Assembly (NCBI GenBank): GCA_047495785.1
Contig: JBLDXI010000045.1
Span: 496,001-560,000 of the forward strand
DNA: 64,000 nt
DNA from: Lepidodermella squamata
Lineage: Eukaryota > Animalia > Gastrotricha
Reading direction: 5' to 3'
Position numbers and translations under genes: made by a program. A model generated the notes under the pieces. The model was given only the letters and a program-made list of their open reading frames with translations, had not been told where the DNA came from and did not search any database. Positions 1 through 64,000 of the stretch are shown piece by piece (the stretch's first letter is position 1; each line of letters begins with the position of its first letter).

Positions 1-875
1 CACCGGCAGGGGAGAAAATTCTCCTGAACGTTTATGACCTGGTATGCTACGATTTGTTACTGAAAATAATGATTCACTGTTTTATCCCCTAGCATTGGAC
101 TAACGAATACACCTCTGCTCTCGGGTTGGGCGTGTTTCACTCCGGCCTCGAAGTTTACAAAACAGGTAATGTTCTGTTCTCCATTTCAGTGTGGGATGAT
201 TTTCGATTATTATCGTTGTCAGAATTCGGATATGGCGGGCACCCGTTTCCTTTAACTGGTGTGTTCGAAATGCCACCACGGTGTGCGGAAGAGCTGGGCG
301 ATCATTTCTCGTTCCGCGAAACCATTGTGCTGGGCACCACAACCCTCAGTGAAGAGGACGTCCGTGATATTGTCGAGTCGTTGTCACCGCGCTTTCTCGG
401 CGATCAATACCACTTGTTGCGCTACAATTGCAATCATTTCTCTAACGAATTAGCTCAAATTTTGTGCGGTTCAACCATTCCTGGTTGGATCAATCGACTT
501 GCTAACATGGCTGTGTAAGTTAAGGAAATCCATTTGCAATTTTCGTGATTACATTTCAATTTCAGTTCTGTGCCTTTTGTGGAGAGGGCCCTGCCAAAAG
601 AATGGTTAACTCCTTGCGGCCTTCAAACTATGGCTTCTGCTAATGTTGGGCTTGCTGAGTCGGCCAGGCAGCGCGACAGCAGTGTAAGTAGTGACCTGCT
701 GGAATCATTTGCTACAAAAACCAGCTTGTCGTCTCTAACCCAGCAACCATCGTCTTCCTCGAATTCGTCGGCGAATACGGCGAGTTCGAAAAATTCGAAA
801 TCTACCACTACTTCGTCGGCGAAGTCTAACAAAGATAGAACTGACTCGTCGAAATCAATCGCTCTCGGGCGATAG
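1..875 (+). CDS. DESI2: PPPDE-domain deubiquitinase/desumoylase (5' end outside window)
   Basis: Exons 1-41, 93-165, 223-514 and 566-875 splice via GT-AG introns to LNVYDL-HWTNEYT..GLGVFHSGLEVY-EFGYGGHP..YHLLRYNCNHFS..IPGWINRLA..PFVERALPKEWLTP. The catalytic His and Cys motifs are present. Confidence 0.92.
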
Positions 876-1817
876 ATCTATTTTGCTACAAACCGGTGTT
901 TCCTATTTACAAGCCAACCAAAAATAGGGCCGTGTTTATTCTTCTTCTACACCACTCTCCATCTCGCTCTCTTAAACTTACTGACCTTGAACTTCTAGTC
1001 GCGTTTTATACATCGAAATTCGATAAACTATTTCTACGACGAATGAGCCGTGTCATTGAAACTTGAAAACAAATCTAAGAACAAAATAATTGCCATCAAT
1101 GACCCATCACAGTATTCGCAGCTTCATGTTTCGGAAAAAATGTTCTTGTTTCCCTTGATTTTCGTCGATATTTGTTCGAAATCCGTGGCCTTTTCGAAAC
1201 GAACTGACCTTATTGCTTATTCTCTATGAGGAATCGAATTATCGTTATGAACTTATTATTTGCAATTGAAAAAATAAATTCTAATGGACGTGTTATTATT
1301 TTGTAATTTATAAATTATTCAGAACTTCTCAGTGGTTTATAATTTCGAAAACTATGAACTCTGCCTTTGTTAACAATGTGCGCTTATGGAAAAGCTTGTA
1401 TTTACTGTTGCATGGAGAATTTTCTTTCGATGTAGCACTTATTCGAAAAAATAGCTTCAATAAAAGAGACAACTTGGATTTGATATCTGTTTTTGTAAGG
1501 GGCGGATTTATTTAAACGAGTGAATAAATTAGGTAGAGCCGATGAGATAACAAACAATTTATTAAAAAATGCGCAAAAATAGTCATGCTGTATTCAAGGT
1601 GGTCTGTGGGCAACCGTGACTTGAAACCATTTTTACCATTACGACATCTGAAATGACTACAGGTAAAATTCAACTCCTAGACGAAAATCCGTAGATCCAG
1701 AGCTGGGTTGATCCTCCATGGACCCTTCGAGCAAGGAAAACATCTAACTTGACCTAATTTGAGGACATATTAGACTTTCCATAGATCCTGCGTAGATCTT
1801 GATTGGTCTGTAAGATC

Positions 1818-3590
1818 TATACAGGATCCACAGAGCTGGATCTATCTCAGTTGCATTTTCAGATCTAGCCACGGTCTAACGTTGTTCGCCAGGGCTGTAA
1901 CTGTAACTGCATGTGTGTTAGCTGTCCCGGCCTGTGGATCTGGCCACGGCAAACCTCTCGCACGAATTGGAAACGACCGACACGCTGCAACATTCATATT
2001 TTATTAGAATCCTTCTTAATTCTCGAGCACCAATTCCAAGTTGCAATATTAACTACATTCTCAACAACATTCTCTCTCTCTCTCAATCTCTCTTCTTCTT
2101 CTTGAGATGATCATCGCGATTTCAGATCAAAGCATCACGTCGACCCGAAGATGGTCGCACACGTGTAATCGTATCGCATGTTACCCTTGCCATCGCGGCT
2201 CGTCGTGAATTGCTGCAGGAGAGAGCCGTTTGCGCATGACAGGCGATGCCTGTCGAGATAATTGATAGGTACATCATCGTATTCTTTGCCCTCTGGCTGG
2301 TAGCCCGTGTCAAAGCTCGCCGTCGCTACGGGGCCATATGGCTCGCAGCAAGTGTAGCGATAAGCAATCGAATCGTTTCGCGCTTGCGTTAACACGAACT
2401 GCTGCAGAACTTCATTCGCATTGCATTTCACATTCTGCCTGTCAAGGAAATATATACTTCCCCAACCGTAATCAGTGAACGCATTATTTGCCACTCGGCA
2501 CTGTTTGAAAGGTGAAACCATGCAGCACGAGTACACGTAGTTGTTAGTGTTATCTTTCGGCCGTGTTAATTTGAAAGAAGCCAGAGCGCTAGTAGAATTA
2601 CAGGCGACGTTGTGTTGCGTCAGCCTAAAGGTCATGGCAACGTAGGCAGGTGTTTCTTTCGTGCTCAGCTCCTTGCCACCGCAGGCCACTTTACTCACGA
2701 ACCAAGACAGGCAGGTGTAGTCATACCGGTATTGTGCTGTCCCCTGATCACGCATCAACCGGAACCGTTGTAACGCAGCTCCGTCTGGGCATGCCGGGCG
2801 ATGCAACGCGAGATAAACGCTGTTGCCTTTCCCATCGTCATTCAAATCTGTGCTGTATGTGGCCGTTGTGAAGCTGTTACGAAAACCGCAGCAGGAGTAG
2901 CTGTAGTACACTGAGCTATCCGAGTTCTGCTGCAACTGAAACCCCTGCATCACATCGCCTCCTGTGCACTGAAGGCTTAGAATCGACAAAGAAAGAGCAC
3001 TGCCTTTGTTAGCAATTGTTGACGCTGAGGTCTTTTGACGGCACGTGCTGATAGCCGAATTCTGGCAGCAAGTGTACGCATACTGAATAGTAGTGTTGGT
3101 AGGCCGTGAGAGTTTGAAGGAAGTCAACGCGCTACCAGATGGGCAGGTAACGTTGTGCGCCTTCAACCAGGTGACATTGCCACCACCATCAGGTCCAGCC
3201 GGGGTTGTCAACTCATTGGTAGAGCACAATTCTGAAGCAAATCACCTCAGTTGAGAAGAGTTTGAGAATAAAATCTTACGGCTTGCTGCAGCTCCGATAC
3301 ACGCCGCCAAGACGGCTAGCTTAATGCTGTATTCCATTGATCGAGAAAGTTTTTCCAACTTTGCAAAATGAATTGTGATAATTTCGCAATTACGAGCATC
3401 CTATTTTATACTGTAGGGCGAGGCTATTTTCATCCATGCCCACCTGAACAAACGATGCCCTCGAGATAAAGGCTAATTTTAACTTTGCCTGCGTGGTTAG
3501 AACAAATATTTTTCACATGCTTTCAGAAATTATCATCGCATCTATACAGTGCAAAATTGTGTAAAGCTGCACTCATCGAGTAAGGATATT
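1818..3590. repeat. Segmental duplication, copy 1 (matches ~8500-10335)
   Basis: Nearly identical sequence from tatacaggatcc through the gene, intron and upstream region to catcgagtaaggat. Confidence 0.9.
2135..3337 (-). CDS. Secreted Cys-rich protein with six ~58-aa repeats, copy A
   Basis: Exon 3280-3337 encodes a signal peptide (MEYSIKLAVLAACIGAAAS). Intron 3232-3279 is followed by exon 2135-3231. Repeats follow T..(D)G.G...(Y)L.(R)H.V.C....L..F.L....Y.Y.C(C). Confidence 0.85.
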
Positions 3591-4558
3591 ATAAGGATAT
3601 TGTTATATAATATTATACTTTATTTGGTATGGTTGCACTTAACGTAAAGAAAGGAGGGTAATTTTGGACACTTCGACTTTAGGGACCCCCTTGCCATTTC
3701 TTTGCCCGTAATCCGATTTTGATGAAACTTGGTACAGGTATCCCCGGGGTGCCCTACTCGTTAAAACCGAAGAGAAATAGGAAATCGGACGACAGGATTC
3801 ACCTGGGCATCGATTAATTAGCTGTGGATAATTTTGGACAGGTTAAATTTGTGCTTGAATATGCAAATTCTTACAGAGTTGTCCAAAGCAAGTTCAATTT
3901 TCATGGAGAACAAAAATTGGCGCGAGGTGGTGTTTCTGAAATGTATGAAATTGAGCAGAAAGTGTGATGACTCATGTATGCTAATGAGCGTCCAAATTTA
4001 CCCGCTAATTGTCCAACTTTAGTCATCAATTTTAAAATCGATAGAAAATCAGGTAAAAATGTAAAATTCATCTGAAAATCACAAAAATCGGAAATTGCCT
4101 TCTACAAATTGCCTGCGATTTGCGGAATTTTCGGTCAGTCACTTGGGCGTGCCGCCAAGGCCAAAATCGCGATTTCCGAAGCCGATTTCGACGCGATCGG
4201 CGGCGTTCTTGTGCAGCGGCCGCTGAGAGTTAGTTCAGAATTTCGCGGGCTATCCGCTGATATAAGATTTACCAAACGGCGATACTTTGTACGCGCTGAA
4301 ATTGCGTGCAAAGTGAGTCAAATTGGATTGCCAAATTCAAACGCCATTCGTATTTATTTACACCTGTTTCTCAGAAACGTTGACTCTGCCTGCTTGAACT
4401 ATTGTCCAGCACGCGTTCATGACTTTGCCAATTTTTTTTAGCTGACTTAGCTGACTTAGCCTAGGCGTTAATGATATACCTTAATACGCCTGGGCGCCAG
4501 TCGAATATCGAAATACACGTTGAAATCTCTAACAGTTTTATTTCCAGAGCAATCAATA

Positions 4559-5094
4559 CAGTGACAATCAAAAATTCCGCACGGTTGAATCAAGGCGATG
4601 CTAGTTGAAATTGTTAGCAAGTGCAAAATGAGGCTGTTTATCCCCAGCTAAACGGACCAAAATGACGCCTTTTTCACGATCTCCAAAAATAGCTCCAAGG
4701 AAAGGGGGATATATTCATGATTCATGAGATGTCATGAAACTAGGACATTCTTAGTTAAGTGCCAAAAATTGCAGAAAAAGTGGAGCAGTTGGAATGAGGT
4801 GTCGACAGATCAAAAATAATTTCAGAGCACTCAGAGTAAAGGTTATAAAAATCAAAAGTAATTTTCCATAATTTGACTGACATAATTATCAACTTTGAAG
4901 GCGTCGGAATATTAATTGGCACCTTATGAATATTCATATTTTTAAAACTATTAAAACTTTTTGGTCTGTCCGAGTTACACTTTTTATTTTTAGCTGAGTT
5001 CAACTTGGAGCTAAAAATAGTTCGGGCGCGTGTGAGATATTTTTAGTTTCAACTCAACAAATTCCTGACCGTGCGTAACTTTTGACTTTCACTG
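4559..5094. mobile_element. Tc1/mariner-type MITE
   Basis: Imperfect TIRs CAGTGACAATCAAAAATTCCGCACGG and CCGTGCGTAACTTTTGACTTTCACTG (22/26 matching). TA flanks both ends (4557-4558, 5095-5096). Confidence 0.8.
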
Positions 5095-5268
5095 TAAAGG
5101 CGCAATCAACATCAAACCATATTAAAACCCATAGCCTCTACAATTTGGAAGATGATTCTTGCGCAAACCGCCACCGGACACTCATCTACTACCTATAAAG
5201 GCGCCAAGAGTTCATTCATCTAGTGTAAAATCAGATCTAATGTGGACCATTTGAGCTCAACTCATCAA

Positions 5269-5789
5269 ATTACAGTTTTTCGGCGTTTTCTGGGGAAATT
5301 CAATTGCTTCTGATGAAATGTTGATAACAGATGCCATTGAAATAACGGTAATAATTTAGCAGGAAATAGTAATTAGTGGTCGCCTTTCATGCTATTCGCA
5401 TAGCGCCTAGGCGTGAATCGAATAAACCTCAATATCACCGCTAGCGCCTGGCGCCATTGGTAATTTCGACTGGCGCCTAGTTATCACTCATATTACATAT
5501 CGCGCCTAGGCGTTTCTGTATTCGATACACACCTAGGCGTATTACGTAATACGCCCAAATTTCACTAGCGCCCACGATAATTATTAAGGTGTGAAATAAA
5601 AAGTTCAGTATTATGAGTAATTCTGCAAAATTATATGAACATCTCTGTAATAAAGAGGCGAGTAGTCCGTGCTAGAGACAGGTGTTTAACAATATCGACC
5701 CATGCTTGAGCGTACTTAGTATTTCAGAAAGTTTCGGAGCATTATGCGTCAAGCTATTCTCAAAATGTGTTTTCCATTGGCGGCAAAAT
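5269..5789. repeat. Duplicated GGCGCC/CCTAGG-rich block (matches ~11343-12080)
   Basis: Near-identical sequence from attacagtttttcggcg to ttccattggcggcaaaat in both places. Confidence 0.85.
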
Positions 5790-6708
5790 GCCGGGTGAAA
5801 CCCGGTACTATAAAGTCAAAACGGACCGTCCGTCCGTCTGAAGCCCTGCACGCGAGCACTTGACCCGCACACCTTCAATAAAATGCCATGCGGGCACAAG
5901 CAATGTAACAGCGCCGATTTCGCAAATTTATCCGCCCCCCCCCCCCAATTTTTTTGCTTATGAATAACTATGAATAATATTTTTATACGGTTTTCAGTAG
6001 CTGATAGTTTAAATCTACAGTAATAATTGACGAAATTCTTTTGGAAAAGTATGACAGGAGAAACCGGTAGCGAAAATACAATAGGAAAGAGCTATTTTTC
6101 AAAAATGGGAATTTTCGACTAAAACCGCAAACCGCAGACAGCATTTTCGACTTTCGACACCCATTTTATCGCTCGTATCCCATTAGAACGAAATTCTCAG
6201 GAAGGTTCAGGAAGACCTGATCTGTCGACTGTTAAAAACCGTTTCAAAATATTCCTCATGGTCATAAAGTTATATTAACAAACTTTTTTATTTATTGAAT
6301 AACAAACCGGTCATACTTTATTAGGATTTTTCATTATTTTCTTTATCGAAAATAAACCGATTTATTGCTATGGCTAACCGATTTGGCATTTTGCTAGATA
6401 CCCAAGAAGGTTTCTTGACAGATTAGAGCCACTGTTCTTGTCTCATTTTTCGAATTTAAAAGTGGTTAAAAAATGGTAAACTTCTTCACATAAAGATGTG
6501 AGATTAGACGGTGATTAACCACACTCTTTCAGCTCATTTCGTGGTTATTTCTCGGAAAATACTCAACCAAATTAATTTCTAGATCATTCCGCACAACAAT
6601 AGCCGACCCAAAATATCAAAACACTCTACCTACATGTCTAATTCTTGTGACGTAGATAGGAAGCCGCACTCAGAGCACGCCGGCAAACAAGAAGATGTGT
6701 TCACTCTT
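5789..6708 (+). mobile_element. Possible Helentron-associated (HINE/DINE-like) non-autonomous element
   Basis: A 5' hairpin ccgggtgaaacccgg is followed by a GTCC microsatellite (ccgtccgtccgtctg). A short inverted match to the start (cacgccggca) lies near 6676-6685. Boundaries are tentative. Confidence 0.35.
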
Positions 6709-7009
6709 TCCCTCATTAATATTCTGAATATTTTGCATAATATTAAAAAACATAAAATGCTCAATTCGAAGTTTTTTAATAATTAAAGTTTTAATTAAAG
6801 TTTTAAAGATTGCAAAAAGTAGTGATTTGGCGCGGTTTCTTCCGTCGTATTCTTTCGAGCCAGTTGAGTTGACGCTTCGAAACAGGTCGCGCAGGGCGAA
6901 GTCGGTATCGACGTAGCCGAGGCGTTGCGATAGCTTTAAGGGACGAATCATGGGTCGTTGGCTGGCACCTGTGTAGGACAGGGTTGTTGGCCCAGCCTCC
7001 TTCTCAAAC

Positions 7010-7448
7010 TGGTTAAACGGCTTGAGGTCGACATTGACGACGAAGGTGTTCGTGTTCTGCCCAGCTGGTAGCTTTCGAAGTCGGTAATTGACGTTGTTCG
7101 ACAGTCGATCTTCCCGCAGCTTGACTGTGAGAACCGGACCCAAACAATATTGCCTCAAACTGACGAGTGCTGGCGTAGCGGTCGAAGTAGCGTTTCTGAC
7201 GTAGTCGAGCTTAGTCGAGATTAGCGCGGACTGCGGACTTGCTCCACTGGCGTTGCAGAATGCGCTGAAGTTGAGCCAGAACCAAGTGATTTTCCGACGG
7301 ACAACAAGCAGACGTGAATATGGCGAGAATCTGGTGACCGGGCAGCTTGAAACCGAGATGAAATCTATCGACAGGTTGACAGTCGATCAGTAGGCAAAGA
7401 GAACGGCGGGCAGCACTTTGTCCTAGTGATGACGGCGATCGGCTGTGT
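7010..7448 (-). pseudogene. Degraded Ty3/Gypsy integrase C-terminal relic
   Basis: The minus strand reads *DKVLPAVLFAY*STVNLS, matching the WD..LP..LFAYR motif with W and R mutated to stops. It later reads GP....DRLSNNVNYRL....FVVNVDLKPF (GPY/F region). Confidence 0.7.
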
Positions 7449-7732
7449 CTATGCCCGTGGATAGACTTTTGGCGCGACCAACCAGCCTTGTAGAGCTAAT
7501 CTTGGGCTTTCGAACGATGTCAAGAAATCAAATATCCATCCACGGGTTCTCGAGAGAGAGGGTCGCAAAGTTGACCCGGTTGTAGTAAAAAATGGCCTCT
7601 CTACGACGGTTTTAGCGACGTTTGACATTCGTTTCCTCGCTATGCCCGTGGATAGACTTTCGGCGCGACCAACCAGCCTTGTAGAGCCTTGGGCTTTCGA
7701 ACGATGTCAAGAAATCAAATATCCATCCACGG
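7449..7732. repeat. ~95-bp direct repeat pair (7449-7545 and 7640-7732)
   Basis: ctatgcccgtggatagacttt...aatatccatccacgg occurs twice. Confidence 0.9.
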
Positions 7733-8805
7733 TTTTTCGAAGATGCTGGATCCTGAAGGCTACAAACGCAGATTTTTCACTTTTTCTTGGGTTTTCAGAA
7801 GATTTTGAAAATTTCAGCCATGAAAATATCTTACTTCATGTATCATTATTTTGTCCCAGTTGAGTTGGCAAGAATTTCGAGGAAAATTTTATTAGTTATC
7901 CACAAAATTAAGTTGCTACGTCAAGTTCAATAAATGAACTGAAAACCTCGATTTTCTTTCACTACTGGCTGTAGAACATTTGTGGGTGGATGAAACTACG
8001 TCAATTTTTCTCAATTGTATTCATGCAAAATGAAAAAAATGTTAATGATTTAGCAGGAGACTAATCAACCAACGATTTATCGACAAATTCAACACCAAGT
8101 CAGTTAAGAATTTTTTCAGAAAAGACCCGTTTCTGATAAATCCAGCCACGGAAATTTAGAAATTCCTTTGAAACCTTCAGCTGCAGTGCCCAATCAATGA
8201 GCTTTTTAAAAGAAAACATGACATCATCCTCGAAATAAAAAGATATTCAATTAAACTCATCTCAAATTTATCGAGGCTAGAAGGTTTCCGCCAGAAAACA
8301 GCTGCAGCAGTGCTAGTATGTGTGCTGTACATATATGTGTTACGTATATTGTATAGGCTTTTAGTGCTGCTATTACAGTGCTATGTAACGTATAGTACAT
8401 TTATGCTAGCTATAGGCGCATAACGTATAACTATAAACACTGCTGCGCGCGCGCATTTGCCGCAGGTTATTCCTAGTGCGCGAGTTCTGAAGCACCCTGT
8501 ATACAGGATCCTCAGAGCTGGATCTATCTCAGTTGCATTTTCAGATCTAGCCACGGTCTAAAGTTGTTCGCCTGGGCTGTAACTGTAACTGTGTGTTAGC
8601 TGTCCCGGCCTGTGGATCTGGCCACGGCAAACCTCTCGCACGAAGTGGAAACGACCGACACGATGCAACATTCATATTTTATTAGAATCCTTCTTAATTC
8701 TCGAGCACCAATTCCAAGTTGCAATATTAACTGCATTCTCAACAACATTCTCTCTCTCAATCTCTCTTCTTCTTGAGATGATCATCGCGATTTCAGATCA
8801 AAGCA

Positions 8806-10062
8806 TCACGTCGACCCGACGATGGTCGCACACGTGTACTCGTATCGCATGTTACCTTTGCCATCGCGGCTCGTCTTGAATTGCTGAATGAGAGAGCCGT
8901 TTGCGCATGACAGGCGATGCCTGTCGAGATAATTGATACCATCTGCGAGTTCTCTGCCCTCTGGCTGGAAGCCCGTGTCAAAGCTCGCCGTCGCTATGGG
9001 GCCATATGGCTCGCAGCAAGTGTAGCTATAAGCAATCCAATCGTGTACGTCTTTAATTGACTTCGGTATTGTCGACAAGGACTTTAACACGAACTGCTGC
9101 ATAACTTCATTCGCATTGCATTTCACATTCTGCCTGTCGAGGTAAAATATACTTCCAACACCGAAATCAGTGAGCGCATTATCTGCCACTCGGCACTGTT
9201 TGAAAGGTGAAACCATGCAGCATGAGTACACGTAGTTGTTAGTGTTTTCTTTCGGCCGTGTTAATTTGAAAGAAGCCAGAGCGCTAGTAGAATTACAGGC
9301 GACGTTGTGTTGCGCCAGCCTAATGGTCGAGGCACCGTAGCTAGGTGTTTCTTTCGTGCTCAGCCCGCTGCCACCGCAGGCCACTTTACTCACGAACCAA
9401 GACAGGCAGGTGTAGTCATACCGGTATTGTGCTGTCCCCTGATCACGCACCAACCGGAACTGTTGTAACGCAGCTCTGTCCGGGCATGACGGGCGATGCA
9501 ACGCAAGATAAACGCTGTTGCCTTTCCCATCGTCATTCAAATCTGTGCTGTATGTGGCCGTTGTGAAGCCGTTACGAAATTCGCAGCAGGAGTAGCTGTA
9601 GTACACCGAGCTATCCAATTTCTGCTGCAACTGAAACCCCTGCATCACCTTCTGCTGCAACTGAAACCCCTGCATCACCTCGTTTCCTGAGCACTGAACG
9701 CTTTGACTCGACAAATCAAGAGCACTGCCTTTGTTAGTATTTGTTGACATTAAGGTCCTTTGACGGCACGTGCTGATAGCCGAATTCTGGCAGCAAGTGT
9801 ACGCATACTGAATAGTAGTGTTGGTAGGCCGTGAGAGTTTGAAGGAAGTCAACGCGCTACCAGATGGGCAGGTAACATTGTGCTCCTTCAACCAGGTGAC
9901 ATTGCCACCACCATCAGGTCCAGCCGGTGTTGTCAACTCATTGGTAGAGCACAATTCTGAAACAAATCACCTCAGTTGAGAAGAGTTTGAGAATAAAATC
10001 TTACGGCTTGCTGCAGCTCCGATACACGCCGCCAAGACGGCTAGCTTAATGCTGTATTCCAT
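8806..10062 (-). CDS. Secreted Cys-rich six-repeat protein, copy B
   Basis: Exon 10005-10062 encodes the same signal peptide as copy A, followed by exon 8806-9956. It carries an in-frame 30-bp tandem duplication at 9621-9680. Confidence 0.85.
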
Positions 10063-11657
10063 TGATCGAGAAAGTTTTTCCAACTTTGCAAAATGAATTG
10101 TGATAATTTCGCAATTAGGAGCATCCTATTTTATACTGTAGGCCCATGTTCATCCATGCCCACCTGAACAAACGATGCCCTCGAGATAAAGGCTAATTTT
10201 AGCCCAAAAGCTAATTATAACTTTCAAAAGTTGCCCACGTGGTTTGAACAAATATTTTTCACATGCTTTCAGAAATTATCATCGCATCTATACAGTGCAA
10301 AATTGTGTAAAGCTGCACTCATCGAGTAAGGATGTATATTATATAATATACGGAAGGCATGAAGGGTATATGGGTTTATAATCGCCTGAAGGCTGATATT
10401 TCGTCCTTCGGCGCCGATACCCTTCCGTGATTTTAAACCCATAAGTATAACCTGAATGGCTTCGTATATGTATCCGTATATGTGTGTTATCCGGGTCGTA
10501 TCGTAAAATTTTCCGGGTTACTAATAGTATTGTATGGTACACTCTCACTGGATTTGTATTGTTTTTATTTGAAATTAAAAAATCCAACTTGAATAAAAAT
10601 CATGAAATTTGTTTCTTGCTCATTTTATTCTCGCATTCTTCATTTTGCGAGTTTTTGGTTCGTTTTCACATCGAATTTCCCGCATTTCTCGCATGCTCAA
10701 CAAATTGCTGCTACTGAATCACAAAATTGGGCTGTCGGACGCAGGATGGTTCTGCTCGGTTGGCTCCGGATGGTTATCAATGTGACTGTCAAACGACCCT
10801 TCAACACCTCAGTTTGCAGAGCGCTTTCTAAGTCGACGAAAAACTCGATTGACGAAATCCGTTCTTGAACGAAAGGCTGCTATTTGCCATGGTGTCAGGA
10901 ATCGCTCGATTTTCGAACTGTACTGTATCTTCTTGCTTTAAATCGATGTCGCAATCTGCGATGCCCTGTTGCGATTTCTGGCGAAAGCTGGCCGATTGTT
11001 GCTCGATCCCCGCTCAATTTTCGCGAATCTCTAGACGAGTTCTGCCCGATTTTCACGATCTCATGGCCAAGTGCTGTTCGATGGGGGTGAATGCTGCCTG
11101 ATTTGATACCGGTCGCGCGCTTTTTTTCCGGAATTCTGCCCAATTTTTACCCCATTTTTGTGATTTTCAATAAAATCGTTTTGGAGTGTTGCTTGAACTT
11201 TTTTTTGGGTTTCTCTTGTGTGTTTGACAAGTGGGGTTTTTGGTGATATTTTCTGGACAAGCGGGCATTTAAAATGCCTGCCTGTTTAGAAAATATCAAA
11301 AAATGCCTGCTTGGAAGAAGGTTTTATGTATAGATAGAGCATATTACAGTTTTTCGGCGTTTTCTGGGGAAATTCAATTGCTTCTGATGAAATGTTGATA
11401 ACAGATGCCATTGAAATCACGGTAATAATTTAGCAGGAAATAGTAATTAGTGGTCGCCTTTCATGCTATTCGCATAGCGCCTAGGCGTGAATCGAATAAA
11501 CCTCAATATCACGGCTAGCGCCTGGCGCCATTGGTAATTTCGACTGGCGCCAGGCGCTAGCGGTGATATTGAGGTTTATTCGATGGTTATCACTCATATT
11601 ACATATCGCGCCTAGGCGTTTCTGTATTCGATACACACCTAGGCGTATTACGTAATA

Positions 11658-11826
11658 CAGGGTGGCCAAAAAAATCCCAGGGCGGGAATTCGATGCGCAT
11701 CAATTTAATGAGGAGTTTTAAGAAATAGAAGAATTTCAAGCCAATGGAACTCCTCAATTTCTTGAAATTCCTCTTTAAAATGATGCGCATCGAATTCCCG
11801 CTCTGCGGAATTTTTCGGTCACCCTG
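11658..11826. mobile_element. 169-bp Tc1/mariner-type MITE with TA target-site duplication
   Basis: Termini are CAGGGTGGCC...GGTCACCCTG with long internal inverted repeats and TA on both sides. The paralogous copy near 5550 has the empty site (attacgtaaTAcgcccaaat). Confidence 0.93.
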
Positions 11827-13107
11827 TATGCCCAAATTTCACTAGCGCCCACGACATAATTTATTCGATAATTATTAAGATGTGAAATAAAAAGTTCAGT
11901 ATTATGAGTAATTCTGCAAAATTATATGAACATCTCTGTAATAAAGAGGCGAGTAGTCCGTGCTAGAGACAGGTGTTTAACAATATCGACCCATGCTTGA
12001 GCGTACTTAGTATTTCAGAAAGTTTCGGAGCATTATGCGTCAAGCTATTCTCAAAATGTGTTTTCCATTGGCGGCAAAATTCATTATCGATTTCAGCTCA
12101 ATGATAGACTTAAGCGTTACACCTTTCAAACAGAAGTTGTCGACACTCGACCTAATTATGATAACCTTTTCGTCTTTTCATCTTGCGTTGAAAATGTCAT
12201 AGATGAAATGGCTAAAGCAAAATTTTTATTTGAATTCGAAAATATTTCCCAAACTTTCACCATTCTCTTTCCTTATTCTAAATGATGTTAAATTCTGAAA
12301 TGAAAATGAGATATCACATCTAATGTGTCATATTTTCTAATTGAATACTATAGAAGCCATTGCAGGTAATTTTAGAATTTTCCCAATTTTCTAGTCCTCG
12401 CCACAATTTGCGATACACGGCTATTTTTCTTTATTGGATCTTTTTATTCTTCGTAATATGCACAGTGCTCCCTGGCTCTGTGCAATTCCTCGTTATCTGC
12501 CACACTTTTAAAGCCCCCTCAAAATTGGTAATTAAATAATTTTTATTCGTGGAAGAAAGAATTATTTACAAAATCAAATTTATTGAAGTTCAAGAAAATA
12601 GCTTCATTAGCAACGCTGGCTGAGCTACAGCTTTTTTAGCAATGAAAAGGCGGTGCTTGGATCGACGCGGGGAATTTCAACAGCTAATTTGTTGCTTTTC
12701 GAATAATTTTCGCTCTCTAATAAGGAAGATTATCCCATTGATAAAGGCCTGTCTAGTTAAGTTGGAATTAGCTGAATGCGATAAACGTTTCACATGCCTA
12801 ACAAGTGGGTGACACGCATGGTCTAGTTTGCTTACTTCACTGCTGCAATAGAACGAATGCAGTAAGTACTTGATGGTAAAAACATAAAAGCCCTTATGAC
12901 GTTCGAGTATTAGCTCGAAGCTTGAACTGAGTACGCCTCTAGCTAATATTTTGGCAAAAGGCAGTTCTAGCAGACAAGGAGCATCAGGTGAAGAACTATT
13001 TTTGAATTGGCTGAAGGATGATTGGAGCACAACTTGCAATTTCCCTATAACGCGTCATCCTGTCGGGTGTTCTTTAACCGATCTTCGATGATCATGCGTT
13101 TCTGATT

Positions 13108-15687
13108 TTATTGGCAAAATACAGCGATTTTTTCATTATGTTTACAATCATGAATTCCCCAGTCTTTCGTCCGAATGCAGTCTTCGAGGCTGGTCTCCTT
13201 ACCGCTACATTGAATATCGTCCAGTATAAAGGAATTTACCAGCGATTTACCGAATGCTAAGTTCGACTTGGCACGCGTGGTCGCATTGTAGAATTTCGAA
13301 TTAAGGTAGCTAAAAAAAATGAAATAAAAACTCTTGAAAACGTTTAGTTGAGTGGAGTTTACCCGAGGCAGAGAGACCTGCAGACAACTTCGGTTGCTGA
13401 TTGGTTGAAACCATCATCGCATGCAATGCCCCACTTTGATTTATGGTAGACCTCAACAAAACCATACGAGCTATTCGTGCCTCCAGTCAACCGAATCGAA
13501 GCTGAGGGAATACCTTTCAAAATGAATAATAAGACGAAATTTCTTAATTTCGAAAGCTCTCACATTTCGACTCATTCCGCTCGCACTTCCCCGCTTCAAG
13601 CATAGCTTCCAGCACGTGATTGTAGCCCAGAGATTTAGCTAGCTTGATATGAGAACCCTCCTTCGAGCAACTCACATTATATTTGACCAGCAACAATTTC
13701 AACAAATCTATGCTTTCATGCGATATCGCGCGATGTAGCGGAGTATCACCGAGTTTGTCCGTCGAATTCAATACAAAAGCTACTTTTTCAGGCGAAAGAG
13801 CTGATAATAAGGCATTCGAGATTTGAAGGTCGAGCCTATTGCTTCTAACAGCTAGATGAACAGGTGTCCTCTGGAAACCATCCCCAACAATTATCGCCGC
13901 TTCGAGATTTGTCCTGTTTTAAGACGAGGCTATGATACCCTCAATAGCGCCAAGATTTTGCTTCAAAACAGCTTCGTGAAGAACTGTTTGGTTGGCTGAA
14001 TTTCTCGCCGAAAGATTCGCACCTCTTTCCACAAGGTCTTTCACGATTTCTAGCGAGGAGTAACGAGCCGCTATGTGCAGCGGCGTATCTCGAGTTTTCG
14101 AACCTATCGAGTTGATCCATTTCAAGCCAGCCGATTTCACCAAGATTCGAGCTGCCTCTGTTTCACCATTTCGAACAGCTAACATGAAAGGTGTTTGACC
14201 AGCACTGTCAGCTTGATCTAATAACTTGATGTAAAACGGCTGTTTCACTAGAAAATCCAACACCTCGTTGTAGCTGCTTTGAACTGCAATGTGCAGAACA
14301 TTTTGCCCGAGATCGTTCGTCGATTCGATTTTGGCGCCGTGTAACAACAGATGCCTGACCAGCGGCATGTTTTTCCGTTCCTTTATTGCGACTTGGAGCG
14401 AGGTTAGACCTATTCCGTCTTTAGATTTGTCGTTAATACCGGCGACCATATAGCTCATTTTCAGCAGGTAATCGACAAATTCGTTATCACGAGCGAAATG
14501 GAAAGCGTTGTAGCCGTTGTTGTCGACAGCCGAAGGGTTAGCATCCCAATTTTTGCAAAGATATTCAGCGAAAAAGTGGTTTGAAGCCGATGCACTCAGT
14601 AGGAAAGGTGTGCGCCCTAAAAAATTATCGGAATATTAGCAAAAAAAGAGGAAATTATTTACCCACCAGAAAAATCAAGCGCCTCGGTGAGATAGGAATT
14701 CTTTTTAATTAGGAATTCTGCAATTATTTCATCCATTTCAACTCCTTTAGAAGGTTTAGAACTGGGTAGAACATGAAGAGGGGAACTTCCCGTAGAGTCC
14801 TGAGCTTCAACCCTAACGCCAGCTTCTTCAACTAAGAATCTAACGTAGCGGAGCTGGCGATAAAATACCGCAAAGTGAAGCGGCGTTCCGTAAGCCAAAT
14901 TTTCGTCATAATAGAAGCATTTGCCAGAATTCAAGGATTCTTTCGGAATTACGTGTTTCGCGAACTCAACGCTTCCATTCATCGCTGCCCAGCATAAGGG
15001 TGTCTGGCCCTTGCCATCTAAATCATTCGCATTGAAGAAGTGAAAGAATTCGGGCAAATTGTGCTCGACAATCAAATGCGACAATTTCTTAGCTTCACGG
15101 CCACAACACGGCGCATTCTTAACAGAATCCCCGCCAAGTTTAACTATTGTTGCTAAGGCATCTAGATTCCTCGCGATTACTGCTTCGTGGGCTGGTTGGA
15201 GCCCATAAATGTCCTGGTGGTTCAAATCAGCGCCCTTTTCAACTAGAATCCCTATTAAACTGCTCGTGTCTTTTTCCGACCGCGCTGCGTAAAAAATTGC
15301 CGTTTTATTCTCGAACTGCCTGGCGTTGATAAGTTCAGAAACATTCCCCTTGATTTCAGCATGCTCCAGGATTAGCACAACGAGCTCCACGTGATTGTTT
15401 AAACTAGCCAGATGTAGGGGCTGTTCCTTCTTCTTTGTTGTACCGTTGAGCCGTGATCCTTTTTCAAGCAATAACTTGGCAACAGTTACCGAGCCATGCT
15501 CTGCAGCAGTAAGAAGTAACGACGGATCTGTGAAATTTTGCTTCGAAATGAATTCTTCCACCTTGGCAGCATCGTCACGCTTGATAGCGTCATTTATTGC
15601 CGAATAGTCGAACTTCGGCTGATCTCTGGCTTCGCAAAAAACTATCAGCGCAGAGCTGAGCAAAACGTACAGAAATTCATTAATCAT
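13108..15687 (-). CDS. Signal peptide + ankyrin repeats + C-terminal SRCR domain; contains an in-frame TAA at 13919-13921
   Basis: The leader is MINEFLYVLLSSALIVFCEA, followed by many TPLH.A ankyrin motifs and intron 14617-14666. The last exons give IRLTGG...GFVEVYH..KWGIACDDGF....VVCRSL-G...ILDDIQCSGKETSLEDC...WGIHDCKHNE.IAVFCQ* (SRCR consensus). Confidence 0.8.
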
Positions 15688-16045
15688 TGTCTGGGTTTCG
15701 TGAAATTTTAGTGCTTTACGCATGATAGCAGTTGAAAAAGCTTCGCGTGTAATTTAAATTGCGGAATTTCACGGTTCAATTAAAATGCGAATTTCAATCC
15801 TCCTCTGTTTTTTCATGACAGCCAACTGTTTCAAGGGATGGAACTATTCCAGATTTCAGAACAGGTAAATTTCAAGGTCTTCTGAGGTTACTAGTAGAAT
15901 AATTCAATGGGGCCGTGTTGTTCCGCGGTTGAACATAACCTCAAAAAAGGTCAGAATGGGTTCAGTTATTTCCAAATAAAAGCAAATAAAATCACTTCTG
16001 ATCAACATTTTTATTTGAAAATCCTATCAGAGATAAAATTGTTTT

Positions 16046-17806
16046 CTATTTGAAGTTAGCCGATAGCTCCACTTCTTTCATTAACCGTAGCACCAGTTCA
16101 TCGTGAAATGCCGGCGCCGCGATTTGAACCGCCAGCGGCAATCCAACAGAATCAGCCATCAAACCAGCTTTAATCACCCTGTGATAAGCATCGCGCTCAC
16201 CAGGGTACGCCGCCATAGCAGCCTGGTCTTCGTGGCTCACCCGGCTAACCGGCACAACGCCAGCCGGCCAGCCTAGCATATTGAACAGGCAAGTGTAAGT
16301 CGCCGCGCCTAGGCTATCACGAGGCGAACGCAAAGGCAGGGCCGGGCACGGAAAAGCCGGGCACAAAATCGCATCACATTTCGTTCCGGCAAATTTCGCG
16401 ATGAAATCAGCCCGCAATTTTGAGCATCGAGTGAAAAAATCGTTGACATCCTGAGGCCGGGAAGCTTTCTGTCGCGATCGGACGGTCTCGGCGGGAAATT
16501 TCCCGATAAAATGCCCAGCGATATACGAATAAAGATTCACGAGAAAATTCGGTAATTTTCTCAGGGTATATAGCGATTTGTTTGAGAACGCGACTTCAAC
16601 GTCGTCCTGGAACATCGCCATTTGTTTTTCAGCTCGGTCTAACGTCATTGCCTCACAAATCGCAAGGAAGCTTTCCTTGGCGCAGATTGGTCGAAATTCG
16701 ACTAATTCATGGCCTAGATTAGACAAAATGCCCCTCGCGATTGAAACGGCTCGTTTAATAGCTGGAACGCTCTCGACAACACCATTATCAAGGAAATAAG
16801 CGATTCGAAGCTTATTTTTCGCCTTGAACAAATTTTCGTTGAACTCAATCGGCACTAAAGAGCTGAATTTAAATCGGTCGAAAGTTGGTTTCGAGTATAA
16901 AATTCGGTGAACCGTGACTAGAATATCGACCTCTCGAGCTAGGAACCCACAAGCGCCGAATTGATTCAGGGCGACCCGGTTGTCGACATCGCCCGGGCAC
17001 GAGCCGCCGTATAACATGCGAGAATGGGTTGGTTTCAGGGCGACGCAACCACACCACGCCGCAGGGATCCTTAAACTGCCCCCAGCGTCGTTGCCAACGC
17101 CTAGCAACGACCCGCCGTCACTGATTAGCGCACCCTCCCCGCTAGAACTGCCACCCGGGCTTCGAGCTACGTCATTCGGGTTCGATGTCGACCCGTAGAC
17201 AGCATTTTCAGAGTCGAACGAGTCCATACTCTGGGGTAGGTTTGTCTTGCAAAACGGGACGCAGCCTGCCCATTCGAGGAAATCAATCAAAGGGCCGCTT
17301 TTCGATGACTTGAATCGGCCGATAAACGGCGCATGGCCAGCTGTTGTTTCAGTGCCTTCGATGAAAAAACACTCTTTCACAGAAACTGGCAGGCCGAAAA
17401 GCGGCTTTTTATAGGAATTTGCGGGCAATGAATCTAGATTTCGCGCGACAATTTCGGCGTCGCGTCGAAATTCTGTGATGCAATTTGTTTTATCCGAGCA
17501 ATGAATCGCTTTGTGTTGATAGGCCCACAACACCTCGGCGGCGGTTAAACGGCCCAGCTGCAGCTGAGACATTAATTGGTTGAAACTCAGAGATGCGATT
17601 TGTTTCAGTCGATCCGAATGCGGGCTTAGTTTGCATTTCAGCTCTTCTTTTGTCGTTTTCAAATCGCTTCGAAGTCGTTTTATGTTCGACCAATGACGGC
17701 GCAGTCGAATTTGTCGGCGAATAAATTGTAGAGCAAAATAGGTCATCAGAATGACTATCGCTGTTGAACCAGCCGGGTAAAAGTAAGACTGCCAAATTAG
17801 CTCCAT
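16046..17806 (-). CDS. FAAH: Fatty acid amide hydrolase-like amidase, intronless
   Basis: N-terminal TM helix. Amidase signature PLFGLPVSVKE, PGGSSSGEGA and GNDAGGSLRIPA, with the Lys-Ser-Ser triad intact. Confidence 0.88.
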   Translation of the reverse strand: MELIWQSYFYPAGSTAIVILMTYFALQFIRRQIRLRRHWSNIKRLRSDLKTTKEELKCKLSPHSDRLKQIASLSFNQLMSQLQLGRLTAAEVLWAYQHKAIHCSDKTNCITEFRRDAEIVARNLDSLPANSYKKPLFGLPVSVKECFFIEGTETTAGHAPFIGRFKSSKSGPLIDFLEWAGCVPFCKTNLPQSMDSFDSENAVYGSTSNPNDVARSPGGSSSGEGALISDGGSLLGVGNDAGGSLRIPAAWCGCVALKPTHSRMLYGGSCPGDVDNRVALNQFGACGFLAREVDILVTVHRILYSKPTFDRFKFSSLVPIEFNENLFKAKNKLRIAYFLDNGVVESVPAIKRAVSIARGILSNLGHELVEFRPICAKESFLAICEAMTLDRAEKQMAMFQDDVEVAFSNKSLYTLRKLPNFLVNLYSYIAGHFIGKFPAETVRSRQKASRPQDVNDFFTRCSKLRADFIAKFAGTKCDAILCPAFPCPALPLRSPRDSLGAATYTCLFNMLGWPAGVVPVSRVSHEDQAAMAAYPGERDAYHRVIKAGLMADSVGLPLAVQIAAPAFHDELVLRLMKEVELSANFK

Positions 17807-18276
17807 AGCTTCGTTTTTCGGTTAATTTTAACGGCCTAGGAACACAAAATATTGATAGAAAACTGGAACCCGAAATATTTGCCCCTTAAACATTTCCAAA
17901 CGCAAATCCCATGAAGTAAACAAAACGTGACCGGAAAATGGCGGTTTATACGGGTACTATAAATTTTATCTCATTTTACAGTATAAGGCTGAAGTTTGCT
18001 GTGTTATCTTTTTTTCTAATATCAGTGATAACAGTTCCAGGTCCGTCAATAAACCGATGAATCATCCGGTTGCACTCATTCAAGTCATTCGAACGTCGTT
18101 GAGCTCAACGGACCATTTCTTGGCGGACCACACTTATTACCCCTTATATCCTAGTCATGGATACCATCGAAGTGTGCCACTTGAGTGCCAAGTGCGGCAA
18201 GGTGTGGCGCATCTAATGAGACCAATTATGACCCAAATTAGCATTCCATCTTAATAGGGGGCTGCTTTAAACAGAG

Positions 18277-18525
18277 CGGTCCGCTAAACCAGGGTCCGCT
18301 GAGCTCCAAAAACCCCGGCTTTGTTGAACTCGGCGGACCCAATTTAGCGGACCAAATCAAGTTGTAGTACTTGGATGTTTGCAACCGCCAGAGTGAGGCT
18401 AAATAGCTCAGGTGTGCATAGTAGGTCATTGGATGGCACTTTTCATGGGGAATCGACTAATCATATGGCACACCTCCGACCTAGTCCGAAACACTGGTCC
18501 GCTAAAATTTGGTCCGCTGAACTCT
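18277..18525. repeat. Cluster of direct and inverted GGTCCGCT-based motifs, probable MITE remnant
   Basis: ggtccgctaaa....ggtccgctga occurs near 18279 and 18496, with an inverted copy near 18331-18354. Confidence 0.45.
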
Positions 18526-19618
18526 GCGACGTGTCATTCGATTTTAATTTTAAAATTTTTATTACCATTCGATCATTTCTTGTCTCTCGATGTAGTACAC
18601 GTCGGTAGATGAGACTGGTTCTTAGACGCAAGAAAAATTCCGCGCTATAAGGCGGGTAAAAATTATTCCAATCTATCTTGTTATTGCTTTTTAATTGACA
18701 AGAGTCACTATATATATGGCCGCGGCAGTATTCGATTTCAACCACGCAAAGAGATACCAGCGTCGTATAAATTGATTGGCTCCGCCGGGCGCCAAAGTGT
18801 TTCAAACACGTTATTCCCCAGCGGCGCGCGACTCACTAAACAGCACCGTGCTTCGCCGCTACTGCCCAATGCACATCTCAAATGTCAAACAGCGGCTTCA
18901 CATTTCACAATACGAGACATGTGGTACATCCTGGCACAGCCGGATTCAAGTTTTAAAATCGAGCCTATGCTCATTCTTCTAAAATCATCTTTAGAATCTT
19001 TAGAAATCTCCAGAATTTGGTTTCCGGAAATCTAACCTCCTTTCCGTAATTCTGAAGTACACAAAGCTGTCCCCAAATTCTAACCTTTCGTTCCCAAAAA
19101 TGTCACTTCGTTCCTATTTTCATGTCTTAATCGAAAACCCTAATCATCCGCTGTCGCAAGAATTCTTAAAAATCGTGGAAAACGCCACAAAAAGTTCGAA
19201 TTCGAGACATTTTTATAATATTGATCTGAATTTTAAATGGTTGTTCGAATTTGCATCCCCGAATTCAACTTTCCGTCCCCAAACCTAAATTACACAAAGC
19301 CCTCTCATACTCTAATCTTTCGTTCCTAAATCTAACCTTTTGACCCGAAAAATGACTTTGCAGCCCCAAGTCACTTGAATCGAGTACTTGACAGCCCCAA
19401 ATGCTTGTTTCTAGGGTTAAACTTGGGGATGAAAAGCTATTAACCATTTTTTAAATTGAGTGCTCAGTAGCTGGAGTCGTAAACTGAGTCTAAAATCGAA
19501 TTATCCCATTTTTTATTTAGTTCCAGTATCAGACCTCGAGAATCTCAAAAACATTGAATCTTCTTTCTTTTATTTCAATGATAGTTTTGAATAGATTTCA
19601 AAGGAGTGGCATATAGTA

Positions 19619-21502
19619 ATGGTAGTGGCGTATTTCGTCAATCACCTTCAATTGCAGGACGGTACGCCGACCCAGAAGCAAAAACAGCAGGCGAAGCAGG
19701 CGCAGGAACGAGCAGCAGCTGCCGTAGCGCAGGCTGGCGCGGCAGCAACCGGCGGGCGTATAATAACGATACCGCCGACGACGACGCAGCGCGCTAATGC
19801 GACTACGCGCGCGTCCATTCTGTCGTCATTCATCGCGACGACGTCGTCAGTCACTGCTTCTATAGCGGCGGGTAAGGACAGCAAGGAATCGGCGCAAGCT
19901 ACTACTACTGCTAAGGCGCCAGTTGACGGCGAATCGCTAGGATTCGACATACCGTGGTCGACTTACGTCGAACTATTCAACGAAGTGGATTCAGATTGGT
20001 GAGCTATTGGGTTTTTTTTTGGAAATTGAAGCAAATACCTAATCAAATCCGCGGAGAATAATATGATAGCTTTAACTTGAGTCATAGAAAAACTAATCAA
20101 ATACTTGTAGGATTTTTTTATGCCAACGTACAATTTCACTTATTTTGAAGCAAAATTTAGAATCTATATCCATCGAATTATCAATTTTTCTTTTGAATCT
20201 AATGACTGAAAAGCGAGCTTCAGTAAAATTGGGATGCAATTCGCTGTGTTTTGAGCAAATTTGAATTTGACATGAATCTGGGCAGTAGGTTTTTCAAACT
20301 GTTTTTTTTTCGTACTTCGACCACGTGTCAAGAAGCTATGAAATTTTGTTTATTTTTTTATTTTTTTTTACTCCGAGATTATTAAATAAAAATGATACCT
20401 CAAGTTTAAGGTAGCGATAAATCAACCCAGCCCAATTTTCTGAGTCCGCAATAAATTTTATAAAATTTCAGATACCATTTTTACAGAGCCTTTTCCTACA
20501 AGTTTACTGACATTTTTGTGAAACCCTAGTAGCGTAGTTCTTTATCAGAAATTGCGAAGGCCCACTTATTTTATGTAAATTGACAACATATTCTCTGGAT
20601 TTGATCATTTTGTTCATTCCAAGGTATTTACGCTCATTGCCTTTATTATTTTCAGGTGGATTTGGTTGGTCGTGGGCATTATCGCCCTGGCCGTGGTCGG
20701 AATATGCATCGCAATCGTGTGCTGGTGCGCGCTAGCCCGACCTCGAGGCGGTGTTGCTATGAACCAACAGCAAAATAACAACCAACAATCAAACGAACAG
20801 ACTAATATCGTCAAGCGTGTTTTCTTCCACGGAAGGTAAGGACATAATTTTTCAAATATCGTTGAGAATTTTATGTAAAACCATGAAAAAATTCAGACCA
20901 AATGAATCAAGAATGTCCCTATCTACCATATCGTGAGTTGAGTGTGTGCTCAGCTTGTTAAATAACAGCTTTCGCTACATAACACTTGCCATAAAATTCA
21001 TGATAAAACGAATTTAATTGATTTTACTGAAATTTAAGAACACCGAGTGAGCTTGAGACACCAACGCCCATGCCATACAACCGGAGACGCTCACCGCCAC
21101 CTACAGATCGGGGCCCTATTCCTTCGGCTTATTACGTAATATTTCAAATCATCAAATAACTTGGAATTGATTCAAAATTGTTTTTAGCATGAAAAACGAC
21201 GCGAGGTGGTGTTACCAGCGCGGTCTATGCCGCCGCCACCCTCAGCTCAACAGGTTATGCAACAAGCTCCGCCCCCTGGCTATGCAAATCCAGCTAAAAT
21301 GCCATTAGGCGCACCCTCGAAACCGACGGCAGCCCCGCCTCAGATAAAAATTCAACAACCGACCCCTCAACAAGCAGCCGGGTTGCCGATGCCGCCTTAC
21401 AATAATAAGGCCCCAGCCCCGGCGCCTGCTTTGCCTAATGTTAACAAGGACGTGTCACAGTCATTCTCAAGAAATCGACCGGGTTATTATGAAAAATATT
21501 AA
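19619..21502 (+). CDS. Single-pass membrane protein with Thr/Ala-rich ectodomain and Pro-rich tail; 5' end uncertain
   Basis: Exons ~19619-19999, 20656-20834, ~20897-20931, ~21039-21135 and ~21188-21502 splice in frame. The TM segment is WWIWLVVGIIALAVVGICIAIVCWC and the protein ends PGYYEKY. Confidence 0.65.
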
Positions 21503-22174
21503 TTAAAAATTAAACTTGGTTAGAAATGATTTTATACCAGATATTGCCGCATTACTTCGAATAAATCATCATTGATTTTTTTCAGCCATTTTTTTATATG
21601 AAACCTATAATTAAAGCCGAATTATTCAAAACGAATCAAACCATTCGAAATCGTTTTATTCATCTCTTCAATTGAATTGGCAGCTGCTAATGATATTAGC
21701 AAACGATTTTTGTCAGCAACATTTTTTCTTTTTATATTATAGACGTATCAATGTACACGCAGGCCAGCACGGTAGAAGATGCGATAAATATTGTTGTGTA
21801 GTAAAATTGGGCACCTCGCTTTGAAATTTTTTTAGCTCTACAGCGTTAAGTATTCGGCCGAAAGTAAGAGGCACCGCAGCGAGAGAAATTATAGTTATAA
21901 CAAGAAAATGAAGCACAACTTGTGTCTTGGTTGTTTTAGTAGTGGTAGCTTATTCATCAAGGTCATGACATTTTACAGAACACCGACACCAAACATTTTT
22001 TTGAAACAACAAAATGGCGATTTGAGCAAGTAATTCATCATCATTATTAATCGCGTAGAAAACAGCGCGCACCAAGGCGACTAGGAAGGAAATTGCATCG
22101 AAAAACTTCGTATTTTACACATATTATTTCAATTATATATATATTTTTTATACAAACAAAACAGAACAAAATGT

Positions 22175-25100
22175 TTAGACGCGCTTTTTACGACTCGAAC
22201 CCGGCGCTTTGGCTTGGCGTTGTTGCGGGTGAGGGCGGCGCGACGTTTCTTGAGACGGCGCAGCGCCTTCTTCGGCGTTGCTTTTAAACATCGCGATGAT
22301 TTCATCTAACCGGGTGATGCTCGCTCGCGGCGGCGCGGCTTCCGACTCAGCGGCCGCGGCACTTTGTTCGGCCCTCGCTGAATTTTTCGTCTGTCTCGCT
22401 CGAGTTTGCACCGCGGAGGAAGAGCGACCGCTCGATGTGGCGCGCATCACGCCGACCGAGGCGCGAATGACCTCGGGTTCAGGCCGTGCCCTCGCCGCGG
22501 CTATTGTCTCTTCGATTTGCGCCTTCTGAGCCCTTGAAGTAGCACCTGTCTTGCGTTGCGGTTTATTCGCAGTATGACGGCCACGAGAATTGCGACCTGA
22601 AACAGTAAAAAGGTTATTGCAGACTAAGCCAAAGCAAAGCAAATCTAAAAAATCTATAATTGAAGTGACCCAGAAAAAAATTCAACTGAAAATTATGTGC
22701 TCATCAAAATTATATCTACGATGTGAAATTACTTTTCCTAGGTATATAGCCCACCATTATCGTTGAAAGTCACGCGTGAAAATCAGCAAGAAATCTGGAA
22801 AATTCTCAATTTACTCGTTCAAAGCACTTTCACGGCAAGCTTTATTTTCATTATTGGAGACGCCAATACCAGTGTACCAGTCCCTGTTAGGACATAGGAA
22901 AAGTATTCTCGAAGAGGCATTCAGATCAAAACTCAATTTCAATCTCCCTTAATCCCAATCCCCCTTCCCCAATTCCTTAATCTCCAATTATGCAATAAAT
23001 GTAGAGGTTAGGGATGGCTGAGAATTTTTTTATTTTTACCGAAGTTTCAAAGATTTTAGGATTTTTTAATCAATTTTTAAATCCTTTGTAACCCATTTTT
23101 GGTTTGTGACTAATAACCGCCGATTTCCTCTTATACTTGAAATTCGAGACAAAATACTGATGAAACTATTAACAAACCTGAATTTCTACTCGTATTTCGT
23201 TCGGGTGACTCTTCGGCAGATTTAACCGGCGATTCAGGCGGCGAAGCAACTTCATCAATCTGTAGCCGTTGCTCCTCCTCTTCCTCGTCCTCCTCGATTT
23301 CTTCCTCAGTCACCTGATCGTTGTCACCCGTAGTAGCTGTCACCGTAGCGGCGTTTTGAACAGGTTGCTGAGGCTGCATAAGAGCGGCCGCGTTCTTCGA
23401 CTCCCGCCACCGCATCAAAACTTCAGCCATTTCAGCATCAGCAGCTTCATCGGCATCGCTGTCCTCCTCACTCGCATTACCAGGTAATTCTTCCTCTTCC
23501 TCCTCTTCAGAACCTTCCTCGGTCTGATCGCCCTCATCGGCGTCGCGAAGTAGGGCCAGCGCCTCTTCCTCCTCCTGAGACATAGCTTCTTCCTCCTCAA
23601 ATTCTGGCTCGGGGACGTGTTTCCTCGGTACACCTTTCCGACTCCGCTTAGCGACCGGCTCTTTCTTCGGTTTCGCAGCGGCTGATCGACCACGTTTCGC
23701 CGCTGCCCCACGCCCTCTACCGCCCTTACCACCACGACCCACCGCGTTTTCATCGGTCTTCTTCTGACGCTTCGGCACAGGCTTAGCGACCTCTTCCTCC
23801 GTCTCATCGGCGTCTTCATCGCTGTTTTCTTCGTCATTTCCCTCATCTTCCGAGCTTTCAATCGGCTCAGCGCCCTGATCTTCAGCCGAGTACGTGTGAT
23901 CCTCTGGCGCTTGTTTCAAGGTCCACCGGCGCAGTCGAGACCGGCCCTGGCCTTCGCCGTGGCCGCGCGTCGGGGCGGTTTTCATGCTCATGAGAGCATT
24001 CGCGACGTCGACATCCGTGATTTCTCGATCAGCCGTGTTACTCGCTCCGAATTCATCGCCGGGCGTCGGACTTTGCCCGTTATTACTGCAGTACGGGTAC
24101 TGGCCATACGGCTGGGCGGTGACCCGTTTGAGCGCGTGCAGCAAATTAGGCCGGAAGACGGGGTCGACGCACCACAGCGAGCCCTTGCTATTGAACTGTA
24201 AGTAAACAAATCAATATTATTGATAGCGTCTAGCGCAGTGATTTTCGAGTGACAATGCGCCCATCAGGCGCTTCTTCGCGCCAGGTGAAAGGCGGGCAAA
24301 TACGGCGACGCTTTGATTTGAAAACATCTGCCTGTTGACAAAGAAGCGCCACGCCAGCAAATGTATCGATGATGATCGATAATTGCAATAATTTGGCGCG
24401 TCTTAGCAAAATTGAGTCATTTGCAGCATGAAATTAAGCAATAAGTAGTGATACAATTTACAATTTTCTATCTTGCCCGATTATTTTCGGAAAATTCGGG
24501 GAAAATTAATTTGACAGAAACATAAAATTAGGCTAGAAATTCGGAAATTCTTGAAGCAAACAGCCCAAAAAGGCTGAAATTCGCAATTTTAAAGGGGTAT
24601 TGGTCTGCGGCAAATCAGTTCTCAAAGAATTTCTAAAAAACAATTATTGAGCTGGAAAAGCGAAAAAATAAATTAACTGCAAAGGACGAATTTGATGGCC
24701 TTTGAACTTGAGAATTCAATCAAATTCTTCCAATTTAATTAATTTAAAATTCACGATTTTTTGAAAAAATAAATAATAGATATGAGCCGCGACAAGTGAA
24801 AACCGTAGCTTACGCACTTGTGAGAAATTTTCACAAGAACGCAAAGAAGGCTTGGTAGGTGAATTTTGTCAAAATCGACTTTTCAGGATTTTCTAGGGCA
24901 GTTTTTCATGAGGAATCTGCTGGTGTAATCCGATTTTCTCTGCGATGCACAGTTTTCATGCTATAACCTAAAAATGCGAGTGCGTCAAAAAACATGAAAT
25001 TTACGCATTTTTCCTAGTTTTTGTGGTAAATTTGGGGTGCGCGTAAAACTTTTTACCATTACATTTTTCGAGCGAGAACACTATATTCATTTCAAAGCTT

Positions 25101-26810
25101 GTTACTTGTAGTATTTTTAGATATAAAAACCGCCCATAAATTCGAAACTTGACCTTTGACGTTAACGTGCGGTATGCGGATGACTCATAAAAAAACGTCT
25201 AAATCCGAATTTCGAGTGCGATTTTTTCATCATCTCTATGATCAATCTAGCTATTGGTGATCTGCCATCATATCAATGAATAGGGCTAGGTTCCTGTGGC
25301 ATGGATAAATACTTAATTTGAAGGAAGAGGGTAAATCGCCTTTGAAATCAAGATTAAATCATAGGATGAATTTCATGTTCCCATTCTTTGTTTTCCCATT
25401 AATTTTCCGAATTTCTCCGTGAAATTACTGCAGGTAGAATAGAGCTAAGCACCTTAGCTAGCATTGAAATTAATTATGTCTGGGACACGAGATAGCCCCG
25501 ATGCTTATGTCAACAAAATAACTAGTGTGCCGGTGGATGCCGATTGCGATGAAAAAACTTCTGCAACGTGAGTGGATGTTTTGAGGACCGCTGTTAAGTC
25601 TGAAACTCAAATTGCGTCTGTGGTATGCTGCTTATTGGTTATAACGGCTGTATAAAAAGGCGAGCCATTCAGCTCGTCGCAATTGGCGGTTTCGTTGGCA
25701 CACAGCTTAAAAACAGAGCATAAAAACAGAGACGCAAGAACAGTGGGGTATTGCGAAAATGAGTGATTTGCAAAGAAGAGTCAGATTAAGGTAGATCGGC
25801 AGGGCTTAGGTTCATAATAATGCAAAATTCAGAATCTACGACTCAAACTGCCCTAGTGGCCAATAAAACCACTAAATGAGGCGTTTCGGTCAACGCATTT
25901 TGTAAAGGTTTCATCAAATTTTGTCGCTATTAAATGTGCGAATCTTTTGTTTTTGTTTTTTGCTTCTCCTGAAAAATTGCAATTTTAATGTGCGCGCACT
26001 CAATTGTTAATATCTTGAGAACGGTAGCAGATATTCGAAAATGGGTTTCAGATTTGGAATGAGCGCGAAAAACTGCATTAGACCATGCAATTAACTGGAA
26101 TTTGAAAAAAATGTCGTAAGCTACGGTTTTCACTTGTCGCGGCTCATATATATAAAGGACGTAAAAATTACCATTCCATTATCTTTTTGAATTTTCATGA
26201 AGCACCGGTTGAGTGAAAGATTGTGACGGACAGAGTTGCGCCATCCGGAAGGCGCGAATCGGAAGTACGGGAAGTTGTTCAATATCCACGCGTAAATATC
26301 CTTAACTGGCAGCCGTTTCTCCGGCGACTGTTCAATCGCCATGAAAATGAGCGTAGAAAACGAGAACGGCGGTTTTGGCAGGCCGCGACGTCGTGGCACA
26401 GTCGGCGGAGGGGGCGGAAGGGTTGCGACATCACGCAGGGCAGCTTCGACCGCCACCAAATCGAGCGGGGTCGTATTTTGAAGAATATTTTTATCCCGCA
26501 GCCATGACAGCCCGGTCAGTTCTTCGTCGATGTAACAATCGCCCGTATCGAGATAAGGGCGCTGCTGTTGTTGGGCGTGATGTTGGCTGAATCGGCCACC
26601 CCGGCCGCCTGGTTTGACGTCGACAACTTGGCCATTAATGACGAGATTTGCGGCTGAAAGGGTCAGAGGGTTGCCGGACAGGCCTGACAGCGTCAAAGTC
26701 GTATTTGCGATATCATCAAAAGCGCCGGCCAGCGAGCTAGAATCACTCATCGATGAATTATTCGACGCCAAATCGGCTGGAATTCTATTGAAAAATTGAA
26801 ATAAATTCAT
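22175..26810 (-). CDS. FoxN2/3: Forkhead transcription factor, FoxN2/3 class
   Basis: Exons are 26172-26810, 23178-24195 and 22175-22596. The forkhead domain reads [37 protein letters not shown] and continues [15 protein letters not shown]. Also present are [14 protein letters not shown] and long acidic tracts. Confidence 0.9.
24784..26145. mobile_element. Non-autonomous DNA transposon, Sola-like, in FoxN intron 1
   Basis: Perfect 31-bp TIR GAGCCGCGACAAGTGAAAACCGTAGCTTACG, with its inverse ending at 26145. ATAT flanks both sides (24780-24783, 26146-26149). Confidence 0.85.
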
Positions 26811-27112
26811 TGAAAAATCGGGACACAGAACACGTTAAAAATGAACATTAATAACTGCCGATTTTCAAGAAAAATGAGGAAGTTAGAGCATGGATTTTTA
26901 AGGCGGATGTTTAGAAAATAATGTCAAGAAAGCGACGACAATTGCGACTAGTGGTTGCTGCCCTGAATAAAAGCGTTGCACTGCCGACTGCCTTCTACTA
27001 CAGCAGTCTGGATGAGAAACTGACTACTATACACACATATGGCAGCATAACACGGCTGTGTGTTGTGTTATATACGGCGTAAATTGAAGGCAAGCACGCC
27101 GCGTGCGAGTTA

Positions 27113-27460
27113 GTTGCCATGGAAACGAACGGCACGGTCGCCTCACCACTCAACAAATGCGTAGATACACTAATATAAATACTACGTGTTGCCATCGATA
27201 TTTGCAATACGCGCACATAGTACATGGGCTATTATTATCAATCACTAATAATAACAATAACGCTACTTTGCGTATCAGGAGTATACGTTTTAACATTAAG
27301 TCGCCAAATAAGAATGATAAATGGGCGTGTTTTGGTAGTAGGTAGACGTAACGAAATCATAGGCCGTAGCAATATCAGACGTGGCTGGAATGCTTAACAC
27401 GCAGCTGCCACATGCCACTGTGGATTACAGCGCGGAAGCTTGATACGTCGCCATGGCAAC
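27113..27460. promoter_or_regulatory. RFX X-box motifs upstream of FoxN2/3
   Basis: GTTGCCATGGAAAC (27113-27126) and GTCGCCATGGCAAC (27447-27460) match the palindromic X-box consensus. Confidence 0.55.
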
Positions 27461-30275
27461 CAACCCCAATGGCACATGTTTCGCCGTCTTAATTAAAACA
27501 GGAGGCGAGGGCTAAATTAAAACATGCGCTTAAGAATAACATCTGATGACAGATGACGCGGTTAATCTCATGCATTTATTTCGGTATCATAAACGCAATG
27601 TTACAAAATCTCGAAATAATCTCCCAACTTGGCCGAATTTCTTACGATATTTGGCTGTAAATATTTTAAGTAGTTTGCGGAAATAAAATTGCTCGAATGC
27701 TAATTTGAAAATGGCAAGTTTGAGCTAACCTTTTCACGAAAACAAAATTGACCAATTTTTCATTATTTTCAACGTAGCACTCTGTGGTTACGAACACCGC
27801 CTCGTATTCTAAAGCATCAGGGCCAATGTCGGAAATGCGAAATCTTCATTGAAAAAATCGTCAAATAACATTAAGACAACAATTAGACACGACACGGGAC
27901 AACACTGAGGCAAACCTCATGATAGCTATCTGAACAATGTCGCCTAAGCGGCCGAAAGGTGGGACGAAATCGTCGTCATTATTGGTATCGTTGTAGTCGC
28001 TCATGTCTTCCATCGTGGATTCGTCTTCATCCTCGAAGTATTCGAAATTATGGCTGTTTTCTGGCTCCTCGGCCACTAACCAGCAGTACAAGCGCATTAA
28101 AACAAGCCAAGTGCAAAACTCGAAAGCAGTTGAAAAGTAATTAGAAAACGATGGCGAGCAGCGAAAAAATGCGTTTAATTTGCAGGAAAGATGAACTCGG
28201 CACAGGCGAGGCAAAGTCTCAATATTTATATGCAAAACAGAAGTAGCTCGGAGCGAATAAATGTCACACACACTGAGCGACGGAGATGTTTGCCCCTTTT
28301 CCTGTTTACGTTGTCAGTTGCCATGACTACGCGAGATAAGTGAGAGTGATAGCGCGGGATTCACTATGCGCCCGCTGCCTCACCTGTAATCGGATTACGC
28401 TCGCAGTTTGATCAGCGCACATGCGGTGCGCTTCTCAATCGATACCTGCGCTTAATATTATTAGAGCGGCAGATAGGCGGAGGTAAGTTTACATAACGAG
28501 ACGAGGCTTCCTCGACTTTCAGCCTTGCGAAAGAGGGCGAAGGGTGAAGAGCGGAACTGCCTATTAACGAAAATTATTTTCGATCGATGAAACAACCTTT
28601 TCGCGGAGTTTGCGTGAAGTTGAGACTGGACACCCATGTGACTCGCCAATTAGCCACAATAAATACAATTAATACAGACCTAAAAGAAGCAAACAGCAAA
28701 ATGATGAGTTTGAAACGAAAACAACAGTGGTAATAACTTTCAAATAAACAAATTTGAATAAACAAAACAATGTTCAAATAAGCATAGGTATATTTTTCAA
28801 CCAAAGTAGCAATCGAAGCTGTCAAGCGAATAGAAGATGGGCTGTAAAAGTAATAGATAGTAATAGTAAACCAGATCGATAAAAACATACATTGCTATTT
28901 TGTGTCGGTGGCACTGATTTATCTGATGAATTTTGGTTCATGTCTTTGAGACTACAGGAATCGAAAGGCTTCAAAGCGCTAACACCAGAGGCTTTCCTCG
29001 GTTGTTTTCTTTTCTCGCAGTACAAGTCATTAATGTTCCTAGATAGAGCGGTGACTGCCAACCGCAAATCATCAATCTAAAAGCAAATCCCTTCTTACAG
29101 AAGACGTTAATACGTAAAAGGGACAAACTTGTAACATTCTACAACAGTCCTGTTTGATTTCCAAGTTTGAACTTCGACGAACAATATTGTGAATCGATAC
29201 GGAGATAATTTCAGCCAGCTGTTCACTATCCATCTTGGGGCAATTGCTATCTTTCGTAGCCTAATTTTAGCAGTAAGCAAAGGAATTAATCACTGCAAAC
29301 GGAAGTCTTCGAATGCAAAATCCTCACCTTCGTCACAATTCCAGAATAAGATTCCTTAGGTTGATTAGAGCGTTTCATCGTGCCAGGATACCAAAGCAAT
29401 CAAACTTAACAGACAATGCAAGGCATCAGTCCCAAGGAGCTTGATAACCCGATAGGTTGTCGCTTTTTCTGCAATCTAACAATAAATATTGTTTTAGGGA
29501 GAAAAGGAATAGCAAGGATCAATGTAAGGCATTGCTCAGTATTGGTGTTTCCACAGTCGACAACATAAAATACGTAACAAGTACACGTAACCAGACATAA
29601 TTCATGACACTGGATGATGATTCTGAAAGAAATCAACGACAAATCAGCTGTAAATTCCCGTTCCCATTCGCCCAGCATGCATAATATGAACAAGCTGAAC
29701 TGCTGAAATAGCATAGGTCATTTGTTATTCAATACGCAATAGCTTGAAACCAATCTATTGAGTATTGAGCAAAAGAGAAAGCAGCAACCATGGCAGCAAC
29801 AATATATATATACAGGAAGCAATTATCAGTCGCAGGAGTATCTGTAAAGAGTCGATTATACCAAAAGTTTACTTTCAACAAGATATTTCAACAAGACTTG
29901 AACGTGAGCCGAGTTGGCGTTTGACGGTGGCGGGTGGCGTGTGTTCTTCCCTGCCTCCTGCATTTAGACAGTTTTAAATTTACCGCGGGAGTCACCGTCA
30001 CCCAACTTTACAAATGCAAATGAGCAAATTTTCAACACTTTAATTGAAATGTTGTCACCAAGACCAAATTTGAAATCCACGTGCGCGACGATTTATGCAA
30101 GGTCGCCGAAGTCTTTTCAGTCGCGTTTTTGAGGTCAAAGGCCACCGCAAGCCATGATTTGCCAACAGGTGCAAAAGCAGTCTGAGAGTTTAGTTGGCAA
30201 CGTACCAAATCATGTCTTTTGCATTCTCTTGCTATTTGTGGAAATATACTGATTATGTATTGTATCTGATTTAGG

Positions 30276-32623
30276 ATGCTTCTTAATCGGTCTTACGGAG
30301 CATTCGCTAAGATCGGCCAACGACGATTTTTATCTGCCAAAAGTGGATACTACGTTCTGATACCAGAACTTCCCACTGATACTCCGGAGACTAACAGTCT
30401 TCTTAGACTCGATGGGCTTCCTGAATTTGCTAAAATCAAAGAAAATGATGTTGTGACTGGATGCTCGAAACTGGCGCTGGAGTATGACGTTGAGTTTGGC
30501 ACTATAACGGAACGTCTATCGGCGGGGGACTCGAATTTTGGCACAATTTTTGGTGCTGTCGAAGCTCATCTGGCGCCGTTGAGCTGCGCTTTAAGGCTGG
30601 CTGAACATCTTAAAAATGTGGATGAACGTTACCAGGCACCGTTTTGGAGAGTTGCTCGCCAGGTGTTAAAAGCGAAGTCCTCCAGGTGGAGCAACGAAAT
30701 GCTCTATCAGGCTATTCAGAAAAACCTCTCCACCAATCAGCATCTTTCTAGCATTGAAAAGAGACTGTGTGAATATTACGTTCACCAGTGCAAACTTGCT
30801 GGGTTGGATCTACCGGATAAGAAGCGGCGGGTTCTTCTAGCTGCAGAAAATAGCATGGAAAAGGAACAAATTTCATTTCGCGAATGTGCTGTTAGATCTC
30901 AAAATCTCTTTCAGCAAGTAGTGGATAATCCTGCTGTGTTTGGAAAAGCCCCCCGATCGCTGTATTATAAGCTGGCTTTGAATCCTGCGGAGCCTCTGAA
31001 AGGTCCTTGGAGAGTGACAATTCAGCCTGACGTTTATTTTGACCTGTTACGTTATACTCAGGATGCTCAATTGCGATGGAGCATTTGGCATGCATACGTT
31101 AATCGAGCTTCAACAAAGCACACGACTGAATATTTGTCGAATCACAAAAGAATCCAAGCTATTCGTAACCATGCGCTGGACAGAGCTCGTGTTCTTGGCT
31201 TCAAATGTGCTGCCGATTTGGATTTGCAACGAACGATGGCAGGCTCTGTCAAAACTGTGAGGAATGCTCTCGAAAAAGCGAACGATCGGATTCGGCCTCT
31301 AGCTGCAGAAGAAATGAAACAACTCAATGGATTTGCCTCTTCTAATGGCAAACAACTGCAACCTTGGGATATTCCATACTGGCGTCAGCAGTGGCACGAC
31401 AAGCTATTCAGTCAAACATTTGAAAACGAGGACAATTTAATACCATTGGAGACAACTCTTTCAGGAGTCTTCAATTTAATTGATTCATTATTCGGCGTCA
31501 AATTTGAGCGTTTACCTCCCCATGCAGCCCAACCCTGGCATCCAAGCGTAAATGTTTATCGGGCTGTCGATTCTGACTCGGGTCGCAAGGTTTTGGGTAG
31601 GTTTCGTTAGGATTTAAAATATTAATTAACTGTAAATTTGATTCTTGAACAGGTTACGTATATTTTGATTTGTTTGCGCGGCCTGAGACTGGCAAATGCG
31701 CTGGCAGCTGGTAGGTTTTGAATTATTTTGGTTGTTCCGCATAATACTTGATTTGCATTCAGGACTTCTCTTGGACGAGAGCCAAGTGCTCTGCTTGGAT
31801 GCAGTCCTTTGTCATTTGTTGTCATGAATCTTCCGAAACCCCTCGCTGGTCAACCCGCATTCATTTCCGCCTCTAATCTCTTCGAACTGGTCCGACTAAT
31901 TGGCTCATCACTCCCTCATTTGCTATGCCACAACCAATTTTCGGAGCTGTCTGCGGGTCTGCTTGTTGAACAAGACTTTGCCCCAGTTGCCGGAAATCTG
32001 CTCCGATTCATCGTCTCCGATCATCCAGAGGTGCTGCGAAGCGTTTGCCCAACCTTGTCAGACACCCAACTGAAGGCTGTCACAAGCTCAACCTACCACA
32101 TGTTTTCTTACGACTCGGCCTATCAGCTCTTCATGTCAGCTTTCGATCTCGACCTTCATGCCGGCGATGACCATCATTGGGCCGAAATCAGGAAAGAAGG
32201 TTGGAAAAAGTATCTAACCGACGTCATCCCTCTTCACGAACGGGTTAGTTTAATCATCAACATGAATAATTGAATTTTTAAATGTTTATTGACCCAATTT
32301 AGGATGATCATTCACCTTGTGGCATGGCTCAAATTTTCTGTGCGCCCCAGTTCGGTCTCTATTATTCTCTTAAATGGTCAGAATTCGTCGCGCGAGATCT
32401 AGTTACTTCGTTCTCGCTGAACGAGCCGAAAGGCAATGAACCAGCTTGGGCCTCAGCGTCTGCTAAGGAAACCGGGCGAAGACTCCGTCGCTCAATATTC
32501 GAACCTGGTTGCTTGCTAACAGCGAACGATGCGTTCAGGCGAGCTCGCGGGCGCGATTTTTCAATCGATTCAGCCATGGATCAACTGACTGGTGTTTTGA
32601 AAAGCACAAATATGGGTGCCTGA
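30276..32623 (+). CDS. M3A oligopeptidase A homolog, probably mitochondrial and catalytically inactive
   Basis: An Arg-rich presequence-like N-terminus is followed by LPEFAKI, GPWRVT, LQPWDIPYW, PWHPSV, YFDLFARP, YYSLKWSE and FRRARGRD motifs. Four exons. The HExxH position reads RLIGS. Confidence 0.82.
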
Positions 32624-33370
32624 ATTTCCGAGTCCTCTTGTTGCGGCTGGTTTTGCCTATTCAAGGCAATCGCTTTTTGTATAGCAGTCCACTGTAATTC
32701 GCAAACCCATTTCGGGCGTAGAGAAGCTACCTATTTTGATTATTAATTAATTGATCGAGCTGTTTATGCAGATATCTGTGTTAAGAGCTTTAGTTTTCCC
32801 TGTTGTTATGCAGTAATTGTCAAAATTGCTAACGATGCGCCTTATTTGTGTGTTGGCTGAAAGCCCTTTAAAAATTTCACGCCCCTGATGCTGCACAATT
32901 TTGTTTTACCGTGGAAGACATTAACAACGCGATTGAAAACAATAAAAATTGTTTGAGACTAGTGGTTTTGGGAAAGGAAAGGCGCAAAAGTGGAACAGGA
33001 CATCAAAAAAAATACGACGCTGACTTGAATGAGATTTGACGGAAAAAGAGCAGGGAACTTGTAATATTAAAATTCTTCAATTTTGGGGAAGTTTGGCATA
33101 CTTGTCGCGTAATGAATGATGTTATGAACGAAAAAACGTCACCCACTTCAGTGAAGAGTCTCACGTGGCTGGAGACGCTAATAGTATGACTTCTTTCAAT
33201 TGAACATGCAGGTGTTATTAGGTGCACGTTTTCGACAATAGAGGAGGAATTAAATGTAAATCTACTTCGTCTAACAAGCAACAGCAAAACATCATTAAAA
33301 ACTCTAATAGACTCAACAAATAAAAAATAGAAAACAGAGTAGTTTCGTTGAAGCACTGTTTATTCCAGCA

Positions 33371-35426
33371 ATGTCACGAGCCGTGGCAGTTCTTTTACTG
33401 ATTGCCACCGCTTTGTTCAATCAACAGGTTGTGAATGCTTGTTCATACTCTGACAAAGCTGTCATCAAAATAAAACCTTCCGTCTCTGACACAATCAGCG
33501 CTCCACCGAGCTCGCCAACTGCTGCGAAAAATATCACGGCGGCAGGAAATTCAGCCAATGGAACGCAAGGACCGTGTGGTACTCTTGGCAGTGATCTCAC
33601 ACTGAGTGAGCTTCTTAAAGGTCCCATAGCTGTCAACCCATGGTAAGGCTATACGCCAGGAAACAACTGACATAACTTTCTTGAACTTCTCAGGACAGCG
33701 TTTATTTACATCAGAGATGCAGCACAAGCCTCGTGTGTTGGTTTAATTTTAGCCCCAGATAGAATTTTGGCCAGAAGTAATCTATGCATTTTGGACGGAG
33801 CGGACCCTGCCACGTTAACAGTTAAAGCTGGAACTTCCTCGTCAAAAGGTGCTGGCACCGACCCATCATTAAGTTCATCATCGGCCGTCTCACAGATCCA
33901 GAAATACAAAAACGGAGACGCAATTGCAATTCCAAGCGCAGACGTTGTAGTATTGCAGCTTTCAAGTAAAATCTGAAGCTTTACGAATCGAAGTTGATAA
34001 GGAATTGTCATTTGCAGCCCCTTTTGAGTTTTCTTCAGCGACAGGGATCCAACCAGTATGCTTGCCTCCTCCAGAAGCCTGCTCAAGTACCAGCAACCCA
34101 TTCCCATCTACAGGTACGTTTTGGTTTTGGTTGTAGCAGTTAGATGCTTAAAATATTACTGCTTCAGGTACGGCGTATATTGGTGGGTGGATGGCGGATT
34201 CAGAGGCCGAGGCAGGTGGTAATTGGGTCCAAAAGGCAACTGCTGTCTCGGCGACCGCTGATAAATGCACGTTTACTACAAGTGAAAATACTCAAGTTAA
34301 CGGCAGAACATCTGGCCTAACCTATGCGAAGCCGATGCAAACTGCCGATGGCAAAAGCGTCAATCAGTTTACCGTAGGTTTGCTGCCAAATACGGCTGAT
34401 GGCAAGGAGTTCACGTCGATTTGCTGTGTGATGAGCTTCATAGCAGCAAACGTCCCTCCCCCTCCCCGGCAACCTCCGATCAATGGCACTGGAACACCAC
34501 AACAGCAGCCTCCTTCAGACTCAAACAATCAGCAACCGCCACCGACCGATAGGTCTCCTTCTTGCGGAGTTATCCCTCCTGACTTTGCGCTGAAACCAAA
34601 CCCAGGAGACTACACGAAGAGTACCAAAATCGCCCTAAACCCATGGTTTGTCTCCAATCAATTGATCTTTAGGGTTTAGACTACTTTGAGCTATATTTAG
34701 GACTGCTTTTTTGTACAAAGCATCAGACAATGCAGCTTGCGTTGGCGTAGTCTTGGCCCCGGAATGGGTTATCACTAGCGCCAGCTGCGTCGGCTCTGAT
34801 GCTTCTGCCATCAAAGTTAAGATCGGTCAAAGTGCCACTGCACCAGTTAACCCGGGCGCTTTGGCGGATCCAGCAACTACAAATGTCAGTAACGTCGCTC
34901 AAATTCTGAAATTTGCCGGTATCAACGCACCAAAAGCCGACATCGCTTTGGTTAAGCTCACTGGTAAGTGATTTTTCCTATGTTCATAGTCAATGCTCAT
35001 AATTTTTGCGAAATAGCACCATTCCAATTCTCACAAGTCTCTGGAGTTGCGCCAATATGCCTTCCACCCCCAGATGCCTGCACACCAGCAGCTATTTATC
35101 CTAGTTCAGGAACTGCCTACGTCGGTGGTTGGATGGCAGACGCATCGTCAGCATTCGGCGGTTATTGGGTCCAGGAATCTGTCGCTATTGCGGGTACATC
35201 AGACAAATGCACTTTCACGGCAACGCCCAATGCTGTGGTAAGCAGCCGAACTTCGGCTTTGGCCCTGGCCAAGCCACAACAAACTCCGGACGGAAAGAAC
35301 GCGAACCAGCTGACTGCAGCCCTGTTTCCCAACTCCAGTGAAGGCAAAGAATTCACTTCGTTTTGCTGTATTGCAGATTTTATCAAGCAGAATATTCCCT
35401 CTCCGCCGTCACCACCTGGAAAGTGA
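33371..35426 (+). CDS. Secreted protein with two degenerate, non-catalytic trypsin-fold domains
   Basis: A signal peptide precedes two repeats of NPW.A....C.G..LAP....(T.ASC)...D...L.L...P.CLPP...GGW...EFTS.CC...FI. Multi-exon. Confidence 0.7.
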
Positions 35427-36192
35427 CACTACGGCGGTTAAAACTGATTTTTTTGAGCGCATGATACTATCATATTTTCGAAAAGAATGGCAACTATTAT
35501 CCTTATTTTTGAAAAATGGGCTAAAAGCGCGCCCTTTTTCGAAAAAATACGGTAATTGCAACGCTCTTTGGCAAAAGATCTATCGACGCAAATAAAGTGG
35601 ACATCGCAATCGCAACTTCATTTACAGATTAAACATTGGATTTTAGCTTCGGGAAAGATTCCTGACAAGTTGACGGAAAAAAGCGTAGGCACAAGAAACA
35701 AAACAGGAAACCTATTATTCTAACAATTAGATGAGTAAATGGAGAGTTGGATATTCTGGCATTTATCTCTGATAATAATTTAATTTTATGAACTCGATTT
35801 CAAAAGGTTTTTTTCGTTGTTGATATTGTTTTTTTCATGTACATTCATGTCAAGGCGGCAAGCTTAGGAGGTCGTGCACGGTTTTTTCTAACAGCTTTGT
35901 TATTTCTAATGTGGGTGTACGTAATTGAAAACTTAAAGCGGACGCGTTGGTTTCATATTTCACTGTGAAACAAGTCCTCCATATCCATAGCGGAAAGCAA
36001 ACATTTCTATGTAAACGATCATTGAACAAAATGCGCAGAAAAAAATGTGCCAAGCTGTCTGAAAAGTAGTTGTTGCTGTTAAATTGAAAGCTCACACCTT
36101 CGACGCCTATATATAGGGTAGCATTTTTATGCCATTATAGAATCTTGGAACTTATTTGAAAACTCTACCTTGTTGAAAAAACGCATAAAAAA

Positions 36193-37265
36193 ATGTTCGA
36201 AAAATCTCAAGCTACAACCTTGCTCATTTGTCTCGTTGGTAACCTTCATCTGGCGCATGCCTGCACCTCGGCGATTTCAAGCAGCACCAGCGACACCGGC
36301 AGCAATCGTATTCAGAGCAGCTCTAACGGAACAATTTCATCATCACCTGATGGTCAACGTCCATCTGGCGGCCCGGGCGGCCAAGGTGGGCCTGGGGGAC
36401 AAGGAGGACAACCGGGTGCTCAAGGAGGCTCAGGTGGTCCTGGAGGCAAGGGTGGTCCACCCCCATGTGGAGCATTGCCGCCAGATTATACTCTCCCCGC
36501 TAGCGGAGCGTCTATTACGAGCAACAATGTGACCCTGAATCCATGGGCAGCTTACATCTACGTCAGCGGAGCTACTACAGCTTCTTGCCTCGGTGTTATA
36601 ATCTCGCCTGACTACGTCATCACAAGGGCAAGCTGCATTGGATCCGCAGCGGCTTCAGCTGTAACTGTGAAAGCCGGTTCCAGCTTCACCGCACCCGCTT
36701 CTAGCCCAGGAGCTTTGACCGACCCTGTCACAACAGCTTCAGTCGTTGTCTCCGCCATCACAAAGTACTCAAACGCAACCTATCCCAAAGTTGACGTAGC
36801 ACTCCTTAAATTGACCAGTAAGCACGCAATTTTTTAAGGAAAGGTTATATATTTCCCAATGTGCTTTTTGCAGCCTCTCTCAATGGCTCCGCGACCCCTG
36901 GCATCATGCCAATCTGCCTTCCTCCCCCAGATGCTTGCACAACGTCCGTTACAGCCGGAGTAGTGTATTTGGGCGGCTGGACAAAGAGCGCCACCGCTTC
37001 TTTTGGCGGCAACTGGGTGAAAAGCGCCGTCACAGCTACCGCTAGTGATTCGTGCACATTCACCGTCTCCCCTGACGCCAAGATCAGCGACCGAACCAAC
37101 GCCTTGGAGTTTGCCAAGGCTGTGACGACCCCAGACAACAAATCAGCTAACATGATGACTTTGGCCTTGTTGCCAAACAGCGATACAGGAAAGGAGTTCA
37201 CGTCATTCTGCTGCATTGGCGATTTCATCAAGGCTAATGTCCCCCCACCACCGCGTCCTCAATAA
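36193..37265 (+). CDS. Paralogous secreted single-domain trypsin-fold pseudo-protease with Gly/Pro/Gln linker
   Basis: Signal peptide, GPGGQG repeats, then NPWAAYIY, CLGVIISPDYVITRASC, DVALLKL, PICLPP and EFTSFCCIGDFIK. One intron at ~36818-36873. Confidence 0.72.
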
Positions 37266-37564
37266 GGTTATGAACCTGAGAAAATCACAATTGGACTTTT
37301 GAATCCATTGACTTTTGATACTTTTGAGCTTATTGCAAATTTTTGGAAATTTTGGTAGCTTTTCAAAGCTTTCCCGATGCGGGTGCATCCAATAAACCGA
37401 TATGATTGGTTTTAAAAATCTCACAACTGAAAGAGCGTTGGAGGTCTTATAGACACCGGGTTCAGGAGTAACCTAGTATAATATTATGATTATAGCATGA
37501 TCAACACAATAACTATTAATGACAATTTATTAAATATTTTCTAGTTAACGGATATGTTGCCAAT

Positions 37565-37975
37565 TTAACGAAAAATTGCAATTGTGACCGAATATATCAG
37601 AGCAAGAGAAATGCCTGGAAATCGTAGCAGTGAATTCGAATTGTTTTGCTGGTGACCTTTAATGTGGACAACAGATTTACTCCTATCAGTTTTCAGGCCA
37701 TCAGCGAGAGGTACAATGATAATGATCTTGTATCGTCGCCTGGAAGTTTTCTCAGGACGGATTTTGATTTTCGAACTTCGGCTGGTCGAAAATTTTCCAT
37801 CGCGCTGTTGCTTGCCGATACTCGAAGTCGCGTTTGGCATGACTGTGATGCCGACAATTTTAGCTAGGTCGTCGCCTTTCTGTACTATCTCGATTTCGAA
37901 GTTTTGTTTAGCAGTAATTATAGCGAGAAAACCGAAGCAAATCAAAAGCCACTTTATATTTGTTTTATAGCCCAT
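37565..37975 (-). CDS. Small secreted, possibly GPI-anchored protein
   Basis: 136-aa ATG ORF with an N-terminal signal-like segment and a hydrophobic C-terminal tail. No recognised domain. Confidence 0.45.
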   Translation of the reverse strand: MGYKTNIKWLLICFGFLAIITAKQNFEIEIVQKGDDLAKIVGITVMPNATSSIGKQQRDGKFSTSRSSKIKIRPEKTSRRRYKIIIIVPLADGLKTDRSKSVVHIKGHQQNNSNSLLRFPGISLALIYSVTIAIFR

Positions 37976-38778
37976 TCGATAAGGTGTAAATACAGGTAAT
38001 TCAGCCTTTTAGCTAGTTAAATGGATGTGGGCTGTGGGCTATAGGCCAATAACTTGTCAATCATTTCAATAAGGTGTTCGATTGCAGTACTCATTTTACG
38101 CCGCTGAATTGTATTCTCTACCTCACATGGGAATTCCTTTTCCGCTCTTTTTCTTCAGGGTGAGAAAAATGCTGGGATCAGTGCATGTTGAATAATTCTT
38201 ATATATATACGATTAATTTTGATAAATAATAAATCATCAACAACGTATAGCAGCTAATAAACAGAATGAGTAGGATGAAGAGAACGCGATAATGAATTGA
38301 GCACAACTGCATAAAAAAACATCAAGCTAGAATACTCCAGCTGAATAAATAACTATTTAGTGACTTTCTACGCTGGATCTTTGGCTTAATTGCAGAAAAA
38401 CATGGCGAGAATTATAGTGGCACAAAATCCTATACATATAATTTAATTCCGGAATCGTACACACTTTCAAATCCGATTTTCCAGGTTTTCTTTTGTAGAA
38501 TTATCACCCGTTATCAACTACTATACACTCTACTGGCACCGGCTCGGCACATATATACTACTACGTTCACTGCTGACCCGTTGTACGCTTATACTGCGAT
38601 AAGAAGATGATGCATAGCATGCCTACTGCTACGTGCCTCTATAGAGAAACAGCGTAATCGGCATTGTTGTAAGTTTTTTGGGCGACACAACAGCTAACTT
38701 CAAGACTCATAGCTGCACCTCTTGTAACAATTGCCCTGGGAGTTTCAACTCGGGCGATTCTGTTATTTCATTATCGAG

Positions 38779-41700
38779 ATGTCCTTCGTCGACAGCTTTT
38801 GGGTAAAATTCCAGCTTAATTCACCTTCATAATTTACTATTTGTATTTCCCGAAGAATGACAATGGTTTCGAAGTAATAATTCACAACTTCAAAGATGGA
38901 ATTTTGGCCTCGAAAGAGCTCAGTGACCTGACCTCTGCAACGTAATTTGTCATCACCATTTCCGACTGAAATGTTAACTCGAAGTTTGCCATTACAGGTC
39001 TTCGTTGCACGAGATGTCAGGTTACAGCTTTCGTAAGTTGGCCTCAATCAAATCAGCAGCCGCTGTGGGGTAACTTTTTTCCCGGCGACAATTGTTTTGA
39101 TTTTAAGATTGGTCTCACGCAGGACTTTTTCACCCCTTTGGATAATGCTGAAAACCTATGCTGAACACATGTCAGCCCAGTACGCCGAGACCGTGAAGCG
39201 CTTTCACGATCTGAAGATTCGAATTCAGAAATACGAGGAACAACAGCGCGAGAAGCAGCGGCAGGTGAAATCCGCGGAGGCTCCAACCGAGAAAATCCTC
39301 CGAGCATTTCGCGATCAAAGTCAGAACCTTCATGATTTGAAGAAGGACTACCACGCTAAAGTGCAAGAACTTGATAAGGCGCGACGTGCTGAGCCTGCTC
39401 CCGCACAGAAAGACGTAGAAAAGGTTCGTATATCAAATTTAAGGACACTTGGGGCGTTAATTAAATTTTCTACTTTTTTCGTAGCTTGAAGCTCGCGCAA
39501 AGCGGGCTGCGGAGGATTATCAGCGCGCAATTGACCGATTCAACAAGACACGAGACGAATACGAGGCGAAAATGACTGAGTCGTGCTCGGTAAACGCCCG
39601 CCGCTCTCGTTAATAAGCTTTATCGATTTACCGTTTCGTTTTTTACGTCATAGCGCATGCAAGAGATAGAGGAAGCTCACCTGGAGCAGATGAAGGAATT
39701 CATCAGCGAATACTTTGCCGTACTTGGAAATGCTCGTGAAGGTGCTGATAAGGTGAGGCGATTTTCAGACTAATTTCCGTAGTAATTTTTGACATGAGAA
39801 TAATGAGAAAATTTAAAATTACGACGAAAAAGGCCGAAAAGGATGCTATTTCTAACATGGCTGGCTTGACAAAGCAGAAGCTGATCGAAATGTTCGTCAT
39901 CACAAAGAGAACTGGCTCAGAGAGACCAGGTATTTTTGCACAATCGAACCTTTCATGTTCATAAAATTTGTTTCCATAGCTCCTGCAAGATTTGAGGATC
40001 CCCCTAGCCTATCGACCGGATCATTGATTTCGCTTAGTTCGCCTGTCGTTTCTGAAAAGTCTTTTTCCAATCCTCAGCCGCAAAGTTCGTCTTTCAGCCT
40101 CTTCGGATGGGGCAAGTCGAAACAGCAGAAGCAAGCAGCAAATGCAGATCAAATGTCGACCACTGGTAGTTTTGAAGCTCAGTCGTCATCGGGCGATGCC
40201 GATAATTCAAGGTCTTTATTTAAAATCTCGGAATCTTGATTGGAAAATTGTTATTTCAGCAATATTGTGTCCCCTGAGAAGCAACCTCAAATAGTGGACC
40301 TGTTGGATTTGGATGACAATGATAGTCCGACAGCTAATGCAAATAAGAAAGGCAGCGATAGCGAAAGCAGTTTCGACGATTCAGATTCGGACGATGAGTA
40401 CGACAATTTTCAGAACAACCTTCGGGCCATAAGAATCAAGGACAAAAGCGAGGTGGAGAACAATAATAACGGTGCTGCTCCAGATATATCTCAAATTATG
40501 CTTGGAATGACGCTAAATCGTTCATCAATCACTGATACAGCCGATTCGAGACGTAAACCAAGGAGTAGTCGGTACGTAGTATCTTCGAATTTGTCAAGTT
40601 TCTATTATTGTTTTTTACCAGGGGTACGACTAGCTTTGAAGACATTGACTCCCCTAGCACAGGCAGCAAGCCATCGGAATTCAGCCCAAGCAGTGAAGAT
40701 CCGTTCGCTTCTTCGCCAGCTGCAGCACCTCCAGTTGCGCCATCGTCAGCGATTCCGTTTAACAAACCTCAGCAACCAACACCTCTTTCAAACTCTATCG
40801 ATTCACTGGAAATATTGTCACTCTACAACAACTCGCCAAGCCAGGCGGGGGCGCCACCACCCGTTTCCGGTCGGCGAACTGTGACACCCGGTTCAGTGCC
40901 TTTGCCTCCATTGTCGCCGGTTTTGAACCTGTCAGAACAGCAAAGGCAAACACCTCCTCCAGTTCCAGATCGAGCTCCGCCACCTCCTCCTCGCCGTATG
41001 TCAGCGCAACCTGTTGTCGACCTCACACCCGCTCCTGCAGTGCCGCGGCGAAATATCCCGGAGACTCCAAGTCCAGTCCCACCGCCTTTAACTGCTATTC
41101 CCGAGGTGAATTCTTCGTCAAATCTTCAGGACTTGGTTCAACGCAAAGAAGAGACGGAAACAAAATTGAAGCCTGTTGAAATTAAGTCAATATCAAGTCC
41201 TGCGCATCCTACAGATTTACCGGTAACTTTTTGATTTCACCATGAGTTATAAAAAGTTTCGTGTTTAATTTAGGTTATTGGTCGTGTATTTAATTCAAAT
41301 GTGTCCAGCGCTCGCTCTTCCCCAATTCCTCGACAACCTGTTCCAGCAGCAAGGCAAAGCGCAGACGATCTAGTTTCTAGTATCCCGAAGGTGTCGATTA
41401 TCGGAGAAAGCAAGAAATCTGATCGCGTCGAAAGCAGGCGCGAAAGTGGCCCTGCTTCGATATCAGTGGATACCCCTCTATCTACTCAAGCAAGTGGTAG
41501 CGTTCTTCCTATTTCGCTGGCTTTCGAGGAGACTATTGATGCTGTTACAAATGGCCTCGACAGCTCGCAATGTATGGGCTTAAAAGTTTCAGGTCGACTG
41601 AAGATCAGCTTCCCCATTGACGTCGCGCGCAAGCTTGTTGAAGCAAAGGACACAGCTTACCCGATGAAGTTTCGTGTTTCGCCTGTCATTGGCCTTGAAC

Positions 41701-42399
41701 TTCACCATCATAAGCAACTAGTATCACAAACACCGTAATTTCAGTTACTTCTTTTTCAAAAGGATGTTAACTAAAGTTCTGTTTAGATCAGCATTGGAAG
41801 ACTCAACCGGTTACGAGTTTAGAATGACGCCTCTCGGTGATTATTTGGCGAAAATGATGAAGTTACCCGAACGTTCGCAGGCAGAATCGTTCGATATCGA
41901 TATTTTGAAGTATAAGCTTCGGCGAGAAGATAGCCTTCACGCCTGCCCGGTCGCAGCTTCTTTCAAAGTTCAACAGGCTTTCGGCAGTGAGGCTCCACAA
42001 GGCAAAGCAGCCGCTCTTCATCTTGCGTTGCGCCACCGCGGAACATCAACCTGCCCGGCTTTTATTAGAAACTTGTCTGTAACGGCGATGTTGGAGAACT
42101 TGCTGACCATCGTGGCCAAACCTACCCCTGCCACGGTCGAAAAACAAGAAGGCAAAGTTATATGGCAACTTCCAGACCTTACGCCGTCATCCCCGGATTA
42201 CGTCATCGACGCTGATCTGCGGTTTAAAGGAACAACTTCATCGCAATTCGCCGCTGCGCCTGTTTCTTTAGGCTTCGAAGCAGAAGGCTATTCCTTCAGT
42301 GGCCTCAAAGTGGACATAGTTTCCTTTGCACATTATCGCATATCGCATGTTACGAAAAAATTTAAAGCTGGGCAATATATCATTGAGCCTGAAGCTTGA
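38779..42399 (+). CDS. FCHO: FCH domain only protein (F-BAR + Pro-rich linker + mu-homology domain)
   Basis: The F-BAR start is MSFVDSFW-NDNGFEVIIHN...SKELSD, followed by an F-BAR end ..TGSERP and a Pro-rich linker. The muHD runs from LPISLAFEETIDA to YRISHVTKKFKAGQY. Multi-exon. Confidence 0.82.
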
Positions 42400-42769
42400 T
42401 CATTTTGATCCTGGTGATGAGATTACTTTGAGTTGACCGAATAAAATATTTCGAATCGCTAAATATAGCCCGTGGTCTTTCAGTACACAGTGAACGCTCA
42501 AACATTCTGGATTCGACGTACACTTTATAATGCGAGTTGAACAAGTTTTAGATTGACAATGGCTGCGTGATAAAAACAAGGCGGCGCGTTTTATACAATT
42601 TTAATCAGGTGTGCCATAAGAAAATATATTAACCAAAATTCTCTGTTTTGACAGCAAGACAACAGCTATCGGAGGAGTCTTTTATCGAACTGTTCAACTG
42701 CACCATCGCTCTATTAATTTTACCCTTGTCTACCTTCAGATGAATGCTACGACAGCACGTTGATAAAAG

Positions 42770-45463
42770 ATGATTTTAGCTATTGCAATGTCTTCTTTCC
42801 TGGGCATAGCCGTTTGCTCAGCGACGAATGAGTGGATTGCTAGGCCCGAATTCGCAGACCGAATACCGGCAAACCTTAACCCAGTTTTCAACGGCGTTGT
42901 ATCATCTAAAGCTGAATGTCTTGGCCGTTGTGATATGAGTGGGGACCTTTGCAGCAGCGTCGCTTACAGCGAAAGACTGAAGTCTTGCCAGATGTTCTAC
43001 CATCCAGGTTTAGCTACCCCGCTTCCTGCGCTGAAACAGGACCCAGTTCAATCTCATCAGATGTATTACAAGGTAAGGAGACCCTCTTACAAGATACTGA
43101 TTTTTCAATTGGTATTTTCTCAGCGCTTCTTCTGCCCAGTTGGGTGGGAAGCTGACATTTCAGCCCGTAGATGTTACTACCTCGGCTCCGATGCTTTGAC
43201 AAGACCAAACGCATGGAAGGTTTGCGACGAGGCGATGTTATCTGAATTGGTAGCCTTTCAGACAGCCGATGATCGGTCCAGTTTGTATAAGGTATCTGTC
43301 CAAAACTTTCCCAAGGGCTTTTAGCCATTCCTGTCCCCACAGATATTGAAGGAATATCCAGATGTCTCTAAATGGTGGACAGGTTACGCCATGTTTGATG
43401 ACAAAATGTGGCCGCGGCCTGTTGAAGGTAAATTCAGACAGGGTTGGATCCAGCCTTACTTACTAGCATCATGAATCCTAGAAATTCCGGGCTACTTGAA
43501 AAGACGTGGTGATTGTCCCGGTAATGATCTGCTAGCCGCTAATTTGGCAATATCTCTAAAAGACTGCATTGCTAAATGCGACCGCAGTTACCAAGATAGA
43601 TGTGTTGCCATTGAGTACTTCCCTACAGCTGGAGAATGTGCTCTGAAAAGCGCGTCATGCGAAAACCCGTTAACTGTTGCAAATGACTACAATACGGTAT
43701 GGCTGTATGAGAAAATCCGCGGCCGGCCAGCCTCGCGTCTTCCAGCAAAAGATTGCAGCGAATGGAGCACAATAGTAGCAAAAACGGTTGGATCAAATTG
43801 GCAGTGTCTCCAACTGTGTCGAAACTACCCTGGTTGCATCGCATTCTCGTTTCAGAACTCTACGTCATCATGCACAGTCAGGTCGAAGTCTTGCGTTCAA
43901 AAAAGCAACAACGTTGGAGTTGCGTTTTACGATATGGGAGAAATATCAAATGGGATCTGTCCTTTCGGGATACGGTACCACGATACTTGCTTTATATATC
44001 AACGGTCGCGGTTGGACTTTCCAACTGCGCATGTGGGGTGTAGGGCACTCGGTGGTACGATGTTCAAACCAATCGAAGCGAGTCAAAAGGCTGCCTTTGC
44101 GAATTCAATGTTTTACTCATTCGATTCATCTCAACAACCAACTTTTTACCCGATTTATGTTGACTTGACTGATAGCGATGTGGAGGGTACATTCAAAAGC
44201 TACTACGACGGCCTGTCGTTCTCTAATCCAGCATATGATATGTTCACTGCAGGGTAAGTCCTCACATCTCTATTCGTATGACTCGGTTGAATTCACTGTA
44301 ATGGCTAGTGTTATGAACGGAGGGACAACGATGAACTGCGTCATTGCTGATGATCCTACTATCTCAATGAAGGATACAGCATTAAGAAACACTCAGTGTA
44401 ATTTTCAAATCAACACGATCTGCGAAACTCGTATTTTCACCAATTTGATAAGAAAAATTACTTATTTGTCCTTCTACAGCCATTTCGCAGTCCTGGCCCT
44501 CTACATGCCGATTTACGCCGCCTGGCACCGAATATATGGGGACACAAGCAAGAACAACCTCCGGGGCGCTGTGTAGACAGTGGAGCGATACAATTTACGG
44601 CTCTTCTTCGAGTTGGCGAAATTTCCCTGATTGGGACTTGGATCACGGTTTTTGCAGGAATCCTGACCAGTTCAATATTTCCGACTCTGTGTGGTGTATT
44701 CGCGATGACAATGGCCTGGCCGAATCCTGCGACGTGCCTATTTGCCGTAAGAACCAATCGTCTCATTTCATCTTCATGGCATTTGTTTTCGTTTTAGCGG
44801 AAAGTGATTGGGCCGATGGTCAGGTTTTCAACGATTACACCCAGCCATACGCTGCTATAACTTATTCCCCACAATCGGAAGACGATTTTGACTGGACGAC
44901 GGAGAGTTTGACTCAAACCGCGAATCCGTTGTGTAGCTTGTCAATGGATGACTGTTTGTTTAAAAGCAATCTAGATATCAATGTTTTTTAGAGGCTTTCA
45001 TTTCAAGGGTGCCCGTACTATTTTAAGGGCAGCTGCTACAAAATTTATCAAATCCCCAAGTTTTACGATGAGGCAAACGCTATTTGCAGCAAGAATGGTT
45101 GGCAGCTAGTGATCATAAATTCGAGAGAAGAGCAGCAATACTTAGCTGGAATATACATGAGAATAGGTGGTAAGTCATCGCACTTTCTCTAGGCTTGAAT
45201 TACCTTTTTTAACTACTGCCATAGTGAATTATCAAGCTCCAATGTTGGGGTATTTGATTGGAGCAAGTGGCAATGCAACGACTGGACTTCTGTGGTCGAA
45301 TGGAGACGCATTGACATACACGAACTGGGAGTCATTGCCACCTTCACTCAGTGCAACTCAGACCTGTGTTACTGTCGGACATTTCAATTATGGGGCAACA
45401 TGGTCTGACTCACCGTGCACTTACGCGAGGGCATGGTTTATCTGCGAATTGGGACTGGGCTAA
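42770..45463 (+). CDS. Secreted mosaic lectin: PAN/apple domains, C-type lectin domains and a kringle
   Basis: Signal peptide; PAN patterns (C..RC....C.S.....C); CLECT motifs (CPVGW..CYY, WSNG..LTYTNW..CV..W.D.PC..FICE); kringle (Y.GT..TTSG..C.QW..CRNPD..WC..CDVPIC). Exact exon boundaries are tentative. Confidence 0.8.
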
Positions 45464-45705
45464 GGCAATGGAGCCGTCCGTGTAGGATCCATCTATTCAG
45501 CGAAAAACAGGATCAGACTATTAAGTCAAGTTCAGATGTTGTCATAATGTTACTTTCTAAATACCCTGACAATTGACAATTTTATAAATTTGAATATTTT
45601 GCAATAAACAGACTTACTCATTGATATCATGAAATTTCATATCTTCAAGATATGGTATCCTTGAGCTATGAGCTGTGAAAATATCGTCATGATAAAGTTT
45701 TTGAT

Positions 45706-46917
45706 ATGCGACTACGGCAGTTTTTTGTTTTACTATTGAACACCCAAGTTCCAATATGGGCTGAATGGCTAACCGGGACAGCGTCGAATCAGCGGACATA
45801 TTTCCTGAATGAATCCTTGAATGGTTTTACCAGGTTTCAGCAAATCTGGACATGCCCGTTGCCTCAATTATCGTCAGCATTTTCTCAGCAGCCGCCCGAA
45901 TACGCCTTCGAGCCTTTGGTTTTTAACTCAACGGTTTTTGTTTTAAGCCGCTCAGGACTTCTTCTTGTAATAAGCCAAGAAAACGGCGACTTAATTCGGC
46001 AACAGAACATCTCCAGGAATGCTTCAGAAATGTTTGAGCAGCCAACAATAGCAATTGAAACTGTGCCAGCCACGCTTTATACCCGAAGTTCTATGATTAA
46101 TGGGACGATTTCCATATTCGCAATCTCCTTGGCTGACCTCCGGGTGATCTGGATTTCCCAGTTTCCATCGCCACCACAATATCAGTATTCCTACGGGCCA
46201 CTGCTGAGAGCCGATTTGAACACCTTATACTTCCGCCTGAATGATTCAACGTTAGCTGCTCTTGATGTGGTCGACGGTAGACTGAAATTTACAGCCCAAG
46301 TAAAAAATGGTCTAATCGGTTTATCTAGTGATTTGAAAGCAATTTACGTATCTCAGCATGGAGCCTTGACCGCTCTAGACCCAGTTAACGGTAAAGAAAT
46401 TTGGAACTCTATACTTCCTGTGGGGTCCGATTACTTATTCCAATGGATGCCGCTACTGCTACCAACTCAAATCCTTGCAACCCAATCAGTTGCTACATCA
46501 ACCATGCGTTTGATGGGTTTGGAGTTTGACAGTGGTTCGGTTAAGTGGTTTACCCAACTATGTGATTGGTTCCACCCAAATAACACACTTATCCCTGCAT
46601 CGGATGGCAATTTCGTCTATTTGAAATGTTTGCCGACGATGATAAGCATTTTCGATACTAAAGGCGACTCTGTTGGACGATTTTTCTGTCACGGAGGGCC
46701 CGATTTCACTAGTCCGCCACTCCTTTTCCTGGATCACCTCATTTTGTTGCAGAAGAATGGTATCGTAGCGTATGATACGCAAAAGCAATCCAATCCGCCA
46801 GTATTCTATCAGTTCAATACGAATTCGACCTTCAATACAACCATTTCTTACAGCAATAGGACGTTTTTCGTGCTGAATAACGACTACAACGTATTATCAG
46901 CGTATCAACCACTGTAA
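45706..46917 (+). CDS. Secreted PQQ-like/BamB-like beta-propeller protein, intronless
   Basis: Signal peptide and repeated motifs LAALDVVDGRLKF, LTALDPVNGKEIW and GLEFDSGSVKW. Confidence 0.72.
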   Translation: MRLRQFFVLLLNTQVPIWAEWLTGTASNQRTYFLNESLNGFTRFQQIWTCPLPQLSSAFSQQPPEYAFEPLVFNSTVFVLSRSGLLLVISQENGDLIRQQNISRNASEMFEQPTIAIETVPATLYTRSSMINGTISIFAISLADLRVIWISQFPSPPQYQYSYGPLLRADLNTLYFRLNDSTLAALDVVDGRLKFTAQVKNGLIGLSSDLKAIYVSQHGALTALDPVNGKEIWNSILPVGSDYLFQWMPLLLPTQILATQSVATSTMRLMGLEFDSGSVKWFTQLCDWFHPNNTLIPASDGNFVYLKCLPTMISIFDTKGDSVGRFFCHGGPDFTSPPLLFLDHLILLQKNGIVAYDTQKQSNPPVFYQFNTNSTFNTTISYSNRTFFVLNNDYNVLSAYQPL

Positions 46918-47314
46918 ACCAACAGTTCAGTGACCAGGCTAATAAAACTTTTCCGGTATATTACATTTTATCATGTTGGATGAGCTTTTATCAGTACTTC
47001 CAGCCATGGAATGATCACCGCATCTGCTTATAGCGGGTATATGCACGGATATATGACCAAACGAGAGGCTGTTTCTTTCAGAGCAATAAACTTGTTTACC
47101 TATTTGCTCAAGGTAGATAGTTCCGGGACCATTTTGAGTCGTTGTATAGGTGAGTGCTGCCGCTGATGTAGAACGAAAAGAGAAATGATAGGCGGGTAAA
47201 AGCCAAATGCTGCGCACAAACATTCTAAGTAATAATAAGTAATGCCGCAATGACATTATTACAGAAATCATGTGCTGCATCTGCAATTCTGCGTGAGTCA
47301 AAAGTTCTGAACCA

Positions 47315-48696
47315 ATGATTTTCGATTTCCTCTCTTCAGTTTTCTCGTGGTTGTTAGGTTGGGTTCAGGCAGTCTGTCAAAAGACGAACACGATTTCGGG
47401 GAGAACGAGTGGCTATATTGTAAATCAAGGCTTCCCTGAGTCTTATCTGAATGATTCGCGGTGTGCATGGCAGGTTACAACCAAACCAGGAACTGCCATC
47501 AGGTAAATATCAGGCCCTTGAACCTCGAAATAAATAAGCAAATTCTTATGTTTGTTAAGGTTTCATCTGACGATTTATCAGCTTGAACTATGCTCGGGCT
47601 GCTCTTGCGACTACGTCGAGATTTACGATGGACCTTCGTCAGAAAATTCTCGCCTGCTGATTCGAGGCTGCAAAGCGGATTACACGGATACCTTCACTAC
47701 GACTTCGAATTTCGGTTTCGTTTATTTCCATACCGACAACTCGAATGAAAACAGCCCATCTGCTAAGTCTAAAAGAGGCTTCCATATTCACTTTGAAGAA
47801 AGTTAGAACCTCAATTTGATTAGGGAAGCTTCAATATTTCCTCATTTACAGTCGCAGCGCAACCTGCAGAAGACGAACTCCCAATCTTAGCCGAAGGTAA
47901 AGTGAAACAGTAACCTTCATAGAATATAGAACCATTGCTTTTTCACAGCCGAGTTGAGCGGAAAATTATGGACTGAGCAATTTTTGTTTGGCGAGCGGCT
48001 TACAAGTTGGCGAGACGACTTGAAAGACTCAATAAGCCCGGCATTTTCTGAAACGAAAGAACTTTTCGAGAATGCGGTAAGTTCTGCCAATGCGTGGCAA
48101 ACAGGCTCTTATTGCGATGAATTTAGCTAAAACTTATCTATCGACAAGCTGGACTGAACTTCACGAGCATTGAAGTGCTTCATTTCGTGAACCACGATAC
48201 CGGCGAAACAAATAAAACGGTTGCCGAGTACATTTCTGTGATCAAACCATATCGCTTGTTTGCCTCAAGCAGCAGCCAACAGTCATCGAATTCTGACGAA
48301 AATGCAGCGAGTGCTGAATATGACATTGATGCATCGCTGGACACAGCGATTGCGGTGCTTCATCAATCGGGTGTATTCTATCACATGTTTAGGGATGGTC
48401 CGATTAATGACGTAACGCAGTTTACTCTCCGCGTTCCTTCAAATCACGGTGCGTGCATTAAACATTTTGCTGTAATGCTTACTTGCTGTTTTTCCTCTTC
48501 GCAGAGAAATGGTACACTCGACCAGTCACTATCACTGTCGGTTCTTTGATTGGATTGAGTGTTTTGATCGGGGTTTCTTTTGGACTGTAAGTTAAAATAC
48601 TAACTTATGCAAGTTATAATGACATCCGAATTCAATTTTTGTTTCAGCTCTTGGCTTTTAAAACACAATCATCGATTTCGATTACTGATGGAGTGA
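47315..48696 (+). CDS. CUB domain + SEA-like region + TM receptor, paralog 1
   Basis: CUB motifs GYIVNQGFPESY...CAWQV, CSCDYVEIYDGP and FHTDNS...GFHIHF. A TM exon at ~48505-48587 is followed by a short tail ending FRLLME*. Confidence 0.72.
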
Positions 48697-48790
48697 TATT
48701 ATTATCCAATCGCTAGAGTATTTATTTTGATTTGAATTATTAAATTCAAGCAATAATTCAAACATGATAATGTGGTGATTGCGACATAAT

Positions 48791-51700
48791 TTACAAAATC
48801 ACACAGCCTTTCGATGAGTTCTTCGAAGCTTTCAACTTCTCTTGGTATTCAAGAATGGCCTGTTTCGCCAGTTGTTGCATTTCTTCGCCCAAGCTTGTCA
48901 ACGAGGCGCCTCGGGCTACCAAGACTTCCAAAACAGCCCCATTACCAGCCAAAGCCGCTTCAATAAGGACTGTGTTACCGTTCGATCCGATTGCAGATAT
49001 ATTTGCCCCTTTATCCAGCAGCATAGCAGCAGACTGTGGTTTGTTGCCCCTAGCCGCTATTACCAACGCTGGGTCACCGTTGCTGTCTTTCTCCTCTGGA
49101 TTTGCGCCAGCGCCAATGAGAATTTCGATTCCAATGCTGGAATTGTTTTTCACCGCTACTAGCAACGGAGTATAACCTGCCTTGTTTCTCGCTTGTATAT
49201 CTGCTCCTTTTTTCAACAAAGCTTCAACTATAGGCCGAGAGCTACCAGCAGCTGCGAAGTGAAGCGCCGTGTCCCCATCTCGATCAGTCTCGTTCACATT
49301 TGAGCCGCGATCAAGCAGCCATTCCACTATTGAAACGACATTGCGGGTAGCAGCAATCATAAGTAGTGTTTGGCCTTTATCGTTTTTCAGCTGAGTGTCG
49401 GCTCCTTGTTTCAGCAATAAGGCTACTATTTTTTCTCGACTTTGCCTTACCGCCTGGAAAATGGCTGATTCATCGGAACTGTCGGTTTCGTTGATCTCAG
49501 CTCCGTGATCCAGCAGAAGCGTGACTAGCTTTTCGCTGCCACTTTTTGCAGCAAGGATTAGGAGAAGCTCTCCGTGCGTACTTTTATCTGTTAGCTTCAC
49601 CCCTGAATCTAAGAGGAGTTCGACGACATTGTCATGGCCGTACCTGGTCGCGAGAACCAACGCTGTTTCGCCGTCATTGTTTGTCTCATTTAGCAAAGCT
49701 CCGCGTTTGAGCAGAAACTCGGCAACTTTTCCATGACCATTCGATGCCGCTCGAAGAAAGGCTGAATATCCTTCCTCATTCCGCGCTCGAACATCTGCGC
49801 CTTTCGACATCAAATATGTGACGCAGCCCAAATGTCCTCCACCAGCTGCGGCAATCAGAGAATGGCTTCCGCTGTCGATTTTCTCGCCCGGCGAAGCTCC
49901 GTTGTTGACCAAGTATTCCAAAATATGTTGCTGGCCATTGGCTGCTGCGTCAACAAGCAAGTCGTCACTCACTTTCAAGGCCTCTTTTGGGTCGTCGAAG
50001 CTGTTTCTCAACAAGTAGTCTAGCAAAATCAAATGACCAGTTACCGCGGCCGCTCTGAGAATGTCTCTAGAGTTAAGCTGACGAGCCATTGCAGAGGAAT
50101 CGCCATTTTCTTCCTGACTGCAAAGTTCATCAAAAGCTGAATGGATTATATGCTCAAGAAGTCCAGCAATCAAGTCGAATTGGCATCTTTTGAGAAATGA
50201 GATTAGGGTCCATATCGAAGAATGAGGCTGTTCATTCGAACCAAATTGGCTCTCTAGCTCCAAAATCACTCGAACTCTCAGTTTACCCAATGCCTTTTGC
50301 TTCCGGGTCGCATTGGAAATTTTAGTGATCGAGTCAGCAATTCCGAATTCTTTCGCCGCACGATCAACACAAGATTCGTGTAAAATCTGATGGATTGAGG
50401 CGATCTTTCCGAATAGAGAGTCTTCCTCCATTCGAACTAGCGATAGTCTTTGAAACTGAACGCAGAATTCATCAGCATCAGCTTCAGTTGAGTTCCAAAA
50501 ACGGGCTAATATATTGCAGGTCAATGCTTCTGCAGGGTTCAGAAGAATGAAGACATAGTATCTAAGTCGCATTTCTTCGTCCAGAGATTCCAGAGCCAAC
50601 TCGAAGAGTTGAGCGGCTTTCTTCTCACCAACGCTCAAATCGCCGAGCCGCTTTTTCTCAACAAGATTCTTGTAGGTAGCATTGTAGTCTGCAGAGTTTT
50701 TGAATTGGCAGCCAATAAGTCCAACAATCAATGGCAAGCCACAGCAGCTGTTTGTCAGTTGTTTCAATTGTTCATTGTCGAGACGATCTTTCAACTTGAA
50801 ATCTGTGTAAAAAACCTCTGTGATTTGTTCGTTTGACAGGTAGCCGATGGAATGTGGGTTTTTCACATCATCGAGTTTCAAATAAGGGTTGAACGTCGGC
50901 TGCTCGGTAAATATTGAAGCAGAACGGGTAATGACGCAGCAAATCGCCTCCTGGCACTCCATTCGGAAGGTGTCAAGAATAGAAACGGCGAATACGTCGT
51001 CTAGGATGAACAAAATCCTCTTCTTTTTGGTGGCAAAGTGACGTACCATCTGGCGCAAGGAGGCGAATCCTTCTATCATCTCTTGGTCAGCTTTTTTGCC
51101 CAAATCTTTTGTTAGGGCATTTAGAAATTCTTGCTTTGTTCTTCGATCAGTAAGACCACTTCGCCAGTCATAACAGTTGAGCCAGATCATCATTTGAATG
51201 TTGCAATGCCGTTGAAAAAACACTCTGTGATTTGAATCGCGCAACACATGGGAGATGAGCATCGATTTCCCGATACCGCCGCTGCCCTCGATGACGAAAA
51301 ACCCTGCGTCTAAATGCAATTCCCCAGTTGGATGAGATGAAATGTCAAGTTAAAGCCTACCTGTTTCTTTTTTGTTGCAGAGAGCACGAAGACCGCATCT
51401 TATGCCATGTTCTTCTTCTGAGCGATTAAAATAGTAGTCGAACTGAGGGACATCAAAGAATCTAGAAATTTTTGGTTGTTCGCACCATAGACTACACAAT
51501 CTGTTGGGAACTTACTCAATGTTGGCTAAGTCTGAATTGTCGCCTTGCTTAGCCAGCAGCTGTGACTGGAACGAATCGACAATTGAACTTTTATTAATCT
51601 TGCGCGGGCTTTCGATTTTGCTCTCATTCCATTTCGATTTCCCTAACATCTGATCCATCAGCTCTTTCGCTTTTCGAGGCAATCCTTCAGTTTGACTGAC

Positions 51701-53103
51701 TAGTTCACGCAACTTATCATTGTCTATCATCTTGCCCTTCGCTTTCAGACCATTTATCAATAGCTCCGACATATCTTTGTCTGATAGCTTTTCAATGACG
51801 ACTTTCTCATCAACCAGCTGGTGCCAGGCTGAAAGTGAGCTCTCCATAAAGTTTGCGCGATCGCTGTCGATGACGGCAATGCACGGCACGGCCGGCCCGC
51901 CCTCGACGTTGAGTGCTTTCATAAAACTCAATAGATCAATGTGGAAAACATCGTCGATGATGAAAAGAGGTGGCGCATCGAGCTTTTCTGTTAGCATGCG
52001 AACTTGATCATGGAAGTCAGAAGTGTTAGAAATGCTTCGCTTTGTTGCGATAGTCACTTGGCCGAAGAAGTCTTCTTCGAAAGCAAATTTCTCTTTCTCG
52101 GAATTGAAACCCTTTCTCCATGGATAGCAATTAAGGAGGAATACTGTACGGACACCACATGTTGTTGACAATTGTGATTGGGCTTTGTGCATGAGCTGCC
52201 GAATAAAAAACGTTTTCCCCACGCCTTCATCGCCACTAATAACCAGCAACCCACCTGAGATTTGATAAAATCGTTCGCTTGAAGCCTTTTTTGCTTATTT
52301 TCTATTTCTTACCAAGTTTATTAGGCATGTGGCAGATGTTTTTAATTGCCTTGAGGACTGGATCTAGTCGATGAGGCTTGATGCCAGGGCCAATTTCCCG
52401 AGGATCCGATGTTCGCAAAGGCTCAAAGACCCTGAAGCGGCTTCTGAAATCGAAAACATCTGCAAGTAAATGTTAGCTAACGTGAGCCATTTTACATGTT
52501 GCGGAGATCGTATAGAGGCAGTAGATGCTGCTCTATCTTTGCAGTGACTTCCTCAAGAGCAACGCCATCTTCGTATAGAACGAACAACTTGTCCCCAATA
52601 ACCTCAGACAACCAAGTTTCGTCTATCACAACTTCCCTGCCAAGCTTAATTGGCATGATTGGCTTCGCCTTGGTAACAGCCAAATCTGCTTCGAAGCGGC
52701 AGTTTTTACTGCTCAAATAAGGCTCGCTGTAGAAAATGAGAACAATATCAGCTGAGGTAATGCCCTGAAAATAATTTAGAGTGAACAAAGTTGACTTTGC
52801 CGCAATGGTTGCTACCCACCCTTTCCATGCTTTCCGTTATTGAGTCATGAATCTCCAGCTGGTCAATCCACACGTTGTAGCGTTTAGTCGATTGAAGATG
52901 TTGCGCCATCGCCCGCACATCTTGTGGACGTCCTTTTGTTTTTTCCCAGCAATAGCTGATGAAAATGTTCAACCGCTTAGGATCGTGGACGTTACTCAAA
53001 AAGCCATATCCCGCTTCCGGCATGGCTATAAGCAATTAAAGATGACGCTGCTAAGCTTCAAACGCTTCAATGGTATGTACTCACGCATTACGTGAGTCGC
53101 CAT
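48791..53103 (-). CDS. TIR - NB-ARC-like - NB-ARC - ankyrin repeat - CaaX STAND protein (~1327 aa)
   Basis: Exons 53085-53103, 52820-53025, 52496-52764, 52313-52443, 51516-52254, 51361-51461 and 48791-51309 join in frame via GT-AG introns. Motifs: TIR IFISYCW..VWID..SKNCRFE; Walker A GDEGVGKT and GSGGIGKS; Walker B FIIDDV and FILDDV; GLP twice; about a dozen ANK repeats; ends CVIL*. Confidence 0.85.
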
Positions 53104-53662
53104 ATAGGTTTATTGATCACATTTTGTGTAAATGGCATGCCGTGCACTATGGTCGCCTAGGCTGGGATCATTCTATCGATTGAAGATTAAAGTGACCAAG
53201 CGGCGGGTGGTATATTAGTTTTAACCCTAGAGCATTAGTTGCTCCAATCGGGAAGTCGACTGCCATTGTGGAAAAGAATTGAAGTGAAGAATCATTGGTA
53301 TTTTAAAAGTCATTTATTCACGTCTGTCACTGTTTCGCCATGCATTTTAAATCAACCTTGTTCTGTCGGCTGAAATTCAAATTAGGCGCCATGAAAGTGT
53401 TGCAGCACGTCGTGGAGTTACGGTGAGTCATAAAAACCAGAACTGCATCATAGTCTCGTGAATGCTCTCAGTTTGCACTCACCTTCATGGTAGGCGTTTG
53501 CAAATGCAGTGTGTACATAAGAAACTCTCGCACTTTGTTGTAAGCGTGCGATTGAAATTTCAGTAGAATGTCTTACAACGTCCATGCGACAATGACAAAC
53601 TTCAAAAATGAACTCTGCCAAATAACAAACTACCTACCTTGACAACTATTATTAATTATTCT

Positions 53663-55117
53663 ATGAACAAGAAGGTTGCCAGATCGAGTCGAGCATTGCC
53701 AATTTTTTGTCTCCTGTTTGTGATCTTTGCATCCGTCCATGGAGTTTGTGAACATCCTCATGTAATTCGCAACAAAGTCGAAGGCGTTATAACCAACGAC
53801 GATTATCCCAATCCGTATCGAAACAGTTCGAAATGCTCCTGGTTGGTTGTTGTGAAACCTGGTTACCAAATCCGAGCCTTCTTGACCATATCTTTCATGG
53901 AAATGTGCCCGGATTGTCGTTGCGATTATGTGGAAATCTATGATGGACCCTCTACTTCCTATTCCCAATTACTGGTTCGAGCATGCCGCGAAGGATTCAA
54001 AGACAACTTATATTCATCGTCGAATGTCATACTGGTACATTTTTACTCTGATAACAAGGGCAGCGAACCTTCATCGGTAATTGATCATGGTTTCAAGCTG
54101 ACGTTCGTGGAAGGTTTCTTTTCAAGTTTCTGATATTTCTCTTGTCAAATTATATGTCATTTTAGACAAAATTATCAGCTCTAACATTGATCAATTCCTT
54201 CCAGTCGACTGTATGTTTTAGCCTCATTCGCGTGGACAAATTTATATCACCTGATTTTTTAAAGGCACTTTAAACGGCTCGCTGAGTGTTGAAAAATTCA
54301 TCTTCGGATCGCATTTGGTTGGATGGCTGCCTGAATTCGCAGATGAAACAAGTCCCGCCCGTGCAGAAGCAATCAGCTTTTTTGAGCTAACGGTGAGCTT
54401 TAGCTTTGCATACATTCAGGTTTGTTTTCAACTGGGAATTAATCAGCTACGTAAGGTCTATCAACAAGCTGGGATCGACTATCAAGCTCTTGAAGTTACT
54501 GATCTAGGGTAAACCCATTTCCAGGCTTTTTCGCGATAATAGTTTTGCTTCAAATAGAAAGATCGAGCAGTTAAACGGCACTAAAGTATATGTTAGTGTG
54601 CAGTATCGCGTTGCAGTGAAGAGCTTGATGGTTTTTGCTGGTGAGACCGAGTCTGAACTGTCCGTACGTAATCGAGTCGAGTCAGCCTTGAAGGATGCTG
54701 TCAGCTTACTGACCAAGTCAGGAGTTTTCTATCAATCTTTCGACTCAGAGCCACAACTGGCTGTTACTCGAGTTTCTATGCATTTATCCATCGCAAAAGG
54801 TCAGTTTTTTACTTTGAACTATCTGAATGGCCAAACACGCACTTCTTAATTTCTTTTGTTTGTAGAAAAAAGCGCAGTTTTGATTGTCGGAGGTTCGTTG
54901 CTTGGATTCGCAGCCATTTGCACGTTATCTATGCTATTGTAATATTTCGCAGTTTGCAGCTAAAATTATGGCCTATAACCTAAATTTTTCCAGTTACTTG
55001 CTAATCAAGCACTCATCCCGGTTCAAGAAACTGGCAGTAGACGATGATGGCACTCCTCCTGTGACTGGTGGAAATGATGCTTCTATAAAGACACTTTTGC
55101 TCAGATCAAATAGCTAA
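53663..55117 (+). CDS. CUB domain + SEA-like region + TM receptor, paralog 2
   Basis: Signal peptide and CUB motifs (YPNPY..CSWLV..CRCDYVEIYDGP..HFYSDN..GFKLTF). It shares FxFG..L..W, VY.QAG and SGVFY blocks and the exon layout with paralog 1. Confidence 0.72.
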
Positions 55118-55136
55118 CTTTATTTCCATGCTAAAA

Positions 55137-56216
55137 CTATCCGAGCGTGTATCCGGGATGTCCGGGAAGAATTTCCAACGGAGTGGTTGTGCTTCCGAGT
55201 TGCTCCATTTTGTAAGCACAATCGCCGACGAAGTAAAAATAGGCACTGCTATCATGTAATTGAGACATCCCTAGAATCGTCAAAGAGCACACGAACGTAA
55301 CCAACTCAAACAGAAAACACACAAAGGCTAAAAATCCTGTTGAGCTGTCTATCGAAGTCGGATCTCGAGTAACTTGTCTAGACGATGGCGGGAGCTCAGC
55401 CTCCGAAATGAATTCAGAACCTTCCACGAGTTGCATTGCCACTTCACGAGACGATGTCGGATCTCCAAGAAAAGCAAGACGTCGCCTTCGCTTGTAATAA
55501 ATCACTTGCAAGATTACGAAAACCACTGCAACAGTTGCATTGAAGAAACAGGCTACTGTAAAGCCACTGAAATGTATGTCACTGCCATCCTCAAGAGCAA
55601 TTTGATGGTGATAGGGGAGAATGCTGAGCGACCACGTCAAGTTACCGGCAATGAGTAGGCTGATTGCGTAGAATTTGGCTATAACATGAAACCGATTTGC
55701 CCATTTCTGACGATTCGTAAAAGCATCAGCGATTCTCATAGGGAAAATACCTATGAATGCTATACCCACCGCGGCAGTCGTCGACATGGCGAAAACGGCC
55801 CGTTCAGCGTGAGGCGATTGGGTGGAAATTGTGTAACGGGACACTGCATTCACGATGACTAATACGGCTAGTAGCCCGCATATTGTGAAATGAAGGCTAT
55901 AGCGACTGGTATTAGTGTCACTGCAGATATTTGAAATTGAGCTATGTTGCCAACGGAGAATCGCCCATTCAAGCCGAGCGGTCTCACGAATCAAGAAACT
56001 TGTACACAGCAGAGTTATGACAATAGTTGTAAGGATAATAAGGCCGCCAATTAAAATTCCAAATAAGTCGTCTTTCTTAGCGAAATCAATTGCCGTGCCA
56101 GCCTGGACGCCTCTCCAAATGTAGTAACAGGGTTGGAACAGATCACTCTTCCGTTGAGCTTCCGCAGCGCGAATGATGCTCAAAGCAGTGATCGTAAGCA
56201 CTCGAGAGTAAGCCAT
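55137..56216 (-). CDS. Multi-pass membrane protein, possibly Frag1/DRAM/Sfk1-like, intronless
   Basis: 359-aa ORF with ~6 hydrophobic helices. SISN after TM1 and IGIFP...H motifs resemble the family. Confidence 0.55.
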   Translation of the reverse strand: MAYSRVLTITALSIIRAAEAQRKSDLFQPCYYIWRGVQAGTAIDFAKKDDLFGILIGGLIILTTIVITLLCTSFLIRETARLEWAILRWQHSSISNICSDTNTSRYSLHFTICGLLAVLVIVNAVSRYTISTQSPHAERAVFAMSTTAAVGIAFIGIFPMRIADAFTNRQKWANRFHVIAKFYAISLLIAGNLTWSLSILPYHHQIALEDGSDIHFSGFTVACFFNATVAVVFVILQVIYYKRRRRLAFLGDPTSSREVAMQLVEGSEFISEAELPPSSRQVTRDPTSIDSSTGFLAFVCFLFELVTFVCSLTILGMSQLHDSSAYFYFVGDCAYKMEQLGSTTTPLEILPGHPGYTLG

Positions 56217-56407
56217 TTCAGAACACTTTTACAACAACAAAATCGGTGTATGAATTAACCTAATTTAGCGTAGTGAATTGGGTCTTGGGAAAACACCTGT
56301 GCCTATGCCGATAAGGCCCCAAAGGAAAACCCTGGCTATTGTTCGTTGTTTTACTTCATGAATCAATGCTTTAGGAACAAGGCAATTGTGCAATGTTATA
56401 CATCTTA

Positions 56408-58786
56408 TCACGGCAATGCAGCTCGTCTCGCGCCGGTCGGGTTGGAAACAGGATGGTAACCAACACCTGGCCACGTAAAGGAATTTAATTATTGATCAAA
56501 AATTTCGATTGAAAGCTTACTCCTTAATTCCTCGGCCCTTTCGTCTCGAGCGTTGTTTCTTGTTTGGAGGCATCTCAAGACATCAGCCTTATTTCGCATA
56601 GACGGGTAGAAATATTGAAGGTATGCATCAGTCTCCTCGGGATTAGTTAAAAATGCGACAATATTTTCCTCCGACTCCATTGGTTCTAATGGCACAAATC
56701 CTCGATCGACGAATTTTCCATTTACATTTTGCATTACACATCTTGAAGTGAAATAATGTCAAGTCATTAAGATTTCATAATTCAATTTCAAGCTAACGGA
56801 GCAACAATGAAACCAGGGGCCTTGGAAGCGAACCGTAATAGAAACTATATAAAACAATTAAAATGTTCAAATGCTTATGGTTAGCAGATGAAATGCATAC
56901 CGTGCCTACTGGTTGGTCCCTAAGCATTGCCTCGCATTGCTCGCCGGTCGCAAACCCAACAAAGTTGCCTGGGCTGGAATGGAAAGATAGGACAAAGGTA
57001 GATTTGTTATTTACGAAGTTTCCAACTATTTATCGCTTACAGTAACTTCTTGAGTGGGGTTTCGCTTATCAATTTCATGTTTGCGTAAAACCAGTCCCAA
57101 AATGCTCTGCCGCCCCATTTTGTTTTTTGCATGTTCGGCAGAGGATCTTGGCAAAACTTTGCCCGCGTCACCAGGGTATCATTCGTGTAGTCGTTTGATT
57201 GGAAAAGCGTAACTGCCAGGCAGACAAAGTGATGATCCGCTAGTGTACTGCCTGTGTTAGCCCACCAAAGGCTTTGCAGCAATTCTTTAATACTACTAAA
57301 AGGTACAGCGTCTGGAACTTCAAATGGTCTTCGGTTCTGCGAGAATCAACAAAACAAAAAAATAGATGAAAAAAATGAAGATATGTCTTTAATGAGATTT
57401 AAACCTGGTGATCTCCAAAGAAGTTATCCCAGTGTATAGGCGCTGCAGTTTTAGCTTCTTGGTTAGATTTTTGAACAGTTATCAACATGGGTGCTGATAG
57501 GACTTTCGCGGTGATATAGCCGCCGGACAGTATGGGAATACTCAGATGACTGAATAGGGCTAAGCAATGCTTGTCTGTGACCTTTTTGTCGTCTCGCTTT
57601 GGCTGTTAATCGGCATTAAAACTTCATGGCAAACTAATGTTAGAGTAGCAGCTTACCACAGTTATTCCTTTGAACGATGCCCCAAACCATCGATTGCCGA
57701 TGTTGCGTGCTAACGGTGAAGAAAATATCCAAGATACTGGCGACTGCAAGCTCGAAGAAAATTCTCTAGCTTGCAGCTCTGACATGAATGCTAGCTGAAC
57801 CTGAAAGGCAAACAGCATTTTTTCGATTTGGAATTGTTGTCTTAAAGCTAACCGTTGTAGCCTCGACTCCCGTCGAGCTAACAATGCTTGGGCAAAGCAT
57901 TCGCACGTCAATGTTCAACTTGGAACCGTAATTGACAATCTGCGTCGGCTGCGTCACGAGTATCAACGATTTCGAAACAAGTAACGCTAGCTTATTCCGA
58001 GTTGATTCAATGGCTTGATAAATATGTGAGGAGACCGCTTGATAATCTTGGTAATTTCCGAGTGCCTTTTAGTAAATTGTGGTAAAATTTGAATTAAAAA
58101 TAAATTGCATCTCTAACCTGAGCCCGTTCATTCAAAAAATTCAGATTATTCACTCCGGTAAAAACTGCGATGTCGTAAGCTAATTGGTACTGGTTCACGT
58201 TTAGAGTTACCATTGCGCCACTCAACGAGCGATAAACTTCCGCGTCGTAGCGAGATCGATAATTCTGTAGGACTAAAAATGCCCGATCTTGAACGTGCAT
58301 GAAGCTATCAATAGCTGCCATTATTTCAGCTCCATACCCGTTGAACCTTTGCGACAGAAGGTTGGATTCTGTAACATAAGCCGCCACACAAGTTTCAATG
58401 TCCGGGCGCTGGAAAAACTGCTCGAACAGTTGAGTTTCCTTGTACAAACACCAAATCAAACGGCGTAGAAAATCTCCTGCGTTCGTACTCGATTGTTGTA
58501 AAGATGAAACATTTTCCTCGATATTCCTCTTATCGTCCGTTGAAAGTTGGCCGTTTAATTTCGATATTAAAAAATTATGTGCACTAGTAACCATCGAAAT
58601 CGCCGTATCCAACGTCCATTGATCGACAAGATACCAAGCTCTAGCGTTTTCTGCTATCCAATCAGCCAGAGCAATACGCAGTCCTACAGAAATTTTCTGC
58701 GACTCGTAGATAGAGGCGTAACTTTGTTTCAGGGCGGTGTCATAGCTTTGCGTGTATGCCCATAATACCTCGGGCTCGACAAGCAT
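56408..58786 (-). CDS. STAT: Divergent STAT transcription factor
   Basis: N-domain LRIALADWI; DBD LILVTQPTQIV..DVRML and VLSAP..IHWDNFF; linker RRPFEVPD..FWDWF; SH2 GT-FLLRF (split by an intron) and YFYP; last exon VGYHP with the candidate phospho-Tyr; stop at 56408-56410. Confidence 0.82.
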
Positions 58787-59822
58787 TTTCGTTGAAAGTG
58801 TATATTTTGTGGAGTGAACAGGAGGAAGACTTTGGCAGGCATATAAAAAACGGCTAAGCAAACATTACAATCTCCATATCGCAATTATAACGGGTTTTTA
58901 CCGGTAATTTTTTATCCTTATCAGCTATAATAAATATCTCATACTTGTTCATAAATGCTTCGAGTGCGTCAAAAGCAGACTGATAAAATTGGAGATGAAG
59001 AAAGAATGAGTTAGTTATATATAGAGTAAACATTGATGACTCAAGTTCTTGTTGATTCAACTTCAACCTTGCATCACAACAATAATATCAAAGCTTTGCT
59101 CCAATCAGTATTTTTCTCAGGTAGCTTTATACCGTTTAAAACTTGAACACCAAAAGGCTCGCTGCTGGCCTGGAAATGTATCCTCAGTTTAACGAAAAAC
59201 TTAAAAGCTGTAGCCCTTGAAAGTGGGTGCGCGAAATACATACCCTAAATGGTTTCATCTCAAAATTTGAGACTTCAGCGCTAGATTTCCCCAAAACATT
59301 CTTTTTTAACGTCTTCAGTGGAATGTCAATGTTTTTGTTATCATGCCAAACCGATAGATTTCCCTATTGCGCGTATTTCGAGCCATGTACATGAGTTACT
59401 TCAACCTGCAGAGCCGATATCGATTATAAGTATCGATTTCACAAATCAATGATTTTTTCGATATCAACTGCCTTGGAATCCAACATCGATAGTTTTCTTC
59501 ATACCTTTGGGCATCATGTAGCTAAAATATAAATACCAAGTTCAGAAGTAATGTCGATCAACAACTGAAAACGCCGAAATAGCAAAAAAAAATTGGGAAA
59601 ATTGAGTGCCGGGGCGCTTAATTTTACTGCTGGAACCTGGTGCTAATATTTTTGGAGCTTTTGCACCTAAATTCTTACTCGCTTCGCTCGCCCTTTTCTA
59701 TCTGTTATGCTATCTAGGTATGTGGCATTCAATTATAAATTTAAGCACCAATCAAGGTATTAGGGAAAAACACTGATAGATGAGTCAATTTTTATTTTCT
59801 AGCCATCAAATTGTAAAAAAAG

Positions 59823-60315
59823 TTAGGACAGGACAGCTCTGTTTAGCGAGAGCGCCGCCTGAAGCCGTTTCCTGGCGGCTGGCAACTGAGCTATCAGTTT
59901 TTCGAATGGCTCCGCCCCAACCGAGCCGCGTATCGACTCGAGCAACTCGTCCGGCTGAGGAGCAACAACAATAGCGTTGCATAAATGCTCGCTCGCCGAG
60001 TTGAGATCACCCTGCATCAACATCCGACTACCCAGCTGCAGCTCTTCGTTATAGAATTGCTCAATTGACGCGATATCGGCGGTTTCGCCCAGGCGGCGCA
60101 TGCTACCCGCCGCTTTCACCTGCTGCTCTCTGATTTTTTCTAACAAAACGACCCTTAAATACTGATTTTTCTTCGAATTAAAACAAACTTTCTCTGACTC
60201 GAATTTGATAATCATGCGAGGACCGTCGTTTCTTGTCGAAATAAATGCAATAAGTCACGAATAGAGCTAATGACGTTGCACCAGTCGCTATTAGAAGGCT
60301 CTTTCCCCAAGCCAT
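59823..60315 (-). CDS. TOMM20: Mitochondrial import receptor TOM20
   Basis: Exon 1 reads MAWGKSLLIATG...YCIYFDKKRRS. Exon 2 reads EQFYNEELQLG...HLCNAIVVAPQP. Confidence 0.9.
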
Positions 60316-60630
60316 TTAATCAACAAAAAATCTATCAACACAACACAATATTGAATTGTTGACGAAATTTATTGTTTTTTCATCGTTTCTTTTATAGGAA
60401 AATTCGACTTTTTTCAAAGAACACAGGAGAAAATATCTAGTTTTGTTTCAAGTAATTCGCAGGGCAAAGGCCGGACAAAGCAACAAAAATTATATATAAG
60501 AACGTGAGAATCTCACGCGAGTCTTACTTGTAATCGTTTCGGAATCAGACATGCATGGTTTTTCAACATAGATAAATTATCTACATTATTCTACAAATAA
60601 GCTCGATTTTGCATCGATCCACTGGAATGT

Positions 60631-61444
60631 CTAGCTCAAGAAGCGAATGCTCATTTTCTCCTCGATGTCGACCTTCTCGAGGGTCTTGCTGAATTCGGAA
60701 AAGCTGATTCGGTTGTCGCGATCCGAGTCCGCCTCGTTGATTGTCCGCTCGGCGATTTGCAGCAGCTGGTCAGAGTTGATGTGCTCGCCAACGAGCTGGT
60801 GAAGGACCTGGACCAGCTCTTCTTGGTTGATGTAACCATCACGATCACCGTCGTACATGTTGAAAGCAACTGTAAACAAACAGCAGAATTTTAAATAATA
60901 TAAAATTTAAGGAGGATTTCTTACACTGCATCTTCTTTTCGCGGGAATTCAACGCATTTTCGTTTTTCTCGTGTTTTTTCACCAGACGAAATATCGCGAG
61001 AGTGTGGATAAATTGGCGAAAATTCACTTGGCCATCATCGCCGGCCAAACTTACTCTAAAAAATTATAAGAAATCATGAAAAATACTGATAATATAATTT
61101 AGTGAAAATATACTCACTCGTCAAAAAATGAGCGAATCAACTGGTCAGCTAATGGATTGATGGCCAATTCGGGAATGCGCATAAAGTCTTCTCGGCTGGA
61201 AACAAATATAAGAATTCAAATCCCATAGCTTCAAAAATGTAAATAATTACTTTAAGTAGCCTTTATTTTCCTTGTCCAACTGGCTGAATCGGTGGTATAA
61301 TCTCATGATTTGCTTCCTGGAAACTAAAACCCAACATTTGATGATGGATGACTTTGATGAGGGTAAACAAAACTTACACCCTGTTTCTCTCTGGATTGCG
61401 ACGATATCGTCATGTTGTAACATAACAGTCAATCTTGAGCCCAT
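60631..61444 (-). CDS. CHP1: Calcineurin B homologous protein
   Basis: MGSR..ETG-F..QIMRLYHRFSQLDK..SREDFMRIPELAINPL..VNFRQF..NSREKK..YDGDRDGYI..IAERTINEAD..KMSIRFL across 5 exons. Confidence 0.92.
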
Positions 61445-62129
61445 TTCAATAAATTATTACGAAAAATCTATAGAAAATAGGATAAAAAAGTTGAATTTTA
61501 ATAATAATAATAATAATTTTAGCCAAAAAACAATAACTAATCTTAATTAGGTCTCCATACAAAATATCTTCTCACCACCGTAACATAAATTTTCACCGAT
61601 TTCAAGTACAATCCTTCCACATTCTCAGATACACCGGGCGTAAAGCTACTAACTTCAAAGAAGTAGTCGCAGATTGAGGTAAAGGAAAAATAAGCTATTA
61701 AGGCGGATGATTATGCGTGAACGCAGGAGATAACAAAAATTAGAAGCATTAAGCAGCTATAAATTCGAAAATAGGTCGTTTGCGAATCAACAACGTTGGG
61801 CGTACACAGTAACATGCATAATAATGATGAGCAGCTAGTAGCTGCATCATCGCCGTCACCTTCCGCCGTGTTTAAACAACGCACTGTACGAACACTACTA
61901 CTATTTCGACTGAGCAGACATGGCTTCGTGACAAAACGTCGTGACTAATTCAAGCGAGCGTAAATTTATTTGAAAATTAGCTTCAAAAAACAAGTCAACC
62001 TTCGGAGGCATTCAGTGTGACAAAAACGAGATTTTTAGATATGTAAACAAACAATCAGAATTTTGAGTTTCATGACAATAAATGGTGACGAATTACGAGC
62101 AAAAAAATAAGGTCGAATGGTCAAATAAG

Positions 62130-64000
62130 TCAAGATCGAGGTGAGTTGCTAGCACCATTTATCGCTCCATTGATACCAGATATCGCTTGGGCGTATGCCT
62201 GCGTTGCGGCTTGACGGGCCTCGGCCGCCCTCGTCAGCATCTCTCGAATCTGGCGCAGAATATCAGGCCTTCGATTCGCCAATTCAAGCGGCGACTCCCC
62301 GGAAGCGCCAGTCGAAAGTGACGGATCAGCGTTGTTTCTGAGAAGAAAATCAACCGCCTCGAGTCGATTCCACTCCACGGCTGTGTAAAGCGGGCGTTGG
62401 TAGTCGAAATCGTGGGTGTTCACATCGGCCCCGGCTGTTACCCAGGCCTCGAGTTGACTGACGTCGTTCTGGGCTGCTAAACTGCACAACTCGTGAGACA
62501 ACTGCGTCGGCATCATATGCAAGTGAGCTCCCTTAAAATAACAACAAATAACAGTTATGTATCGAACGCTTCAGTGAACCAGCCCTAAATGCGATAAGGC
62601 AAAAGCTGACAATGGTTTGGTGCGACCCTAATTAATATTGCACGCTGTCTGAACTAGATAACTATTTACAAGAGTTATCTAGAAATTTTGACGTGCCAGG
62701 AAAATAACTCACAACAGTAAATAATACTCACCCCTCGTCTCAGCAATTCGATGATTTGAAGATGCCGACCTCGAACGGCATCTATTAAGGCGGTGTTTCC
62801 GAAACGATCTCGGGCGTGGACTGGCGAGCCACGCTCGAGTAAAAATTTCACGCAGTCAGTCGAGCCGTGGCCTGAGGCAACGTGTAGCGGTGTCCGGTTG
62901 TCATAATCCATCGTGGCGACCGAAGCACCCATCTCAACCATTGATTTCAAAACCCGAATATTATTATCTAAAATTTAAAAAAAAATCAAATGAAGAACTA
63001 ATAATTACAGCCAATTTCTCACCTTTCGCAGCCATGCACATGAGCGAAGGGTAAAGAGACTTGACCAAAACTTCCATGTCTTGCGACGAGCTGAAATTAA
63101 GGCCAAGTGAAGCCACAACACGGTGTAGGACATGACGCCGATCTGAGCTGTCACTCAGCGCCGAAGCGTCTTTACAATGCAGTTCGCCTCGTAGAGACCG
63201 CTGCAACATTTCTCGCTTAGTCGGCAAATCCCACTCATCCTTGCCGAGTACGTAGCTCAATTTCATCAAGGCACATTCTGGGGTCATATCATAGCCAGGC
63301 GTCACCCCCGCATCGATCAGCGCCCGCCCGGTTGCATAGAACGGCTCGACACCGCCCTTGTAACACTGAGTAATATTCAAAAATATCACACCTCGTTCTG
63401 ACGCTTCACGTATTGCTTTCAAAATATCAGCTCGAGAGTCAGGCCCATTCCCAGCGCCGTAGGTTTGAAGCACAATGCCTTTGATAGGCGGGCGGCAGAA
63501 GGCCTCGATCGTCTCAGCGGTCAACGTTGGGAACAATCTGAGCAAGGCGACATTTTGCGACATTCGCTTTTCGACCAGAAATTTTTCAAGAGCATTTTGA
63601 TTAAACAGCCCGGACCAATTCACAGTAATATCGACCTCAACCTCGGCCAGAGGCGTGCAGTTGGGAGACGCGAACGCACCGAAATTTGATGTGTGACACT
63701 TTGTAGCACAGCCTAAATGAGAAAATGACATAAAATCGATAATTTGTCACAGAGGAAAAACTTACAGCCTCTGAATAACTTATTAGAGAAGAAGATACAC
63801 ACTTCGGGGATACAGTAGTTCGCCGCAAGAGTTAGCGCTGCCAAAAAATTCGCCCTTCCATCACTCAGCGTCTCAAAAATAGGGATTTGTGAGCCAGTCA
63901 AGATGACAGGTTTCCCCAAATTTTCCAGCATGAATGCAAGCGCTGATGCCGTGTAAGCCATTGTGTCAGTGCCGTGCAGGACCACAAAGCCACTGTATTC
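62130..64000 (-). CDS. ASPG: L-asparaginase / 60 kDa lysophospholipase with C-terminal ankyrin repeats (5' end outside window)
   Basis: [49 protein letters not shown] and [11 protein letters not shown] ankyrin repeats. Confidence 0.93.

Follow-up and report, generated by a model that had tools for sequence, protein, structure and literature searches.

Does a gastrotrich genome encode a TIR-NB-ARC receptor with a second nucleotide-binding module, and if so, what might each of its parts do? The question is raised by a locus on the minus strand of a 64,000-nucleotide stretch of Lepidodermella squamata DNA (the window; contig JBLDXI010000045.1). TIR-NB-ARC receptors are textbook immune sensors of plants; to our knowledge, animal examples have been reported mainly in cnidarian surveys and have never been studied biochemically. 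We consider it likely that the locus is one transcribed gene encoding a cytosolic STAND (NLR-like) protein, in which a TIR_2 domain is followed by a shortened nucleotide-binding module (NB1), an NB-ARC domain (NB2), about 12 ankyrin repeats and a CVIL end, and that it represents an old, NB1-keeping subfamily of a fast-diverging, lineage-specific family.

Our splice model runs from 53023 to 48791 in six exons and keeps a single open frame of 1320 aa. All five introns are GT..AG and, in order 1–5, they measure 55, 52, 58, 54 and 51 nt. An earlier, sequence-only reading of the window had assembled a protein of ~1327 aa from four open reading frame pieces and three small exons; the pieces are as it gave them and do belong to one in-frame gene, but our exon count and length differ from its seven exons and ~1327 aa. 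The features are:

53024..53174, minus strand: 5′ UTR and promoter-proximal region; cDNA coverage stops at ~53175
52820..53023, minus strand: exon 1, with the start codon (53023-53021) and the N-terminal TIR half, aa 1-68 (TIR_2 match, splice model and cDNA joint)
52496..52764, minus strand: exon 2, the C-terminal TIR half, aa 69-157, with the Glu93 codon (52692-52690) in SKNCRFE
52313..52443, minus strand: exon 3, the linker before NB1, aa 158-201, with a phase-1 junction at its end, just ahead of the first NB1 beta strand
51516..52254, minus strand: exon 4, NB1, with Walker A GDEGVGKT (52234-52211), Walker B FIIDDV, EGLPRK and a disordered tail
51361..51461, minus strand: exon 5, a small linker before NB2, aa 448-481, with a phase-1 junction as in exon 3
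51309-48791, minus strand: exon 6, whole
50354..51309, minus strand: first part of exon 6, NB2 (NBD-HD1-WHD), with Walker A GSGGIGKS (51286-51263), FILDDV, sensor-1 ITR, CCGLPL and IHQ
48884..50074, minus strand: second part of exon 6, ~12 ankyrin repeats, aa ~894-1290 (Pfam Ank families)
48791..48883, minus strand: C-terminal tail, helical and Lys-rich, with CVIL (48805-48794) and the stop codon (48793-48791), from the translation

All the motifs cited in the sequence-only reading were found (SKNCRFE with Glu93, GDEGVGKT, FIIDDV, EGLPRK, GSGGIGKS, FILDDV, CCGLPL and IHQILHE). The proposed domain order, TIR–NB1–NB2–ankyrin within one gene, likewise stands: the splice model is open throughout and four of its five junctions are shown by cDNA.

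The cDNA evidence comes from a public run, X1, which is labelled ‘RNA?’ and shares at least 99% identity with the window; we took it as cDNA because it has a SMART-oligo-like loose end and spliced contigs. X1 contigs contain joints across intron 1 (52763>52819) and intron 3 (52252>52311), and cDNA loose ends fit introns 2 and 4 exactly, at 52443 and at 51461/51516, respectively. The loose end at 52443 ties exon 3 to the end of exon 2, and the joint 52252>52311 ties it to exon 4. At intron 5 the exon boundary at 51309 alone is seen. The check across the junctions that had been suggested with the sequence-only reading is favourable for introns 1–4, but the exon 5–6 junction lacks a direct joint. 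Many ‘opposite strands’ joints inside the gene were set aside as library or assembly artefacts rather than biology. At the 5′ end, X1 depth is 12.2 in the bin 52984-53174 and 0.08-0 in 53175-53556. An upstream ATG lies at 53103, with a possible 59-nt intron at 53084-53026, across which no joint is reported in X1 cDNA; this ATG may mark the extra mini-exon of the sequence-only reading or, if the stretch is unspliced, a short upstream ORF.

With the exon 5–6 junction not among the listed joints, the locus could be read as two genes or as a read-through artefact: TIR-NB1, with intron 5 retained and ending ...KKETGRL at a stop, would be separate from NB2-ankyrin, and the 1320-aa fusion would exist on paper only. 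One contig joint does touch 51311, within intron 5, and depth dips in the bin 51265-51455. We nevertheless regard such a split as very unlikely. The exon 4–5 splice is present in cDNA, and in the C11 paralog both small linker exons (3 and 5) are kept as coding exons with the same junction phase. Since exon 6 contains no in-frame ATG upstream of its Walker A/P-loop, NB2 needs the upstream exons. Furthermore, in L011, a paralog on C42, a single unbroken ORF covers both NB1 and NB2, and the tandem recurs at ~12 loci, where NB1 lies on the strand of NB2 and <1.5 kb upstream of it (four of these loci, C54, C29, C25 and C15, were counted from match coordinates only).

Turning to the N-terminus, TIR_2 is matched in two collinear exon pieces (profile 1-46 at 22.7 bits and 45-94 at 27.8 bits; Pfam). 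Together the pieces cover profile positions 1-94 of 122, each alone scoring slightly below the 28-bit cut-off, and we assign the domain to TIR_2; paralog TIRs that align to it exceed the cut-off, e.g. with 55.2 and 44.3 bits. It had been proposed that the Glu in SKNCRFE is retained and equivalent to the catalytic Glu of NADase TIRs, and our comparisons agree. Glu93 is invariant in eight paralogs that are otherwise 32-38% identical. When a half-TIR profile built from the C-terminal, Glu-bearing half of eight paralog exons was compared with PDB, Glu93 aligned with the catalytic Glu of Cat1 (WCWDELE), RPS4 (WCVRELE) and SNC1, with E-values that are weak (0.014-0.34) because half the domain was used; the NADase Cat1 ranked first and plant TNL TIRs next. 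Searched by itself against PDB (phmmer), the 89-aa TIR exon yielded only noise.

Judging from these alignments, the TIR may be an NAD+-cleaving enzyme acting through Glu93, a candidate role that requires a retained Glu but is not guaranteed by it. The same Glu is found in many non-enzymatic TLR TIRs, and we hold it possible, if somewhat doubtful, that the domain is a scaffold for TIR–TIR assembly as in TLR/MyD88, with Glu93 incidental. The Trp that precedes Cys in the plant and bacterial WC..E motif is replaced by Asn here and by Asn or Asp across the family, as a scaffold would allow, and the many other TIR_2 genes in the genome are possible partners. Against this, the match is to TIR_2, the SARM1/bacterial type, and not to the TLR-type TIR model, and an incidental Glu sits less easily with its Cat1 and TNL matches and its invariance among such divergent paralogs.

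Of the two nucleotide-binding modules, NB2 is the canonical one. Within an 842-aa ORF it scores 49.6 bits for NB-ARC, where the cut-off is 23.5 (profile 18-216 of 248; Pfam), compared with 27.7 bits for NACHT, and this places it in the NB-ARC family. Its GSGGIGKS, FILDDV, ITR and CCGLPL motifs align with those of Apaf-1 and the paralogs. By phmmer, NB2 matches Apaf-1 (1z6t) with an E-value of 3.4e-7 in an alignment that reaches residue 428; on inspection, and given a one-residue gap, IHQ falls on the Apaf-1 LHD, with His788 (codon 50392-50390) at the MHD/LHD position. The AF2 model (pLDDT 84.6) has as its top Foldseek matches closed, ADP-bound Apaf-1 structures (3shf, 3sfz and 1z6t; TMq 0.58). 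Fold and sequence match thus bear out the earlier description of NB2 as a complete NB-ARC, NBD-HD1-WHD, with His at the MHD position.

NB1 is a different matter. The best Pfam match of its 245-aa ORF is P-loop/nSTAND3 (36.2 bits), not NB-ARC, and it shares 27% identity with NB2 over ~200 aa (E 1e-11 to 1e-15). The AF2 model (pLDDT 81.5) is ordered over residues 1-205, with residues 208-245 predicted to be disordered, and consists of an NBD and a helical lid without a winged helix; Foldseek matches include WRR4A, Cdc6/ORC, NRC2, CED-4 and Apaf-1. Both the model and Foldseek agree with the proposal that NB1 stops before the winged-helix region: it ends after the lid helices and does not form a complete NBD-HD1-WHD switch. 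The motif alignment shows Ser instead of the sensor-1 Arg both in this gene and in C11. The description of the protein as having ‘tandem nucleotide switches’ was therefore overstated for NB1, which lacks the WHD/MHD lock and has Ser for the sensor-1 Arg; a role in nucleotide binding or structure is more probable for it than that of a second switch.

NB1 probably binds nucleotide. Could it instead be an inert relic, one half of an ancient internal duplication that has decayed, serves as a linker only and binds no nucleotide? The absent WHD and the lost sensor-1 Arg are what decay would leave behind, and the second Walker B acid is inconstant among NB1 domains (DD, DS or DN). A relic would, however, be expected to lose its P-loop first, and all five aligned NB1 domains have an intact Walker A GxxGxGKT. 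All five also stop at one common point, and in four a G(L/N)P(R/S)(K/R)A motif is kept just ahead of it. NB1 domains have diverged to 20-39% identity, still have a confident fold and make old clades. Taken together, this makes inert decay unlikely.

The NB1 domains of this gene, C11 and C48 group together in one clade (98/91), apart from their NB2 domains; since NB1 and NB2 cluster separately, the tandem is old and has been retained. The protein is thus a tandem-NBD protein in the sense of having two homologous NBDs per polypeptide that are kept across relatives, and the sequence relationships argue that the tandem arose independently within the animal family.

That family is large. We found 81 NB-ARC matches at ~65-70 loci in the 121-Mb genome, with a TIR_2 match upstream of at least 18 NB-ARC loci, and some copies lie in tandem clusters, e.g. 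at C42:1046-1056 kb and C9:2.89-2.92 Mb. The single-NB form is abundant in the same genome. Single-NB TIR-NB-ARC-ankyrin paralogs and the metagenome ORFs P0001-P0008 have the common architecture and the same TIR intron position, at 25-39% identity; they differ from the present protein in lacking NB1 and the CaaX tail.

The second part of exon 6 encodes an ankyrin array with a 33-aa periodicity (Ank_2 at 1.5e-93, plus Ank, Ank_3, Ank_4 and Ank_5; Pfam), presumed to be a sensor or autoinhibitory array. No LRR was matched by Pfam, in which ankyrin families alone lie C-terminal to NB-ARC. Directly ahead of the stop codon, CVIL has the form of a CaaX box, and a CaaX box with Leu as X predicts modification by GGTase-I. 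The sequence-only reading had pointed to this terminal prenylation motif: it is indeed present, but it is unique to this copy and is not conserved. The tail has no further match anywhere in the genome, the nearest paralog ends ...NMDKL, and the C11, C48, C3, C66 and C42 paralog ORFs all end without CaaX; because the tail is unique to this copy, CaaX is unsupported by conservation. On the evidence of the motif, CVIL may direct geranylgeranylation of this one paralog and so tether it to membranes. We give an even chance to the alternative that CVIL is a chance C-terminus and that no prenylation takes place. A tail without homologue in the genome and the CaaX-less ends of the nearest paralog and four others fit chance well, and among ~70 family members one accidental CaaX is not unlikely; on the other side, the box is a canonical C-a-a-L that follows the Lys-rich KLKASKNSSKG at a predicted helix end, and the exon is transcribed.

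Outside this genome, close relatives amount to a few metagenome ORFs. An exhaustive HMMER search of 1.84 billion representative proteins returned only 26 matches to NB2 at E<=1e-3, of which the best shares 27% identity, in good agreement with the earlier proposal of a lineage-specific sensor family. A word-indexed search of proteins using the NB-ARC part gave no match, and an ESM Atlas feature search returned generic NB-ARC/nSTAND clusters only. Among named proteins, the closest to a housekeeping M3 peptidase encoded in the window come from a mollusc, a bryozoan and an annelid, with only 31-33% identity.

The nearest named proteins are Apaf-1/Dark. Like Apaf-1, Dark and CED-4, NB2 has NBD-HD1-WHD with Walker A, Walker B, sensor-1 Arg, GxP and a His at LHD/MHD. 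In contrast to them, this protein has TIR and not CARD, ankyrin repeats and not WD40 propellers, and an additional NBD-lid module, and its family numbers ~65-70 divergent copies rather than one. Plant TNLs (RPP1, Roq1, WRR4A and RPS4) have the identical order of TIR, NB-ARC and repeat sensor, share the Glu at the catalytic alpha-C position and contribute TNL resistosome chains to the fold matches. They differ in having LRR and not ankyrin repeats after NB-ARC; here, moreover, the TIR is of TIR_2 type with Asn or Asp for the motif Trp, the host is an animal, and the NB-ARC resembles that of animal Apaf-1 more closely than those of plant NLRs. The protein is thus not a plant-type TNL, defined by LRR (plus C-JID) after NB-ARC, nor an animal NLR in the strict sense of NACHT plus LRR.

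How unusual is the architecture? The sequence-only reading had contrasted it with the one NACHT and the LRRs usual in animal NLRs. The family is lineage-specific, but its architecture has precedents: TIR/Ank NB-ARC/NACHT proteins in cnidarians and tandem NB-ARC in plants have been published. Eleven NACHT/NB-ARC+Ank proteins are known from Acropora, and the TIR+NACHT/NB-ARC combination from Hydra viridissima (PMC7642931). These cnidarian repertoires are alike in combining NACHT/NB-ARC with TIR and in having TPR, WD40 or Ank in place of LRR; the cnidarian NLR-like accounts that we compared make no mention of a tandem NBD, and the family described here is without a close sequence relative among named proteins. 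Literature searches for TIR-NB-ARC with ankyrin turned up chiefly plant and fungal work, and further ones cnidarian and placozoan accounts. Tandem NB-ARC NLRs are known in plants, as exemplified by wheat WTN1 and rice Pib, which are CC-type and LRR-bearing and form Ca2+ channels. These too have two NB-ARC-type modules per receptor polypeptide (10.1101/2024.08.30.610185), whereas here the first module is consistently cut off before the WHD and lies behind a TIR.

By analogy with Apaf-1 and plant TNLs, a mechanism can be proposed in which the ankyrin array would keep NB2 closed and ADP-bound via His788 of the WHD. NB2 would open when a ligand or a modified-self signal binds, allowing nucleotide exchange and oligomerisation, and the clustered TIRs would then signal, either as NAD+-cleaving enzymes through Glu93 or as a TIR–TIR scaffold. 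NB1 would act as a spacer or a second oligomerisation layer between TIR and NB2 rather than as an independent switch. Each of these elements (immune function, ligand, oligomerisation, NADase activity) is an inference. The nearest named relatives, Apaf-1/Dark, leave room for a non-immune family of Apaf-1-like cell-death or developmental adaptors, or for roles in allorecognition or transposon control. We think this very unlikely, given the ~65-70 divergent copies, some of them clustered in tandem; variable repeat sensors joined to TIR heads would be the pattern of an immune receptor family and not of a single-copy apoptosome adaptor. A more speculative extension of the immune-sensor mechanism, and in our view quite an unlikely one, is that NB1 forms a ring stacked on the NB-ARC ring, as D1 and D2 do in type II AAA+ proteins, and would thereby set the spacing or stoichiometry of the TIRs and gate NADase activity; in this paralog, the assembly would be membrane-borne via a geranylgeranylated ankyrin end.

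Were the TIR only a scaffold and NB1 inert, the gene would add another divergent member to a lineage-specific NLR-like expansion. If, on the other hand, a two-tier NB1/NB-ARC oligomer exists, it would be a new build of TIR resistosome, independently evolved in animals. The L. squamata genome supplies a large, expressed animal TIR-NB-ARC family, and the subfamily that carries a shortened second nucleotide-binding module between effector and switch is a natural experiment that bears on three questions: how STAND oligomers place TIR domains, whether animal TIR-NLRs share the NAD+ chemistry known from plants, bacteria and SARM1, and how tandem NBDs work, also in plant receptors of the WTN1/Pib type.

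An ORF search of the window recovers four long open pieces within 53023-48791 (minus strand), and a canonical GT..AG splice model builds the gene from six exons, with introns 1-5 of 55, 52, 58, 54 and 51 nt:

53023-52820, minus strand: exon 1
52764-52496, minus strand: exon 2
52443-52313, minus strand: exon 3
52254-51516, minus strand: exon 4
51461-51361, minus strand: exon 5
51309-48791, minus strand: exon 6

The spliced product is a single open frame of 1320 aa ending in CVIL. The sequence-only reading had described a TIR - double NB-ARC - ankyrin receptor of about 1327 aa; its ORF pieces do join into one frame in that domain order, and all the motifs it quoted are found in the spliced translation, but the model has six exons and 1320 aa, and the extra seven N-terminal residues have contig support neither for nor against. 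Pfam profiles give the same order: two collinear TIR_2 halves (profile positions 1-46 and 45-94), a P-loop piece with nSTAND3 as its top match (36.2 bits), and an 842-aa ORF in which a very strong ankyrin array accompanies NB-ARC (49.6 bits versus a cut-off of 23.5). Upstream of the main ORF, within 53026-53103 (minus strand), lies an ATG at 53103. Judged from sequence, it could add the seven residues to the main ORF via a 59-nt GT..AG intron (53084-53026), or, if the region is unspliced, could head a 17-codon uORF.

The stretch is present in two public sequencing runs. In one, it sits in a single 30-kb contig, and this run may be the source assembly. The contigs of the other are 99-100% identical to the window, and this run behaves as cDNA, since a SMART-type PCR oligo is found at one loose end and contigs skip introns. 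Intron 1 is spanned by a joint at 52763>52819 (CT..AC on the plus strand) and intron 3 by a joint at 52252>52311, while for intron 2 a loose end at 52443 runs on into the last part of exon 2, and loose ends at 51461 and 51516 are reciprocal across intron 4. The cDNA thus supports introns 1-4; for intron 5 it gives no more than a contig boundary at 51309, and the exon 5-6 junction is inferred. The cDNA contigs also contain nine 'opposite strands' joints within 4.5 kb (48448-53121), which we set aside because they resemble fold-back artefacts, arising in the library or in contig assembly, and not biology. Coverage drops to approximately zero across 53175-53556, which places the gene start near 53100-53170, separate from the CUB-like genes on the plus strand at both sides of the receptor. 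The products of these neighbours are apparently secreted; the ORF at 53639 begins with a signal-peptide-like stretch. A 1253-nt cDNA contig covers 53696-54100, and cDNA reveals a 61-nt GT..AG intron at 48587-48647 in the other CUB-like gene. Features elsewhere in the window and flanking the receptor are:

14659-15723, minus strand: stand-alone ankyrin ORF
16046-17806, minus strand: FAAH-like amidase ORF (263 bits)
30276-31607, plus strand: M3 peptidase exon
43496-44257, plus strand: PAN-domain ORF
47315-48700, plus strand: CUB-like gene
53639-54133, plus strand: CUB-like gene
58094-58861, minus strand: STAT_int domain ORF

The best match of the M3 peptidase exon is an ENA metagenome protein (68% identity), and its best named matches, from Haliotis, Watersipora and Paralvinella, reach only 31-33%; the host seems to belong to an animal lineage with little sampling so far.

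Several observations argue for the TIR-NB1 and NB2-ankyrin parts being one gene, NB1 being the first, shortened P-loop module (exon 4) and NB2 the second (exon 6). Exon 6 has no in-frame ATG ahead of its Walker A, exon 5 is joined to exon 4 by splicing in cDNA, and NB1 and NB2 share one uninterrupted ORF in a paralog on contig C42 (L011). Furthermore, in the nearest paralog, which lies on contig C11, each NB module is preceded by a homologous small coding exon, and both of these exons have the same phase-1 junction, placed two residues ahead of the first strand. Since these small-exon-plus-NB-exon units match each other, they suggest that the tandem may have arisen by exon-pair duplication.

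NB2 is a complete NB-ARC, as had been proposed: besides its Pfam match, it carries Walker A, Walker B, the sensor-1 Arg, GLPL and IHQ at the Apaf-1 LHD position, and aligns with Apaf-1 over residues 148-428 (E 3.4e-7). Its predicted fold (pLDDT 84.6, pTM 0.79; 26-sequence alignment) has closed, ADP-bound Apaf-1 as top structural matches (3shf, 3sfz, 1z6t; TMq 0.58), followed by resting NRC2, CED-4 and plant resistosome chains. NB1 is a true paralog of NB2 (27% identity over ~200 aa in sequence searches). Its predicted fold (pLDDT 81.5) is ordered only to residue ~205, comprising the NBD and three lid helices, with the remainder disordered; fold matches include WRR4A, Cdc6/ORC, NRC2, CED-4 and Apaf-1. 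The model contains no winged helix, in good agreement with the earlier view that NB1 stops before it. Its Walker A is preserved, as is its Walker B (DD). Among five aligned NB1 domains, the sensor-1 Arg is replaced by Ser in the studied gene and C11 and retained in the other three; all five share a common end point, preceded in four by G(L/N)P(R/S)(K/R)A, a motif that the copy on contig C48 lacks in the alignment.

Searching the 121-Mb genome in six frames with NB2 returned 81 matches, representing about 65-70 loci (21-40% identity), several in tandem clusters. At least 18 of these loci have a TIR_2 match just upstream, and about 12 have an NB1-type match that shares the strand of NB2 and lies less than 1.5 kb upstream of it: the studied gene, C11, C48, C54:668-670 kb, C29:493-495 kb, C25:436-438 kb, C15:2192-2194 kb, C23, C66 and three on C42, those on C54, C29, C25 and C15 being counted from match coordinates only. 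C11 and C48 have the TIR-NB1-NB2-ANK architecture of the studied gene. The three adjacent members at C42:1046404-1056166 (plus strand) all carry an NB1-type module ahead of NB2, weakly so in the middle member, and make up a local tandem array of the double-NB subfamily. A maximum-likelihood tree of the NBDs places NB1 of the studied gene with those of C11 and C48 in one clade (98/91) and separately pairs NB2 of the studied gene with that of C11 (100/99); all NB1 domains can be united in one group (64/78; found in 68% of bootstrap trees). The separation of the NB1 clade from the NB2 pairing indicates that the tandem predates these paralogs and was retained. In one single-NB paralog (L009, C54:2109438-2109836) the TIR reads through one TGA; this stop falls at the site of the TIR intron in other paralogs and is probably just the intron, but the copy may, with lower probability, be a pseudogene.

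The intron position within the TIR is common to paralogs, and the C-x-x-E Glu is invariant across eight of them at an overall identity of 32-38%. The half-TIR profile matches the NADase Cat1 (E 0.014), RPS4 (0.14) and SNC1 (0.34), aligning the family Glu with that of their WC..E motif; the proposed equivalence to the catalytic Glu is supported by this alignment, though with weak E-values. The Trp of this motif is replaced by Asn or Asp, and TLR TIRs also retain this Glu, without known NADase activity. An NAD+-cleaving TIR is plausible. Other TIR_2 genes occur in the genome: the very long open frames clustered at C32:1888003-2002857 (plus strand), which reach ~2600 aa and each hold TIR_2 pieces, are a distinct TIR family, and tandem clusters of short genes at C19:1081622-1136722 (minus strand) and C33:1138821-1141415 (plus strand) hold the genome's strongest TIR_2 scores (75-86 bits), with no NB-ARC matches nearby. 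At the other end of the receptor, CVIL is preceded by a Lys-rich helix. The suggested prenylation motif is thus present, but conservation lends it no support: the last 60 aa have no other match in the genome and no CaaX ends the paralogs examined. Prenylation of the studied copy is possible.

When 1.84 billion representative proteins were searched exhaustively with HMMER (E<=1e-3), 26 matched, the best at 27% identity. The top eight are ENA metagenome ORFs with NB-ARC+Ank or TIR_2+NB-ARC, two of them on contigs from one sample and of single-NB architecture; next come Apaf-1/Dark of Trichinella, Sycon and wasps, and one plant NLR. The family is an as yet unannotated branch of the animal AP-ATPase clade. 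Surveys of cnidarians describe NACHT/NB-ARC proteins joined to TIR as well as to TPR, WD40 or Ank repeats (PMC7642931; PMC8260672), and placozoans have 39 NB-ARC genes, none with LRRs (PMC6321704). Tandem NB-ARC modules are found in plant NLRs such as WTN1 (10.1101/2024.08.30.610185).

Overall, the sequence observation is confirmed and its interpretation as a sensor supported in part; we infer function by analogy with Apaf-1 and plant TNLs. New here are an ancient NBD-lid module, kept between the TIR and the NB-ARC of an animal family and supported by transcripts, and a one-off CVIL CaaX end.
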